From positions 288,001 through 352,000 of the IMG/VR virus record IMGVR_UViG_3300021514_000002: a stretch of DNA of 64,000 bases. One strand, given 5' to 3'. The DNA is from a virus (Duplodnaviria > Caudoviricetes). Below the pieces are notes generated by a model. That model saw only the letters and a program-made list of their open reading frames with translations. It did no database searches and was not told where the DNA came from. Position numbers and translations under genes: made by a program. The number at the start of each line of letters is the position of its first letter. Position 1 is the stretch's first letter. Shown one piece after another: positions 1-64,000 of this stretch.

Positions 1-631
1 CACTGAATACCATATCTTCCGTATCAATATACTCTGAATCAATTCCAGCAACGGATGAATCTGCCCCACGTGTACGATACTCGAAATTTTTTCTTGGTTC
101 AGATGGGATGCCTGAGCCTGTCGTATCATTTAATCTGGTGAATGCATCTGTTTGTGTATCATATAATGGTTGTATCTGATTTTCCGTAGACGATAATGGT
201 CCAGATGGTTCGTCTTGTAAGTCGTCGGTTTTCTTGTAAGTATATCTACCATGCGGCAATGTATGCACCATAAATTGGTCATGCATCGCGCCTAAATATA
301 TGCGGAATCTTGGATCGCCTTCAATACATGCCACTAAAACATACGATCCAACTTTGGGCGTATTAAACATACCATATGCTACAGGTCCATTCGTTCTATT
401 ATTTTCACGTCCTCTTGTGGTTGTTGAAGAAGATCCTGCTAACGGCGAAATCGGCGATGCCCATGGAATGCTATCAATTATTGTATTTTCAAGATCACCA
501 AAAAACGGACAAGCTACACGAACCCTGCCCATTTGTTGTGGATCGTTTGTATCGACGACTTCACCTAATGTTAATTGGTCGTAATTATCATCAGCATCTA
601 ATAATTTTTTTACGTCATTAAATATAACCAT
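1..631 (-). CDS. gp5: Baseplate hub/tail spike gp5-like protein, N-terminal OB-fold (partial, runs off left edge; absent from ORF track)
   Basis: Manual translation from ATG at 631: MVIFNDVKKLLDADDNYDQLTLGEVVDTNDPQQMGRVRVACPFFGDLE..IPWASP. This matches the gp5/VgrG G.V.D..DP..GRV.V...PWA motif; the frame is open to the window edge. Confidence 0.85.
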   Translation of the reverse strand, partial: MVIFNDVKKLLDADDNYDQLTLGEVVDTNDPQQMGRVRVACPFFGDLENTIIDSIPWASPISPLAGSSSTTTRGRENNRTNGPVAYGMFNTPKVGSYVLVACIEGDPRFRIYLGAMHDQFMVHTLPHGRYTYKKTDDLQDEPSGPLSSTENQIQPLYDTQTDAFTRLNDTTGSGIPSEPRKNFEYRTRGADSSVAGIDSEYIDTEDMVFS

Positions 632-633
632 TA

Positions 634-2607
634 TTATTTACCTCGTTTTCCGCGATTTACCCGTTGGGATTTTTGTTGACCAACTGTTATTTTATCGCCA
701 TCTGTATCACTTGTTAGATTTTCATAAATATCGTATTCTGAATCTTTCATTCCCTGCCATGTAGATCTATCATCTTCTGTTGCATCTACTTTAGTTGTAA
801 GTTTATCTGCCACAGGAATACTCATCATGTCTAATTCTTGTAAAAATTCACCACCTTCAAATAGTTGTTTAACCGCAAATAGTGTATAGTAACCCGTATA
901 CCAAAAATCTTCATATTCAGTATTAACATCATTTGAATCCGTTGGCATTTTAATATTTACCTTTACTAATGTGGGCGTATCAATCCATCTTGGATTTATT
1001 GTTTTATGTTTCTCTGGTTTTTCCGCTTGCCGATTTTTTAAATCGCTTGGTATCATCTGCATTTCACTTAACAACTGCGGGTTTCCAAAAATCAACATTG
1101 TTGCTTCAATGTTTTCTAACGCTGCATGTCTATTTAATAATGCTTGAAATGATGCGCTATCGCCTGGACTTTTAGTGTTTCGAGCAATTGATTGTTTTAT
1201 CTTACTACCAAGAAATAGAGGGGTTTTAGGTCTCTGTTTCTTACCTTTAGATGCAATATAATTTGCGCCTGTTGTTCGTTGCATGGTAGATGTCTTCTCA
1301 CCTGCATTGTTTTGTTGATTAGACAACGTATCCGTTGTTGCGGCGATTTGAAAAAATGACATACCCATTTCCATTTTGATATCAAAATTCTTAATATCTA
1401 TATTTTTACCAGTAAAAATATAATTAAATTCTATAGATTGGCCATCTTTTGGTTTGAATTCTTCGCCATTGAACGCTGCATCATATGGGAGTTGCGCTAC
1501 TTCATATTTATTAACGTAATATTCTACAACAAAGTTGTCATGGGATGATTGTAAACCAGACACAATTTTATAAATATACTTTTTACCTTCGCTACCCTCG
1601 ACGCCATCCTTTATTACACCCGTAGAAGATGCCATTAATTTTTTAATTATATCTTCTATACCAACATTTTTACCAAAGTTAAAACTGCCAACTTCGCGTT
1701 TGTTTGCAATTCTAACACTCTCATTATCGCCTGCTACGTATCGCGCGTCGTCGTAATCAGGAGCGATAATTTTATATGTAACCCCACGATAATTGTTTTT
1801 GAAAAATTGTTTTGCGTCTACTTCTGCTTGTTTGGACGTTAGTGAATTTCCTTCCTTCTTAGCCTCTTCATATAATGATATTGCGAATTCTTTTATTGCT
1901 TGTTCCTCATATCCATCATAGGATGCATTTAACTGTTCTGCCAATCCATCAAAAGTTTTTGCTAACGTATTGCCTTTATTTACAGTAAATGAAAGGCCGT
2001 TGGCGATTTTTTGGGTATGAGGGAGTTTACCTAAACCATTTACCGCACCCACAAATAACATTTTATATTTTGCGCCTGAGCTATCAAATATTGAACTAAT
2101 GTCATAAACAATAAACAATAGTGGTTTTATATTTGATATCATTTCAGTGGTGCCGTCGTCGTTGTGGCCAATAAAGATTGTTTTTAATACAAAAACCAAT
2201 CCAATGGGATCTGATTCTAGTGCATCACATACGTCTGTTAATCTATTAAGAAATTTTGCTCCCAATGGTTCAATGATCTCGAGTTCCCCTTCTAACGACA
2301 TTGATGTTGACTGGGGAGTATCATTATCACCAACATAATTTTCCATTGCGATTATATTTTCCCATGATGCGACGGTTATATAAAACCTCGCATCTGTGGT
2401 ACCATCTATAAGTGTAATGTATTTGCTGTTTGGATTTCTACCGATTTGACGCGGTGAATATCTAACGTTTTCACTTGGATGTTGAAATGTTGTTATTTCG
2501 CTTGTATTTGTTAATTCTTCTGCTGCTTCCGTATTATTACATACCATAAGTATGTGATGGTAGGAATAAGATTTAAACTTTCCAAGAATATTTTGTGGGT
2601 TTGACAT
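634..2607 (-). CDS. Putative baseplate hub protein (gp27-like by synteny)
   Basis: 657 aa ORF between the gp53-like and gp5-like genes; no catalytic motif recognised. Confidence 0.5.
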   Translation of the reverse strand: MSNPQNILGKFKSYSYHHILMVCNNTEAAEELTNTSEITTFQHPSENVRYSPRQIGRNPNSKYITLIDGTTDARFYITVASWENIIAMENYVGDNDTPQSTSMSLEGELEIIEPLGAKFLNRLTDVCDALESDPIGLVFVLKTIFIGHNDDGTTEMISNIKPLLFIVYDISSIFDSSGAKYKMLFVGAVNGLGKLPHTQKIANGLSFTVNKGNTLAKTFDGLAEQLNASYDGYEEQAIKEFAISLYEEAKKEGNSLTSKQAEVDAKQFFKNNYRGVTYKIIAPDYDDARYVAGDNESVRIANKREVGSFNFGKNVGIEDIIKKLMASSTGVIKDGVEGSEGKKYIYKIVSGLQSSHDNFVVEYYVNKYEVAQLPYDAAFNGEEFKPKDGQSIEFNYIFTGKNIDIKNFDIKMEMGMSFFQIAATTDTLSNQQNNAGEKTSTMQRTTGANYIASKGKKQRPKTPLFLGSKIKQSIARNTKSPGDSASFQALLNRHAALENIEATMLIFGNPQLLSEMQMIPSDLKNRQAEKPEKHKTINPRWIDTPTLVKVNIKMPTDSNDVNTEYEDFWYTGYYTLFAVKQLFEGGEFLQELDMMSIPVADKLTTKVDATEDDRSTWQGMKDSEYDIYENLTSDTDGDKITVGQQKSQRVNRGKRGK

Positions 2608-2620
2608 TAATTTCTCTTTA

Positions 2621-2980
2621 TTATGTTATGGGTTTGCCGCCAACTGGTTTAGTAATTATATCTAATACCAATCTCGATTGTGTTGGTAAATAAATTTCCG
2701 CACCCGGAACTAATTCAGTTACAGGATCGACAATATTATTATATTGTAGAACTAACCACGCATATTGGGCTTTTCCATATACACGATACGATATTAAATC
2801 TGGGCGGTTGGCCTCGTATTCTTGGATGGTAATAATGAAATCGTTATCTTGACGTTCAAGAATTCTTTTTTCCCACCAACCAAGACGGTTATTATATCTA
2901 TCAGTCAGACCACCTTGTACCATTCGGGAACTGCGGTTATCTGTTGAATTTTTATTGATATCGGTTATTGTAAATGCCAT
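2621..2980 (-). CDS. gp53: Baseplate wedge protein gp53-like (LysM-type)
   Basis: RPDLISYRVYG...WLVLQYNNIVDP..L.PG..IYLP is the typical gp53 motif. Confidence 0.85.
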   Translation of the reverse strand: MAFTITDINKNSTDNRSSRMVQGGLTDRYNNRLGWWEKRILERQDNDFIITIQEYEANRPDLISYRVYGKAQYAWLVLQYNNIVDPVTELVPGAEIYLPTQSRLVLDIITKPVGGKPIT

Positions 2981-2982
2981 AA

Positions 2983-3706
2983 TTAAAATCCTTGTAATAT
3001 TCCTTGTTTAAACGCATTTAAGTTAAATCCTTCATAACTATTCGGCGAATGTGTTTCTATTAATGTTAAGTCTATATTCATGATTATTGGCATTGGTACA
3101 CCTGTTGACGTAGTAATATAGTCTACATCGTTTGGGTACGGTATCGTAAGTTGTTGTATAACGACAGGGATTCGGTTTATATGTTGCGAGACAGTCCATA
3201 CGTTAGAAACGCCTAAGCGTGTTTCTTTAGTGGCACTAGTAACTTCTTTTGAATATGCGCTTAGATATAATATCGGTGGTGGTGCGCCTAATAGTTCCGC
3301 ACCAAGCGACAAATTTTCGCCTGTGTTGGGATCTTTTTGTACGGGATTCTTAATACCCGCACCTTTCTGTGCATTATAACCAACCCGTGCGTTATATTCT
3401 TCTGTCTCAAGGGTAGTACTGTTTAATCCAAAACGTGGCATACACCATCCACGGAGCATCCATAATTTTTTTAAATTTACATCAGCTTCGGTAATAGTTC
3501 TTGATATAAGACGAATATCAGATATTTGAAAATTTCTAGACGATGTATTTTTATACACCTGTATTTGTCCAGGAGCATGTAACGGGTCTAATGAACCATA
3601 ATTAATATTTCTATTTTCCGATACGGTTGGGGATGCGTCAAACGTAACACGCCCTCCGCCCTTCGATGCAGATGTTAATTTAACTTTATACGGATTTTCT
3701 ATTGCC
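2983..3706 (-). CDS. Tail-tube initiator/baseplate tube-cap protein (gp48/gp54- or P2 GpU-like)
   Basis: Motifs F.ASP.VSE.R..NY, QVY..T.SR.F, GAPPPILYL, VVIQQLTI.YP..VD, plus baseplate synteny. Start moved to ATG 3706 (AAGGA upstream) because 3747-3775 is the divergent gp55 promoter. Confidence 0.55.
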
Positions 3707-3746
3707 ATGTGTATATCCTTGTCTGTGTTATTGATATTTATCATGG

Positions 3747-3775
3747 TTGACATAGTTTAAAAAGTGATATATACT
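3747..3775 (+). promoter_or_regulatory. Host sigma70-type promoter for gp55-47-46 operon
   Basis: TTGACA-17 bp-TATACT. Confidence 0.8.
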
Positions 3776-3795
3776 GTCAATTATTGGAGAATAAA

Positions 3796-4314
3796 ATGGC
3801 AATAAAAAAAGAAGAAAAGCCGCCAGTTAAGAAAAAAGTCAATTATATAAAGAATAAAGACCTCCTTGCAGAAGTAATAGTTTGCAAGGAGGAGGGTAAG
3901 ATGTCCGATAAATTAGCGAACATGCTTATTCTTCTAACTGCAAAATATGGACGTTCATCCCAGTTTGGTGGATACACATTTAATGATGATATGCAGGCAT
4001 ATGCCTTAATGATGTTGTGTAAAACTTGGATTGGATTCAAACCCGAAAGAAGCAGCAACGCATTTGCATATTATACACAAAGTATTAAAAATTCATTTAA
4101 ACAATTCTTAAACCGTGAAAAAGTACAACGAGTTGTGCGTGATGAATTATTAGTAGATAAGGGATTAAATCCGTCATTTACATATACAAACGAACATACA
4201 ACTAGCGATTCACATTATGTTCATGATGAAGAAGACCATGGTCAATCTGTGGAAGATCTGAAGAAAATAAATGAAGATGCTAATTCAGAAGAATTAATAT
4301 CTTACAAAAAATAA
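3796..4314 (+). CDS. gp55: Late-transcription sigma factor gp55
   Basis: NYIKNKDLL..., DDMQAYALM, F.PE.SSNAFAYYTQ....F....N.EK motifs; upstream of gp47/46 as in T4-like phages; GGAG before ATG 3796. Confidence 0.88.
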   Translation: MAIKKEEKPPVKKKVNYIKNKDLLAEVIVCKEEGKMSDKLANMLILLTAKYGRSSQFGGYTFNDDMQAYALMMLCKTWIGFKPERSSNAFAYYTQSIKNSFKQFLNREKVQRVVRDELLVDKGLNPSFTYTNEHTTSDSHYVHDEEDHGQSVEDLKKINEDANSEELISYKK

Positions 4315-4339
4315 TAATAATAATACAGGAAATAACAAG

Positions 4340-5389
4340 ATGGGTAATAGCACCCCCGCATTAAGTAAAGGTGCGTACTTTACTGACTTGCATGTTGGGG
4401 CTAAATCCAATTCACAACAACATAACGAAGATTGTGTCAATTATATTGATTGGTTCTGTGCTAATGTAAAAGCAGACCCTGAAATTGATTACATTTGTTT
4501 TGTAGGTGATTGGCACGAAGTCCGAAGCGCGATTAACGTGTTTACATTAAAATATTCATATGAAATTGCTACAAAAATCAATGACTTAGATCTGCCTGTA
4601 TATTTTATCATTGGCAACCATGATCTATATCATAGAAATAATAGGGACATTTATTCAGTTGTCCCTTTTAATGAGTTTAAAAATTTCAATATAATTGATA
4701 AACCTACGGTAATTGAGAATATTGGGGATGGTGTATTAATGTGCCCATTCCTGTTCCATGAAGAATATACCAAATTATCACAATATAATAAGATTCCTTT
4801 CTGGGTAGGACATTTTGAATTCAAGGGGTTTGTTGTTACTGGTTACAATATTACAATGAAAACCGGCCCAGACCATACGGACTTCGATGGACCAGAAAAT
4901 ATTATATCTGGTCATTTTCACAAAAGACAAACTAGCGGGAACGTAACCTATATTGGGAATACCTTTCCGACTAACTTCAGTGACGCTGGGGATGTTGAAC
5001 GCGGCATGATGATTTTTAACCATACTAATAAAGATATGAAGTTTCTTGATTGGGAAGATTGTCCCAAATATATAACAGGTACCTTATCCGATATAATAGC
5101 TGAAAAAATCAAATTGTATCCAAATTCACGAGTTCGTTGTGTAGCTGATATTCCCATAACATACGAGGAAAGTTTAGAATTGAAGAAAACTTTCATAGAG
5201 GGTTATGATTTGCGGGAATTTGCTATTGAGGAATCTAGTGAAATCCAAGAAGCATTGACCGAGACAGAAACAACCATCAACGAAAGAAATCTTGGTACTG
5301 TTGATGAAATGGTAGTAGAAATGTTAAACGACATCGAATCGGAACATATCGACAATGATTTACTTTCCGAAATCTACCAAAACTTATAA
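4340..5389 (+). CDS. gp47: Recombination nuclease gp47 (Mre11/SbcD-like)
   Basis: Metallophosphoesterase motifs TDLHVG, GDW, GNHD, GHFE, SGHFH; adjacent to gp46. Confidence 0.93.
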   Translation: MGNSTPALSKGAYFTDLHVGAKSNSQQHNEDCVNYIDWFCANVKADPEIDYICFVGDWHEVRSAINVFTLKYSYEIATKINDLDLPVYFIIGNHDLYHRNNRDIYSVVPFNEFKNFNIIDKPTVIENIGDGVLMCPFLFHEEYTKLSQYNKIPFWVGHFEFKGFVVTGYNITMKTGPDHTDFDGPENIISGHFHKRQTSGNVTYIGNTFPTNFSDAGDVERGMMIFNHTNKDMKFLDWEDCPKYITGTLSDIIAEKIKLYPNSRVRCVADIPITYEESLELKKTFIEGYDLREFAIEESSEIQEALTETETTINERNLGTVDEMVVEMLNDIESEHIDNDLLSEIYQNL

Positions 5390-5415
5390 CATAAAAAAAA
5401 TAAAAAAATAGGGTT

Positions 5416-7707
5416 ATGATTAAATTTAAACAACTTTCAATTAAAAATTTTCTGTCATATGGCGAAGTTCCAACAATAATAGACCTTGACGATACGGGCA
5501 CTACGTTGATTGTAGGGGAAGATCTGGATAATACTGCATCTGGAACTGGGGCTAATGGCGTCGGGAAAACTGTATGGATAAATGCGCTTATCTACGGATT
5601 GTATGGCAAACCAATATCTAATATATCATTAGATAATCTCGTCAATAATATTAATAAGAAGAACATGGAAGTTATTATTGAATTTGAAAAAGATGGAAAT
5701 GTGTGTACTGTTAAACGTGCGCGCAAGATAACGGGTTCAGGTAACTATGCTAAAGTCTTTATCCGTCCATCTGGTACAGATTTAGATGAAAATAAGCACG
5801 ACAAGACACCAGATAGTATAAGCAATATAAATGATTTTATTGCCGAGCTACTTGGGATTCCCTATGAACTATTTGTTCGCATTGTTGCTTTTGCGGCAAC
5901 CCATACACCGTTCCTCGATTTACCTGTTAGACATGCGTCACAAGCAAATCAATCTGATATTATGGAAGAACTATTTAGACTAACACAATTGTCTGTTAAA
6001 GCAGAATCCCTTAAAGTTGAAATTAGGGATACTAAACAATCGTTAGAAATTAAAACTTTACATAATGAACATCTCGAAAAAGAACATGAGCGCCATAATA
6101 AACAATTACTATCTGCAAGAAATCGCGTAGATGATTGGGAAGATGACCGCGATGTTGAAGTGATTGCTCTAAAAAAAGTATTAGAAGATTATGAAGCTGT
6201 TCCTATTGAGGAACAAGAAAAACTATATGAGCGCGTTGCAGAATTAAAGATTACGCTTGCAGAAGAAAAAGAAAAACAACAGACCCTTGAAACGATTATT
6301 ACTGAAATTAGTGCAGAATTCACTGTATCAAAATCAAAGTTAGTGGTTATTACAGAAAGTAAAGAAAGAATTATAAAGTGGAAGGAAGAAAATATAAAGA
6401 AGATTGCTGATTATAAAGCAGCAGCTGAGAAACTTCCTACTGCATATGTACTTAGCGAACAACAAAAATTACATCAGAAACTAGATACTTTAACAGAAAA
6501 TTTAAAAACTCTTACGGCTAAAGAAAAAGAAATAGAAGGCGACATTACACTTACCACTAATGAGTTAAATGAAGCCGAAGATGAATTAGTACATCTAGAA
6601 GAAGCAAAATGTCCATATTGTTTACAACAACTTGAAGATGCTGCAGCGAAAATTAATAAATGTAAAGATGATATAAAAATTAAAGAACAAGAGTTGTTTA
6701 ATTTTTCAGTGCTTTTAGATGTTGTTCAAAAAAACATAGTAGTTACATCTAAGGATGTTAAAACAGTTTCCGATGATATTGATTATTCTATAAACGAAAT
6801 AAACAATTATGAATATACGCGCAATGAATACGTTGTAAAATTACAAGAGTTGTTTAATGAACAGTGTCCACATGGTAATGCTAAAACTGTAGGTGATATG
6901 ATTTCAGTTATTTCCGAAATGACCGAAGAAAATATGCACTTAAAAGAAACCCTTGCAAAAGAAGCCGACGGGTTAGTTGCGATTGACGATGTAATTGAAT
7001 TAATCAATAATGAATTAATAGAATGTGAAAGCAACATTACAATTTCATCCTTGAATGAATTATACGAAATAAAGAACAAAATTAAACAACAAAAAGATAA
7101 GATTAAAGAATTAAAATCTGCTATTAATCCATATCTTGCACCATTAAATGAGTTACTAGATATTAAACTGGAACCTATTGATATGGATGCAATTAATAAA
7201 CTAACTAACTTGATAACACATCAGAATTATTTAGTTAAATTATTAACCAAGAAAGATAGTTTCATTCGTAAAACATTGTTGACTAAAAACCTTGTATTTT
7301 TAAATCAACGATTAAAAGAATATCTATTAGCTTTGGGATTGCCACACAAGGTAGAATTTACCCATGAAATGACTGCAAACATATCACAATTTGGTAGAGA
7401 ATTGGATTTTGGGAACTTGTCTAGTGGACAAAAAGCGCGCGTAAATCTCGCGTTGTCTTTCTCGTTTAGGGACGTATTACAAAAATCACACGATAGTATT
7501 AATGTTTGTATGCTTGATGAAGTTCTTGACGTTGGCCTTGATTCGGTTGGCGTACAAAACGCAGCACGAATGCTGAAGCGCAAGGCACGTGATGAAGATT
7601 TGGCACTGTTCATTATTTCACACAGGGACGAAGTTAGTAATATATTCGACCGAAGAATGACAGTCCAAATGGAAAAAGGTTTCAGTTCTGTGAAGGTAGA
7701 AGAATAA
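5416..7707 (+). CDS. gp46: Recombination ATPase gp46 (Rad50/SbcC-like)
   Basis: Walker A NGVGKT, coiled coil with CPYC zinc hook, signature LSSGQ, Walker B MLDEVLD, H-loop ISH. Confidence 0.95.
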   Translation: MIKFKQLSIKNFLSYGEVPTIIDLDDTGTTLIVGEDLDNTASGTGANGVGKTVWINALIYGLYGKPISNISLDNLVNNINKKNMEVIIEFEKDGNVCTVKRARKITGSGNYAKVFIRPSGTDLDENKHDKTPDSISNINDFIAELLGIPYELFVRIVAFAATHTPFLDLPVRHASQANQSDIMEELFRLTQLSVKAESLKVEIRDTKQSLEIKTLHNEHLEKEHERHNKQLLSARNRVDDWEDDRDVEVIALKKVLEDYEAVPIEEQEKLYERVAELKITLAEEKEKQQTLETIITEISAEFTVSKSKLVVITESKERIIKWKEENIKKIADYKAAAEKLPTAYVLSEQQKLHQKLDTLTENLKTLTAKEKEIEGDITLTTNELNEAEDELVHLEEAKCPYCLQQLEDAAAKINKCKDDIKIKEQELFNFSVLLDVVQKNIVVTSKDVKTVSDDIDYSINEINNYEYTRNEYVVKLQELFNEQCPHGNAKTVGDMISVISEMTEENMHLKETLAKEADGLVAIDDVIELINNELIECESNITISSLNELYEIKNKIKQQKDKIKELKSAINPYLAPLNELLDIKLEPIDMDAINKLTNLITHQNYLVKLLTKKDSFIRKTLLTKNLVFLNQRLKEYLLALGLPHKVEFTHEMTANISQFGRELDFGNLSSGQKARVNLALSFSFRDVLQKSHDSINVCMLDEVLDVGLDSVGVQNAARMLKRKARDEDLALFIISHRDEVSNIFDRRMTVQMEKGFSSVKVEE

Positions 7708-7886
7708 TGGGAAACAACAACGAATCATATCGCATTGTGCAGGATTTTCAACTTATCAGTGTATCGCTTGTTGCTAATCCTGAAAAAGGGATGGAAATAC
7801 AAACTCTAATGGAACGCGACGTTAATATTCTCATAGATAAATACGATAGAACTATGAAATTATTGGAGATGTATATAAATGAATAA
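7707..7886 (+). CDS. 59 aa protein resembling a prohead-protease fragment, with YDRTMKLL motif (absent from ORF track)
   Basis: ATG overlaps the gp46 stop (TAATG) and the stop overlaps the next start. MGNNNESYRIVQDFQLISVSLVANPEKG...DKYDRTMKLLEMYINE. Confidence 0.7.
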   Translation: MGNNNESYRIVQDFQLISVSLVANPEKGMEIQTLMERDVNILIDKYDRTMKLLEMYINE

Positions 7887-8244
7887 CGTAGAAGCTGTTG
7901 ATTATATCAACCGTGCAAAACAAGCAATGACAAATGTAATGGAATTTTTTCTATTTGAACCGATAAATGATAATTTAATGGCACGAATGGAAACCGCCCT
8001 TGTTGGCGAATTAATTACCGAAATTGATATTGATTTTGGTGTTGATGTTAAATATGAAGACAATGATGTATGTGTGGTAGTTTCACTCGACGGAATTAAA
8101 GTTGATAAAGGAATTCTAGAAATTGAAGGACGTTATACAAACTGTCCAGCATTATTTGCGGAATTGGAAACGTTAGACGCTGCTATTGAGTTTACAGATA
8201 GTGAAAGTAATATCGCATTTGACAGGGCTATGGAAATAGTTTAA
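7879..8244 (+). CDS. Small protein resembling tail-sheath C-terminal domain, ends AFDRAMEIV
   Basis: YINR..FLFEP..LVGELI versus YIKR..FVFEP..FLGDLI in this phage's gp18; GGAG RBS. Confidence 0.7.
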   Translation: MNNVEAVDYINRAKQAMTNVMEFFLFEPINDNLMARMETALVGELITEIDIDFGVDVKYEDNDVCVVVSLDGIKVDKGILEIEGRYTNCPALFAELETLDAAIEFTDSESNIAFDRAMEIV

Positions 8245-8573
8245 TGAAATATTGGAGAGATTCAGAAGCCGAATATCTTGAATATGAAGAAGCTGGACGA
8301 ATACTACCGTATAAACATCCTGCTGCTATAGCAGCGTCTGAGGACATTCGTACAGAAGTAGAGATAATTCCTAATACTATGGAATTTCGTGACTACCTTG
8401 ATCCAACAACATTCGTTACTAGTTTACGGAAATGTGTTAAGGTAGAACGTAGGTTGTTTCGTTTTGGCAAAGACATGCTTGAACAAATTGCATGGATTCC
8501 ATTAGATATAATGGGTTACAAAGTACCACCTAATAAATTTGCGGCCTTTGAGCGCGCAATGGAGATTATATAA
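8244..8573 (+). CDS. Hypothetical protein, ends AFERAMEII
   Basis: 109 aa, TAATG-coupled to both neighbours; weak similarity to the gp23 C-terminus (DPTTF vs NPTTF). Confidence 0.7.
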   Translation: MKYWRDSEAEYLEYEEAGRILPYKHPAAIAASEDIRTEVEIIPNTMEFRDYLDPTTFVTSLRKCVKVERRLFRFGKDMLEQIAWIPLDIMGYKVPPNKFAAFERAMEII

Positions 8574-8869
8574 TGAACAATGAAATAGAAATTTCAATGT
8601 TAGATTTTACGAATATGTCGAGTGAAGATACGCATGTATTAATTAACGTGAATATTGGGGCAATGCCTCCTAAACGAGCGTACGATTATCTTGTCAATAT
8701 CAAAACAACACTTCCACTATGTAAGATGTTGAATGAAAGAGGTATCACCTATTCCCTGATTGGTTGTAGATCTGATGGGGCTGGTAATATTGTAACAAGT
8801 ATCGAATCTAATGATAATATTGTTGATACAGAAAATACAAAGTTTGATGACGCAATGAATATTGTTTAA
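8573..8869 (+). CDS. Small protein resembling a portal (gp20) fragment, ends KFDDAMNIV
   Basis: INVNIGAMPPKRAYDYLVNIK versus IDVGKMPPQRVKQYLEGIK, and RSDGAG versus RPDGRG, in this phage's portal. Confidence 0.75.
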   Translation: MNNEIEISMLDFTNMSSEDTHVLINVNIGAMPPKRAYDYLVNIKTTLPLCKMLNERGITYSLIGCRSDGAGNIVTSIESNDNIVDTENTKFDDAMNIV

Positions 8870-8969
8870 TTTTAACATATTTTAAGTTATTGATTTTGAT
8901 AATAAAAAATTAATTAAATATTCCTTATAGGTGGTATACTAAATATTACCAATTATAAGGAATATTTCA

Positions 8970-9470
8970 GTGTCATTAAAAATACTTGGTATAGATCAAA
9001 GTTACAATTCGAGTGGACTAGTAGTTTTAAGCGATGATAATATCATACATTCAGAATGCTTTAAATCTAATAAAGAATCAAATCGTTTTGGACAAGCGCA
9101 CGAGGTTGCAATGTATATTGCATCTATAATAGATACATTCAATCCAGATGTTATTGCCATTGAAGGCTTGGCGTTCGGCATGAAAGGTAACGTCACCCGC
9201 GACTTAGGTGGTCTACAGTTTGTGATTATTTCGCACTTACAAGAAGTAAAGAAGCGCGAAGTAGTAATCGTTGCGCCGTTGACCGTAAAGAAACATGCGA
9301 CGGGTAATGGTAGGGCTAAAAAAGAAGAAATGATAGAAAGTTTACCCAAATATGCATCAGATATTTTTCTGGCATTAGGGGTGAAAAAAACAACTGGACT
9401 TGCAGATTTGGCAGATGCGTATTGGATCGCTAAAGTTGCAGAACAACTACATAAAGAAGAAAATAATTAA
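8970..9470 (+). CDS. ruvC: RuvC-like Holliday junction resolvase
   Basis: ILGIDQS, IAIEG, VKK.ATGNGRA.KEEM, DLADA RNase H-fold motifs. Confidence 0.88.
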   Translation: MSLKILGIDQSYNSSGLVVLSDDNIIHSECFKSNKESNRFGQAHEVAMYIASIIDTFNPDVIAIEGLAFGMKGNVTRDLGGLQFVIISHLQEVKKREVVIVAPLTVKKHATGNGRAKKEEMIESLPKYASDIFLALGVKKTTGLADLADAYWIAKVAEQLHKEENN

Positions 9471-9471
9471 T

Positions 9472-9678
9472 ATGGCCACATACGTATATAAATGTACAAA
9501 TAAAGAATGTGAAATACATAACATTGAATGGGAAGTAAAACAAAGTATGAAAGATGATGCTTTAACTACATGCCCAGAATGTGGGAAAGAGAGTTTGATT
9601 AAAGTAATATCCAGTGGTGGCGGATTCCGCATTGGTGGTCTAGGCGTACAAAAACCAACGGCGCACTGGGGCGATTGA
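9472..9678 (+). CDS. FmdB-family zinc-ribbon protein
   Basis: MATYVYKC..C...E..QSMKD..LT.CPECG...L.KVIS. Confidence 0.8.
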   Translation: MATYVYKCTNKECEIHNIEWEVKQSMKDDALTTCPECGKESLIKVISSGGGFRIGGLGVQKPTAHWGD

Positions 9679-9896
9679 TGCGCCATTGGAGCGAAGATAT
9701 TGTAACCATAACTTCCTCCAGTAATATAATATCCTTTTTTAATAAACATAAACACCAATTAGATCTCGAGGATGTAAAATTAATCGTTGACAAGTGCGAA
9801 GAATGTAGATTATACTTGAATGAACATAGTTGTTCGTATATAGAACAACACGAAGTTAATCCAAATATTCGTAAATATTTAGAAAAAATAAAGTAG
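9675..9896 (+). CDS. Hypothetical protein
   Basis: 73 aa ORF overlapping the previous stop (ATGA); contains CEEC. Confidence 0.5.
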   Translation: MMRHWSEDIVTITSSSNIISFFNKHKHQLDLEDVKLIVDKCEECRLYLNEHSCSYIEQHEVNPNIRKYLEKIK

Positions 9897-10182
9897 AAGT
9901 GACATACAAGTCCCATATTAGGACAATCTCATTGCCTGTCACCAATGAGTCGGTGTACGTTGCCCAATTTATCGAAAGACGTTGAGGCTAGTCCATCGTA
10001 AGATGTTAAAAACATTAAAAGGTAGAAGTTAAATACGCTACAGTATTCCAGACATCCCCCGTTATGGCTGTAGGCAGCTAGGTCCGCTTTACCCTTCAGC
10101 GACCGACCTTGGTTATTTTTTGACCTAAATGGGAAGGGACTGTTCTCTCAACTGTGTTGAGACTGTGTTTATATAAACAATA

Positions 10183-10237
10183 AATTATATATTAATAACA
10201 AGGGGGGGTTTATCCCCGAAGTTATTAATATATAATT
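10183..10237. repeat. Perfect 17 bp inverted repeat (long hairpin/cruciform)
   Basis: AATTATATATTAATAAC (10183-10199) / GTTATTAATATATAATT (10221-10237) enclosing GGGG-TTTAT-CCCC. Confidence 0.9.
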
Positions 10238-10274
10238 TCCGTCAAGCGCAGCGATGGCGGCATTATTGTAACTA

Positions 10275-10303
10275 TTGCTTTTTTCATTTTTTTGTGGTAA
10301 ACT
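10275..10303 (+). promoter_or_regulatory. Probable sigma70-type promoter of helicase
   Basis: TTGCTT-17 bp-TAAACT. Confidence 0.5.
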
Positions 10304-10309
10304 TCGTAG

Positions 10310-11908
10310 ATGGATAATAAAAACAACATTTTAAATTACTGGCCAACGCCTGAATTCACACCCCGTACTAATCAAGTCGCTGCACTTGAATGGATTACAA
10401 AACAAGAAGCCAAATACATTATACTTGAATTGCCCGTTGGCTCAGGTAAAAGCATACTTGGTCTTAACTTATCAAAATACCTTTCAAATGGACAAGGTAG
10501 CTCTTTCATATTAACCCCACAGCGTATTTTACAAGATCAATACGAACAAGATTTTCTAAGTAAAGGTAAGAGTTTCTTGGCATCGTTACATGGCAAAGGT
10601 AACTATAAATGCAAAAGCAAAAATACCTCTTGTAATATTGGTTCGTTAGTTAAACCCCGTTGTAACAACTGTCCCTTTGCAGATGCAAAAAAAGAAGCGA
10701 TTGATTCACATAACACCGTACTTAATTACAAATTGGCATTAACTTCTTTTTCATATACAGAAACTTTCAAAAAACGGAATCTAATGATTATGGATGAAGC
10801 CCATACATTAGAACGTCACTTAGTCGACTTCGATTCAGTTGACATATCATATGTCAGATGTAAACGATACGATATAAATTTTCAAGTACATACGTCACTT
10901 GAATCTGCGATGGCGTGGGTTAAAGACGCATATTTACCAAGAATTGAATCTATTTTTAATGACATGGAAGAAGAAAACGAATACCTATATGAAAAGGCGG
11001 GTACTGATATTACGCGCAAAGAACTCAATAAATTGAAAGAACTAGACGAGCTAGGTGATCACGTAAGTGAAGTACTATTGATGTCAGCCCGTACTACTGA
11101 ATACCTAAATGAAAACTTTGTGTTGGTTTGGGATAAAACAATGTTCAAATTTAAACGCCTCAAAGGATCTTATTCATTCAGAAAAATATTAGAACCTATG
11201 GCTAATAAGTTCTTGTTTATGTCTTCAACTATTTTGAATAAGAATACATTTTGTCATGACCTTGGTATTAATCCTAAAGATACAGCTTTCTTATCATTAC
11301 CTTCCGATTTTCCTGTCGAAAACAGACCGATTTATTATATGCCTGTCATGAAAATGAATGCATCGTGGAATAAACCAGAAAATGTCAATAATCGTAAACT
11401 GATGCTTTCACGTATTAAAGATTTATTAGAAATTCATAAAGACGAATCAGGTATTATACATACTGCTAATTATCAAATTGCTATTTGGTTAGTGAAGGAA
11501 CTTACTGGAAAAATCACCCATGATATCCATCACCATAATCCAGATGAAGATATTAATCGCAATAGTGCCATTGGTAATTTTATTGAATCTGATAGACCTT
11601 CAATTTTAATTAGCCCTTCTTCTACAGAAGGACTAGATCTCAAAGATTCTCTTGCAAGATTTGCCATTACGGTAAAAGTACCATTTGGGTACCTTGGTGA
11701 TCAATGGATTAAGCGTCGTATGGAAATGTCAAATGAATGGTATCGCCGCCGAGCCATTACGGATATTATTCAGGGGGGTGGTCGTATTGTTCGTAGCGCA
11801 GAAGATGAAGGTACGGTATACATATTAGATGGTAGTTTTGCATATTTGTACTCCCAATCAATGGCAATGGTACCACAGTGGTGGAAAGACTCATATAACG
11901 TATTGTAA
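10310..11908 (+). CDS. SF2 DinG/XPD-like helicase
   Basis: Q motif RTNQ, PVGSGKS, MDEAH, EGLD, QGGGRIVRS; Cys cluster C..C....C..CP. Confidence 0.88.
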   Translation: MDNKNNILNYWPTPEFTPRTNQVAALEWITKQEAKYIILELPVGSGKSILGLNLSKYLSNGQGSSFILTPQRILQDQYEQDFLSKGKSFLASLHGKGNYKCKSKNTSCNIGSLVKPRCNNCPFADAKKEAIDSHNTVLNYKLALTSFSYTETFKKRNLMIMDEAHTLERHLVDFDSVDISYVRCKRYDINFQVHTSLESAMAWVKDAYLPRIESIFNDMEEENEYLYEKAGTDITRKELNKLKELDELGDHVSEVLLMSARTTEYLNENFVLVWDKTMFKFKRLKGSYSFRKILEPMANKFLFMSSTILNKNTFCHDLGINPKDTAFLSLPSDFPVENRPIYYMPVMKMNASWNKPENVNNRKLMLSRIKDLLEIHKDESGIIHTANYQIAIWLVKELTGKITHDIHHHNPDEDINRNSAIGNFIESDRPSILISPSSTEGLDLKDSLARFAITVKVPFGYLGDQWIKRRMEMSNEWYRRRAITDIIQGGGRIVRSAEDEGTVYILDGSFAYLYSQSMAMVPQWWKDSYNVL

Positions 11909-11947
11909 GTTATTGATTATATTAGTTAAATATTATAACCTAATTGC

Positions 11948-11976
11948 TTGACTTTTGTAACCTAATTTGTTATAGT
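11948..11976 (+). promoter_or_regulatory. sigma70-type promoter
   Basis: TTGACT-17 bp-TATAGT. Confidence 0.75.
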
Positions 11977-12007
11977 AAGTTTAATATATTAATTAAGGAT
12001 ATACACG

Positions 12008-12427
12008 ATGTTAACTAAAATCATGAACCTCATATCATATTGTATAGTTATTGGTTTTGGGTTTATATTACTTAGTCCCTCTATACCATTTTGGGAAACA
12101 TTCATCGGCGCATTAAGATTTGTAGTTTGGGGTTTGCCTTTTGAAATTATAGCAAATCCGTTCGCGATATGGATGGACACGCTTGGAAGTGCACAAAGCA
12201 CCCTTGGTTTGTTTATTTCTTTTGCATTTCTTGCTACATATTATCTTGGCTGTTTTGTTGCTTTCACATCGTGGGTACATGTCCCAGACGCACCACCATC
12301 AGACCCATTTTGGGATAATGAGTTTTATTGGTTATTGGGACTTAAGAGCACGAAAGAATTACAAGATGTAGAAGTTCAAGCGAATGCAATAGTTCACGCA
12401 ATGAACAAACAGAAACGAACACAATAA
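12008..12427 (+). CDS. Hypothetical membrane protein
   Basis: Two to three hydrophobic segments; has its own promoter and terminator. Confidence 0.7.
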   Translation: MLTKIMNLISYCIVIGFGFILLSPSIPFWETFIGALRFVVWGLPFEIIANPFAIWMDTLGSAQSTLGLFISFAFLATYYLGCFVAFTSWVHVPDAPPSDPFWDNEFYWLLGLKSTKELQDVEVQANAIVHAMNKQKRTQ

Positions 12428-12453
12428 AAAAGGGGGCATTGCCCCCTTTTTTT
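12426..12453. terminator. Bidirectional intrinsic terminator
   Basis: AAAAAAGGGGGC-ATT-GCCCCCTTTTTT between convergent genes. Confidence 0.9.
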
Positions 12454-12472
12454 CACCTTATTATCATTAAAA

Positions 12473-12682
12473 TTAGTAGGTAGGATTTGGTGACTTACTT
12501 TCCAAGTCTAGTCTATTTTTTAAGAACTCTGAGACTAATTGACGTTCAGCATATGACATGGTTAAAAGGATACTTTCATACGACATCCCGCCTCGCATAA
12601 AATAAGTCATATCAATGATATTATTAATTAACATTTTTGCTTCATCTTGTAATGTTAAAAACATATGTTGAATATCCTTCAC
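12473..12682 (-). CDS. gp51: Baseplate hub assembly protein gp51-like
   Basis: YFMRGGMSYE...MS..ER......L; follows gp26. Confidence 0.7.
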   Translation of the reverse strand: MKDIQHMFLTLQDEAKMLINNIIDMTYFMRGGMSYESILLTMSYAERQLVSEFLKNRLDLESKSPNPTY

Positions 12683-12699
12683 TGAACCTGATTTTAATG

Positions 12700-13560
12700 T
12701 TACATAAAATAAGATAAGGGATTTATCGGCGCGGTAACTTTCATCTTCTTACCACAATCTTTACACTTTGTTTCGTATACGAAATCAGGACCCCAGTCAC
12801 TTGTTTTTTCTATAGCTTCTGACAATTTAGTCATCCAACCAGCAGAAATAGTAGTCAACCATTCTTTGATCATGTCCTTATTATCAATATTATCTACTGA
12901 ACTAATTACACTCATTATTGTATCAACAATACTCGCGGTTTCTTCTTCTGGGGTAAGATTAGCGCTTGGATCATAGCTTTGCATCATTTTAATAACATCT
13001 TTAAATCTTGGTGGATGCATTTTTATTACTTGATCGTTGGGGAGTTTGGTAGTATACATTTTTCCAATTGTTGTAGGATCTATACGTTTAGTGTTGTTGA
13101 TAAAATAATCAATACTAATACTATATTCTTGTGATTTTGCATCCTTACAATCATGTGTATATATTAATTGAAAAGTATCCCCGTATGTTATTTTTCTCAA
13201 GCACACCATAAGAAAATCTATATCTTTACTAAACAACTCCTTCGGTTTCATAATTTGTGGAATACATCGCTTGAATATTTGCTCAACCGCTTCACCTGAG
13301 AATAATAGATCTGGGGTTTTAAGTAATACTTCATCAAATGCGGTCATCGGATGTATGTGTACTTCACCGTCAACCACTGAAGCATCTAACTCATTATCTG
13401 TATAAAAAATCCCACCAGATGGCAATTTGAACGTAGAACCTGGCATGTGCACGCGCGCCAGAAGGGGATTAACTGTTTTTTGTGCCGTTTCAGGCAATAT
13501 TGTTTTCTTTATTTCATCTACCCTATTGTTTTCAGGTGATGAATTATCCATATTATCCAT
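12700..13560 (-). CDS. gp26: Baseplate hub subunit gp26-like
   Basis: LPSGG..Y, PMTAFDE.LL, DIDFL...LR..TYG, terminal CKDCG. Confidence 0.85.
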   Translation of the reverse strand: MDNMDNSSPENNRVDEIKKTILPETAQKTVNPLLARVHMPGSTFKLPSGGIFYTDNELDASVVDGEVHIHPMTAFDEVLLKTPDLLFSGEAVEQIFKRCIPQIMKPKELFSKDIDFLMVCLRKITYGDTFQLIYTHDCKDAKSQEYSISIDYFINNTKRIDPTTIGKMYTTKLPNDQVIKMHPPRFKDVIKMMQSYDPSANLTPEEETASIVDTIMSVISSVDNIDNKDMIKEWLTTISAGWMTKLSEAIEKTSDWGPDFVYETKCKDCGKKMKVTAPINPLSYFM

Positions 13561-13682
13561 TCTTTTCTCCTATGGTCGTATGTTTTTATATTTAGTTTAT
13601 ATGCATTATATTTATTATGGGGTTTTTCCGTATGGTATATAGGATAAATATAGAATAATAAGTATCTATTTAGGTTAAAATA

Positions 13683-15764
13683 ATGGCATTTAGTTCTGAA
13701 CAAAATGAAATTCTACAAGCATTAGCGGCTATGATTAAGCAATCAGCAGGTGTACGTGAACCCATTGTGGGCGTTGAAGCGCGTGCGGAAAAAGAAAACG
13801 CAGAAGCGAATAAGAAATTACTCGAAGCAAATAAACAATTAATCGCTGCCCTTAAGAAATATAAAAATGTAACAGAGTTATCCAATGATCAATTTGATGA
13901 AATTGCAAAGGCCGCAGATAAGGCAGGTGTTAAATTAGATGACTTAATTGACGCCACCACATTGACAGTTAAAAGTTTTGACGATTTGCAAGAAGAAACT
14001 GACGAACTTGCCGCTGCAATGGACAAGACAACAGATAAAACTAAGAAACACACAAAAACAGTACAGACCGCAATCAACATATGGGATCAACATTCTCAGA
14101 AAATAAAAGATTCATTTGGATTATTTGTTGAAGAAAATCGCATAATGAAAGAACGTGCTGCAAACGACGCAACATATGCTGATGCTGTGATAGGGTTGGG
14201 AATATCAATGAAAGAATGGTCAACTATTCTTGCTGATAATCGTGGCGTGCAACAAGCAATGGCATCTAGTGGTAGGGATTTTACAGAAGAACTATCAGCA
14301 GGTTCTGAACGTATGAGAAGTTTTAGTAAGGATAATGTTCAAGCCGCAAAAACTACGGCAGCACTTATGAAAGGTATTGCAGGATTCGGTGTATCGCAAA
14401 AAAATCTTGATGGCGCGCTTAATGAACAAATAAACATGTATGAAAAAAATTATAGAGTATTTGGAATAACAGCTGAAGCTTTTGCTGAATCCACCGCCGC
14501 TCTCGTTACAGATACTGATATTCGCAACAATCTTTCAATAATGGGCGAAAAGGAAAGAAAAGCATTTATTGTTGGTCTGCAAGCGCGCGAAGCCGAAAGA
14601 CTTGCAATGGGTTATACCGCAGAACAAGCACGTGAATTAACGAAAACTTTTGCGGCGTTGGCAGGCGAAACACCAAAAGAAAGAATGAAAAAGGCAGCTA
14701 AACAAAGAGCATTAGCAGGCGCATTGGGGATGGGCGAAGAAGGTGCTCGTTTGCAACAATTAATGGTTAATATTAATCAGTTACAAGGCAAAGAGCGTAC
14801 CGCAGCTTTAAAAGAAATTGAAGATATTCAACGTGGAATGGCGAATGCGTTACAAGTCAAAAAAGGCCAAGGTATTGCTAGTGAAATGTTCGCAACCGCA
14901 TTTGCAGATAAAGCAGGATTTCTCGAACTTGCCCGTACCCTTGAAACACGTTCAAAGGAAGGTCAAAAAATTGATAAAGCACAAATGGCAGCAACTGCGG
15001 CTGGTCGTGAAGTTCCATGGTTAATAGATAAAGGATTAACCGTTCTTAGTTGGATAGAAGGATATCAAGCAACATCGGTTGCCTTGCTTGGGACTATTGC
15101 CTTTGCACTTACAAAAGGCAAAATATTAAGTCTTATTTCCAATGTATTTAAAGGTGGCGGCGGTAAAGCAGCTGCTGCGGGAGCAGGCAAACTGGCATCA
15201 ATGGCAGGTGGCGCGAAAAGCGTTCTTGGTAGTGTTGTAGCAAAGGTTGCAGCACCTCTTGCAGGTGTTATCGCGGGCTATGAAAAATATGCAGAATTGA
15301 AAGACAAAAAAGAATTAACCGCAGGACAAAAAACTGCTCAAATTGGCACGACAGCAGTCGGTGGAACAGGCGGCGCATTAGCGGGTGCTGCGGCGGGTGC
15401 TGCTATTGGAACACTTGCGGGACCAATTGGCACAATTGTTGGTGGATTAATCGGCGGCGCTGTCGGGGCGTGGGGCGGCTCGGAAGCAGGTGCATCTATT
15501 GGGGAAGGTATTAGTGACTTAATGGCTAAACCTGAAACACAGCAAGCAGCAAAAGAAAAGATCGCCGCTGAACCTGCTGTTACAACAGAAATTTCTAAAA
15601 AAACCACAGACAATGATTCACTAGTTGCAACATTAAAAGAACTTATGAAATATATTAAAACTATCAACGAACAAAATAGCGAACAAGCCGCTGCTATGAG
15701 AGCATTGGCAGAAGTAATAAAAGACAATAAAAGGTTCGCAGTTAATAATAGATCAAGAGTTTAA
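13683..15764 (+). CDS. Tape-measure/baseplate hub gp29-like protein
   Basis: 693 aa, helical and Ala/Lys-rich with glycine-zipper GALAGAAAGAAIG..GGLIGG; divergent from gp26. Confidence 0.6.
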   Translation: MAFSSEQNEILQALAAMIKQSAGVREPIVGVEARAEKENAEANKKLLEANKQLIAALKKYKNVTELSNDQFDEIAKAADKAGVKLDDLIDATTLTVKSFDDLQEETDELAAAMDKTTDKTKKHTKTVQTAINIWDQHSQKIKDSFGLFVEENRIMKERAANDATYADAVIGLGISMKEWSTILADNRGVQQAMASSGRDFTEELSAGSERMRSFSKDNVQAAKTTAALMKGIAGFGVSQKNLDGALNEQINMYEKNYRVFGITAEAFAESTAALVTDTDIRNNLSIMGEKERKAFIVGLQAREAERLAMGYTAEQARELTKTFAALAGETPKERMKKAAKQRALAGALGMGEEGARLQQLMVNINQLQGKERTAALKEIEDIQRGMANALQVKKGQGIASEMFATAFADKAGFLELARTLETRSKEGQKIDKAQMAATAAGREVPWLIDKGLTVLSWIEGYQATSVALLGTIAFALTKGKILSLISNVFKGGGGKAAAAGAGKLASMAGGAKSVLGSVVAKVAAPLAGVIAGYEKYAELKDKKELTAGQKTAQIGTTAVGGTGGALAGAAAGAAIGTLAGPIGTIVGGLIGGAVGAWGGSEAGASIGEGISDLMAKPETQQAAKEKIAAEPAVTTEISKKTTDNDSLVATLKELMKYIKTINEQNSEQAAAMRALAEVIKDNKRFAVNNRSRV

Positions 15765-15843
15765 TTAAACGCAAGGTTTGCTAAAAAATAGTCCTCATAA
15801 ATATAATTATAATAGTAAACATACACTAAGAAGAATTAATTTT

Positions 15844-17472
15844 ATGACAGCAAAATGGACGGGATATTTTAAGGTTGTTTCACCGCAACCCTCTACAACC
15901 AAAATGACAGATAGCCAGGAAATGGCTGACTCTGGCGCGTACAACAACTATACATGGTATCAACGATTAGTACAAGGTTCCGCATCACGTATGACGCGGT
16001 ATCGTGAATATGATCTCATGGATAATGACATTGAAGTCGCGCGTGCACTTGATACTATCGCAGAAGAAATGACAGGGAATAATCCTAAAACAAAAGAACC
16101 TCTTATTCTTGATATTATGACAGAAGATGAAGACAATGTTGAAGGCATTGCGGTTCTTACGTTGAAGGCAGCATTACGACGTTGGGCACATTTGCACAAT
16201 TTTCCAAATCGTTTATATGCCATTGCACGCTTAACAATAAAATATGGCGATGTTTTTTTCCGCAAAGGAAAAAAACTAAATGATAAGTGGCAATTCATTC
16301 ATCCTAAAAATATAATTGCAGCCGTTGTTGATGAACATGATGCAACTAAAGTTTTGGCATGGCAGATGAAAAAAGATATAGAAAAACCAAGAACTGGTGG
16401 TTATGCTATGCCAATCGGCGCTAAAGAAGATTCTGCACATGAAAGTGAAATTGTTTCAACTAATGAACTTATTCGCTTTTCGTTAAACGATGATATGTCA
16501 GATACCCAACCATTTGGTGAATCTGTTCTACGTCCAGTTTATCGTTCACACAAACAAAAAGAATTATTGGAAGATGCTGTTATTATCTATCGTGTACAAC
16601 GTGCACCTGAGCGTCGTGTATTCTATATTGATGTTGGTAAGATGCCTCCACAGCGTGTTAAACAATACCTTGAAGGTATTAAGAATGAAATTAAACAAAA
16701 GAAAATCCCAACACAAAATGGTGGACAATCAGAAGTAGATTCCGTTTATAACCCACATTCAATGAGTGAAGATTTCTTTTTCGCGTCACGACCAGATGGT
16801 CGTGGTTCACGCGTTGAAACATTACCAGGTGGTCAAGGTCTTGGTGAATTATCCGATCTTGAATACTTCCAACGTAAAGTCTGGCGTGGTTTGAAAGTTC
16901 CAGTCTCTTATATGATAGAACAACAAGAAGGTGGCCAAGTCTGGAATGATGGTAAAGTCGGCATCGCATATATTCAGGAATTGCGTTTTTCATTATACGT
17001 AGAACGACTACAAGGTTATCTTGAAAGAACATTAGATGCTGAATTTAAAGAATTCTTACGCAAGACGAATATCCGCATTGATGAATCAATGTATCGTATT
17101 ATGCTTCCAGAACCTTCTAACTTTGGTAAGTACAAACAACTTGAATTAGATAGTCAGTTACTTAGTGCATATACAACTCCAGATGGAATTAGTTATATGT
17201 CTAAACGATTTGCAATGAAACGCTATTTACAAATGTCTGATGAAGAAATGATTACCAATGAACGGTTAAAGCGCGAAGAATTAGGTATTGATGCTGATAG
17301 TACAGATCCTGCCGACTTACAAGCAATCTATGGTGCACCAGAAGAAGGTGCCATGGGCGGCATGACAGGTGGCCTAGGTGGTGGATTTGGTGGTGCAGAA
17401 TTAGGCATGAGCGGTGAACCCGCAACCCCAGAAAGTGGCACTCCACCCGCTGCTGCAACGCCAACAACATAA
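15844..17472 (+). CDS. gp20: Portal vertex protein gp20
   Basis: LEDAVIIYRVQRAPERRVFYIDVGKMPP and EDFFF..R.DGRGSRVETLPGG; probable start MTAKW at 15844. Confidence 0.97.
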   Translation: MTAKWTGYFKVVSPQPSTTKMTDSQEMADSGAYNNYTWYQRLVQGSASRMTRYREYDLMDNDIEVARALDTIAEEMTGNNPKTKEPLILDIMTEDEDNVEGIAVLTLKAALRRWAHLHNFPNRLYAIARLTIKYGDVFFRKGKKLNDKWQFIHPKNIIAAVVDEHDATKVLAWQMKKDIEKPRTGGYAMPIGAKEDSAHESEIVSTNELIRFSLNDDMSDTQPFGESVLRPVYRSHKQKELLEDAVIIYRVQRAPERRVFYIDVGKMPPQRVKQYLEGIKNEIKQKKIPTQNGGQSEVDSVYNPHSMSEDFFFASRPDGRGSRVETLPGGQGLGELSDLEYFQRKVWRGLKVPVSYMIEQQEGGQVWNDGKVGIAYIQELRFSLYVERLQGYLERTLDAEFKEFLRKTNIRIDESMYRIMLPEPSNFGKYKQLELDSQLLSAYTTPDGISYMSKRFAMKRYLQMSDEEMITNERLKREELGIDADSTDPADLQAIYGAPEEGAMGGMTGGLGGGFGGAELGMSGEPATPESGTPPAAATPTT

Positions 17473-17497
17473 AAGTTTACATAAATATAATGAACCG

Positions 17498-17505
17498 TAT
17501 AAATA
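17498..17505 (+). promoter_or_regulatory. T4-type late promoter
   Basis: TATAAATA ahead of head-core genes. Confidence 0.75.
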
Positions 17506-17518
17506 AAAGGAGATAACA

Positions 17519-17683
17519 ATGGCTGATACTGAACAACTTAGTAAAATGCTTGATAATTTAATTAATAAAAAGGATGAACAGGCGCAAGTTCACTTCCATG
17601 ATTATTTGCAAGGAAAAATGCAGGAAGTAATTCATGGTGATGAAGAAGTAAGCGAAGAACCTGATAATTCTATTACCAAATAA
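17519..17683 (+). CDS. Small prohead core protein (gp67-like; absent from ORF track)
   Basis: AGGAG RBS; MADTEQLSKMLDNLINKKDEQAQVHFHDYLQGKMQEVIHGDEEVSEEPDNSITK; position just after portal. Confidence 0.75.
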   Translation: MADTEQLSKMLDNLINKKDEQAQVHFHDYLQGKMQEVIHGDEEVSEEPDNSITK

Positions 17684-17695
17684 GGGGAACACAAC

Positions 17696-18208
17696 ATGAG
17701 CAGCGGCACAAAAAAGGTATTATCTGCCACTAAAATAAAACAACAAGCTATCCAAAAGATGCTTGAATCTTTAATTACAGGTAATCCAGAAGAAGCAAGT
17801 GTGCAACTTCATGAATATCTTCAGTTAAAAACACGCGAATTAATCATTGGTGAATCGTCTGAAAAGGATGAAGATGAAGATGATAAAGAATGTGATGACG
17901 ACAAAGTCGATGACAAAGATGACAAAGATGACGACAAAGATGGTAAGGAAGATGTAAAAGAAACAGTTACACATCATCCTGACGGCGCAATGTCGCGTAC
18001 GATAAGTGGTCTTTTGAATTTTGAAAATGGTGGTAAGAAAACACTTAAGAAGCATGATAATTCTACCAAAGAACTTGATGGTACTAAAGTTGTAAAAACT
18101 AAATTCAAGTCTGGTGGTAAGCAACCTGCTAAAACACTTGAAAAAACCCCAAAACCTGAAAAGTTTAATGATGGTCGCTCTAAAGATTTAGGTACTACTA
18201 AATCTTAA
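17696..18208 (+). CDS. Prohead core protein (gp67/gp68-like)
   Basis: Acidic D/E/K-rich protein between portal and protease; internal IIGE and VKE potential cleavage sites. Confidence 0.65.
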   Translation: MSSGTKKVLSATKIKQQAIQKMLESLITGNPEEASVQLHEYLQLKTRELIIGESSEKDEDEDDKECDDDKVDDKDDKDDDKDGKEDVKETVTHHPDGAMSRTISGLLNFENGGKKTLKKHDNSTKELDGTKVVKTKFKSGGKQPAKTLEKTPKPEKFNDGRSKDLGTTKS

Positions 18209-18330
18209 TGTGGTGGTTTAAGGCACTATCTGTAATCAAAACAACATATACATGGATTGGTACATTACAGATGGTAGCCAAAATGGTTAAATGGTTAAAG
18301 AGATTTAAAAAAGAAGCAAAGGAAAGCTAA
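18208..18330 (+). CDS. 40 aa basic amphipathic peptide (absent from ORF track)
   Basis: TAATG-coupled to the upstream gene and ends 9 nt before gp21; MWWFKALSVIKTTYTWIGTLQMVAKMVKWLKRFKKEAKES. Confidence 0.55.
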   Translation: MWWFKALSVIKTTYTWIGTLQMVAKMVKWLKRFKKEAKES

Positions 18331-18339
18331 GGAAAGATT

Positions 18340-18978
18340 ATGTCACAACAATTATTATTTGAAGAACTAACACCATCGCAGGCAGGTTTGATTAAAGAAT
18401 CATCTCATGATGGTAAAGACACATGGTTAAATGGTATTTTCATGCAAGGTGGTATAAAGAACCGTAATGGGCGTCTTTATCCTATGAATGAAATCCAAGC
18501 CGCAGTATCTTCTGCACAGATGCGAATTAAAGAATCAAATGGTATATTTGGTGAACTTGATCATCCGCAAACACTAACAATTAATCTTGATCGCATTTCG
18601 CATGTTATCACTGAATTAGCAGTTAATGGTAATAATGCAGTCGGTAAGGCTAAATTACTTAATACCCCTATGGGCAATATTGCAAAAGAACTTGCTAACT
18701 CTGGTGTTGCGTTAGGTGTATCTTCGCGTGGTGCAGGTCAAGTGAATGAAAATGGTGGTGTTCAAGGATTCAACTTTGTTACTGTTGATATTGTTGCACA
18801 ACCTTCTGCACCGAATGCTTATCCAACTACGGTCATTGAATCATTGGACATTGCAAAGAATGGTCATAATATTCTTGATCTTTCCGAAGCAGTTCGTTAC
18901 GACCCAGCAGCACAAAAATATTTCAAAAAAGAAATTGAAAAGTGGTTAAATACTGGACTTTTTGCAAAATGCAAATAA
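18340..18978 (+). CDS. gp21: Prohead core protease gp21
   Basis: GIFMQ..IKNRNGRLYP, GELDHP, LGVSSRG, VDIVAQPSAPNAY. Confidence 0.96.
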   Translation: MSQQLLFEELTPSQAGLIKESSHDGKDTWLNGIFMQGGIKNRNGRLYPMNEIQAAVSSAQMRIKESNGIFGELDHPQTLTINLDRISHVITELAVNGNNAVGKAKLLNTPMGNIAKELANSGVALGVSSRGAGQVNENGGVQGFNFVTVDIVAQPSAPNAYPTTVIESLDIAKNGHNILDLSEAVRYDPAAQKYFKKEIEKWLNTGLFAKCK

Positions 18979-19038
18979 ACAAAAATAAAAGTTCAATTAT
19001 TTTAACTTTTTATTGCATCGTAAGTGCATGAAATTATT

Positions 19039-19075
19039 AAGGATTTTGTCTGTTAAAAGACAAGATCCTTTTTTT
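19039..19075 (+). terminator. Intrinsic terminator after gp21
   Basis: AAGGATTTTGTCT-GTTAAA-AGACAAGATCCTT followed by a T run. Confidence 0.6.
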
Positions 19076-19158
19076 GTTGCGTCTTTAATAAATATTTAAC
19101 ATAGAAATATTACTAACTACTTGAAATACAAAACAGTTTTAAACATTAGGAGAAAAAA

Positions 19159-20139
19159 ATGGAAGAACTACTGCAAAAACTATTGGAAGCAGAAGTGCTA
19201 TCTGAAGATACTAAGAAAGAATTAGAAAGCGCTTTCCAACAAAAGTTGGACGAAGCTATAACTGCTGCCAAAGATGATGCAGCTGCCGATGTCCGTGCCG
19301 AGCTTACTGAACAGTGGGTTGTAGAACGTGATCAGCTTATAGAAGCCGTCGATTCCAAAGTAACAGAATTTCTTGGAAAAGAAGTTGAAGAATTAAAAGA
19401 AGATATCGAACGCTTTCGTGATCTCGAAGCTGAATATGCTGAAAAATTAGTTGAATCTAAAGCAGCTATGTCAGATGAGTTGAAAGATGATTTGATGGAA
19501 CTTGTAGAAAAAGTTGATGCGTTCTTAGAAATCCGCCTTGGTGCTGAAATCGAAGAATTACGTGAAGATCTTGAAAGCGTTCGTAAGAATGATTTTGGTC
19601 GTCGTGTATTTGAAGCATTTTCTGATGAGTTCATGGTTAACTACTCTGATGAAGAATCAGCAGAAGTATCATTACGTGAAACTCAAGAACGTCTTCGTGA
19701 CGCAGAAGACGCATTAGTGGAATCTGAATCCAAGCGTGCTGAAACAGATCGTACTATCGCAATGGAAACAATTTTATCATCACTTGCTGGACGCCAGCGC
19801 GAAGTGATGGAAGCAATCCTCCGAAACGTTGACACGGATCATTTGGAAGAAGGCTATAAGACCTTTATTGGTCGCGTAATCCGTGAAACAGATAACTCAG
19901 AGAAGGAAGGTTCAGTACTAGCTGAGAGTGAAGAAAAAGATGACGACAATGACGACAACGATGATAAGAAATCTAAGAAAGCTAAGTCTAAAGAAGGTAA
20001 AGACGAAGACGATAAGAAAGAAAAGATCGAAGAAGGCACAAAAGTCACAGGCAATACCGAAGAAATGATTATTGAGACTGCAGATCCTGCAAATAAAGCT
20101 CAACTTGATTATCTTCGTAAACTCGCAGGCATTAACTAA
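19159..20139 (+). CDS. gp22: Prohead scaffold protein gp22
   Basis: Acidic coiled coil between gp21 and gp23; ends YLRKLAGIN. Confidence 0.88.
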   Translation: MEELLQKLLEAEVLSEDTKKELESAFQQKLDEAITAAKDDAAADVRAELTEQWVVERDQLIEAVDSKVTEFLGKEVEELKEDIERFRDLEAEYAEKLVESKAAMSDELKDDLMELVEKVDAFLEIRLGAEIEELREDLESVRKNDFGRRVFEAFSDEFMVNYSDEESAEVSLRETQERLRDAEDALVESESKRAETDRTIAMETILSSLAGRQREVMEAILRNVDTDHLEEGYKTFIGRVIRETDNSEKEGSVLAESEEKDDDNDDNDDKKSKKAKSKEGKDEDDKKEKIEEGTKVTGNTEEMIIETADPANKAQLDYLRKLAGIN

Positions 20140-20169
20140 AAATTATTTAAACTTCTAGGAGAAGAAAAA

Positions 20170-21651
20170 ATGAACGAATTATTCGAAAACTGGGCAGAAA
20201 CTAAAGCAGCATTGCTTGAAGGTCTTGACGCTCAAAAACAAAAGGTCGTAGCACCGCTGTTAGAAAATCAGAAAAATCATTTGATTGCTGAATCTGCAGC
20301 CGCTGGTTCTACTGCCGCACACGATATCGCTGGTTTCAGAAAGATTTTAATCCCAATGATCCGACGTATCATTCCAGGTACAATTGCTACTGAGCTTGTT
20401 GGTGTTCAACCAATGACTGGTCCAGTTGGACTTGTATACACTTTACGTTACCGTTATACTGAAAGCGTATCTGCTACTTCACATGCTAACCCATTTGGTC
20501 TTCCAGGTGCAATTACAGCTGGTGATGAAGTATTTGGTAACAGTTCACCAATCCGTCAATGGTATTCTGGCGCAGCTGGTCAACCTGTAGGTTCACCGTT
20601 AGTTGCTTCTGATGCACAGCCACAAGCACCTGGTGCCGGCGCTATCGCAGGTACAGACGCAGATGGAACAGTTGGTGCTGAAGCAATTGATACTGCATTG
20701 GCTTCTGGTCAAGCATGGCCTTCAAGCTTAGGTGCTTCTGCTGGTAACATTGGTTACGTTGACGGTCTTGGCCGTACAGTAGCTGGTTCAGTTTGGGGTG
20801 GTTCTGGTAGCTTTATTGAAGGTTCTGGTGGTCGTAAGATGACTATGGACGTTGTTAGTCAATCAGTTGAAGCTGGTTCACGTAAGTTACAAGCTGGTTG
20901 GACTATTGAAGCTATGCAAGATCTTAATGCACAGCACGGTTTAGATCTTGAATCTGAAATGACACAGGCATTGTCTGCTGAAATCGTTCAAGAAATTGAT
21001 CAAGAAATCATTACTGATCTTCTTGCCCTTGCAGGTACAGTAGATACATTTGATGGCGCTGGCGCTGGACAGTACAGCTTTAACAGTACTTCTGGTAACT
21101 ATGCACCTGCATATGTTGGTGATCGTCTTGCTAACCTTGGTGTTATCATCAATCGTGTTGCAAATGAAATCGCACGTAAGACTCGTCGTGGCGCTGGCAA
21201 CTTTATCGTTGTTTCTCCACTTATCGTTTCTGTTCTTCAGTCTGCTGCTAAGTCAGTATTCGCACCAGCTGTTGAAGGTTCATTCAAAGGTCCTAACAAC
21301 TCTATGTTAGTTGGTACTTTAAACGGGACTATCAAAGTATATAGTTACCTTTGGAACCAAGCAGGTGCAAACCTTGATCTTGGTGGTGGTGCTTCACCGC
21401 TTGAAAGTGCAAATGATACAATCCTTGTTGGTTATAAAGGTGGAAACGGAGAAACTGATACTGGTTACTTCTACTGCCCTTACATTCCATTGATGTCTTC
21501 TGGTGTTGTTGTTAATCCAACTACATTCCAACCAGTTGTTAGTTTAATGACTCGCTACGGTAAGTCTGTTTTCACTAACACTGAAACATCCTTGGGCAAT
21601 TCTGCAGATTATTACGGGAAAATAAATGTTGCAAATCTTGACCTTGTATAA
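20170..21651 (+). CDS. gp23: Major capsid protein gp23
   Basis: LLENQ..LIAE cleavage region, VGVQPMTGPVGL, SRKLQAGWTIEAMQDL, EIVQEID, YCPYIPL..FQP...TRYG. Confidence 0.98.
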   Translation: MNELFENWAETKAALLEGLDAQKQKVVAPLLENQKNHLIAESAAAGSTAAHDIAGFRKILIPMIRRIIPGTIATELVGVQPMTGPVGLVYTLRYRYTESVSATSHANPFGLPGAITAGDEVFGNSSPIRQWYSGAAGQPVGSPLVASDAQPQAPGAGAIAGTDADGTVGAEAIDTALASGQAWPSSLGASAGNIGYVDGLGRTVAGSVWGGSGSFIEGSGGRKMTMDVVSQSVEAGSRKLQAGWTIEAMQDLNAQHGLDLESEMTQALSAEIVQEIDQEIITDLLALAGTVDTFDGAGAGQYSFNSTSGNYAPAYVGDRLANLGVIINRVANEIARKTRRGAGNFIVVSPLIVSVLQSAAKSVFAPAVEGSFKGPNNSMLVGTLNGTIKVYSYLWNQAGANLDLGGGASPLESANDTILVGYKGGNGETDTGYFYCPYIPLMSSGVVVNPTTFQPVVSLMTRYGKSVFTNTETSLGNSADYYGKINVANLDLV

Positions 21652-21706
21652 GGTTCTTGATAAACTACATTAAGTTTATTCTATAATATCTACATGTACG
21701 TAGAAC

Positions 21707-21734
21707 AAAAAAGCCACCCAACGGTGGCTTTTTT
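21707..21734 (+). terminator. Intrinsic terminator of head operon
   Basis: AAAAAAGCCACC-CAAC-GGTGGCTTTTTT. Confidence 0.9.
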
Positions 21735-21800
21735 GTTCCTAATTGTGGATTCGCACATACTATTATGGTTGTGATATATAATATCGATAAAGGAAATAAT

Positions 21801-22601
21801 ATGACATATAACTATCCAAAAACTAATGCAAATCTTAATACAACATATCCTGACAAATTGAAAGATATTGGATTAACGTTATTAGAACAATATACTGGTT
21901 CTAAAAAACACCATTTAATGAAATGTAACACATGTGAACATGAATGGTCGGCAACACCAAAATCTAAGATTGCAAACTTCAAGAAATTTGGAAAGGGTGG
22001 ATGTCCAGAATGTACTAAACGACTAAGAGAAGAAAATGATTATATTCCAAAACGCAAAGCATTCATCCAAAAAATTCTGAATAACGGATTTGAAATATTA
22101 TCAGATTATGATGGTAGTCAAGAATTAAATAATAAATTTACTGTTCGTAATATTAAATGTGGTCATGTTTTTGAAACAAGACCAAAGAATATTATATCAA
22201 GAAACGTAAATTGTCCTATCTGTAATACGCAACGCAAACGCGAAGCTTTCCAACAATTCAACATAGAAAGACAAGAAGAATACCAAAAAACAGCATCTGA
22301 CTGGAACATCTATCGTCATTGTGTATATCAACTTACGCGTCAAACTTATAAAGAACACCAATCTACTATAAATCCCACAAACCTTCCACGAGGTAAAGCG
22401 GGAGTTGATGGTGCTTATCATCTTGATCATATCGTACCCGTTCGTTATTGTTTTAACAACAATATACCATCCGATATCTGTGCTCATTCATCAAACCTTC
22501 AAATGCTTAATTGGAACGATAACGTAGGTTCGCGAGATAAATTAAAACTCGACTTACCAATCCCAACCATATTACAAGAATATGTAAATTCAACATCATA
22601 A
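21801..22601 (+). mobile_element. Free-standing HNH homing endonuclease with zinc ribbons
   Basis: Zinc-ribbon Cys motifs (C..C.H.W, GCPEC, KCGH.F, CPIC); C-terminal YHLDHIVP...NLQ...N; AAGGA RBS before ATG 21801. Confidence 0.85.
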
Positions 22602-22655
22602 CGTTCATAAATATAAATATAATAAACAACAAAAACAATATATGGATTTTTTATA

Positions 22656-22994
22656 ATGGGAATCAATTTAACCTTTAAAGAATATCTTGAATCGAAAGAA
22701 AAGTTGCGCGAAGCGATTAAAATCACTCCTCAACAAACCGTCCAGTATACGGTTAATAAGTATTGTAAACTTATCGTCGGTGAATCTAAAGATGAAAAGC
22801 AACAGATAAACTTAAAACCAAATCAATCGATTATAGTTGAATGGCTCTATAATGATATTGATAATCCAACTCCACTAAACATCACATTTGAAGGTGTTTG
22901 TCCTAATATAGATACACTTAAATATAGTAGTTATTGGCAACCACATAAACTACAAAAATGGTTATTAAATAATACCCGCGAACAAAGATCTTAA
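22656..22994 (+). CDS. Hypothetical late protein (possible head-internal)
   Basis: TATAAATA at 22612; N-terminal TFKEYLE motif. Confidence 0.7.
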   Translation: MGINLTFKEYLESKEKLREAIKITPQQTVQYTVNKYCKLIVGESKDEKQQINLKPNQSIIVEWLYNDIDNPTPLNITFEGVCPNIDTLKYSSYWQPHKLQKWLLNNTREQRS

Positions 22995-23045
22995 TTTTTA
23001 ACACCTCACGTATAAATATAATAAAGCCACAAACGGGGATTGGTC

Positions 23046-23222
23046 ATGACTAAATTTAGTACTTTTAGAGAATTTTTACTTACAGAAAAAAAGAAGCCAG
23101 ATGTAGATAGCGATGGTATTCCTGACTGGGCAGACAAAGACAGTAATGGTAAGGAAGAAGAGAAAGCATCAGATGATAATTCTAATAAATCTGATAAAGC
23201 TACGGAAAAGAAAAAAGACTAA
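23046..23222 (+). CDS. Small late protein with DxDxDGIPD Ca-binding-like repeat
   Basis: TATAAATA at 23011; MTKFSTFREFLLTE...PDVDSDGIPDWADKD. Confidence 0.65.
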   Translation: MTKFSTFREFLLTEKKKPDVDSDGIPDWADKDSNGKEEEKASDDNSNKSDKATEKKKD

Positions 23223-23295
23223 TATCTTATTTTATTCTAAATCCTACAAAAGAACAAAAATGTCGTCTTCAAAACAAACTTTCACCTGCCAATAG

Positions 23296-23303
23296 TATAA
23301 ATA
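23296..23303 (+). promoter_or_regulatory. T4-type late promoter
   Basis: TATAAATA upstream of gp13. Confidence 0.8.
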
Positions 23304-23330
23304 CTTTGTAGCATACTACAGGAGTATTAT

Positions 23331-26300
23331 ATGTCCGGATTTGACCCGATTGGCGATTCTGCAAATAGCCTACGAACAGAAGGCCAGGAAATAAAATTAA
23401 AATTCAAACAAGGCGTCCCTGCGACTAGTCAAGGGACGATTGAATGGAATATACCAGTACCCGCACATGGTTGTGTTTCTGGCGAAACAGGCGCATATGC
23501 AGGTATTATATTTCTTCTTAGCACTGAACCCCTTGATGCCACAAATATTCCACAAGATGGGACAGTTTATGTAGCAGATCCAACCGCAGATTTTGATTTA
23601 AGTACAGCAGATATGATTGGCAATGCCATTGTTGTTGGTGCGGTATACGAATGTGAACAGAAAGGCCGTGGTGAAACATTAACAACTTCTCTTGTTATAA
23701 GTAATTTACAACAAGGTATATCATACTACTTGGGCGGTTACGCAGTAGATTGTCAATATCGTTATCATTCCGATGGTATCCGCTCCTATTCTGATTCTTA
23801 TGGTGAAAAGGATGGTACTAGTATACCATCTACCCAAACTATTAGTCTTGGCAACGAGTCAACAGGCGTGTTGCCAACAGATGGCACAGGATTAGTTCCC
23901 AGTGTTAATTATGAGTTTGATTTGATCGTAGATAATTCATTCCCTAATGGGTATGATTATAAGACGATACCGATTACAATTGATGGTATTAACGCAGGCA
24001 CGTATCAAGATTTATTAGACACAATTAAAGCACAGATAAAATTATCCGATAATCCACCACAATCGCCTGTTCCACCACATACTAATGATTTTTATTGGAA
24101 CGCAACAGAAGAAGAATTATATCAATACGATGGTACTAATTATAATTTAATAGACGTTATAAAAGAACTTACTGATCCTGCTAATGTAGTGGTAGGTACA
24201 TATTGGTATAATCCTACTAGTAAAGTTTTACAGAATTATGATAGTCTCGCAGGCTCACCAATACCAGCCGCCACGTGGAACGTTGTTAACTTTTTGGAAA
24301 CTGAATCTGATCCAACAAATCCAGCATGTGATTTATATTGGTACGATAGTACGCTCGCACGTAAATGGGATGGTTCTACTTGGTGCAATCAAGTAACATT
24401 AATATCATCAACAGACCCAAGCGATTACCCTACATTAGATTGTGGTACATATTGGTACGATTCAACTAATACGACATTATTCGGATGGGACAATATATGG
24501 GTAGAAAAATCAGCTATTTATTGGCCAGAGGCTCCCACCGCGTTATCTAATGGTACTTATTGGTTCAACAATACGTCTTCTGAAATGTTCCGTAGGGTTT
24601 CATCTGCGTGGACTGACATTACAATAACCACAAAGATTCAAGAAACCGAGCCAACTGTTCTATTGGATGGTATTGTATGGTATAAACCATCAACAGAAGA
24701 ATTAAAAGTATATTCAACAGGCTCACCTTTTGGATGGATACTAACAGACGTATTAGTTTGGGCAGACGATCCAACAGATATAACATCATGTGATTTATGG
24801 TGGAACCAAACAACAAACGTTTTATCTGTCTGGGATGTTGTTAATAGTGAATGGGATGCGGTTGTCAGTTTTACTATTTCCGTATTAGATCCTGCTTTAC
24901 CTGTAGTAATAGTAACTGATACTGTTTGGTATGAACCTACTAATGGTGTTTTGACGCGCTGGGATGGTAGCGATTGGGTTTCTACTACACATGTAGAGAA
25001 AGCAACCGATCCAACACAACCTAGTGTTGGCGAAGGTTGGTATAAACCATCAACAAACACATGGAATATATGGAATACTCCAGTTGCAGGGTGGAATATA
25101 ATAGATCCTATTGATGCCATTATTGATCCAACTAGTATACCAAATGGAACTTACTGGTTTGATACCACCACCATTGCATTAAATGTTCGCAACGGCATTA
25201 GTTGGATTTCTGTAACATTTTCTACAGTGCCATTCGTTCCAGCAAGAAAAAGTTTATGGTTTGATACTTCAACCTCGGTACTAAATGAATGGAATGGTAC
25301 TATGTGGACTGAAGCCACTCCTACTGTAGAAGTATATTTTAATACGGCAGGTGGTATAACTTTCCGTACAGTAAAAAGAGGAAGTGATACTGCTATTTTA
25401 GTACCAGTACCTCCTGGTTCTCTTTCAGCAACTGATACCGTTGTTAATGGTTTTGCAGATTTTTCTGAATTCGATATAGACCCCGTATCAGGATATACAT
25501 TCGAGCGTGAGACATCTGGACGAATATACACAGCACGAAATATTCCAGCTAATTCGTTTCTATGGAGTAATTTAAAATACGTAGGTAAAATTCAATTTCC
25601 AGGTGCTGGTAATGATGGTAAATCTGGCGTACCTTCTTATGCTGAGCTTGGTGTTGGTGATGACGGAACTCCTGATGAACGTCGTGAATTAATGGATAGT
25701 ATTCGCTCCCAACTTGGTTATCCCGTAGTCGATGTTGAGTTAACCAATTATCAATTAGATACTGCAATCCAAGGTGCACTTGAATCATTCAGAAAACGTT
25801 CTGGCGCTGCTACGCATAGAGGGTTCTTTTTCTTAAATATTGAACCAGGAAAACAACAATATATATTAACAAACAAAGCGTTGGGATACAATAAAATTGT
25901 TACTATTATGGAAGCTAAACGCTTTACATCTGCATTCTTATCATCTGCGCATGGTTCAGGGGTTTATGGTCAAGTAGTATTGCAGCATTTATATAATATG
26001 GGTACTTTTGATTTAACTAGTTTTCATTTGGTGGCACAATATGTTGAACAATTGGAACACTTATTCTCGACTAGGTTAACGTTTACATTCCATGAAAGTG
26101 ATCGTGTTTTTTCATTGTTTAATTCTTTTACCCGCCCTGAAAAGATATTACTTGATTGTATGGTCGAGCGAACAGAACAAGATTTACTTAAAGATAGATA
26201 TATTAAAACATGGATTGAGCGATATGCGTTATCAGAAGCAATGATGATGTTAGCGCATATTCGTGGTAAATTTGCATCATTACCTGGTGCAGGCGGTGGT

Positions 26301-26432
26301 ATTGCATTAAACGCAGGCGAATTAATTTCAATTGCGCAATCTTATCGCGAAGAATTATTAAATCAGATAGATGAATTTATAGTTGATTTACCAGAAGAAG
26401 TTGGAATGTATAGTACGTTTATTTTAGGATAA
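23331..26432 (+). CDS. gp13: Neck protein gp13 with long N-terminal Trp-rich repeat extension
   Basis: C-terminal IRSQLGYPVVDVELT.YQLD.AI..AL and LPGAGGGIALNA..L..STFILG match gp13; preceded by repeated G.YW[YF]......L..WDG..W units. Confidence 0.85.
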   Translation: MSGFDPIGDSANSLRTEGQEIKLKFKQGVPATSQGTIEWNIPVPAHGCVSGETGAYAGIIFLLSTEPLDATNIPQDGTVYVADPTADFDLSTADMIGNAIVVGAVYECEQKGRGETLTTSLVISNLQQGISYYLGGYAVDCQYRYHSDGIRSYSDSYGEKDGTSIPSTQTISLGNESTGVLPTDGTGLVPSVNYEFDLIVDNSFPNGYDYKTIPITIDGINAGTYQDLLDTIKAQIKLSDNPPQSPVPPHTNDFYWNATEEELYQYDGTNYNLIDVIKELTDPANVVVGTYWYNPTSKVLQNYDSLAGSPIPAATWNVVNFLETESDPTNPACDLYWYDSTLARKWDGSTWCNQVTLISSTDPSDYPTLDCGTYWYDSTNTTLFGWDNIWVEKSAIYWPEAPTALSNGTYWFNNTSSEMFRRVSSAWTDITITTKIQETEPTVLLDGIVWYKPSTEELKVYSTGSPFGWILTDVLVWADDPTDITSCDLWWNQTTNVLSVWDVVNSEWDAVVSFTISVLDPALPVVIVTDTVWYEPTNGVLTRWDGSDWVSTTHVEKATDPTQPSVGEGWYKPSTNTWNIWNTPVAGWNIIDPIDAIIDPTSIPNGTYWFDTTTIALNVRNGISWISVTFSTVPFVPARKSLWFDTSTSVLNEWNGTMWTEATPTVEVYFNTAGGITFRTVKRGSDTAILVPVPPGSLSATDTVVNGFADFSEFDIDPVSGYTFERETSGRIYTARNIPANSFLWSNLKYVGKIQFPGAGNDGKSGVPSYAELGVGDDGTPDERRELMDSIRSQLGYPVVDVELTNYQLDTAIQGALESFRKRSGAATHRGFFFLNIEPGKQQYILTNKALGYNKIVTIMEAKRFTSAFLSSAHGSGVYGQVVLQHLYNMGTFDLTSFHLVAQYVEQLEHLFSTRLTFTFHESDRVFSLFNSFTRPEKILLDCMVERTEQDLLKDRYIKTWIERYALSEAMMMLAHIRGKFASLPGAGGGIALNAGELISIAQSYREELLNQIDEFIVDLPEEVGMYSTFILG

Positions 26433-26484
26433 TACACGTAGTACAAAATTATTTTACAAAATATAGGTTAAGGAGAAAAACCAA

Positions 26485-27075
26485 ATGTCAAAACGGTTAG
26501 ATAAAATTATTGAAGAAATGGGAAACTATTCAGATATGGGAATGCCCGATGGACAAGGTGCCATGGGAATGGGTAGCGCAGCATCAATGGGCGGTTTACG
26601 AGGTGGTTCATCAGATGGTCGCCCAAAATTAAAAGCATATAAGCTTAATGATCTTCTTCGTTCACGTAATCGTGCAGAAGAAGAAGAAGGTTTGGATGAT
26701 AACGATAATGGTATGGAAGATACTGGTATGGAAGATACTGGTATGGAAGATATGGACATGGAAGACGAAGGAGGAACAGCAGAATTAACGCAATTCTTTA
26801 CTGACAATCCTGAACCAGCTGATGACGAAATCGCTGCATATGCAGAAGAGCATGGCATGGATCTACAAGAAATGCGTCTGGCTGTTTATCGTTTAATTCA
26901 ATCGTTACTTCCTAGTGATGAAGAAAATATGGATGATGAAGACACTATGGGCGATGAAGACACTATGGGCGATGAAGACACTATGGATTTCTCTGTGTCA
27001 GGTGATACAGGTGAAAAACCAGCATCTAATGAATTAAACATGGGTTCACGTCGGACATCACGCGATAGAATGTAA
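26485..27075 (+). CDS. Acidic low-complexity hypothetical protein
   Basis: AGGAG RBS; D/E/M/G-rich tandem peptides flanking a short helical core. Confidence 0.7.
   Translation: MSKRLDKIIEEMGNYSDMGMPDGQGAMGMGSAASMGGLRGGSSDGRPKLKAYKLNDLLRSRNRAEEEEGLDDNDNGMEDTGMEDTGMEDMDMEDEGGTAELTQFFTDNPEPADDEIAAYAEEHGMDLQEMRLAVYRLIQSLLPSDEENMDDEDTMGDEDTMGDEDTMDFSVSGDTGEKPASNELNMGSRRTSRDRM
26710..26752 (+). repeat. In-frame tandem repeat, 15 bp x about 2.9 (GMEDT)
   Basis: GGTATGGAAGATACT repeated. Confidence 0.9.
26935..26986 (+). repeat. In-frame tandem repeat, 18 bp x about 2.9 (DEDTMG)
   Basis: GATGAAGACACTATGGGC repeated. Confidence 0.9.
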
Positions 27076-27083
27076 ATAGTAAC

Positions 27084-27503
27084 ATGAAGTTATTTGAAGT
27101 AATTGGATTCGAAGACAAAAAAACTGGTATGCCAACATACGATGATATGATGGCAGACCCAGATTATTTTGCACGTGCCAAGCGCAGAAAACATGGGATA
27201 GTGATGATGAGTCCTGATGAATATATTAATAAAGCCGTCAAAGGATTCAAGCAATCTGATCCAGATGCTACAGCTGAAAGCGTTATTAGAACAAGAGATC
27301 CTGACTTAATAAGTAAATATGCTAAGCAGATGCAAACAGGAGCTAAATTTCCTACTATAATGTTAGATTATTCAATTGGTTTTAGTCAAGAAGGATTGCA
27401 TCGTGCTCTTGCAGCTAAACAACTCGGATTAGATGAAATACCTGTTATGATAATTAGTATGACTAGACGTAGTGACAGAGGAACTAAAAGGGCATCGTAT
27501 TAA
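27084..27503 (+). CDS. ParB/Srx-like N-terminal domain protein
   Basis: FPTIML....QEGLHRALAAKQLG...IPV resembles the ParB (D/E)GxHR..A motif. Confidence 0.7.
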   Translation: MKLFEVIGFEDKKTGMPTYDDMMADPDYFARAKRRKHGIVMMSPDEYINKAVKGFKQSDPDATAESVIRTRDPDLISKYAKQMQTGAKFPTIMLDYSIGFSQEGLHRALAAKQLGLDEIPVMIISMTRRSDRGTKRASY

Positions 27504-29222
27504 ATGAATGATTATAAAAAAGTTAGTGACTCGTGTAATGGAACAATTGGTCCAGATTATAATTTAAACCCAGATGGTACTATTAATACTGCCGTGTCTG
27601 GAACACAAGCGTGCCCAACGATTCAAAACGATAGTCGCCGTTTGCCTGATCAAAGCGACGACCTTAGATGTAGACCGTTCCAATTAGAAAATGGAAAAAG
27701 TAATCAATATGTTGATCGTTTAGTCAATGAAGCATTGAACATTGGTGGTGCTACTTTAAACATTTATAAATTATTAGGAGTACATGAACAAGGTAAACTT
27801 GTGGATTGTACTGGTAGAGGTGAACCAATATCAAATGGTGATTTGCCTAATTTCCCTGCTAGTAATGCATTTGATAAGTACGTTACTGAATGGCGATCTA
27901 TTCAACGTGGTACGGGTGTTCTTGTGTCTACTTATATTGGTTATGATTTTGGTAATATTAAAACAACCAATGGCACAGAACGCGCCTATGGTATTAATAC
28001 ATCCATTTATAAACATGTCGCAACAATTGCAATTAAGCAAAGCGCACAACAATTACGTCGTGTAACGCGCGCAAGAATCGAGCGTTCCGATGATGGTATA
28101 AAATGGTATGGTGTTAATATTGTATTATTTCCAGATGATGATTGTTTGAATATTATACAATTTAAACATTCAGTGCCATCACGTTATTGGCGCATTCGTC
28201 CAATGGATTTCAATGGCGTCGATACTAATGATGTATGGGCAGTTCCTGCAATTCAAATGTTTCATAATTATACTGGCACAGACGAATATAATATTCAAGA
28301 TAAGGTGTTGTTGGAAAATAGAGATCGTGATTATTCTACCGATGTGATTTTATTAAAAGGATATTATGATTTAACCGATAACCTAAGCGAACTTACAGCA
28401 CTAGGTTTAGAAGTACCATCTATGACAATATACATAACAGTAAGTTTTTCTGCATGTGTAGCAGTACTTGGTCGCCCTCTTGTCGTAGGCGATATTATGG
28501 AAATTCCAAGTGAAGCACAATATTCAGCAGAAATGAAAAGAATTTTAAAATGGATGGAAGTCACAGACGTTTCTTGGGCAACAGAAGGGTATACTCCTGG
28601 ATGGCAACCAACGCTACTTCGTATAGTAGCACAGCCAGCATTTGTTTCACAAGAAACTCAAGACATATTTGGTGACCTTGGCGAAACGTTACCAGATGGG
28701 GTTGGCACAGTATCTGGTGAAGATGGTAAAAATCCTATCTACCAAGATTATTTTGATGTAAGTCAGACAATTGAAGCAGAAGCACGTGATGCTGTTCCTG
28801 AACGAGGAGCTGAAGGGTCAAGTACTATTAGGGCATGGGAAGAATCAGAGATAGAGGCCGCCACAGACAAAGGCGTAAACAATCTTCAAAAGATTGGACT
28901 AAATCCAACAGGATTATATGTTGAAGATGCGATGCCACCAAACAATTCACCGTTTACGGAAGGTGACGAATATGAGGCAAATCCAACCCATGGTGATTAT
29001 CATAGATTGACTTATTCTGGGTTAGCAGGCGATATACCTGCAAGATTATATCGTTATTCTTCATCTAAAGGACGGTGGATTTATTTAGAAACTGATTTGC
29101 GTGCGCAATATGATCCCGCCAAACCAACAATGAAAGAATTTATAGTAAGTCCTGATGCAGTACCAAATAACCAAATAACCAGAAACAGGGAAACTATCGA
29201 CAAGGATTGTGAGGAAACTTAA
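27504..29222 (+). CDS. gp14: Neck protein gp14-like with inserted discoidin (F5/8-C-like) domain
   Basis: LVNEAL.IGG..L.IYK is a gp14-like N-segment; AFD....W, IGYDFG, IERSDDGIKW, SRYWRI are discoidin-like; lies between gp13 and gp15. Confidence 0.7.
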   Translation: MNDYKKVSDSCNGTIGPDYNLNPDGTINTAVSGTQACPTIQNDSRRLPDQSDDLRCRPFQLENGKSNQYVDRLVNEALNIGGATLNIYKLLGVHEQGKLVDCTGRGEPISNGDLPNFPASNAFDKYVTEWRSIQRGTGVLVSTYIGYDFGNIKTTNGTERAYGINTSIYKHVATIAIKQSAQQLRRVTRARIERSDDGIKWYGVNIVLFPDDDCLNIIQFKHSVPSRYWRIRPMDFNGVDTNDVWAVPAIQMFHNYTGTDEYNIQDKVLLENRDRDYSTDVILLKGYYDLTDNLSELTALGLEVPSMTIYITVSFSACVAVLGRPLVVGDIMEIPSEAQYSAEMKRILKWMEVTDVSWATEGYTPGWQPTLLRIVAQPAFVSQETQDIFGDLGETLPDGVGTVSGEDGKNPIYQDYFDVSQTIEAEARDAVPERGAEGSSTIRAWEESEIEAATDKGVNNLQKIGLNPTGLYVEDAMPPNNSPFTEGDEYEANPTHGDYHRLTYSGLAGDIPARLYRYSSSKGRWIYLETDLRAQYDPAKPTMKEFIVSPDAVPNNQITRNRETIDKDCEET

Positions 29223-29998
29223 TGGCCACATCAGTATTAGATAATTATCATTACGACGCGCAATTGCGTAAGTACATTGTACAGTTTGCGGCAGTATTTG
29301 CTGGCATTCAAGTAGAAGTTGGAAAGCGTGATGATATTGAACCGCATTTAATTAGCGTGCCTATTAAAAATGCCAGCGTGGATCGTGTCGTTGGTCATAT
29401 TAAAAGCGAAAACACCCAAAATAAACCAATTAGATTGCCTATTATGTCATTCCAACTCGTAAATCCTGACCTCGCGCCAGACTTACGCAAAGGAATTGGT
29501 ACGAAACGTCGATCCACATACATGCCCACTGGTGGATTATTTCCAGATGACATGAAAGTAGTAGAACAACGCCAGCCCGTGCCTTATCGTGCCTTATTTG
29601 AATTAACTATATGGGCAAGTAATCAAGATCAACATTATCAGATTGTGGAGCAAATTCTTACACTTTTCGATCCGATACTTCAAATCCAAACCACCGATGA
29701 TATATTTGATTGGTCTAAATTAACATCCATAGAACTGACTGATGTTAGGTTCGATGAGACTGTTCCACAAGGTTCAGATCGTCGAATCATCCAGAGTAGA
29801 CTCGGTTTTTCAGTACCAATATATCTATCTATTCCTGCGAAAGTACACAGTAATTATGTTAAGGATATTTACCTTAGAATTGGAGCGGCGGGCACAGATT
29901 CCGAATCTTCATATGACATAATTGCAGATCTTGATTCTCAAGGCGTTGAATATGAAAAAGTATTCTCTTTAGATGATATCGATATAGATAAAAAATAA
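29222..29998 (+). CDS. gp15: Tail sheath stabiliser/terminator gp15
   Basis: HYDAQLRKYIVQF..VF..I.V, LPIMSF, PVPY...FEL.IW, QI.EQIL..FDP. Confidence 0.9.
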   Translation: MATSVLDNYHYDAQLRKYIVQFAAVFAGIQVEVGKRDDIEPHLISVPIKNASVDRVVGHIKSENTQNKPIRLPIMSFQLVNPDLAPDLRKGIGTKRRSTYMPTGGLFPDDMKVVEQRQPVPYRALFELTIWASNQDQHYQIVEQILTLFDPILQIQTTDDIFDWSKLTSIELTDVRFDETVPQGSDRRIIQSRLGFSVPIYLSIPAKVHSNYVKDIYLRIGAAGTDSESSYDIIADLDSQGVEYEKVFSLDDIDIDKK

Positions 29999-30026
29999 CA
30001 TATTTTATCATTTTTCGGTACGTCCG

Positions 30027-30034
30027 TATAAATA
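30027..30034 (+). promoter_or_regulatory. T4-type late promoter
   Basis: TATAAATA upstream of gp18. Confidence 0.8.
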
Positions 30035-30090
30035 GTAATAGCCACGTTATGTTAGTGAAGAAATAACGTTTAGTTAAGGAGAATCCCGAT

Positions 30091-31923
30091 ATGGCAACTT
30101 TGGTAAGCCCAGGTGTAAGTGTAACAGTAACAGATGAAAGTTTTTTCATCCCTGTATCAGCGCCTACAGTCCCTTTGTTTTTTATTGCGACAGCCGATGA
30201 AAAATTCCGCCCTGATGGTTTAACGCCAGCAGAAGGCACATACGAATATAATGTTGTTCGCACCGTTACATCTTTAAATCAAAGTACACAATTATATGGT
30301 GTTCCAAAGTTTCTTGAAGATGATACATCAGGCAAACCACATCATGGTGATGCCCGTAACGAATACGGATTATTTGCTTTAAACCAATACTTGGGATTAG
30401 GCAATCGCGCATATGTTGTACGCTCAAACGTTAACTTAAATGATAATATTACAGATATCCGCACTATGTGGGATACAAAAATTCTTGAAGCGCAAACAGT
30501 ACTTCAAAACTTAATTCAGAATTTTTTAAATGAAAAGGATGCAATTGGCACACCAGCGCAAGTACCTGATGGTTCACCTGTTGGTTCACCAATAGTATAT
30601 GTAGACGGCTCACCGTTAGTATACGTTCCGAATCTTCCAGGCACATCAACAACCGTAACCGCCGCCGAATTACAAGATCTTGCAAGAACTGCAACTGCAG
30701 AATTGTTTTCTTCATATTCGTTTAATATCGTAGATACTGATTTCTTTGGTGCCGTGGGCGTAGCCTCTGGGCTTCTTGTTTATGCTAATGGATATTCATT
30801 AGCATCAACGGGGGTCTTTGATGGATTTGATTACATGACATCTAATATTGGCTCATATCCATCTTATCCTGGTGGTACAGGTTCACCTCCTGGTGAATTT
30901 ACTGCAGTAGAGGGCGCGGCGTTCTTAGTTGCTGCTGCTGATGATATGAAATTCACGCTTGAATTTTTATCACAAACAAGTCTTGGTGCTAATGATGCCG
31001 CCCGTCGTACAGCGATTGTAACAGCACTTCAAGCATCTATTGTTTCAAATACAGATATTCGTGCTGAAAACTTTGATTATAATTTAATTACATGTCCTGG
31101 TTATCCAGAGGTTGCAGACGAGTTACTTAGTCTTGTTGCAGACATGCAGGATGAAGCATTAGTTATTGCTGATACTCCAATGAATTTAGATCCAGATGGT
31201 ATTACCAATCCATCAACGGGTTGGGCTGGTACTGTTGCTCGTCAACGTTCTACGCACATTGCATATTATTATCCATCAGCCCTTGCCTCAAATCTTGATG
31301 GTAAGAATGTTGTTTGTTCGGCAGCAGGTGTTGCTCTTCGCACATATACTTATAGTGATAATGTATCATTCTTATGGTTTGCACCAGCTGGTATCCGTCG
31401 TGGTCTTATCACAGGAATATCAAATCTTGGTTACGTAACAGGTGAATTAGGTACCCCAACAACATTTGTTGAGGTAAGTTTAAATCCTGGTCAACGCGAT
31501 GCGTTGTATCAATACTTGGCATCTGGTGATATTAATCCATTAGTATTCTTCCCAGGAAATGGCTTCCTTGTTTGGGGACAGAAAACTTCTGCACCTGCTG
31601 CAAGCGCAATGGATCGTGTTAGTGTTTCACGGCTTATGAAATACATTAAACGTCAACTTCGTAGAAATACGTTAAGTTTCGTATTTGAACCAAATGATCA
31701 ATTAACACGTGATAATTTAAAAGCGGTTATAGATGGCTTCCTCGGTGACTTAATTGTTAAACGTGGATTATACGATTACGCTACTATTTGTGATGAAAGT
31801 AATAACACACCGGATAGAATTGATAGAAATGAATTATATGTTGATATTGCATTGAAACCCGTTAAAGCGGCAGAATTTATCTACATACCAATTCGTATAG
31901 TTGCAACTGGTGCAGAAATTTAA
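30091..31923 (+). CDS. gp18: Tail sheath protein gp18
   Basis: LVSPGVSV...DES, WFAPAG.RRG, WGQKT, FEPND..TR, CDESNNT...IDRN..KP..AEFI. Confidence 0.97.
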   Translation: MATLVSPGVSVTVTDESFFIPVSAPTVPLFFIATADEKFRPDGLTPAEGTYEYNVVRTVTSLNQSTQLYGVPKFLEDDTSGKPHHGDARNEYGLFALNQYLGLGNRAYVVRSNVNLNDNITDIRTMWDTKILEAQTVLQNLIQNFLNEKDAIGTPAQVPDGSPVGSPIVYVDGSPLVYVPNLPGTSTTVTAAELQDLARTATAELFSSYSFNIVDTDFFGAVGVASGLLVYANGYSLASTGVFDGFDYMTSNIGSYPSYPGGTGSPPGEFTAVEGAAFLVAAADDMKFTLEFLSQTSLGANDAARRTAIVTALQASIVSNTDIRAENFDYNLITCPGYPEVADELLSLVADMQDEALVIADTPMNLDPDGITNPSTGWAGTVARQRSTHIAYYYPSALASNLDGKNVVCSAAGVALRTYTYSDNVSFLWFAPAGIRRGLITGISNLGYVTGELGTPTTFVEVSLNPGQRDALYQYLASGDINPLVFFPGNGFLVWGQKTSAPAASAMDRVSVSRLMKYIKRQLRRNTLSFVFEPNDQLTRDNLKAVIDGFLGDLIVKRGLYDYATICDESNNTPDRIDRNELYVDIALKPVKAAEFIYIPIRIVATGAEI

Positions 31924-31970
31924 AACTTTATGTAAACACGTAAAGAAGACATAGAGAAGGAAAAAATAAA

Positions 31971-32561
31971 ATGGCTACAATTAATGATCAAGGTATCCCA
32001 GGCGTAGGAACGGGTATCCTCCATCCTAAACAGAAGAATCGTTGGAGAATAACATTCGCTAACCTTGGCGGTGGTACAGACTCACAACCGCTTAGCTTAC
32101 AAGCGATAACTGTTACTCGTCCCGTGTTATCCTTTGAAGAAGTTCAATTGGATCGTTATAATTCTCGTGCGTGGATTGCAGGTAAATATACATTTGAACC
32201 TATAACGCTTAGCTTTGAAGATGATGTTTCTGGTACAGCTACACAGGTTATTCAGGAACAATTACAGAAACAACAATGGTTAATTGGTGCAGAAGGTCAA
32301 TTTCTTGCTGCGGCAGGAGAAGCATCAATTTATAAATTCGTTACGTATCTGGATATGTTAGATGGTAATGATCAAGTAACGGAAAGATGGACAATTGAAG
32401 GGTGCTGGTTCCAACAGGTTGATTATACTGATTTGGATTATGCTGCATCTGATGTTGTTATGTTAACTACTACAATTCGTTATGATCATGCACGTCAGAA
32501 CATCGGCGGCTATAGCCAAGGCAACGGCGTAGCAACTGGTGGTGCTGGTAAGATAGGATAA
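31971..32561 (+). CDS. gp19: Tail tube protein gp19
   Basis: Follows the sheath gene; NRWRITF, RP.LSFEEV, FEPITLSF.DD, IEGCW...LDY, TIRYD. Confidence 0.9.
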   Translation: MATINDQGIPGVGTGILHPKQKNRWRITFANLGGGTDSQPLSLQAITVTRPVLSFEEVQLDRYNSRAWIAGKYTFEPITLSFEDDVSGTATQVIQEQLQKQQWLIGAEGQFLAAAGEASIYKFVTYLDMLDGNDQVTERWTIEGCWFQQVDYTDLDYAASDVVMLTTTIRYDHARQNIGGYSQGNGVATGGAGKIG

Positions 32562-32610
32562 CATTATAAGATATCATGGACGATAATTTCACAGGGATGT
32601 GAATATTTGT

Positions 32611-32635
32611 AAAGGGGGACTTGTCCCCCTTTTTT
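32611..32635 (+). terminator. Intrinsic terminator after gp19
   Basis: AAAGGGGGAC-TT-GTCCCCCTTTTT. Confidence 0.85.
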
Positions 32636-32677
32636 GTCTGTGTGTTTTATATAAATATATTATTATAGGAGTTCAAT

Positions 32678-34051
32678 ATGGCACAAGATCCAAGAAGATT
32701 TACAGTTAAAAACTGTCAAGCTGCGAAAAATAGCGTAGCTTCTGCTGATCAAAAAAGGAAAGATTTTTTTGGTAGTTTGGGAAAAATGGGCGATATTGAA
32801 ATACTAAACAGATTCGGTGGAAGTAAGATAACTGCTGGATTGCGTGCATTAGCAAAAACTTCTGATTCAATAAGAACAGGCGCAACGAATTCTGTCATAA
32901 TTCCTAATGATAGGGGTTACGTTCTTGATGCAGTTGGGATAAATCCAACTGCCGCAGTAAAGGCTGGCGAATTCAACCCAGGTGTATTTAACAGAGGAGT
33001 TGCTCAAGCAGAATCAGTGCTTGACAGCGTTAAGGGTGGGGATTTTAAACTTAACGATATCCCCGGTGCATTAACAGATCTTCAAAATTTGGGATCATTA
33101 GTAGACGGAATATACACGGATGATTCAGGACAAAGTAGTACGAAAAGTATTGAGGTTTGTGGTGCATCACCATATGCTGTCGATCTTGTTCAATATGCAC
33201 CAAAATATAAATTTCTATTCATTGTACAAGTTACCGTTAAAGAACAATATTTAACAGCATTGTCGGAAAATGCAAGACAATTGGCTTTCGTAGTTAAAAC
33301 GAGCACCCGACCAAATGTTAATATAGAACATGAAGAAGTCAACGTATATAATTTCTGGACTCGGGTTCCAAAAAGAGTCGCATATGAACCAATAACTATG
33401 CGTTTTTATGATGACAATAAAGGATTAGCTCATCAATTCTATACATCATATTTAAGATATATTAGTCCGATTAGTAGAATCGGTGGAAAAGAAAGCGGAT
33501 ATATGAGTACTAAATGGCTCGAAGAAAACGGCATGAATTTTAATAAATATAGTGAAAAAAGTTCCGCGTCATTGGGAGCGCTAGAAGGTGATATTACTAC
33601 TGTCATAGATGAAATAAAACTTTTTCATATTTACGACTATGGTAAAAAAATGACCGCCTATCATTTTCATCATCCAAAAATTCTTACTATGAATCTTGAT
33701 GATTTAGACATGGCCGATAATGGCAATGGTAGTGAAATAGAATTACAATTTGCCTATGATGCATTGCACATAACCCCTGCCATTTCTATTGTTGGAAACC
33801 CTAAAGGCGTTGCCGAATTAACAGGTGATAAATTAGGCGCACTTTATCCTATTAGACCAAACATTAAAGCGGATGAACCTGATGCATATCCAGAAGGTAG
33901 TGATGACGAAGACGGAATACCAGAGCCAAACGAAGAAAATATTCTTCAAACTGCAACTTCTGCTGTTTCGTCGGGAATTTCCTCTGCTACAGGATTAGTA
34001 AGTAGTGCCTTTAATAGCGTTTCTGATTATGCAGGATCATTATTCAAATAA
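32678..34051 (+). CDS. Tail-tube-fold baseplate/tube initiator protein (gp54/gp48-like)
   Basis: Central region resembles gp19 (RPNVNIEHEEVNVYN..YEPITMRFYDD..IELQFAYD); TATAAATA at 32650. Confidence 0.65.
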   Translation: MAQDPRRFTVKNCQAAKNSVASADQKRKDFFGSLGKMGDIEILNRFGGSKITAGLRALAKTSDSIRTGATNSVIIPNDRGYVLDAVGINPTAAVKAGEFNPGVFNRGVAQAESVLDSVKGGDFKLNDIPGALTDLQNLGSLVDGIYTDDSGQSSTKSIEVCGASPYAVDLVQYAPKYKFLFIVQVTVKEQYLTALSENARQLAFVVKTSTRPNVNIEHEEVNVYNFWTRVPKRVAYEPITMRFYDDNKGLAHQFYTSYLRYISPISRIGGKESGYMSTKWLEENGMNFNKYSEKSSASLGALEGDITTVIDEIKLFHIYDYGKKMTAYHFHHPKILTMNLDDLDMADNGNGSEIELQFAYDALHITPAISIVGNPKGVAELTGDKLGALYPIRPNIKADEPDAYPEGSDDEDGIPEPNEENILQTATSAVSSGISSATGLVSSAFNSVSDYAGSLFK

Positions 34052-34066
34052 TTAATGGATTAGAAC

Positions 34067-34513
34067 ATGGCAAGGAAAGGTATAAGAAAAGGATTATTCA
34101 CTCCAAGGCATCCTGGAAAGTATGTTGGTAATGTAAACAATATTGTTTACCGTTCTTCTTGGGAACTTTCCTTTATGAATTTTTTAGACAACAATACTAA
34201 CATAGAAAAATGGGGCTCTGAAATTATTGCTATTCCTTATCGCAAACCAACTACAGGCAGAATACACAAATACTATCCAGATTTTTGGATAAAATATAAA
34301 AGTAAGAACGGTAACGTAGTTCAAGAAGTTATTGAAGTTAAACCAGAGAAAGAAACCCGCCAACCTACCACTGTAGGTAAAACTAAAAAAACACAATTAT
34401 ATGAAGCTATTACATGGTCAATAAATAAAGCAAAGTTTAAATCGGCGGCTCTTTTTTGTACTAAGTATGGGATGAAGTTTAGAGTGTTAACCGAAAAACA
34501 TCTTTTTCATTAA
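34067..34513 (+). CDS. gp4: Head completion nuclease gp4 (TnsA-like)
   Basis: F.PRHPGKY.G....I.YRSSWE..FM..LD......W.SE...IPY......H.YYPDF....EVKP. Confidence 0.93.
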   Translation: MARKGIRKGLFTPRHPGKYVGNVNNIVYRSSWELSFMNFLDNNTNIEKWGSEIIAIPYRKPTTGRIHKYYPDFWIKYKSKNGNVVQEVIEVKPEKETRQPTTVGKTKKTQLYEAITWSINKAKFKSAALFCTKYGMKFRVLTEKHLFH

Positions 34514-34578
34514 CCGAAAGAACCATCCTAATAATTATTGATAAATAGTTACATTGCCGTATTATAGGAATTATTTAA

Positions 34579-35019
34579 ATGACTACTGACACTACTGAAG
34601 TTGAAATGATTATTGAACATCCATTAGAAGAAATATTTGATATTGAATCAGGTACGACGCTAATACCTCGTACGGAGAAAACTACAGAATTAGTAGCGGG
34701 AGAAGAATATGATGATAAAGATAAAGAAATTGAAGATCAGTTTCAAGAAGTATATGACCATGCCCTTTCCGCATTCGAAGATCAAGTAGCAGAAGCAGAA
34801 GTTATTGAAGGAAAATATAAAGCACGCAACATGGAAGTTGGTGTTCAGTTATTAAATACCGCCCTTGCCGCAGCAAAAGAAAAATCATCACTGAAACAAC
34901 ATAAAGATAAGACAGCACTCGCCAAAGGAAAACTTACAGGGAAAACGGTCAACCACAATAACCTCATTATAGCTGACCGCAACGAGTTATTAAAAACGTT
35001 GATGAATAAAAAAGATTAA
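34579..35019 (+). CDS. gp16: Terminase small subunit gp16 (putative)
   Basis: Helical; AR.MEV..QLLNT, NHNNLII..R.ELLK; upstream of the large terminase. Confidence 0.7.
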   Translation: MTTDTTEVEMIIEHPLEEIFDIESGTTLIPRTEKTTELVAGEEYDDKDKEIEDQFQEVYDHALSAFEDQVAEAEVIEGKYKARNMEVGVQLLNTALAAAKEKSSLKQHKDKTALAKGKLTGKTVNHNNLIIADRNELLKTLMNKKD

Positions 35020-36137
35020 TCTAATATTTTCATCGCAGATTCAAAAGCATCAGATATTAGTTCATCAACTTCAGTCATACTTTCAATATTATCCGATTCT
35101 TTTTTTTCTTCAATCTTAAATGTTATATCTTTTAGTTTCGGTAAGTTATCCAATGTTAATTCGTAATAATAGTTACATGGTTCTTTTGTGATTGTAGTTG
35201 TCGCACCATCTTCCGTAGTAATTGTTTCTGTCGGCTGATTAACGTATTTACCGTAGCGTGACATAAATGTTGCAAAAGGTGCAAAAGTATCAGGATCTAC
35301 TACAATCTGAGCCATTGTTGGAATATATGGTGCGTAAATGTAACCAGTATCAGTTTCACCATTACCGCCTTTATATCCAATAATAGTTTTACCATGTTCA
35401 AGTCCGAAATCACAATATACTTTTATAGAACCATACAATGTTCCAATGTATTCGATGTAGCCATAATCGTATTCATTAAGTGCTTGTGGTATAAAGTTGT
35501 TACTATTTTTTAGGATTTCTGCAACGGCTTCAGACGCGATTACAAAATTACCACAACCTCGACGTGATTTCCTTGCAATTGAATTTGCGCATGAACTTAT
35601 AGATATCCCAATCTTCACAATTTTATTTTGATCAATATCCTTACCATCCCCTACGATTTTTTCAACGTCAAGTGACGCTTTATGTGCAATCCCAGAAATA
35701 TCATTTCTAATTTCTTCGTATATTTCTTTGGCGATTTCTGTACAAGGATTTACTTTATCATCAAATACCCCTGCGTTTATATCTTCTAAGGCTTCAAGTG
35801 ATAAACGTGTTTCTAATTTTCGCGCCCCTGCTTCTACTGCTTGCGAATTTATAGTTAGACTAATTCTGGTACCTACGTTGTTTTCTTCGTCTATAGGTTC
35901 TTCGTCTGTTATTTCATATTCTAATGAAAATATTAATCCAACAGGCGCTGTCATTGGTTGCACCCCAACAAAATGTCTGACAGCTAGACTATCAATCACT
36001 TCTGATGTAATATTTCTAATCATGTCTGCGCTTGAACTTGCACCCATGCCCGCAACGCTTTCAAGATAATCGTCTGTATTTTTAAGCAATGTATCCTTAA
36101 TTATGTCTTTTGTCTGCTCTGTATCTACTACGTTCAT
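35016..36137 (-). CDS. Second gp23-like capsid protein paralogue, ends DAFESAMKILD
   Basis: VGVQPMT.PVGL, VEAG.RKL, IARK.RRG.GNF and GYKGGNGETDTGY are shared with gp23; start moved to ATG 36137 (GAGG RBS). Confidence 0.88.
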   Translation of the reverse strand: MNVVDTEQTKDIIKDTLLKNTDDYLESVAGMGASSSADMIRNITSEVIDSLAVRHFVGVQPMTAPVGLIFSLEYEITDEEPIDEENNVGTRISLTINSQAVEAGARKLETRLSLEALEDINAGVFDDKVNPCTEIAKEIYEEIRNDISGIAHKASLDVEKIVGDGKDIDQNKIVKIGISISSCANSIARKSRRGCGNFVIASEAVAEILKNSNNFIPQALNEYDYGYIEYIGTLYGSIKVYCDFGLEHGKTIIGYKGGNGETDTGYIYAPYIPTMAQIVVDPDTFAPFATFMSRYGKYVNQPTETITTEDGATTTITKEPCNYYYELTLDNLPKLKDITFKIEEKKESDNIESMTEVDELISDAFESAMKILD

Positions 36138-36153
36138 AATTCTATCCTCTTTC

Positions 36154-36227
36154 TCTTTATTTACTACTTTAAAAATTAGACATCCCAATAGATTGGTAAC
36201 CCAAAAATGTGTGGTAGTAAATAAAGA
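36154..36227. promoter_or_regulatory. Divergent promoter pair forming a perfect 14 bp inverted repeat
   Basis: GTAGTAAATAAAGA on both strands (36154-36167 minus, 36214-36227 plus), each with a late-promoter-like TAAATA core. Confidence 0.65.
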
Positions 36228-36228
36228 T

Positions 36229-37017
36229 ATGAAAAAAGAAATATTAAACGAATTACATGAACGACAGAACTTGCTAAATCTTGTGATAAATTCTGCAAGA
36301 GATCCGTCTTATTTTATAGAACACTATGCGAAGATACAACATCCAACAAAAGGTGCTGTTCCTTTTAAACCATATAAAAAACAAGAACAGTTGTTATATT
36401 CGTATCAGGAAAATCGTTGGAATATAACATTGGGTTCTAGGCAGACAGGAATCACTATAACTAATGCACTATACGCCTTCTGGTTTGCTATGTTTAAATC
36501 AGATAAAACTATAATGATTGCGGGTGAAAAGTTGCGACATTCTAAAGATATTTTACATAGTATTAGATTTGCGTATGAAAATTTACCCAAGTGGCTACAA
36601 GCCCGCAATAAATTAGTGATCAATAATAAATGTATGATGCAATTTGAAAATGGTACAAGGATTTTGGCGATAGCGCCGACTATATATGCAGTTAGAGGAT
36701 TTTCGGTCGATCTTATGATATTAGATTGTTTTGCATATATGTCACCAAATAAACAAGAAGAATTTTATACGTCACTATATCCTGCAACAATGGGTTCAAA
36801 AAATAGTGTAATGATTATGAGTTCGACTGGCGGCGGATATGACGGGGTATTTACCTCCATTTGGGATGATGCTTTGGCGAAAAAGAATAAATTCGTGGCA
36901 AACTTTATTAAATGGAATGATGTACCTGAACGGGATGATGGGTTCAAGGATTCAATGGTTTCCATGCTTGGAGAAACACGATGGAAAGTGGAGTATGAAT
37001 GCTCTTTTGATAATTAA
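36229..37017 (+). CDS. Terminase ATPase-domain paralogue with degenerate Walker motifs
   Basis: Collinear with the N-terminal half of gp17; SRQTGIT (vs ARQTGKS) and MILDCFA (vs LFLDEFA); stops right after EYEC, so it has no nuclease domain. Confidence 0.85.
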   Translation: MKKEILNELHERQNLLNLVINSARDPSYFIEHYAKIQHPTKGAVPFKPYKKQEQLLYSYQENRWNITLGSRQTGITITNALYAFWFAMFKSDKTIMIAGEKLRHSKDILHSIRFAYENLPKWLQARNKLVINNKCMMQFENGTRILAIAPTIYAVRGFSVDLMILDCFAYMSPNKQEEFYTSLYPATMGSKNSVMIMSSTGGGYDGVFTSIWDDALAKKNKFVANFIKWNDVPERDDGFKDSMVSMLGETRWKVEYECSFDN

Positions 37018-37028
37018 GGAAGATTATA

Positions 37029-38585
37029 ATGGCGCGCGCAAAGAATGATAAGTTAAAAACCCCCGATCAGGAAGTTGAATTTACATATGAACAGGTACAA
37101 GAGCTAAAGCGTTGTGTTCAAGATCCTATTTACTTTATAGAAAATTACGTTCAAATACAACATCCCGTTAAGGGTGCCGTTCCCTTTCGGTTATATCCAT
37201 ATCAAAAAAATATGATTCGTGCATATCAAGATAACCGTTACACTGTAGTACTTTCTGCACGTCAAACTGGTAAATCTATAACATCCGCCGCCTACCTTCT
37301 TTGGTATGCAATGTTCCAGTTTGATAAAACCGTCCTGATTGCAGCCAATAAAAACGCAAATGCAATGGAAATGATTTTACGTATTCGTTTTGCATATGAA
37401 AATCTTCCAATGTGGTTGAAAGCTGGCGTTAAAGACGATGGTTGGAATAAACATGAAATTGGCTTTGATAATGGTTCCCGTATCGTGTCAACCGCAACAT
37501 CGGAAGATTCTGGTCGTGGTATGGCTATTTCACTTTTGTTCCTTGACGAATTTGCATTTGTAAAACCTAATATCCAAGATGAATTTTGGACATCAATAGC
37601 ACCTACATTATCAACTGGTGGTTCGTGTATAATGACATCAACGCCTAATGGTGACATGAATATTTATGCTCAGGTTTGGCGCGGTTCGCAAATGGGTACT
37701 AATGGATTTTTCCCTATACATGTTAAATGGGACGAACCCCCAGGCAGAGATGGTAAGTTTAAAGAGGAGGAAACTGGAAGGATTGGTGTCCGTCGTTGGC
37801 AACAAGAATATGAATGTGTCTTTTTGTCATCAGATTCATTGCTTATTGATTCGTTATTTCTTACGAACCTAACGCCGTTAATTGAAGCAATCGTTCCTAA
37901 GCTTACTGTAAACGATGTTGTTTTGTTTGATGAAATAAAACCAGCAAATACATATTTACTGGGTGTCGATCCTGCTACTGGCAGTGGTGAAGATTATAGT
38001 GTTATCACTATATTTGAATTTCCGTCAATGACTCAGGTTGGTGAATATCGTAGTAATACAATGTCCACAAATGATTTATATGGTGTTATGAAAAATATAT
38101 TAAAACATATAGAATCAAAAGGAGCGATGGTATATTTCTCAATAGAAAATAACGGCGTTGGTCAGGGATTAATTGCATTATATGAAGCTGATGAAGAGCC
38201 ATTAAAACTTGCTGAGTTTGTTTCAGAAGACGGCAAGAATAAATTAGGATTCACAACAACAGCACGTAGTAAAATGCGCTCGTGTGTTAACCTGAAAGAA
38301 ATGCTTGAAAAAGAAAATATGCATATTACTTCAAGAATCCTTTTATCTGAATTAAAGTCTTATGTTCGTTCACGTGGTGCATATGCAGCGCAAGCAGGTG
38401 CAACAGATGATTGTATAGCTGCAACGCTTATTGTACTTAGATTAGTAGAAGAGATCGCGGCGTATGAGCAGGCGGCGTTTGATAAACTATATGCAGGCGA
38501 TTATGATGAATGGAAGCAATCAGACTGGGATGGATATGAAGAAGGATACGATGAAAACGACGAGGGATTGCCTAGTATATTTTAA
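37029..38585 (+). CDS. gp17: Terminase large subunit gp17
   Basis: ARQTGKS, LFLDEFAF, TSTPNG, LGVDPATG.G.DYS, DDC..A. Confidence 0.97.
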   Translation: MARAKNDKLKTPDQEVEFTYEQVQELKRCVQDPIYFIENYVQIQHPVKGAVPFRLYPYQKNMIRAYQDNRYTVVLSARQTGKSITSAAYLLWYAMFQFDKTVLIAANKNANAMEMILRIRFAYENLPMWLKAGVKDDGWNKHEIGFDNGSRIVSTATSEDSGRGMAISLLFLDEFAFVKPNIQDEFWTSIAPTLSTGGSCIMTSTPNGDMNIYAQVWRGSQMGTNGFFPIHVKWDEPPGRDGKFKEEETGRIGVRRWQQEYECVFLSSDSLLIDSLFLTNLTPLIEAIVPKLTVNDVVLFDEIKPANTYLLGVDPATGSGEDYSVITIFEFPSMTQVGEYRSNTMSTNDLYGVMKNILKHIESKGAMVYFSIENNGVGQGLIALYEADEEPLKLAEFVSEDGKNKLGFTTTARSKMRSCVNLKEMLEKENMHITSRILLSELKSYVRSRGAYAAQAGATDDCIAATLIVLRLVEEIAAYEQAAFDKLYAGDYDEWKQSDWDGYEEGYDENDEGLPSIF

Positions 38586-38614
38586 ACAACATTATCATGA
38601 ATAATGTTGTTTAA
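38582..38614. terminator. Inverted repeat between convergent genes (putative terminator)
   Basis: TTAAACAACATTAT-CATGA-ATAATGTTGTTTAA; AT-rich stem. Confidence 0.5.
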
Positions 38615-39233
38615 TAATCTCAGTGCTTGCCCCAACATCAATAATAACGGGTTGGTTTTTATATATGCCCCAATTTGCTAATCGCGTAAAATCGGCTGGC
38701 TCGATATCATAATTACCAACTAGATCTACAAGACTATTAAGAGTTTCGTTTTCTTCATAGATCTCTTCATATCTTGCTTGGGTTTCTTCATCAACACGAA
38801 TATTCCATTTACCTGTCATAAATTTTACAAGGTGAATTGCTTCATCTGGCGTTAAACCATTAAAAAATTGTTTGAACTGCGTTGGTTTCATTTTTTCAGC
38901 TTTTTCAACATGAATCCATGTAGGTGGATTGTTTTCTTCATCGAAATCAATCATAGGAATTGTAATACCCATATCAGTAAGATAGTAATCGCCAAACATT
39001 TGGGATTCGTATTCATTCTGGGCAATACCTTTTTTATTTTTGGCAATTTTTAATATCGTTGCACGTCCTTCGTATTCAATTTCAAAGGCGATTCGGGATG
39101 AACCTGTTCCAATTTTTGCCGCCCGTTCTTGAGCGTAACGAACGCGTTGTGCAAACGGAACATTCTGTTTGTATTTTGATTTATCCCAATCATCGGGTAA
39201 TGGCGCTTCTTTTAATAATTCTTTGATTTTCAT
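38595..39233 (-). CDS. Protein-kinase-fold protein (putative)
   Basis: IGTGSSR (Gly loop), LKIAK, NEYE, DFTRLAN (catalytic D..N), IIDVG (DFG equivalent). Confidence 0.65.
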   Translation of the reverse strand: MKIKELLKEAPLPDDWDKSKYKQNVPFAQRVRYAQERAAKIGTGSSRIAFEIEYEGRATILKIAKNKKGIAQNEYESQMFGDYYLTDMGITIPMIDFDEENNPPTWIHVEKAEKMKPTQFKQFFNGLTPDEAIHLVKFMTGKWNIRVDEETQARYEEIYEENETLNSLVDLVGNYDIEPADFTRLANWGIYKNQPVIIDVGASTEIIKQHYS

Positions 39234-39249
39234 GATATAGTATTTATCC

Positions 39250-39278
39250 TTGACATTTAAAAATAGTCATGATAAGCT
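39250..39278 (+). promoter_or_regulatory. sigma70-type promoter
   Basis: TTGACA-17 bp-TAAGCT; implies the gene starts at 39292 or 39307 rather than TTG 39250. Confidence 0.65.
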
Positions 39279-39306
39279 ATATAAAATTATTATGACTGGT
39301 AGAAAG

Positions 39307-40473
39307 ATGAGAGATTTAAAAACATTATTTATTAGATGGTATTTCAACGAATTCGCAGATCTTGATCCGCTACACGTTGAAATGTCTAAATTATCCGAAG
39401 ATTCTCCATGGCACAGGGAACGAACTATTGCTGTCCATACCAACATGGTAGTTGGGGAGTATTTGTCCCGTGTGTGTGCTAAATATGGCGAAAATGAATG
39501 GTCTGCTGCTGATCTTTATGGGGCTTTTGCCTGCGCTTTTCACGATGTTGGGAAGCCCGCAGCACGAACAGAAGCATATACACCAGCGCGCGGCACATAC
39601 TACCGCTACGGTGGACATGAACTGATTTCTGCACGCTTGTGGGAAGATTGGGCTGTTCGTAACTGGAAATTCTTGGAAGAAGAATTTGGCCTGACATCAC
39701 ATGGAATTTATGCGACAGGTTGGTTAATTGAAAACCATCTTCCTTGGGATGTGAAGAAGCCAGAAAAGCGCCGTCAATTAGCACTTGGTGTGAAGCACGC
39801 TGTGCGCGATCCTGAACGTTTCATTAATGTGGTGCAAGCGGATACTTGGGGTCGTATTTCTGATGATGCCACGGAAAAGCGACAAAAAACCGAGGATTGG
39901 TGCAATGATTTCCTCCGCCTTTTTAAAGAGGTTAAGGAAGAATATAAAACACGATACGTGAATCCAGATGCGCCTATTATGTATATGCCAATCGCCGCTT
40001 CGGGTTCAGGGAAATCTACGTTGCTTAATAGTGAAAGTATGGATTGTGTGCTGGACTGTGATAATGTTGAAGGTGAATTATTGCACTTCTCATTAGATAC
40101 GTTACGCCATGATTGGTATGATCCTGACGATTACCGAAATGCATTCGCCTTGGCGTGTGATGATAAAGATTTTGCAAACAAAGCTAATAAAGTTTTTGCA
40201 GACATGGTGAAGACAGGTAATAGTATTTATCTTGATAATATCAACATTTCCAAGAAGCGTCGTGCTAACTATATACGTGAAGCACGTAAGTATGGGTACG
40301 TGGTTTATGCTATTTTGCTTCCTATCGAATTGCAGACAGTCATGGATAGACAGGCTACGCGTAGTGATAAAATGGTACCAATTGATGTGGTGAAGAACCA
40401 TTATATGGGACTTAGCTTGCCTTCCTTGGGTGAAGTTGATCGGATTATTGTATATAGCGGTAATCTACCTTAA
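39307..40473 (+). CDS. HD-domain / polynucleotide-kinase-like P-loop fusion
   Basis: H...HT..V and AFHDVGK (HD), D..GR; ASGSGKST and YLDNIN....R (Pnk-type kinase). Confidence 0.8.
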   Translation: MRDLKTLFIRWYFNEFADLDPLHVEMSKLSEDSPWHRERTIAVHTNMVVGEYLSRVCAKYGENEWSAADLYGAFACAFHDVGKPAARTEAYTPARGTYYRYGGHELISARLWEDWAVRNWKFLEEEFGLTSHGIYATGWLIENHLPWDVKKPEKRRQLALGVKHAVRDPERFINVVQADTWGRISDDATEKRQKTEDWCNDFLRLFKEVKEEYKTRYVNPDAPIMYMPIAASGSGKSTLLNSESMDCVLDCDNVEGELLHFSLDTLRHDWYDPDDYRNAFALACDDKDFANKANKVFADMVKTGNSIYLDNINISKKRRANYIREARKYGYVVYAILLPIELQTVMDRQATRSDKMVPIDVVKNHYMGLSLPSLGEVDRIIVYSGNLP

Positions 40474-40501
40474 AAAATCCCCGCTTCGGCGGGGATTTTT
40501 T
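40472..40501 (+). terminator. Intrinsic terminator
   Basis: AAAAAATCCCCGC-TTCG-GCGGGGATTTTT. Confidence 0.92.
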
Positions 40502-40521
40502 CATCTACGATAAATAGATAC

Positions 40522-41091
40522 ATGGAAAATAAATATGAAATTATTCGCGGAAAACGCATTGAAGATCAATTAGATGGCTATGAATTATTTGAACAATCTA
40601 CATACAATGATTTAGAACGGAATGTACTAAATTTCACTCCTGTTTCTACTAAGCGCCAAAATGCGGTCGATCCTGTTAGGGTAACTAGTATGGCATTGCT
40701 TCCCTTTATCGGTACAAAAAATCTTAATGTTGATACTATCGCGAGTAGTGATGGTACAAATTATAGTCCTAAAATTATCTTTAATAATGTTGAATTTGAA
40801 GAAGAAGACTTGCCAGAGAATGTGACGTTTAAAGGTAAAGATGGTAATGATTATCATATTAAACCAATTAACTTGGCTCAGAATACATTACGCGTTAGAT
40901 GCGATTGTCTTGATTTTTATTGGAGATTTGCCGCGTTTAATGCAAAAGATAAAAGCTTAATCGGAGCACCGCCTAGAGCATATCAACGTAAAACCAATCG
41001 TGGTCCAGTAAACCCACAAGAAGTTCCGGGTGTATGTAAACATCTTATTGCCGCAATGAAAGCATTAAAACATTCAGGCATTGTGCGTTAA
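40522..41091 (+). CDS. SWIM-type zinc-finger protein
   Basis: RCDC.DF......GVCKHL; GATAAATA upstream. Confidence 0.7.
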   Translation: MENKYEIIRGKRIEDQLDGYELFEQSTYNDLERNVLNFTPVSTKRQNAVDPVRVTSMALLPFIGTKNLNVDTIASSDGTNYSPKIIFNNVEFEEEDLPENVTFKGKDGNDYHIKPINLAQNTLRVRCDCLDFYWRFAAFNAKDKSLIGAPPRAYQRKTNRGPVNPQEVPGVCKHLIAAMKALKHSGIVR

Positions 41092-42089
41092 TCAGATTCT
41101 GGATCTTTCCAAAAAGTTTTCAAGATATCTTTTATATTTTGTTCTTTTGACTCGTCAAAGGATATAATTTTTTTATCATTTGTAATTTTCTTAATCGCGC
41201 CAGCTTCTTTAATTTCAGCCTTTTTATATGGTGTATTGTTTCTTGCCGCAATAGTTTCTTCCTTGATAATATCTTTAATCTTATCATCGTTAGACTTTTC
41301 TTTAATCACGTCAACTTCTTTATTACCACCTAAACCAGTAACTGTTTCAATGATTTTTTCCGCTATACTCTTTGTGGCTGTTTTTTTATCTTCTGTTTTT
41401 TCTTTGGCTTTTTTAACAGGTTCACTTTTCTTAGATTCCTTCTTAGGTTTCTTGATTTCATTTTTCGCTTCTTTTTTCGGTTCTTCCTTCGCAGCATTAG
41501 TTACTGCCACTTTATCTTCTTTGGCCTTTTTCATAATGTTTAAGATTTGATCATCCAACTTATCGTTGGTTTTTCTTTCAACCTTTGGTACACTCATTAA
41601 ATCATTGAATAGTTCTTTACCGTCTTTAACTTTAACTGGTTGCATCTTAAACGTACTCTCAGGTTTATTAAGTGGAATTTTCTCAGGTTTAATAGTTTCT
41701 GTTTTCGGTGGTATTTCTTTCCCCTTAGTAGTTTTAATAATATCTTCAAGTTTTGGTTTACCAGGTGATAGTGTAATATTTTCAGGTTTTGATGCATAAA
41801 CAGTATGTTCACCGACAACATTTACTGAACCACACAATGGTTCAAAATAGTATCCATCAACGATTATGTCAATATGAAAAGGATATGATGTTTTTTCAAG
41901 AATAGCAAGCGCAGGTATTTCAACAGACCATTTAGTCTTATCGCCTTTTTTAGAATCAAATCCCAATTCCATGCTACTAGCTTCAATTATGAAACGCACA
42001 GCCATATCAGCCGTATCAACACCATTGATTTCAACATCGAATTCTAATATATTCGCTTTTGTATTTGATATTGTTATTAAATTATCCAT
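41088..42089 (-). CDS. Hypothetical late protein with Lys/Glu-rich C-terminal region
   Basis: 333 aa; TATAAATA on the minus strand at 42111-42118. Confidence 0.7.
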   Translation of the reverse strand: MDNLITISNTKANILEFDVEINGVDTADMAVRFIIEASSMELGFDSKKGDKTKWSVEIPALAILEKTSYPFHIDIIVDGYYFEPLCGSVNVVGEHTVYASKPENITLSPGKPKLEDIIKTTKGKEIPPKTETIKPEKIPLNKPESTFKMQPVKVKDGKELFNDLMSVPKVERKTNDKLDDQILNIMKKAKEDKVAVTNAAKEEPKKEAKNEIKKPKKESKKSEPVKKAKEKTEDKKTATKSIAEKIIETVTGLGGNKEVDVIKEKSNDDKIKDIIKEETIAARNNTPYKKAEIKEAGAIKKITNDKKIISFDESKEQNIKDILKTFWKDPESD

Positions 42090-42118
42090 TTAAAATCCCT
42101 AAGTATCTTGTATTTATA

Positions 42119-42556
42119 TTATTTCTTTCTTTTTAAATTACGGACAGAAACTTTGATATTGTGTAAAACTCTACGTAGATTATTCACGCTAACATTGATT
42201 TTTTCTTTCGCCGCTTCTACGATATTTAATACGGATACAATCGTGTCTGCCCGTTGTATTGGAACCAAGTAGACTTTCTCAACATGTATATCACCAATAT
42301 CAATCTTAACTGTAACCTGTTTTTTAACCTTGAATGTTTTCGTTGGATCATAGAAATCTTGAACCGGTTGGAAAAAGTTCTGAATATCATTAATTTTATT
42401 CCATGCTGGTCCAGGATACGGACCGCCACCGCCACCAGCGGGTGGCTTAACTTCTTCAACTTCAACGGTAACAAACCCGAGTTGATATTGCGCTATTAGG
42501 AATTGATTAGCCGATCCAGTTAGGCCGTTAACAAGTATTGTTGGAATACCAGACAT
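42119..42556 (-). CDS. Hypothetical protein
   Basis: AGGAG RBS; last part of the minus-strand structural operon. Confidence 0.65.
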   Translation of the reverse strand: MSGIPTILVNGLTGSANQFLIAQYQLGFVTVEVEEVKPPAGGGGGPYPGPAWNKINDIQNFFQPVQDFYDPTKTFKVKKQVTVKIDIGDIHVEKVYLVPIQRADTIVSVLNIVEAAKEKINVSVNNLRRVLHNIKVSVRNLKRKK

Positions 42557-42573
42557 AATGGCTCCTTATCCAA

Positions 42574-43422
42574 TTAAGGAGAACCAGAAACAGGAACTTT
42601 ATCGAATATTTCAAGAATACTTGCGACGTTATCTCTATTTTTCAAATTATAGCGTTGTAATTCAGTTACGCCGTCATTTTCGTAAATAATCATTTGATAG
42701 TTTACAGGATCAATGCGTGATCTATTTTTCCCATATTTTAGAACTTCTTCTGTTATAGATAATATATTATTAATTGTGACATCAATTGTATCAACTTTAC
42801 CGTCAATGCTCGTAACTGTAGTGTCTACGTTGTTAACTACAAGTGTAAGTGTATCGGTCTTACCATCTATCGTAGTAACATCTGTTTGAATATCGTCGAC
42901 AGAAGTCTGTGTTGCACGTGAAGATATTGAGGTATCTACGAGTGTTAATTCTGGAGTTAATTCTGTTCTGACAGCCGTAGCGTTATCACCAGCAGATGGT
43001 ATCAATAAGCCTGATAATGACGGCTGTACAGCCAATACTAAATTCGATGCTTCCGCAGGATATACGGGTAAGGTTGTATTTAAAAAATATAACCAAGCAG
43101 TATCATAGTCATCTGAATATATAACACCCGTTACTTTAACATGTGTTGGATCATATACAATACGATAACCATTAATCATAAAGTAAATATCGCCAGCAAA
43201 TTTATCACCGGGCGTCGGATCGCCGCCGATTGTTCGTATGGGAAAAGCATATCGTGAATTATCTAATATTGAATACCAAGTTTTCAATCCTTTATAGATA
43301 TCCGCTTTAATATCTAATGTTGTAACATCAGGATCAATAATAATATATCTATTTGCAGTATCGACAGTGAATTTTAAATCCGCTGTCATATAATCCCACA
43401 TTGTTTCAGCGTAGAAATTCAT
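42574..43422 (-). CDS. Putative virion structural protein
   Basis: Heptad-like T/V/D-rich segment; N-domain similar to a region of 47408..49642. Confidence 0.55.
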   Translation of the reverse strand: MNFYAETMWDYMTADLKFTVDTANRYIIIDPDVTTLDIKADIYKGLKTWYSILDNSRYAFPIRTIGGDPTPGDKFAGDIYFMINGYRIVYDPTHVKVTGVIYSDDYDTAWLYFLNTTLPVYPAEASNLVLAVQPSLSGLLIPSAGDNATAVRTELTPELTLVDTSISSRATQTSVDDIQTDVTTIDGKTDTLTLVVNNVDTTVTSIDGKVDTIDVTINNILSITEEVLKYGKNRSRIDPVNYQMIIYENDGVTELQRYNLKNRDNVASILEIFDKVPVSGSP

Positions 43423-45359
43423 TACCAGATTTCTTCTATATTTAAACTACCAAAGAAATTACTTTTAGTTCCGGCTTGCAATGTCACTACGTCACTTGTT
43501 GAACCAGTAAAAGTTGTTATTGATCCATCAATATTCTTTACGGTAATAGTTGCAGCAGTTACTGCCACTATAATGTAATAACCATCATCAGAATCTGAAT
43601 TGCGAATTTTCAACATCATGCCAGCGGCAAATGCTACACCTTCAGGGGAATTAGGATTTACAGCATTAAAATCCCCATTACCTCCTGTTTTAGTAATCGT
43701 TGCTATCAAAGGACTACCAACATTACTAAAGTTACAAGTATACGTACCTGCATCCTCACCCCCTGCAATAGGTGACATATTCCAACAAGTAAACGTGTAC
43801 TTGAAGGTGTCTTGGTTATCATCTGCGGTGAGTAATATCTTTTCCTTACGATAATCAAATACATCTTTTAAATCTATATTCTCAGTCGAATTGGGTGGTA
43901 TTGCCCACATGCCAACTTGTACACCCCCATTATCTTGATCAATATCAACATCTTCACAATATTCCATAGCAGATGCAGGATGAAAAGCTACCCATGTAGG
44001 AGTACCTAATAAATCAGCACCACGTCTTACCTGAATCCACATACTTTCAAAACCAGTATTAGTTACTGATAAGCGAACGGGATACGCCACTGTACGATTT
44101 GATAAGCCATTGATAGTTAATGCTGGACGAATACTAAATAGAGCTTTACCAGGATGCCAATTAGTGATGGCCGCCATATAAGCACCACCATTTTGTTTTT
44201 CTTGTGCTTCAATGTGACGATGATGTTCAATAAGATTAGGGTTGAACTCACCATGTGTTTTGATTGTAGTACCCCATATGCGCATCTCTGAGCTTGATCC
44301 TGCTGTCGCTAAATTATCCATACTAATATGAACAGGCAAAGAACCCGTACGTATATAAGGCTGAGTATATAAATTAGCATGGTACATTTCATGACAGACG
44401 ATACGAACACCTTCAAGCATAACACCAAATCTAACGCGCCCGGCTCCTAGCCATTGGAAATCGAGCCAGTAAATATTATCTTTTGATACATCTAAAGTTC
44501 GTCCAGAAGGATTAAATACGTCTCCGCTTCCGTCTAGTCTATCTTTGTTCCATGTTGCTTGTGGCACAGTATGGTCGCCTATAGTAGAGCTGCGAATATA
44601 GGTTTGAAGAACAAGTTCTTCCATACGGAAAAATAATCCATCAGCATCGTCTCCATAGCCCCATATTCGTCGAACATCAGCCTTACCTGTATCGCCTAAT
44701 GCTACTGTCATTTCAAGTGATTGTCCAACTCCCAGTTGATAATTGTGATACAAATGTGTAGTTGCAGCAGCTTTCGCACCAGATGTTAAAGGGATTGTAA
44801 ATAAAGTACCTTGATTACCAGTAATATGAGTTACTGTACCAGATAATAATTCTTCATACCACCAATCTTTTTCATTACGTTCATAAGTATTAATATACTT
44901 GCCTAAAACCTCACCCGAAGAAACTTCCAATTTACCAAATGCGTCAAATTGATGCGATCCTTCATCAAAACGCATTTTAACAGCGCCTTTCTTATCAATA
45001 TCCGCATGGTTAACCATATCCTTGCCAACCATAACATTTTGTTGAAAATAATATAGTCCACCAGCAAGGTCGGCTACTTCGGCATATTTAATCGCATTAA
45101 CATGTATTTCTTCGGTTGCTGTCATTAACAAGAACGGTGAAGGAATAGGTTCCTCAACCCTTACGTGAAGTTCACCTGATGTGGTTGTACCCCCAACTGC
45201 AATAACAGTTCCAGTCCATGTAGATGTACTAAATGTAATAACGTCGTCTTCTTTAAAATCAATCGTACCATTATTATAATTAATTTCTTGCATTACGGAT
45301 TGCGGTATCTGTTCACCTGTTGGTAATTTAATTGCGCCGTGCGTTCCTGTTATAGCCAT
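43422..45359 (-). CDS. Putative virion structural protein (lectin/beta-sandwich-like)
   Basis: 645 aa; central Y..DFQWLGAGRVRFG segment; T/G-rich. Confidence 0.5.
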   Translation of the reverse strand: MAITGTHGAIKLPTGEQIPQSVMQEINYNNGTIDFKEDDVITFSTSTWTGTVIAVGGTTTSGELHVRVEEPIPSPFLLMTATEEIHVNAIKYAEVADLAGGLYYFQQNVMVGKDMVNHADIDKKGAVKMRFDEGSHQFDAFGKLEVSSGEVLGKYINTYERNEKDWWYEELLSGTVTHITGNQGTLFTIPLTSGAKAAATTHLYHNYQLGVGQSLEMTVALGDTGKADVRRIWGYGDDADGLFFRMEELVLQTYIRSSTIGDHTVPQATWNKDRLDGSGDVFNPSGRTLDVSKDNIYWLDFQWLGAGRVRFGVMLEGVRIVCHEMYHANLYTQPYIRTGSLPVHISMDNLATAGSSSEMRIWGTTIKTHGEFNPNLIEHHRHIEAQEKQNGGAYMAAITNWHPGKALFSIRPALTINGLSNRTVAYPVRLSVTNTGFESMWIQVRRGADLLGTPTWVAFHPASAMEYCEDVDIDQDNGGVQVGMWAIPPNSTENIDLKDVFDYRKEKILLTADDNQDTFKYTFTCWNMSPIAGGEDAGTYTCNFSNVGSPLIATITKTGGNGDFNAVNPNSPEGVAFAAGMMLKIRNSDSDDGYYIIVAVTAATITVKNIDGSITTFTGSTSDVVTLQAGTKSNFFGSLNIEEIW

Positions 45360-45372
45360 TATTTGTTATTCC

Positions 45373-46998
45373 TTAATAATTCAAATCATATTGTTGTTGG
45401 ATATCAATTGATGTATCTGTTGCAGGTACTTCATATCCTTCTACTCGTAGAATCTTATACTGTTTATTTATTAATTGATAATCCACGAGAGTTGTAGCTG
45501 GTTGTGCCCAACTAAAGCTACGATTGTCTAATGTTCCTGCGGTAGCATCTTCAATCCCTGCTATTTCGGTCGTCGTGCCTGCAAGAAATATACGAACTTC
45601 TGTATTTTCTTTTAGTTTATTAAAGGTAATTGTAACATCAGCTGAAACTGTTATTACGCAACCAGCCGTTCTTACATGACTTGCCGCCGTTACGCCAGTT
45701 CCACCTGATATGTTAATAGTCATTGACCCTGTTGCAATGTTTACGAATATTGCTTTATCGGCATCAACTGTTAAAGAATACCCAGTAAAGTCATCTCCAG
45801 ATAATGTGATATCTGCTGCTGTTCCAGTAATTTCTAGCCCATTACCAGTTCCTCCAGATATTAACTGGGTATCACTTATCTTTGCTGCGTTGGCTGGACT
45901 TGATGTAGTAACGGCAATAGCATTAACTGAATCATCAATTGTACATCCTGATAATGTTGCTCCACCTGTTGTTATTTTATCGCAACGTCTAAATGTGGTA
46001 CCAGTAAGAGTATTAGGATTAGTACCATCATTAAAAATGAATGTGCCCATATCAGTAAAACTGCATGTAATAAAAACTACTGTAGCATTATCAACTACTT
46101 CAAAATTGCCACGACTTGCTGTTGCTGCTACAACATTTTCAACACCATCTTGTGCTGATATACTAATTGAAGTCCATTCAACATTAGAATCAACATGGTT
46201 AATTTCTATTCTATTGAAATTAGTACTAACTTGAGGTGTATTATCAACAAAAATATTTGCATTAGAATTTCTAAAATCTACTGCTGTTGCAGTAATACCC
46301 AAAGACATCAAACCTTTCCATTTATATCCACCAAATATCTTTTGAAATAATGCATATCTTTGATCTGTGCTGGTATCAAAAGTACCCATACCAGTAAATG
46401 TGCCGTAATCTCCTGCCTGTCCGTCTATGACTTCTAATGAGCATCGACCAACTCGAATAACATCAACAGCAAATGGATTACCACGAGACTGTGCTGTTGC
46501 ATTTATAGCAATACCTACAATACTCCAAGTATTATCAGGAGTACCTACTGTTGCATCTGATATAGCTGTATTTGGGTCAATAGCGTAATTAGCCCAACCA
46601 CCAATTGGATTGGGGTCAAAATCACTACCCGATGCTAAAAATGTATAAAAGTCGCCAGTCGTATTGCCAACTATTGTTCTAATACCACCATTAGCATATG
46701 TTGTTAAAGATGTAGGTGATGCCCAAAAAGCCCATATTAAAATAGCTCCATCAGTATCAACAGTAAAAGCACCAGCAAATTGATTAACATCATTGAGAAG
46801 TGTACCAACACCAGTTTTTGTAAACTGTGCTGATATACAATCTGAACCTTGAATATAGAAGTTACTTTCCGCTACTTCTGTACCACCATCAGCCCAAGCA
46901 GATACAGAAGATTCATCCCAATTATCTAAAGTAAGGGCTTCGTCCACTAAACCATTATTGGCAGAAGTTAAATCACTGTCATATGCTGCTATTGCCAT
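45373..46998 (-). CDS. Putative virion structural protein (beta-helix-like region)
   Basis: 541 aa; T/G/S/N-rich repetitive beta pattern. Confidence 0.5.
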   Translation of the reverse strand: MAIAAYDSDLTSANNGLVDEALTLDNWDESSVSAWADGGTEVAESNFYIQGSDCISAQFTKTGVGTLLNDVNQFAGAFTVDTDGAILIWAFWASPTSLTTYANGGIRTIVGNTTGDFYTFLASGSDFDPNPIGGWANYAIDPNTAISDATVGTPDNTWSIVGIAINATAQSRGNPFAVDVIRVGRCSLEVIDGQAGDYGTFTGMGTFDTSTDQRYALFQKIFGGYKWKGLMSLGITATAVDFRNSNANIFVDNTPQVSTNFNRIEINHVDSNVEWTSISISAQDGVENVVAATASRGNFEVVDNATVVFITCSFTDMGTFIFNDGTNPNTLTGTTFRRCDKITTGGATLSGCTIDDSVNAIAVTTSSPANAAKISDTQLISGGTGNGLEITGTAADITLSGDDFTGYSLTVDADKAIFVNIATGSMTINISGGTGVTAASHVRTAGCVITVSADVTITFNKLKENTEVRIFLAGTTTEIAGIEDATAGTLDNRSFSWAQPATTLVDYQLINKQYKILRVEGYEVPATDTSIDIQQQYDLNY

Positions 46999-47408
46999 TA
47001 TCTACTCGCTATCTTATGAACACGTTTTAATAAAGATTCTGGGGTTACGTTATTAGTATGAAATACAACTGGTATACCACTTTTAGATAAGACGGTATTA
47101 ATACCTTCTTCTAAAAATGCGTTTATTTGTCCATTCATATACTTAAAATCTTTATGTTTTGGGTTGACTGTACCAAACATCAAATCATCATTTAACTTTT
47201 CAAATATCACCCCAAAATTATCAGGGCGCATTTGCTCAGAAACATTACTCATTTGTGTATAGGCACAATCAAACTCTCTACATCTATCATCTTTAGTATC
47301 TTGTATAATACAACCTTTGTCACAGTACTTACATGTATCCCCAGCTTGACTATTCATCCATGGGATATTAAGTAATGTGCAACAAAGAGTGCATGAACCA
47401 CATTCCAT
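46998..47408 (-). CDS. YkgJ-like CxxCxxCC metal-binding protein
   Basis: MECGSCTLCC...C..C..GC.I...K...CR.FDCAY. Confidence 0.75.
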   Translation of the reverse strand: MECGSCTLCCTLLNIPWMNSQAGDTCKYCDKGCIIQDTKDDRCREFDCAYTQMSNVSEQMRPDNFGVIFEKLNDDLMFGTVNPKHKDFKYMNGQINAFLEEGINTVLSKSGIPVVFHTNNVTPESLLKRVHKIASR

Positions 47409-49642
47409 TATGCAGGTACGTTAAGTTCGTTAGAAGCAGTTAACACGATAGTTAATGGTGTACCAGTCACGATTGATTGTACAGAAGACTGAACAAACTG
47501 TGCTGTGGTAATACCTAATGCACGTGCAACAACAAAAGTTGTTGTTGATACAACTCTACCACCTTGGATATTTCCGTCAAAATCGTATGAGAAGGCATAA
47601 TCGCCAGCGGATGTTAATCCAGATACTGCTGCTGGGCTACCATTACTATCTACAATAATCGCATCAGGTGTATCAATTGCATGTTCATCAATAGGGAAAC
47701 TGCCTGTTGTGGTTGTAACGATTGTTGTATTATCCCACCGACGGACAGCCCATTGTGAAGTAGAAGTAAGAGCAGTCACTTGATAAACACCATTCATTGC
47801 ACCATCCACTCCTGTCATACCAGAGACACGAACGTAAGCGCCAACGCCTGCATCTAAAGCCGCAGGGAAATTAGCACCAACCGAATCAAATGTACCAACA
47901 GCACCTGTGCCCGCTGTGATAATTAAATCACCAATCGTATTACGAATTGTTCTATCGTAATATAAGTCATAAGTTGCTACTGAGTCACCAATTAATGCAG
48001 TATTGAAATCCAATGTTACGGCAATTGTTTCTGGAAATGCTCTTTGTGTTGCTGTGTTATCAAAGTTTTTAACATTGTTGGCGTCAACAGCATTAATGCC
48101 TGTAATATAAACACCAGAACCACCACCATCAGGATTTGTTGGAATACCTTTACCAGAGATAAGGGTGTCGCCTTCGAATACTAACAAGTCATCCATTGCA
48201 CGACCGATTGCAATATCTGCATCAGAATCAATATCACCTGTGCCGTTACCACCGGTTGAACAAAGCGACCATTGAACAAATTCGTAAACTTGTTGAGCAG
48301 TACCATCATTTGCTGTAATCTGGATACCGAAGTTATATGAACCACCTACATAACCAGGAACTGATTGTGGAGTTGCGTAATAAGTTATTGACATACCATT
48401 ATAGGGTGCAATATCAGCAGCACCATCGGAGTTAGCGTCTATTTCAATATCTGCTACTGAAATTTTAAGATCGATAACATTAGATAATGGAAATTTGAAT
48501 AAACGGTTACCAAGTGTGGTTTCACCAGCCGCCGCTAAGTTAGACGAGTTAAATGTTCTTGCAGCAGTTTCGCCTGATGTAGAACGAATACGAATAGCCG
48601 TGCTAAATGCTGTTCTGTTATCAACTGCAACTTGGGCTAATGGATCAGCTCCAGCAGTATCAAACGCACCACCCGCAAATGTCATCGTTAATGCAGATAC
48701 GGATAAAATTAGATATGTTGCATCATTTGCAGAGGTTGTCGATGCACGCGTTGCCATTGAACCACCAACTTTAAATCCATCATCAATAAATGAACCAGTA
48801 TCACGGGTAACAGAATCAATGAGCGGAGAACCACCAATTACATATGTAAATGTTGAAGGATTGCCAATTTCTTCATAGCAAAGTATAGCTTCATTAACCG
48901 GTCCTGTGAAATCAAAATCGACTGTATCATCAACCGTTGTATCAGTACCAAAACGATAATATGCTTTATCGCCCGTTACTGCCGTTTGGTCAACGAATGT
49001 TCCCAACGTAACAATACCAGCCCACTGAGACAGCACGATGCCATTTGCATCTTGTTCTTCCCAACCAGCTGAACGAATCAACTTACGGGTATTGATTGCA
49101 GGAGAAGTAACATCTCTCCAAGTCCAACCATTTTTATTCTGACCGTCAGTACCAATCTGGTACTTACCAGCATCCGAGTCGATGTCGAACATTGGGAATG
49201 GGAAGGCGTTAAGATAATTATCATCTTTCCACTCTTCTTTTGCGAATTTGTATTTAGCACTAAGTAATGCACCATCGTCAGATAATGCACCTTGTTTGAT
49301 AAGATAAATGTCACGCGCTGCGGTATCATACATGACATTTTTAGCTGCGGTATTTGAATCACCAAGCCATGTTACTGCTTCTGATGCTTGGTTACTTGGA
49401 TTCGCACCACTAATTTTAGTTGCAGTTACGCTTGTAGTTAATGGTGTTCCACCTGTTTCATAATATAAGCCATTATTTTCAGCTTGCGAATGATCGCGGA
49501 TTTCAAAGTATTCGCCCGCTGCGATTGCAGGAAGTCCAGTACCCGTTAAAGTTGTTACTGCACCTGCTGATGCTGTCCATGCTAACGTTTCGGCACTAGG
49601 TGTACCTTGGTTAAGCTCTGATGATAGGGTTACTAATGCCAT
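47408..49642 (-). CDS. Putative virion structural/fibre protein
   Basis: 744 aa, T/G/A/S/D-rich; GAGG RBS; GATAAATA upstream on the minus strand (about 49725-49732). Confidence 0.55.
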   Translation of the reverse strand: MALVTLSSELNQGTPSAETLAWTASAGAVTTLTGTGLPAIAAGEYFEIRDHSQAENNGLYYETGGTPLTTSVTATKISGANPSNQASEAVTWLGDSNTAAKNVMYDTAARDIYLIKQGALSDDGALLSAKYKFAKEEWKDDNYLNAFPFPMFDIDSDAGKYQIGTDGQNKNGWTWRDVTSPAINTRKLIRSAGWEEQDANGIVLSQWAGIVTLGTFVDQTAVTGDKAYYRFGTDTTVDDTVDFDFTGPVNEAILCYEEIGNPSTFTYVIGGSPLIDSVTRDTGSFIDDGFKVGGSMATRASTTSANDATYLILSVSALTMTFAGGAFDTAGADPLAQVAVDNRTAFSTAIRIRSTSGETAARTFNSSNLAAAGETTLGNRLFKFPLSNVIDLKISVADIEIDANSDGAADIAPYNGMSITYYATPQSVPGYVGGSYNFGIQITANDGTAQQVYEFVQWSLCSTGGNGTGDIDSDADIAIGRAMDDLLVFEGDTLISGKGIPTNPDGGGSGVYITGINAVDANNVKNFDNTATQRAFPETIAVTLDFNTALIGDSVATYDLYYDRTIRNTIGDLIITAGTGAVGTFDSVGANFPAALDAGVGAYVRVSGMTGVDGAMNGVYQVTALTSTSQWAVRRWDNTTIVTTTTGSFPIDEHAIDTPDAIIVDSNGSPAAVSGLTSAGDYAFSYDFDGNIQGGRVVSTTTFVVARALGITTAQFVQSSVQSIVTGTPLTIVLTASNELNVPA

Positions 49643-49788
49643 TTGTTTAATTCCTCATTATTGTTTTAATTTTTAACTTATTTATGGGTTTGTCCGCAAT
49701 ATGCACGATATCCATTTAATACTGTATTTATCATAATAAATATCCAACAAGACTAAATATAAAAGATATGTTAAGAGGTTATCGCGAT

Positions 49789-50040
49789 ATGAAAGATTTT
49801 TCACTAATACAACGATTGAATAAAAAAGATGATGTCAAATCTTCGCCGTTGGCGGAAGGCGTTTCTTACCAAAAATACGAATTGGAAGTGGACGGGAAGG
49901 TTCAAGTTGTTAATATTCCTGTAAGGGAAACAGACGCATTTGAAAATACGATAGTTGAAGTAAAAGAACCATTAACACGTAAAACACTAAAACAGATTCT
50001 TAGAGAACATCGCGGCATCCGCGATTATGGAGAAAAATAA
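49789..50040 (+). CDS. Hypothetical late protein
   Basis: GAGG RBS before ATG 49789; TAATG-coupled to the endolysin. Confidence 0.6.
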   Translation: MKDFSLIQRLNKKDDVKSSPLAEGVSYQKYELEVDGKVQVVNIPVRETDAFENTIVEVKEPLTRKTLKQILREHRGIRDYGEK

Positions 50041-50435
50041 TGCCATCATTTGGAAAATCAAGTACAGCGCGCTTAGCAACCTGCCACCCAGACTTACAAA
50101 GACTTTTTAACGAAGTTGTAAAAAACTATGATTGTTCTATTTTACAAGGAATCCGCTCAAAAGAAGAACAAGATGAATATTTCTTTGGTACGCCACAACG
50201 AAGCAAAGTACAATATCCAAACAGTAAACACAATAAAACACCGTCAATGGCAGTGGATGTAGCGCCATACCCTATTGATTGGGACAATACTAATCGTTTT
50301 TATCATTTTGCGGGTTACGTTTTAGCAACCGCCGATCAAATGGGTATTAAAATAAGATTTGGTGGTGATTGGGATTCGGACAAAGATTTTAGCGATCAGA
50401 CGTTTAACGATCTCCCTCATTTTGAATTGGTCTAA
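50040..50435 (+). CDS. Endolysin, L-alanyl-D-glutamate peptidase (M15 family)
   Basis: CHPDL, G.RS.EEQ, SKH...AVD, GGDW, D.PHFEL. Confidence 0.92.
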   Translation: MPSFGKSSTARLATCHPDLQRLFNEVVKNYDCSILQGIRSKEEQDEYFFGTPQRSKVQYPNSKHNKTPSMAVDVAPYPIDWDNTNRFYHFAGYVLATADQMGIKIRFGGDWDSDKDFSDQTFNDLPHFELV

Positions 50436-50515
50436 CATAATATAATAATAAATCCTTTTCGTAAAACAGCCCCCCTAATAAATACAATAAATCTATTATT
50501 TGTTAGGGGTATTAA

Positions 50516-53323
50516 ATGAGAATCAACTTCCGTCAAGGTGTGGCAAGTCATCAAGTAGGTGGCTTTTTACAGGTATCTGGCTCAGACGTAAATATTTTAG
50601 CAGCAGACCGTCCAGTTACTGTCACTCTCGCACACAAAACTACTAATTATACGCATTCGGAAGATAGTTCTGTTACTTCTGCATGGGTTGGTCCATTCAC
50701 GGAAACTAATTATTGGTTATATTGGGATTTTAACTCCCTTACATTTGTTAGAACCTTCGCACATACTATAATTGAACCGATTGCCCAATCAGTAGAACCA
50801 GGTAATGGCAATGCTGCTATAGTGGGTGTTATTCCTGGTGATGCTGGAATTGGAGGATTTACTGTAGATGGATATTTTACGCGACCACAGTATAAACCTT
50901 TTGCTATTGTAGGTTCAACAGGAAACGATGGTAACTATACCGTAAAGAGTATCTCTTACAATCCTTCATTAGGTGAAACTACCATCTACGTATACGAAGA
51001 AGTAACCGATGACACAGTAGATGGTACTGCAACATTAGATATTGATTCATATGGTGTAGCTCTCTATACTGAAGGTCGCCATTGGTTTAATACTACAACA
51101 AATGTACATTCTGTTTTACAAAGTGGTGTGTGGGTGCCTATTATACGTGTATTTGCAGCACAATTAATAAATGCGACAACACTAATTAGCGTAAGCAATG
51201 ATAGTCACGTAGGAATCTTCACAGGTACCCAAATTGGCAATAATGAAAGTGCTGTCTCTGGTCGCGTTTTAATTGACGAATCGACTAATCCTATTCGTAA
51301 AGACGATGGTATATTTTTTACCACAGAAGATCAATTTTTCTCCAATCAATCAAGAGTTGATGCCCTTCGTTTAGAATCTAATGTTACGAAAGCACAATGT
51401 TTAGTAGCTTCACTTTCAGCATTTAGTGTAGTAGCATGGACAGATGATGGTATAGTAGATGCAGCACAATATAGTGACGTAGGAAGTACTGTTATCGGAT
51501 TGCTTGTAGAAAATTTAACCTACCTTGATGTAGGTGCTATTATCGTACAAGGAACAATTACCAATCCACTTTGGGATTGGATAACTGGTGCTACACCAAC
51601 GCCAGTCGGTTCAGCGTTATGGGTTGATAATGGTCTATTAGTTACCATAGATCCGCACAAAAGTGATCCTGTTACGTATCCAATAAAACACGTTCCTGTG
51701 GCTCGTGTTTTAGACAAAGATACTATCATATTTGAACAGGGGCTTGGCGGCGTTGGCCCACAAGGACCAATTGGTAGCCTTTCCAATTTTCCAGTAGCAG
51801 ACACGACAGATATTGGTGGTGTTACACTTCTTACCCCTTCTTCTGATCCATTGCGTGGTTTTGTTATTAGTGATACAGACTCAAGATTGACAAACGCACG
51901 GACACCATTATCACATACGCATAATGCGACAGATATTACTGTACAACCAGGCGGAGGTGTAGTATCAAACAACGTACAAAGTGCCATCGTTGAACTTGGA
52001 AGTGGTAAACTATCGTTAAGTGGTGGTATTATGACAGGTGGTTTAACATTAAGTGGTGCACCAACAGCACAAGGCCATGCAACAACAAAATCATATGTAG
52101 ATAATCTTGTTAATGGTCTTTTATGGTTAGAAGCCATTCATATAGTTAATTTGATTTCCGATACCGTTACGACACCACCCGTATCACCAATAAAAGGCGA
52201 TGCTTATATTATACCAGCTGGTGCAACAGGTGCATGGGCTGGAATAACTGAAGGAAATCTCGTACATTGGATTGAAGGTTCACCTGAATGGATTGATTTA
52301 GGACCAATATCAGCAATTCATCAAACAGAAGAATCTGTTCGGCTTGGTATTGCAATGCGCTCAACAACAACACCAAGTGGTTCCTTTTTAGGAAAGAAAA
52401 ATCAAATAGCAGAATTTGATGGCGATACTGGAGCGTTTATTGGTTTTGAAATTCCTATTGAAAATAATGCAGTTTACGTTGAATCACATGCGTCGGTGTT
52501 CTCATTTGATCAATATGCCTTTGATGGTACAAATTGGATCAGATTCGGTGGTTCTAACCAACCAATCGTTGGTGATGGTACAACTATTGATGTTATAGGT
52601 GGATTGATTGGTGTTATTCCTACAACGTCGGGTGGTCAAACTGACGCATTATATTTAAGCGGAAATGATTTAACCGCATTAGATTTACGATGGTCAGCTA
52701 TTACTCATGCCCATACTGCTTCAGCAATCATCAATGTTCCAGCAGGAACAATCTCAGCCACAAACGTACAAGCTGCAATTAACGAATTAGCTACAGAACA
52801 TGGTGTTGGTATTACAGATAATGCTACTGGTTCTGTTTTAACATTAAGTGATACAACGTCAACGTTTAGTACGTCATTAATAGTTTCCAGTGGTTCACCT
52901 ATATTAGCAGACTTGGGTCCTGGTACAATCAGCGCAGAAGGAATTTATGTAAATGGTGTTGTTGAAGCTATAGTGTTTACTGAAACCCAATTATCAGCCT
53001 CACCAACAACATCTTATGTAGCAGATTTTGCAGCAGGCGCAGTGTTCGAACTTACGATGGGTGGCGACACAACAATAACATTTACGAACGTACCAACAAC
53101 AACTAAAACGTTAACTGCTACCTTCATACTTAAACAAGATGCAATCGCAAGCCCGCTTACGGGTGGTAATCGTGTACCAAGTTTCCCTGCATCTGTAAAA
53201 TGGGATAACGGCACTCTTCCAACATGGGGTACTGCTGCAGGTGATGAAGATATTGTTACTATGTTTACGTACGATGGTGGCACGACTTGGCGCGCAAACT
53301 TAGCAGGACAAAATTATGCTTAA
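50516..53323 (+). CDS. Tail fibre/virion structural protein
   Basis: 935 aa; fibre-like repeats H.H.A..I...P.G.....NVQ.AI.EL (twice), AT..YVD, and a PP.SP..GD.YI..GATGAWAG domain. Confidence 0.7.
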   Translation: MRINFRQGVASHQVGGFLQVSGSDVNILAADRPVTVTLAHKTTNYTHSEDSSVTSAWVGPFTETNYWLYWDFNSLTFVRTFAHTIIEPIAQSVEPGNGNAAIVGVIPGDAGIGGFTVDGYFTRPQYKPFAIVGSTGNDGNYTVKSISYNPSLGETTIYVYEEVTDDTVDGTATLDIDSYGVALYTEGRHWFNTTTNVHSVLQSGVWVPIIRVFAAQLINATTLISVSNDSHVGIFTGTQIGNNESAVSGRVLIDESTNPIRKDDGIFFTTEDQFFSNQSRVDALRLESNVTKAQCLVASLSAFSVVAWTDDGIVDAAQYSDVGSTVIGLLVENLTYLDVGAIIVQGTITNPLWDWITGATPTPVGSALWVDNGLLVTIDPHKSDPVTYPIKHVPVARVLDKDTIIFEQGLGGVGPQGPIGSLSNFPVADTTDIGGVTLLTPSSDPLRGFVISDTDSRLTNARTPLSHTHNATDITVQPGGGVVSNNVQSAIVELGSGKLSLSGGIMTGGLTLSGAPTAQGHATTKSYVDNLVNGLLWLEAIHIVNLISDTVTTPPVSPIKGDAYIIPAGATGAWAGITEGNLVHWIEGSPEWIDLGPISAIHQTEESVRLGIAMRSTTTPSGSFLGKKNQIAEFDGDTGAFIGFEIPIENNAVYVESHASVFSFDQYAFDGTNWIRFGGSNQPIVGDGTTIDVIGGLIGVIPTTSGGQTDALYLSGNDLTALDLRWSAITHAHTASAIINVPAGTISATNVQAAINELATEHGVGITDNATGSVLTLSDTTSTFSTSLIVSSGSPILADLGPGTISAEGIYVNGVVEAIVFTETQLSASPTTSYVADFAAGAVFELTMGGDTTITFTNVPTTTKTLTATFILKQDAIASPLTGGNRVPSFPASVKWDNGTLPTWGTAAGDEDIVTMFTYDGGTTWRANLAGQNYA

Positions 53324-54449
53324 TATTTTACGGTTTGTAGCAGGACATAGAAGAATACAGGGTGCTGAAGTATACGGATTGTGGTTATGGGGGTTAAATA
53401 ATTATGGTCAACTTGGCGATGAAACAATAGTTGATAAAACAACTCCGGTAGAAACAGTCGCAGGCGGAACAGATTGGTCTCAGATTGCTTGTGGATATTA
53501 CCACTCTGGAGCTACTAAGGACGATGGAACGTTATGGGTGTGGGGTCGAGATACACATGGCCAACTTGGTGATAATACTGTCGTATCTAAATCATCACCG
53601 ATTCAAACTGTAGCAGGTGGAACAGATTGGAGTTCTATTTCATGTGGCCAGTTCCATACGGGAGCAATCAAGTCCGATGGTACATTGTGGATGTGGGGAG
53701 ATAATAATGCTGGGATACTTGGTGTGTCGGGTGATGATAGATCATCACCGATTCAAACTGTAGCAGGTGGAACAGATTGGGTACAAGTATCTGCAGGAAC
53801 AGGGCATACTGCCGCAATTAAAACTGATGGAACATTGTGGTCATGGGGACAAAACGGAAAAGGTCAGCTTGGTACAGGTACAACTGGACCTGGTAGTTCA
53901 TCCCCAGTTCAAACAATATCAGGTGGAACAGATTGGGTACATGTATCTTGTGGATCATTTACCACAGGGGCAATCAAAACTGATGGTACATTGTGGTTAT
54001 GGGGCGATGCCTCCGACGGACAATTAGGTGACAACTCAACAGCATCTAAGTCATCCCCAGTTCAAACTGTAGCAGGTGGAACTAATTGGTCTCAAATTGT
54101 TTGCGGATATTACCACACACTCGCAATTAAAACTGATGGAACATTGTGGTCATGGGGAGCAGATTGGTATGGCGCACTTGGTGACAACTCAACAGTATCT
54201 AAGTCATCCCCAGTCCAAACAATATCAGGTGGAACAGATTGGGCAAAGGCTGCGTGTGGATATTCTATTACCGCAGCAATTAAAACCGATGGAACATTAT
54301 GGACATGGGGAGCAGATTGGTACGGACAATTAGGCGATGGTGGCGAAATGGTACATAAATCATCCCCAGTTCAAACTGTAGCAGGTGGAACTAATTGGTT
54401 AGAAGTCGCAGCTGGTGGACAACGGGTTAAGGCAATTGCTGGTATATAG
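53316..54449 (+). CDS. RCC1-repeat beta-propeller protein
   Basis: Seven repeats of the form AIK.DGTLW.WG....GQLG......SSPVQT..GGT.W..V.CG. Confidence 0.93.
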   Translation: MLNILRFVAGHRRIQGAEVYGLWLWGLNNYGQLGDETIVDKTTPVETVAGGTDWSQIACGYYHSGATKDDGTLWVWGRDTHGQLGDNTVVSKSSPIQTVAGGTDWSSISCGQFHTGAIKSDGTLWMWGDNNAGILGVSGDDRSSPIQTVAGGTDWVQVSAGTGHTAAIKTDGTLWSWGQNGKGQLGTGTTGPGSSSPVQTISGGTDWVHVSCGSFTTGAIKTDGTLWLWGDASDGQLGDNSTASKSSPVQTVAGGTNWSQIVCGYYHTLAIKTDGTLWSWGADWYGALGDNSTVSKSSPVQTISGGTDWAKAACGYSITAAIKTDGTLWTWGADWYGQLGDGGEMVHKSSPVQTVAGGTNWLEVAAGGQRVKAIAGI

Positions 54450-54613
54450 ATGGAAATATTTAATGGCATATTGTGGACTGGAATAACGTAGGTACATTAG
54501 GCGGCGAAACAACAATTAATAAATCTGCGCCTGTTCACACAGTAGCTGATGGAACAAATAGGACACAAATCAAATGCGGTCAATATTCCCATATGTCCAC
54601 TATTAAATCATAG
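54450..54613 (+). pseudogene. Degenerate RCC1 repeat remnant
   Basis: GILWT, then frameshift to WNNVGTLGGETTINKSAPVHTVADGTNRTQIKCGQYSHMSTIKS*. Confidence 0.65.
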
Positions 54614-54690
54614 ATTTGTTGATATATTAACAAACCATTTCATATTTTACGATAATAAATACTCTCATACTATAAACATATGAGGATATT

Positions 54691-55464
54691 ATGAAACAAT
54701 ATTATTTTATTTCAGGCTTACCACGTTCTGGTACCACTCTTCTTTCAACAATACTAAACCAAAACCCAAAATTCCAAGCATCTATATCTGGACCGCTTGC
54801 AAGATTTTCACGTGCGATTATTGATCAATCATCTGCTATGTCAGGTTATCGCCACCAATGCCCCGCAGAAAAACGGGAAAATATAATCAAAGGAATATTT
54901 GATAATTACTATGATGACCCTAAAAAGGAAGTATTCTTTGATACAAACAGAGGATGGGGGTTACTTCTTCCATTATTAAAACAATTATATCCTTATACGA
55001 AAATTATAATGTGCGTACGAGATATTAATTGGGTACTTGATTCGTTTGAAAACTTATACAGAAAAAATCCACTTGATAAAAATTTAATGATACCAGACGA
55101 GTATGCGACATCTGTTTATTCCCGTTGCGATTATTTAATGGGCGAGGATAAGACTATTGGGTTTGCTTACCTTGCGTTAAAACAAGCGATTACTTCTAAA
55201 GAGAAGAATATGATCATGCTTGTTGAATATGAGCAGCTTTGTAAAAATCCAGAAGGAATGATGTCAGCAATTTACAATTTTATTGATCAACCACAATATG
55301 AGCACGATTTCAACAACGTGGAATCATCTTATGATGAGTTTGATGCCGATGTTAATGTTAAAGGATTGCATACTACAAGAAAGAAAGTAGAATGGATTGA
55401 ACGAGAAATGATCTTACCACCTGATATCCAGAACAAGTTTGCGAATATGGAAGTATGGCGGTAA
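54691..55464 (+). CDS. Sulfotransferase-family protein
   Basis: SGLPRSGTTLL (5'-PSB loop), KII..VRD (3'-PB), VEYEQL..NP. Confidence 0.85.
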   Translation: MKQYYFISGLPRSGTTLLSTILNQNPKFQASISGPLARFSRAIIDQSSAMSGYRHQCPAEKRENIIKGIFDNYYDDPKKEVFFDTNRGWGLLLPLLKQLYPYTKIIMCVRDINWVLDSFENLYRKNPLDKNLMIPDEYATSVYSRCDYLMGEDKTIGFAYLALKQAITSKEKNMIMLVEYEQLCKNPEGMMSAIYNFIDQPQYEHDFNNVESSYDEFDADVNVKGLHTTRKKVEWIEREMILPPDIQNKFANMEVWR

Positions 55465-55823
55465 CATTTAAACCCTGTGGTGAATGTACGGCTTGTTGTA
55501 CAGGAATATTAGCTGGCAATATATATGGCAATATTTTTAATAAAAATAAACAATGCGTATTTTTAGTTGAACAGGAATGTGCAATATACGAAACAAGGCC
55601 AGATACTTGTAGAAACTATCAATGTGCTTGGTCACAGGGATTATTCCCAGACTGGATGAAGCCAACAGAATGCAATGTAATCATATCTGTTGAAAATAAA
55701 AATAAAAAACAATACTTAAAAGCTGTATCTCTAACAAACGAAAAAATTAGTACAGAAATTACAACATTCTTAGATGAATGGACAAAAGAAAATAATACAT
55801 ATTATACGGTGGTAGAAAAATGA
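55455..55823 (+). CDS. YkgJ-like CxxCxxCC metal-binding protein
   Basis: CGECTACC...C.FL....C.IYETRPDTCRNYQCAW. Confidence 0.8.
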   Translation: MAVTFKPCGECTACCTGILAGNIYGNIFNKNKQCVFLVEQECAIYETRPDTCRNYQCAWSQGLFPDWMKPTECNVIISVENKNKKQYLKAVSLTNEKISTEITTFLDEWTKENNTYYTVVEK

Positions 55824-55845
55824 AAATTAATATTGGTGGCGGTTA

Positions 55846-56553
55846 ATGATTGCTTCATATGTATATAAGATTATTAATAATCACACAGGCGAATTTTATA
55901 TTGGATCAAGGTACCAAAACGTAAAATTTAACAGATCTCCTGAAGAGGATCTTCTTGTACATTATTGTACATCTGGTAAATTATCTAAAAATATAAAAGA
56001 AAACGTGTCTGATTATATTGGACTTGTATTATTTAACATGAATGACAATGATGTAGTGTTTTGGTATGAACAACTTTTAATTAAAGAGAATATTAAAAAT
56101 CCTCTTTGTAAAAACGAAAATTACATAGATCCAGATAAAAATATCAAAGTGTTTTCATCGACAGGAGTAAAAAGATCTGAAAGCACAAAACAAAAAATGA
56201 GAAAACCCAAATCCGAAGCGCATAAAAGAAATATGTCTGCTGCTAGGACAGGAACTACTAGAACCCAAGAAACAAAAGATAAATTATCTAAATTCCATAT
56301 GGGGTTAAAAGCTAGTGCTGAAACAAGAAAGAAAATGTCCGATACACGAAAAGGTATACCACAACACCCCAATACAAGAATAGCTCTAGCAAAAGTTCAC
56401 AACGGGCGAAAAAATACAGAATCATCTAAAGAACGAATGTCGTTGGCAGCAAAAAATAAACCAAAAGTAATGTGTCCATACTGCGTGAAAATGGGAAATA
56501 TTAGTATAATGAAGAGATGGCATTTTGATAATTGTAAGAGGAAAAATAAATGA
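55846..56553 (+). mobile_element. Free-standing GIY-YIG homing endonuclease with NUMOD3-type repeats
   Basis: YVYKIIN..TGEFYIGSR; repeated SE.TK.KMS, HK..MS motifs; C-terminal CPYC..WHFDNC. Confidence 0.88.
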
Positions 56554-57101
56554 GTAAATTAAAATTAAACATTGGGTCTGGGTATAAACGATATGAAGGG
56601 TTTTTAAATGTAGATTTTGATACAATGACAAACCCCGATTATGTGGTTGAATTGGGAGTTGACAAATTTCCTTTTGAAGATTCAACCGTTAGCGAGGTTC
56701 GTGCCTATCATATTTTAGAACACATCGGGGAACCATTTTTTGCATTGATGCAAGAGTTATATCGTATATGTGATAATGGAGCAATTCTTGATATTCAAGT
56801 TCCTCATCATCGTCATGAAATATTCTTTGGCGATGCTTCTCATATTAGACCAATTACTGTTGAAATGATGAGACAGTTCAGCAAGAAGTATAATGAGTAT
56901 CACATTGAGCAGTTCAATTCAAGTTCTGGATTTGGGTTGCGATTAGAGGTTGATTTTGAAATTATTGAATTTAATTTTATACCAGATGATATTTGGAAAA
57001 AGAGATTTGAAACTATGTCACAAGAAGAGATTCAAGAAGTATCAATGAATTTTAATAATGTATATGGTGAAACCCATATTAAATTAGCAGCTATTAAATG
57101 A
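56550..57101 (+). CDS. Class I SAM-dependent methyltransferase-like protein
   Basis: LNIGSG, NVD, FPFED.TV, HILEH..E..R, VP. Confidence 0.85.
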   Translation: MSKLKLNIGSGYKRYEGFLNVDFDTMTNPDYVVELGVDKFPFEDSTVSEVRAYHILEHIGEPFFALMQELYRICDNGAILDIQVPHHRHEIFFGDASHIRPITVEMMRQFSKKYNEYHIEQFNSSSGFGLRLEVDFEIIEFNFIPDDIWKKRFETMSQEEIQEVSMNFNNVYGETHIKLAAIK

Positions 57102-58441
57102 ATAGTGCATTAGAACATATAACCAAATTTCTTCATGGGCATGAAGAAGATGACCAAGTAGTTAGTTTACTACATACGTTTGCTAAGTATGCTTGGCAAT
57201 TTGAAGAGTATGATGATATTGCAAAATGCTTTTTTAAGATTAAAGATTATAAAGAAGCGATGAAGTTTGGTGAACTAACTTTAACTACTGCATATACGAA
57301 CGAGAAAATGTGGACATCAAGAACAAATTTAATTAATATATTCAACCATGCTAATTATCCAGAAAAGGCAATGGATTTAATTAAAATTCAGGAACGACTC
57401 ATTCCTGATGACCAAGATACAAGACTTGAAAAAGCATTTTCTTATTTCTTAATGAATGATAGGGATAGTGCAGAAGCTATTTTATTAAAAGAATTAGAAC
57501 GCGATGATTTAAAAGAAGAGACAAAAACTAAACTTGAATTCAATCTTGGGACATATAATTTATGGCGGGATGAATTTCAAAAAGGATTAAGACGGTTCTT
57601 ACTTGAAGGCGAGAAGTTAGATTACTGGCGCAAAACAAAATTACCATTCAAGTTTTGGGATGGTGGAATAATGCCAGGTAGGAATATTATTCTTTATGCG
57701 GAAGCAGGTATCGGCGATGAGATAATTAATGTTCGTTTTATGAAACATTTTGAAGATGTTGGTATGAAGCCCATCTGGTTTTCGGATAGGAAAGACTTGG
57801 TTGAAATTTTCAATGCGTGTGGATTTAATGCAACTTCTGATAAGAGTAAAATTATGGGATTGGAAAATCCTGTCTGGACATATCCAATGTCTGTACCAAT
57901 CTATCTTGGATTAGAATATAAAGATTTGTGGAATGGACAATATATTAAATCATTACCAGAATATGATGAAAAGTGGGATTGGTTGAAAAGCGACAAGTTA
58001 AAGATCGGCATCAGATGGGAAGGAAACCCAGATTATGATCAAGACTTACACAGGTCAGTTCCACTTGATGGAATAATGAATGCACTTGATGGTGTAGATG
58101 CAGAATTTATTTCTTTACAACGCGATACAGGATTAGAACAATTAGAACAATTCCCTGACATTCTTAATCTTTCGGAACGGTTGGAAACATTCAAAGATAC
58201 ATTATCCGTAATACATAATCTTGATGTTGTGATAACATCTTGTACATCTATCGTTCATGCTGCCGCCGCTATGGGCAAAAAGACAATTTTATTAACACCA
58301 ATATCAGCGTATTATACTTGGTCACATTCAACGGAATTTAGTCCTTGGTATAATGATAATGTAACAATATTAAGACAACAAAGTCCAAGAGTATGGGATG
58401 AGCCATTGGAACAATTAAAACAACTTAGTGTGGATTTATAA
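57098..58441 (+). CDS. TPR-like + GT-B (GT9-like) glycosyltransferase
   Basis: Helical N-terminus; EAGIGDEI..VRF, GIRW.GNP, ISLQ, LDVVITSCTS..H.AAAMGK. Confidence 0.8.
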   Translation: MNSALEHITKFLHGHEEDDQVVSLLHTFAKYAWQFEEYDDIAKCFFKIKDYKEAMKFGELTLTTAYTNEKMWTSRTNLINIFNHANYPEKAMDLIKIQERLIPDDQDTRLEKAFSYFLMNDRDSAEAILLKELERDDLKEETKTKLEFNLGTYNLWRDEFQKGLRRFLLEGEKLDYWRKTKLPFKFWDGGIMPGRNIILYAEAGIGDEIINVRFMKHFEDVGMKPIWFSDRKDLVEIFNACGFNATSDKSKIMGLENPVWTYPMSVPIYLGLEYKDLWNGQYIKSLPEYDEKWDWLKSDKLKIGIRWEGNPDYDQDLHRSVPLDGIMNALDGVDAEFISLQRDTGLEQLEQFPDILNLSERLETFKDTLSVIHNLDVVITSCTSIVHAAAAMGKKTILLTPISAYYTWSHSTEFSPWYNDNVTILRQQSPRVWDEPLEQLKQLSVDL

Positions 58442-58482
58442 CCTATTTTAATAGCAACTTAATATTTAATCGTAATAAATAA

Positions 58483-58511
58483 TTGACAAGGGGTTTACAA
58501 TAGTGTAAGCT
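58483..58511 (+). promoter_or_regulatory. sigma70-type promoter for gp32-uvsX
   Basis: TTGACA-17 bp-TAAGCT. Confidence 0.65.
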
Positions 58512-58610
58512 TCTTTCCATTGATGGGCAATGGATAAAAATAACCCATTTATATAACCATTAGAAGCGAAAGCATAATAATAATAATAAGAAATGAAGGA
58601 GATGCGAATA

Positions 58611-59480
58611 ATGGCATTATCATTAGAGCAGCTAACGGCTGCATTCAAAAAACAAGATACAACAGAAAGTCGACCAAACAACTATTACCGTTTTTGGGAT
58701 ATGAAAACGGACGAACGCGCAGTTGTAAGATTCCTACCAGATACAAACAAAGACAACCCACTTGGTTTTATGGTTGAAAAACTAATGCACACATTGGAAA
58801 TCAATGGTGAAACCAAATCAATACCTTGCTTAAAAATGTTCGGCGAAGAATGTCCGATTTGTAAAGTTTCGTCTGCGTATTACAAAGATGAAGGTAAAGG
58901 TAGTGTTAACGGTAAGAAGTACTGGAGAAATAAGCAACATATTGTTCAGGTACTTATCGTAGAAGATCCACTTGCACCCGATCCAGAAACTGGTGAAAAT
59001 AATGAAGGTAAAGTTAAGTTTCTTAACATGGGCTACCAATTATATAGCGTAATCAAAGAAGCATTTGAAAGTGGCGAATTAGATAACATTCCATACCTTT
59101 ATGAAGGTGGTTGTGATTTCATTATCAAGAAATCTGATCTTGGTGGTCGCGCAAAATATGACGTTGGTTCTAAATTTGCACGTCGTAGTTCCGATCTTAC
59201 GGAAGATGAAGTAGCAGCAGCAGAAGATGAAATGGTAGATTTATCTACACTTCTTCCTGCAAGTCCAGGTTTAGAAAAAGTAGAATCTATGCTTGAAGCG
59301 GCATTAACAGGTGCTTCATATGAAGACGATTCTGCTGGTGAATCTACACCTGCAACACCTGCTGCTGAGTCAAAGGCCACCCCTGTACCTGAGTCAAAAG
59401 CAGCTTCTGCTGAATATGATGAAGATTCGGATGATATTCTTGCAATAATCCGCAATCGTAAAAATAAAGCCGCTGAATAA
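58611..59480 (+). CDS. gp32: Single-stranded DNA-binding protein gp32
   Basis: RFLP, PC......CPIC, VEDP...EN.GKV, G.DF.IK, acidic C-terminus. Confidence 0.9.
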   Translation: MALSLEQLTAAFKKQDTTESRPNNYYRFWDMKTDERAVVRFLPDTNKDNPLGFMVEKLMHTLEINGETKSIPCLKMFGEECPICKVSSAYYKDEGKGSVNGKKYWRNKQHIVQVLIVEDPLAPDPETGENNEGKVKFLNMGYQLYSVIKEAFESGELDNIPYLYEGGCDFIIKKSDLGGRAKYDVGSKFARRSSDLTEDEVAAAEDEMVDLSTLLPASPGLEKVESMLEAALTGASYEDDSAGESTPATPAAESKATPVPESKAASAEYDEDSDDILAIIRNRKNKAAE

Positions 59481-59485
59481 GACTG

Positions 59486-60412
59486 ATGAGCAAGAAAATC
59501 AGCCACGCTGATTTTGTTAAAAGAGCCAAGGTGGAACATGGAAGTAGATATAATTATAATGAATCATATCATTCTATGTCCACCAAACTTTCTATTATAT
59601 GCAAACATCATGGTGTCTTTAAACAAACGCCGAATAATCATCTACGTGGACAAGGATGTCCGGTATGTGGCGGCTCGATAAAAAGAACTATATCTGATTT
59701 TATTCGTCGCGCTATTGATGTACATGGGGACAGATATGATTATTCACATTCAAGATACACAAATTCGCATTCAAAAATCAATATTAATTGTAATGTGCAC
59801 GGTATTTTTAGTCAAAACGTATTTGATCATTTGAACGGTTCTGGTTGCCCAAAATGTGCAAACAAGCATAAATATACCACAGCAGAATTTATAGAAAAAT
59901 CTAATAATATCCATAGATGTAAATATGATTACTTAAAAACAGTTTATAAAAATTGGAATACAAAGATATCTATTAAATGTCCTATACATGGTTACTTTAT
60001 GCAAGTCCCAAATAATCATTTGCGTGGCCATGGTTGTCCTCGTTGTGCTATAGTAAAATCAAAGAATTATTCATTGAAAGCGATTAAATGGTTAGATTCG
60101 CTTGCGACCGATTCTGATATCAATATTCGTCACGCTCTCAATGGTGGTGAATATATAATACCCCATACTAATCTTAAAGTTGACGGATTTTATGAAAAAT
60201 CTAACACTGTATATGAATTTTATGGCGATGCGTTTCATGGGAATTTGAATATATTTGGCGGTAATTATAAATGTCATCCATATGATAAAAATATTACGGC
60301 CAAAGAACTTTTTGAAAAAACACAATGCCGCGAACTAAAAATTAAAGATATGGGCTACAATATAGTAACCATTTGGGAAAATGAATGGGATAAAATAAAA
60401 GGTAATATATGA
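59486..60412 (+). mobile_element. Putative homing endonuclease: zinc-finger repeats + Vsr/PD-(D/E)XK-like nuclease
   Basis: Three repeats YDY...Y......I.I.C..HG.F.Q....HL.G.GCP.C; C-terminal KVDGF...YEFYGDAFHG; inserted between gp32 and uvsX. Confidence 0.75.
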
Positions 60413-61500
60413 TGGAATTTTTAAAAAATATAACAAAAGATTTAAAAAAATCTGGTTTTGATGTAGGTGCTTCTGAGCCTCCTAGATATTGGTTCAGTAC
60501 GGGCAACTACGTAGTTAACAAAACCCTTGGTGGTAGTTACATGCGCGGTATTCCACAAGGTCGAGTATTGGGATTCGTTGGTGCATCTGGCTCTGGTAAG
60601 TCTTTCATGGTTTGTAATGCAATCCGTGAAGTACAGGAAGAAGGTGCAATTGTTGTAGTATTAGATTCTGAACATGCATTAGATGATGACTTCGTTAGAA
60701 GCGTCGGAGCTAATCCAGATGCAGAAGATTATATCTATATTGATATTGACACCATTCCACAGTGTAAAAAAGTTGTCAGTAAATTTACCACAGATTATAA
60801 AAAACAATATGGGTGTTCACATGATGCTCCTAAAATTGTCATTTTTATTGATAGTCTTGGTATGTTGATGACTGAAACAGAAACCGTTAATTATGACAAG
60901 GGTGTTTCAAAAGGCGATCAAGGTCAACGTAGTAAACAAACCAAACAAATGTTACGTGAATTCGTACAAGCCATTAAACATTTGAATATCTCAATTGTTG
61001 TAACCAGCGACGTTTACAAGAACCAAGATGTTATGAATGGTGAAGGTGTTTGGATTGTGAATGATGCTACTAAGTATTCCTTGTCACATATTGCCTTGTT
61101 AAGTAAACTGAAACTGAAAGACAAAGATGACAAGAAACACGTTCTTGGAATTAACATGAAAGTTGAGGGATATAAGACGAGATTTACGCAACCCTACCAA
61201 ACCGTAACAATTGAAGTTCCATATTTAACAGGAATGGACCCGTATAACGGATTAATAGACGTTGCTAAAAACTTGAATATTTTGACACAAAGAGGCGCGT
61301 ATTATTACCTTGAAGGCCATGAAACAGGTTGGATGAAAAAAGATGGTTGGGACATTCATAAGGTTGCAATCTTGGCACTTTGCGAAGCCCAATGTGATAA
61401 GTTCTTGGATGCGGAAGTGGATGATGCGGATATTAATACCAGTGATGTTAAGTCGGCTAAATCTAAGCGCGTAGCAAAAGGAATGCCAGACGAAGAGTAA
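60409..61500 (+). CDS. uvsX: RecA-like recombinase UvsX
   Basis: STG..VN..LGG, GASGSGKS, LDSEHALD, FIDSLGML. Confidence 0.93.
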   Translation: MMEFLKNITKDLKKSGFDVGASEPPRYWFSTGNYVVNKTLGGSYMRGIPQGRVLGFVGASGSGKSFMVCNAIREVQEEGAIVVVLDSEHALDDDFVRSVGANPDAEDYIYIDIDTIPQCKKVVSKFTTDYKKQYGCSHDAPKIVIFIDSLGMLMTETETVNYDKGVSKGDQGQRSKQTKQMLREFVQAIKHLNISIVVTSDVYKNQDVMNGEGVWIVNDATKYSLSHIALLSKLKLKDKDDKKHVLGINMKVEGYKTRFTQPYQTVTIEVPYLTGMDPYNGLIDVAKNLNILTQRGAYYYLEGHETGWMKKDGWDIHKVAILALCEAQCDKFLDAEVDDADINTSDVKSAKSKRVAKGMPDEE

Positions 61501-61516
61501 CCTCCGAATTAGGGTA

Positions 61517-61545
61517 TTGACTTTAGTAGCCATATATCGTATAAT
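61517..61545 (+). promoter_or_regulatory. sigma70-type promoter overlapped by a 12 bp inverted repeat
   Basis: TTGACT-17 bp-TATAAT. Confidence 0.8.
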
Positions 61546-61566
61546 GTGATATATGGCTATTTTTTT
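61527..61566 (+). terminator. Intrinsic terminator after uvsX
   Basis: TAGCCATATATC-9 nt-GATATATGGCTA followed by a T run. Confidence 0.7.
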
Positions 61567-61577
61567 ATGGAAATCAA

Positions 61578-62654
61578 ATGTTTACACATCAAATTAAAAC
61601 TTTAAGAACAGCACAAGAGCTGATGTCCGACAACATGTTGGTTAAACACTATGCGGGTTCTATTTCATATGGAACAAATTTACCTACATCTGATGTGGAT
61701 TTTCGTGGTGTATTCTGTGCCGATCCTGTTAATATTCGTACACCGTTTTACACTGTGCGTGAATGTGAAGACGTGGCTGAAGAAGATACTAAACTGTATG
61801 AACTTTCCCACTTTATGAAATTATGTTTAGAATGCAATCCTAATATTATAGAAACCCTTTGGGTTGATGATGAAGATATTGTATTCAGAACACCCGCATA
61901 TGATTTGCTTCGCGAACATCGTCATAAATTATTATCTTCTAAAATTGCCTTCACCACATCAGGATATGCAATCTCACAGTTGAAGCGTATTAAGGGGCAT
62001 AATAAATGGATCAATAGTCCACAGCCTTTTGATGCACCAAAACCTAAAGATTATGTTTCGTTGATTCAATATTTTGGCGAAGACAAGATGTTGAAACTTA
62101 ATATTGTTGATTGGAATGAAAATCATCGGTTGATCCCATATGGTGGCGATGTTTTTGGTGTGTATGCTGAACAAGGTCGTCAGATTTTTGATCATGTTGG
62201 TAAATTAAATACCAATTATGAAGGTGACCGTTCTGAATATGAAAAGAAAGTACCGATGATGATTATTAAATTCAATAAAGATGTTTATAAGGAATTTAAA
62301 GTTAAACATGAGATGTATTGGAGTTGGAAAAACAATCGCAATGAATCACGTGCGGAGTTGGAAGAGTCCCATGGATTTGATACGAAACACGCTATGCACC
62401 TTGTAAGATTGTTGCGTATGGGCGTTGAAGCACTTCGTGACGAAGAAATTATTGTTAAGCGTCCCGATGCGGAAGAATTGCTTTCTATTCGTAATGGCGC
62501 ATGGACATATGAAGAAATTGTCGCGTATGCAGAAAAGATGGACAAAGAAGTCCGTGATGTTTGGTATAAGAAAACTAATCTTCCAAAGCGTCCCGATCTT
62601 AAATTTGCTGCTGCATTGTTGATGGACGTACAGGATTCAATTTGGAATGGTTAG
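61578..62654 (+). CDS. Pol-beta-superfamily nucleotidyltransferase (RlaP/COG3541-like)
   Basis: GS.SYGTN..TSDVDFRGVF, NPNIIE.L, K.AMHLVRLL. Confidence 0.85.
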   Translation: MFTHQIKTLRTAQELMSDNMLVKHYAGSISYGTNLPTSDVDFRGVFCADPVNIRTPFYTVRECEDVAEEDTKLYELSHFMKLCLECNPNIIETLWVDDEDIVFRTPAYDLLREHRHKLLSSKIAFTTSGYAISQLKRIKGHNKWINSPQPFDAPKPKDYVSLIQYFGEDKMLKLNIVDWNENHRLIPYGGDVFGVYAEQGRQIFDHVGKLNTNYEGDRSEYEKKVPMMIIKFNKDVYKEFKVKHEMYWSWKNNRNESRAELEESHGFDTKHAMHLVRLLRMGVEALRDEEIIVKRPDAEELLSIRNGAWTYEEIVAYAEKMDKEVRDVWYKKTNLPKRPDLKFAAALLMDVQDSIWNG

Positions 62655-63060
62655 AAAAAAATCAAACGATGGTCTTTTAACATTTGATGAAGATTCGCCA
62701 CTTTACGCTAAAAAGAAATTTAAGCGTAAAGTAAAACCAAAGTCAATAGACATTGTTACGATGAGTGATGAACTTTTACCAAGAAGAACATCTACAATAA
62801 AAAAATCTGTGAATCTTAAAGCGCCAAAATACGCGATTAATTCACCTGCTGATTGTAAACATATATTGCCTGCGTTTAATAAAATGCTTAACAATAAATG
62901 GAAGATACTTGAAACGGGTAATAGTATGAAATCTGCAGAGGTGCCTAATTATATTAGAGGAGCGGCTGTGATCGCAAAAGCAAAACATCCACTTGAATAT
63001 GAAGAACTTATGGTTCTAGTGGCAGTAGCCAAACGACGAATAGTTGAAAAAGTAAATTAA
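62647..63060 (+). CDS. Hypothetical basic protein
   Basis: 137 aa ORF overlapping the previous stop. Confidence 0.6.
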   Translation: MVRKKSNDGLLTFDEDSPLYAKKKFKRKVKPKSIDIVTMSDELLPRRTSTIKKSVNLKAPKYAINSPADCKHILPAFNKMLNNKWKILETGNSMKSAEVPNYIRGAAVIAKAKHPLEYEELMVLVAVAKRRIVEKVN

Positions 63061-63062
63061 AA

Positions 63063-63782
63063 ATGATCAATGAGCAAAAAAATACAGAATTAAAATGGTT
63101 GCGCCAATTATATATTGAAGACCTTAGTAAGATTGTTACTTACAACAAGAACCCTCGTCCGCGTGTTACTCATCCAGGAAAATGGGCAAAGCTTGAAAGC
63201 GTCGTGGCATTGAATGAAAGTGTTAACGAACCATTAATGGTTCCGCCAACAGATACAGATAGGAAAGTTTGGATCTGGAGCGATCAACATTTCTTCCATA
63301 AAAATATTATTGAATTTAGTGAACGTCCATACGATAATGTGGAACAAATGAATGAACATCTAATCGCCAACCATAATGATTATGTCGGTGAAAATGATAT
63401 TAGTATTTGGGTTGGCGATGTCGGGTTTAAAGGTAATACTATCATTAATGAAATGTTAGACCGTTGTAATGGATATAAAATTCTTATTATTGGTAATCAT
63501 GATTTTAATGGCAAAAAATTGCGTGCATTAGCTTTTGATGAAACACATTTGATTTACACTGTTGATTATCCAGACGTAAGTTTGGTACTTACACATTATC
63601 CGATGTATAATGTTCCTAGTCCATGGGTAAACATCCATGGACATCTACATGCATACCCTAATCCAGATTCAGGCCATGCTTTACATATTAATGTGAATTG
63701 TGAAGTGCAAGGATATAAACCAAGGCTATTAGATGATGTTGTTGAACAAGCAAAAATGCGCCTTATTTCATCAAATATATAA
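63063..63782 (+). CDS. Calcineurin-like metallophosphoesterase
   Basis: SDQHFFH.NII, GDV, GNHD, LTHYP, HGHLH. Confidence 0.92.
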   Translation: MINEQKNTELKWLRQLYIEDLSKIVTYNKNPRPRVTHPGKWAKLESVVALNESVNEPLMVPPTDTDRKVWIWSDQHFFHKNIIEFSERPYDNVEQMNEHLIANHNDYVGENDISIWVGDVGFKGNTIINEMLDRCNGYKILIIGNHDFNGKKLRALAFDETHLIYTVDYPDVSLVLTHYPMYNVPSPWVNIHGHLHAYPNPDSGHALHINVNCEVQGYKPRLLDDVVEQAKMRLISSNI

Positions 63783-63798
63783 AATATGAGGGGGGATT

Positions 63799-64000
63799 GT
63801 GCAATCAAATGAAAATGTTAATAATGTAAAGTATAAAGTGTATCTGGATCTTGATGGGGTCTTTGCAGATTTTGTTAAAGGTGTTAAAAAGTTAATACCC
63901 GACTACGATGATACCAAATACCAAAAAGATCCCCAATATCGTAAAAAGATGTGGGATGTTATTGGGGATTATACTACAAGTGGTGGTAAACATTGGACAG
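63799..64000 (+). CDS. HAD-family 5'(3')-deoxyribonucleotidase-like protein (partial)
   Basis: GAGGGGG RBS, GTG start; KVYLDLDGVFADF (HAD motif I); runs off right edge. Confidence 0.8.
   Translation, partial: MQSNENVNNVKYKVYLDLDGVFADFVKGVKKLIPDYDDTKYQKDPQYRKKMWDVIGDYTTSGGKHWT

What the first reader, a model, noticed from the sequence alone, without database searches (positions are those of the whole stretch)
36229..37017. Pseudo-terminase: intact ATPase-domain scaffold with both Walker motifs disabled
It lies directly upstream of gp17 and is collinear with it (QHP.KGAVPF and IRFAYENLP.WL are conserved with mostly synonymous codon changes). Walker A Lys is replaced by Ile (GKS to GIT), Walker B Glu by Cys (DE to DC), and TSTPNG becomes SSTGGG. 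It stops immediately after EYEC, dropping the nuclease domain. A preserved frame with targeted loss of catalysis indicates a pseudoenzyme rather than decay. Avs sensors are known to read the terminase ATPase domain, so a decoy role or a packaging-regulator role is plausible.
Basis: partly seen in the sequence, partly recalled or inferred. Interest (0 to 1): 0.85.

Follow-up and report, generated by a model that had tools for sequence, protein, structure and literature searches.

The report
Dead terminase-ATPase copy before terL
Just in front of its DNA-packaging motor gene, this 364-kb uncultured jumbo phage keeps an intact copy of the motor's ATP-binding half that has lost the residues needed to burn ATP and lacks the DNA-cutting half. 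It belongs to a widespread, barely described family whose function is unknown.

Summary
Observation confirmed. ORF 36229-37017 (+) encodes 262 aa that are 43% identical (E 8e-70) to the ATPase domain of the adjacent 518-aa TerL (37029-38585). The Walker A Lys is Ile, the Walker B Glu is Cys, and TSTPNG has become SSTGGG. The protein ends four residues after EYEC, at the hinge that follows the ATPase domain in T4 gp17.

It is not decaying. Three close relatives (87-50% identity) keep the frame, the length, the dead motifs and the synteny, and dN/dS against the 59% relative is 0.22 (0.13-0.32).

About 30 further 50%-identity cluster representatives are also short and Walker-dead. A tree holding them as one clade is not rejected. 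Most lie directly upstream of terL, and some lineages carry two tandem copies.

The family includes CBB_274, which Buttimer et al. 2017 called a "truncated large terminase" in one paragraph. It also includes 121Q gp3 and the Xoo-sp13 gene annotated as small terminase. I found no paper describing the catalytic loss, the selection or a function.

The scan has found this kind before on other DNA.

Most likely it acts by binding as a non-catalytic accessory of the packaging terminase. A decoy for terminase-sensing immunity (Avs/Upx) is the main rival. Neither role is tested.

The parts
36229..37017 (+). CDS of the Walker-dead, nuclease-less TerL ATPase-domain paralogue (262 aa; alternative GTG start at 36211 gives 268 aa)
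36439..36456 (+). Degenerate Walker A: R-Q-T-G-I-T. Arg and Gln are kept; Lys is replaced by Ile (codon 36451-36453)
36724..36729 (+). Degenerate Walker B: Asp is kept; the catalytic Glu is replaced by Cys (codon 36727-36729)
36820..36837 (+). Degraded C (coupling) motif: SSTGGG in place of TSTPNG
37029..38585 (+). Bona fide large terminase TerL (518 aa; Terminase_6N plus Terminase_6C, intact Walker A/B). Its start lies 11 nt after the paralogue's stop and has an AAGGAAG ribosome-binding site
36138..36228 (.). Divergent intergenic region between the gp23-like gene and the paralogue. Mean column identity is 85% across three phages whose flanking proteins are only 43-60% identical. It holds the 14-mer GTAGTAAATAAAGA on both strands (36154-36167 minus, 36214-36227 plus) and a conserved central block CCAATAGATTGGTAACCC (36185-36202)
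35016..36137 (-). gp23-like (major head protein family) paralogue, antisense, between TerS and the dead TerL copy. The same arrangement occurs in four relatives
34579..35019 (+). Small-terminase-like gene (146 aa, phrog_445, E 1.4e-7), 81% identical in L003

Best explanation
This is a real gene, kept by selection, for a catalytically dead copy of the ATPase domain of the phage's own large terminase. It has no nuclease domain. It belongs to the 'truncated large terminase' family that sits directly upstream of terL in many T4-related jumbo phages. These points are shown: the fold is intact; the domain is complete up to the hinge; the Walker A Lys, the Walker B Glu and the coupling motif are lost, here and throughout the family; and many other TerL-conserved positions are kept. 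The gene lies 11 nt before terL, behind a conserved intergenic region. From that I infer that the two genes are transcribed together late in infection. Also inferred: the protein cannot hydrolyse ATP and works by binding. Its most likely role is as a non-catalytic accessory of the packaging terminase, contacting TerL, TerS or the portal through surfaces inherited from TerL, and tuning assembly or activity of the motor or nuclease. My confidence in the identity (selected pseudo-ATPase of this family) is about 0.95. My confidence in the packaging-accessory mechanism is about 0.45, which is the figure given below.
For: Homology and fold.

Selection: intact orthologues with the same dead motifs and dN/dS 0.22 [0.13-0.32] against 0.04 for TerL over the same genome pair.

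Family: about 30 short Walker-dead representatives among the top 150 of 1.84 billion cluster representatives. A tree holding them as one clade is not rejected (p-AU 0.93; that tree was 77 lnL better than the free quick search).

Selective rather than random loss: of 30 dead members, Lys is kept in 1 and Glu in 1. By contrast the Walker A Arg and Gln are kept in 30/30, the Gly in 29/30, the upstream Gln (Q motif) in 29/30 and the Walker B Asp in 28/30. The Arg of the R-G motif 11 residues before Walker B is R in 19 and K in 6, and its Gly is kept in 30/30. The subdomain II motifs W..P.RD and E-Y-E-C are largely kept.

Position: the gene is directly upstream of terL on the same strand in the window, in the contigs of P0004, P0005 and P0006, and in L012, L013, L018 and L019. 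The same holds in the cultured phages Xoo-sp13, 121Q, RaK2 and CBB. A separate TerS-like gene is present.

RaK2 ORF110 is not among the genes annotated as virion structural proteins, although its neighbours are. That fits terminase-like behaviour.
Against: No binding partner is shown. The gene is not universal among related jumbo phages: a family profile found only TerL in XacN1, RsoM2USA, RAS14 and PA5oct, and Phosso and Atu_ph07 carry their copy far from terL. Copy number varies from 0 to 2. It evolves about five times faster than TerL: 60% against 91%, 43% against 87% and 38% against 76% identity in three genome pairs. Patchiness, variable copy number and fast evolution are more typical of accessory or counter-defence genes than of core motor parts. 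Part of the monophyly signal could be long-branch attraction among fast-evolving rows. The 'dead' class was defined by the Lys and Glu columns themselves.
Confidence: 0.45

Rival explanations
1. Immune decoy or shield. The dead copy mimics the TerL ATPase domain and soaks up or blocks host sensors that recognise it (Avs1-3, Upx) without activating them. Alternatively, it masks TerL from those sensors.
For: Avs2 and Upx are activated by the terminase ATPase domain alone, and EcAvs2 recognition involves the terminase-bound ATP and Mg (PMC13601566). A copy without Lys and Glu and without a nuclease domain could therefore occupy a sensor without completing the activating interface. Fast evolution, 0-2 copies and patchy distribution resemble counter-defence genes. 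Placement directly before terL would, if the two are co-transcribed as I infer, supply the protein whenever TerL is made.
Against: If recognition needs the ATP-loaded active site, a pocket that cannot hold ATP may simply not bind the sensor (stealth rather than decoy). The constant position inside the packaging gene cluster over deep divergence is unusual for anti-defence genes. No host or defence-system information exists for this metagenomic phage. No TerL-like anti-Avs protein turned up in the literature I searched.
Confidence: 0.25
2. Still an enzyme. It would bind or hydrolyse nucleotide using non-canonical residues, for example with the conserved Walker A Arg standing in for Lys.
For: Pocket-lining residues (R-Q-x-G, the upstream Gln, the Walker B Asp) are nearly invariant across the dead family. 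The Glu is most often replaced by Asn, Asp or Ser rather than by random residues.
Against: The Lys position holds Thr, Ile, Leu, Ser, Met, Val or Asn, with no consistent substitute, and the coupling motif is degraded. In T4 gp17, K166 and E256 are the residues taken as essential for ATPase activity (established knowledge, not tested here).
Confidence: 0.07
3. Weapon in phage-phage competition. It would act as a dominant-negative motor subunit that poisons the packaging complexes of co-infecting relatives, while the phage's own TerL is insensitive.
For: It keeps the whole ATPase domain including subdomain II, which in T4 faces the portal. It evolves fast and is patchily distributed.
Against: This is pure inference, with no precedent found. 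Co-expression with its own TerL would risk self-poisoning.
Confidence: 0.05
4. A functionless remnant of a tandem duplication (a pseudogene in slow decay), or simply the small terminase, as annotated in Xoo-sp13.
For: The catalytic residues are lost. The Pfam score falls below the gathering cut-off (20.4 against 22). The Xoo-sp13 homologue is annotated 'terminase small subunit'.
Against: There are no frameshifts or stops in any of more than 30 diverged members, and all have a consistent length and end point. dN/dS is 0.22. A separate TerS-like gene is present in the window and in L012. The fold is TerL, not TerS.
Confidence: 0.03

Closest known systems
'Truncated large terminase' of Rak2-like jumbo phages (CBB_274; also GAP32, 121Q gp3, RaK2 ORF110), noted by Buttimer et al. 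2017 (PMC5259590)
   Same: A short protein made only of the gp17-type ATPase domain, directly upstream of (in these phages overlapping) terL on the same strand. CBB_274 matches the dead-paralogue profile with hhalign probability 99.4% and E 4e-21 over 219 columns, and is itself Walker-dead (G-L-S for GKS, D-S for DE). 121Q gp3 matches at 93%, E 2.8e-7.
   Different: Sequence identity to the window protein is very low: tblastn with P0001 listed 121Q-like records only through their TerL. The paper only remarks that the domain is 'incomplete'. It says nothing on loss of catalytic residues, on selection or on function. In the window, an antisense gp23-like gene separates TerS from the paralogue.
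T4 gp17 (TerL) N-terminal ATPase domain, PDB 2O0H/2O0J/3CPE; Pfam Terminase_6N PF03237
   Same: Same fold (TM 0.82-0.84) and the same domain limits, ending at about gp17 residue 358. The Arg-Gln of Walker A, the upstream Gln, the Walker B Asp and the R-G motif are conserved.
   Different: Lys166, Glu256 and the coupling motif are replaced. There is no hinge or nuclease domain. The Pfam score is below the gathering cut-off.
T4 vs.8, a TerL-ATPase-like accessory protein that activates EcAvs2 on co-expression (PMC13601566)
   Same: A stand-alone protein related to the terminase ATPase domain, encoded by a T4-type phage in addition to TerL, with unknown function.
   Different: vs.8 keeps Walker A (GKS) and Walker B (DE). 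It lies in an early-gene region far from gene 17. It belongs to another family (phrog_1488) and shows no detectable profile similarity to the dead family (hhalign probability 0.3%).
Xanthomonas phage Xoo-sp13 gene 242 (annotated 'terminase small subunit') and the 281-aa ORF of Sinorhizobium phage Phosso
   Same: Both match the paralogue profile (E 1.2e-14 and 2.8e-16) and are Walker-dead: G-T-S with D-V, and G-I-T with D-N. The Xoo-sp13 gene lies directly upstream of terL.
   Different: Both are much more diverged. The Phosso copy lies about 52 kb from terL. Their annotations (small terminase; the Phosso ORF's annotation was not looked up) do not reflect the homology.

Membership tests
T4-type large terminase TerL (gp17) | ASCE ATPase-domain fold of gp17 (subdomains I and II) | tested here: met
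   AF2 model pLDDT 84; Foldseek 2o0j/2o0h TM 0.82-0.83, E about 6e-20
T4-type large terminase TerL (gp17) | Pfam Terminase_6N at or above the gathering score | tested here: not met
   20.4 bits against a cut-off of 22; 27 of 33 family members match at E<=0.01
T4-type large terminase TerL (gp17) | Walker A G-K-[ST] with the catalytic Lys (T4 K166) | tested here: not met
   G-I-T; I75 aligns with K166
T4-type large terminase TerL (gp17) | Walker B D-E with the catalytic Glu (T4 E256) | tested here: not met
   D-C
T4-type large terminase TerL (gp17) | C-terminal RNase H-like nuclease domain (Terminase_6C) | tested here: not met
   The protein ends at the hinge; there is no 6C hit
'Truncated large terminase' / Walker-dead TerL-N paralogues | Short protein (about 220-310 aa) consisting of the TerL ATPase domain only | tested here: met
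   262 aa, collinear with TerL residues 31-265
'Truncated large terminase' / Walker-dead TerL-N paralogues | Encoded directly upstream of terL on the same strand | tested here: met
   11-nt spacer; same arrangement in relatives and in CBB, 121Q, RaK2 and Xoo-sp13
'Truncated large terminase' / Walker-dead TerL-N paralogues | Profile-level homology with the literature example CBB_274 | tested here: met
   hhalign of CBB_274 against alignment A3 (first row is the window protein): probability 99.4%, E 4e-21
'Truncated large terminase' / Walker-dead TerL-N paralogues | Loss of the Walker A Lys and the Walker B Glu | tested here: met
T4 vs.8 family (phrog_1488) | Sequence or profile similarity to vs.8, with intact Walker A/B | tested here: not met
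   hhalign probability 0.3%; vs.8 hits phrog_1488 and the paralogue does not
Small terminase (TerS, phrog_445) | Match to a TerS family | tested here: not met
   All PHROG hits of the paralogue that carry a function annotation are TerL families; two further hits are to families of unknown function. A separate TerS-like gene lies at 34579-35019
Anti-defence decoy of terminase sensors (Avs1-3, Upx) | Binds the sensor and prevents its activation | not testable with these tools
   No host and no sensor sequence are available; this needs co-expression assays

The most novel reading that the evidence does not exclude
The dead copies are dedicated, non-catalytic players in a conflict or control layer around the packaging motor. 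One possibility is built-in inactive subunits or adaptors of a heteromeric terminase, which would be the first viral packaging motor with pseudo-ATPase subunits. The other is stoichiometric decoys that hide TerL's conserved ATPase domain from Avs/Upx-type sensors. The systematic loss of exactly Lys and Glu would then also make the copy itself invisible to sensors that read the ATP-loaded site.
Probability: 0.3. Interest if true: 0.85.

Novelty: new member of a known kind. Interest (0 to 1): 0.6.

Why it matters
TerL is the most conserved protein of tailed phages, and bacterial immune sensors read it. A widespread, selected, catalytically dead copy placed right before terL means that many jumbo phages add an unrecognised component to the packaging module or its defence.

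Standard annotation leaves the family largely unlabelled or mislabelled. The window protein scores below the Pfam cut-off. Cultured-phage homologues are called 'hypothetical protein', 'terminase small subunit' or 'terminase large subunit'.

Because members exist in cultured phages (121Q, PBECO4, RaK2, CBB, Xoo-sp13, Phosso), the function is directly testable by genetics and biochemistry.

Tried and rejected
- **Complex prediction, paralogue with full TerL:** no verdict; it counts neither way.
- **Public runs:** two hydrothermal-vent metagenome runs hold the stretch. No RNA holder is listed, so nothing can be said about expression.
- **Laying contigs:** the second run's contigs are identical over parts of the flanks, but none was laid across 35910-37037. 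No closer relative was obtained for a better dN/dS.
- **Close relatives:** megablast of the locus against phage records found no match. Scans of viral contigs gave no close relative, only two loci at 26-27% identity.
- **DNA for P0004 and P0006:** not retrievable, so dN/dS rests on one pair with saturated dS of about 1.25.
- **T4 vs.8 as a relative:** rejected.
- **Other upstream genes:** XacN1 ORF256, directly upstream of terL, shows no similarity. The RAS14 upstream 161-aa ORF gives only a weak, non-significant profile hit.
- **Promoter boxes:** AGTAAATA is not enriched in the window (7 found against 5.5 expected), so it cannot be called a general late-promoter motif of this phage.
- **Literature:** searches for inactive or pseudo-terminase paralogues, and for a TerL-like anti-Avs decoy, found nothing. 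A 'second terminase large subunit' hit was an allelic variant.

Full report
**What is there.** The window is bases 288001-352000 of a 363.5-kb viral record judged complete. Public runs that hold the stretch are hydrothermal-vent metagenomes.

ORF 36229-37017 (+) encodes 262 aa. Eleven nucleotides downstream starts a 518-aa large terminase (37029-38585). That protein has Terminase_6N and Terminase_6C domains and intact Walker motifs.

The short protein is collinear with TerL residues 31-265: 43% identity, E 8e-70. Its function-annotated PHROG hits are all TerL families; two further hits are to families of unknown function. Its Pfam score (20.4 bits) is below the Terminase_6N gathering cut-off of 22, so pipelines leave it unnamed.

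The AF2 model (pLDDT 84) superposes on the T4 gp17 ATPase domain with TM 0.82-0.84.

In the alignment to gp17:
- I75 falls on K166, R71 on R162 and Q72 on Q163.
- C167 falls on E256.
- The C-terminal EYEC-SFDN falls on gp17 351-358, the end of the N-terminal ATPase domain.

So the gene is a clean copy of the whole ATPase domain, without hinge and nuclease.

**Not decay.** A word-indexed search of 5.8 billion proteins found orthologues at 87, 59 and 50% identity (P0004-P0006). All are intact, 258-274 aa long and end at EYEC-x-F-x-x. The Lys is replaced by Ile or Leu, and the Glu by Cys, Asp or Asn.

Their contigs show the same gene order: TerS-like, antisense gp23-like, paralogue, TerL.

For the one relative with DNA (L003), Nei-Gojobori dN/dS is 0.22, bootstrap 0.13-0.32. 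Even the uncorrected pN/pS is 0.38. For the first 181 codons of TerL in the same genome pair, dN/dS is 0.044. dS is about 1.25 and saturating, so the true ratio is probably lower.

The paralogue evolves about five times faster than TerL in three genome pairs:

| Pair | Paralogue identity | TerL identity |
|---|---|---|
| window vs L003 | 60% | 91% (first 181 residues) |
| window vs L019 | 43% | 87% |
| window vs L012 | 38% | 76% (first 165 residues) |

**A large family.** A profile of the four close members was run against 1.84 billion cluster representatives. It returned about 30 short proteins (247-310 aa) among the best 150 that lack the Lys, the Glu or, nearly always, both. All end within a few to about 20 residues of EYEC.

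In a tree of 133 ATPase domains, 30 of the 31 rows classed as short and dead fall in one region, beside the TerL group that contains the window's TerL. The 31st is a TerL whose intein at Walker A mimics a lost Lys. The window's subclade of 11 has 99% support. A tree with the 30 dead proteins (the intein row left out) held as one clade is not rejected, and was the better tree found (p-AU 0.93). Long-branch attraction among fast-evolving rows could contribute to this.

The loss is selective. Among 45 columns conserved in at least 80% of active TerLs, the dead group keeps:

| Position | Kept in dead group (of 30) |
|---|---|
| Walker A Arg and Gln | 30 |
| Walker A Gly | 29 |
| Upstream Gln | 29 |
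| Walker B Asp | 28 |
| Gly of the R-G motif 11 residues before Walker B | 30 (its Arg is R in 19, K in 6) |
| Trp of the W..P.RD motif | 29 |
| First Glu of E-Y-E-C | 24 |
| Walker A Lys | 1 |
| Walker B Glu | 1 |

The TSTPNG motif is degraded. The class was defined by the Lys and Glu columns, so only the retention of the other columns is an independent observation.

**Context.** Of eleven metagenomic contexts, nine place the gene immediately before terL. One contig was too short to show neighbours (L014). In one lineage the gene is not next to a recognisable TerL (L020/L021).

Two lineages carry two dead copies in tandem before terL (L012 and L013).

In cultured phages:
- Xoo-sp13 gene 242, annotated 'terminase small subunit', is a diverged Walker-dead member directly upstream of terL.
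- Phosso and Atu_ph07 carry a copy elsewhere in the genome.
- XacN1, RsoM2USA, RAS14 and PA5oct show none at profile level.

121Q gp3, RaK2 ORF110 and CBB_274 lie directly before, and overlap, terL. CBB_274 matches the family profile at 99.4% probability, E 4e-21, and reads G-L-S and D-S at the two Walker positions. 121Q gp3 matches at 93%.

Buttimer et al. [quoted passage not shown] They say it is shared by Rak2-like phages and by phiM12 and phiN3. I found nothing in the literature on catalytic loss, selection or function.

**Expression signals.** The 91-nt region between the divergent gp23-like gene and the paralogue has 85% mean column identity in three phages whose flanking proteins are only 43-60% identical. 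Identical 14-mers containing TAAATA lie on both strands, and there is a conserved central block. The spacing from the plus-strand box to the ATG is the same in all three phages.

terL has a good ribosome-binding site, and I saw no TAAATA box in the paralogue's last 40 nt before it (no promoter scan was run). I therefore infer that the paralogue and terL are co-transcribed. The box is not enriched elsewhere in the window, so calling it a late promoter is inference.

**Mechanism.** The protein cannot be a normal ATPase. The pattern is a kept fold, kept pocket-lining and subdomain II residues, a fixed position between TerS and TerL, and purifying selection. This fits a protein that works by binding through TerL-derived surfaces.

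I rate a non-catalytic accessory of the terminase-portal machinery as most likely (about 0.45). The main rival is a decoy or shield against terminase-sensing immunity (about 0.25). In its favour are the fast evolution, the variable copy number and the patchy distribution. It is also favoured by the fact that Avs2 and Upx respond to the ATPase domain alone, and that EcAvs2 reads the ATP-loaded site (PMC13601566). Against it, a pocket unable to hold ATP may simply escape such sensors rather than occupy them.

T4 vs.8 is the nearest conceptual precedent, a TerL-ATPase-like accessory protein that triggers EcAvs2. But it keeps its Walker motifs, lies elsewhere in the genome and is a different family.

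**Verdict.** The protein is a new member of a barely described kind, and the scan has met the same kind before on other DNA. The function remains open but is testable in cultured carriers.

Noticed in passing
window 35016-36137 (-): A second gp23-family gene (phrog_138, E 4e-45) lies antisense between TerS and the dead TerL copy. The arrangement is conserved in four relatives. The gene evolves fast (51% identity, dN/dS 0.33 against L003). The genome has a main gp23 at window 20326-21630 and at least one further weak Gp23 hit elsewhere. It may be the vertex (gp24-like) protein.
   Followed up: partly
window 36138-36228: The divergent intergenic region is far more conserved (85% mean column identity in three phages) than the genes it separates. 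It has mirrored GTAGTAAATAAAGA boxes and a unique central block CCAATAGATTGGTAACCC containing the inverted repeat CCAAT/ATTGG. This is probably a shared regulatory site.
   Followed up: partly
L012:514-1179 and L013:534-1187: In two related lineages a second, shorter and more diverged Walker-dead TerL-N copy (222 and 218 aa) precedes the first, giving two tandem dead copies before terL.
   Followed up: partly
L018:1060-2828: Here terL is interrupted. A 198-aa ORF covers TerL residues 9-171 with intact Walker A and stops before Walker B. It is followed by a 384-aa ORF unrelated to TerL, possibly an intron- or intein-associated gene.
   Followed up: no
proteins P0023, P0030, P0035, P0064, P0065, P0092, P0106, P0156: Many TerL representatives (586-888 aa) show T-H-N-S/T at the Walker A position, the signature of an intein inserted in the P-loop. 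They look 'Lys-less' in a naive motif scan but are not dead paralogues.
   Followed up: no
proteins P0112 (548 aa) and P0130 (571 aa): Two full-length TerL-like representatives form a supported pair. Their Walker A Lys is replaced by Leu or Met, but the Walker B D-E is kept. They could be full-length inactive paralogues or terminases with a deviant P-loop.
   Followed up: no
L024:2415-2897 (Stenotrophomonas phage RAS14): The 161-aa ORF directly upstream of terL gives a weak, non-significant profile alignment to the dead family (E 0.014), with motif-like strings at the expected places. It may be an extremely reduced member.
   Followed up: partly
window 34067-34513 (+): A gp4-type head completion / TnsA-like nuclease (phrog_218, E 1.5e-50) lies just upstream of TerS, as in relatives. 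This is ordinary for this phage group.
   Followed up: no
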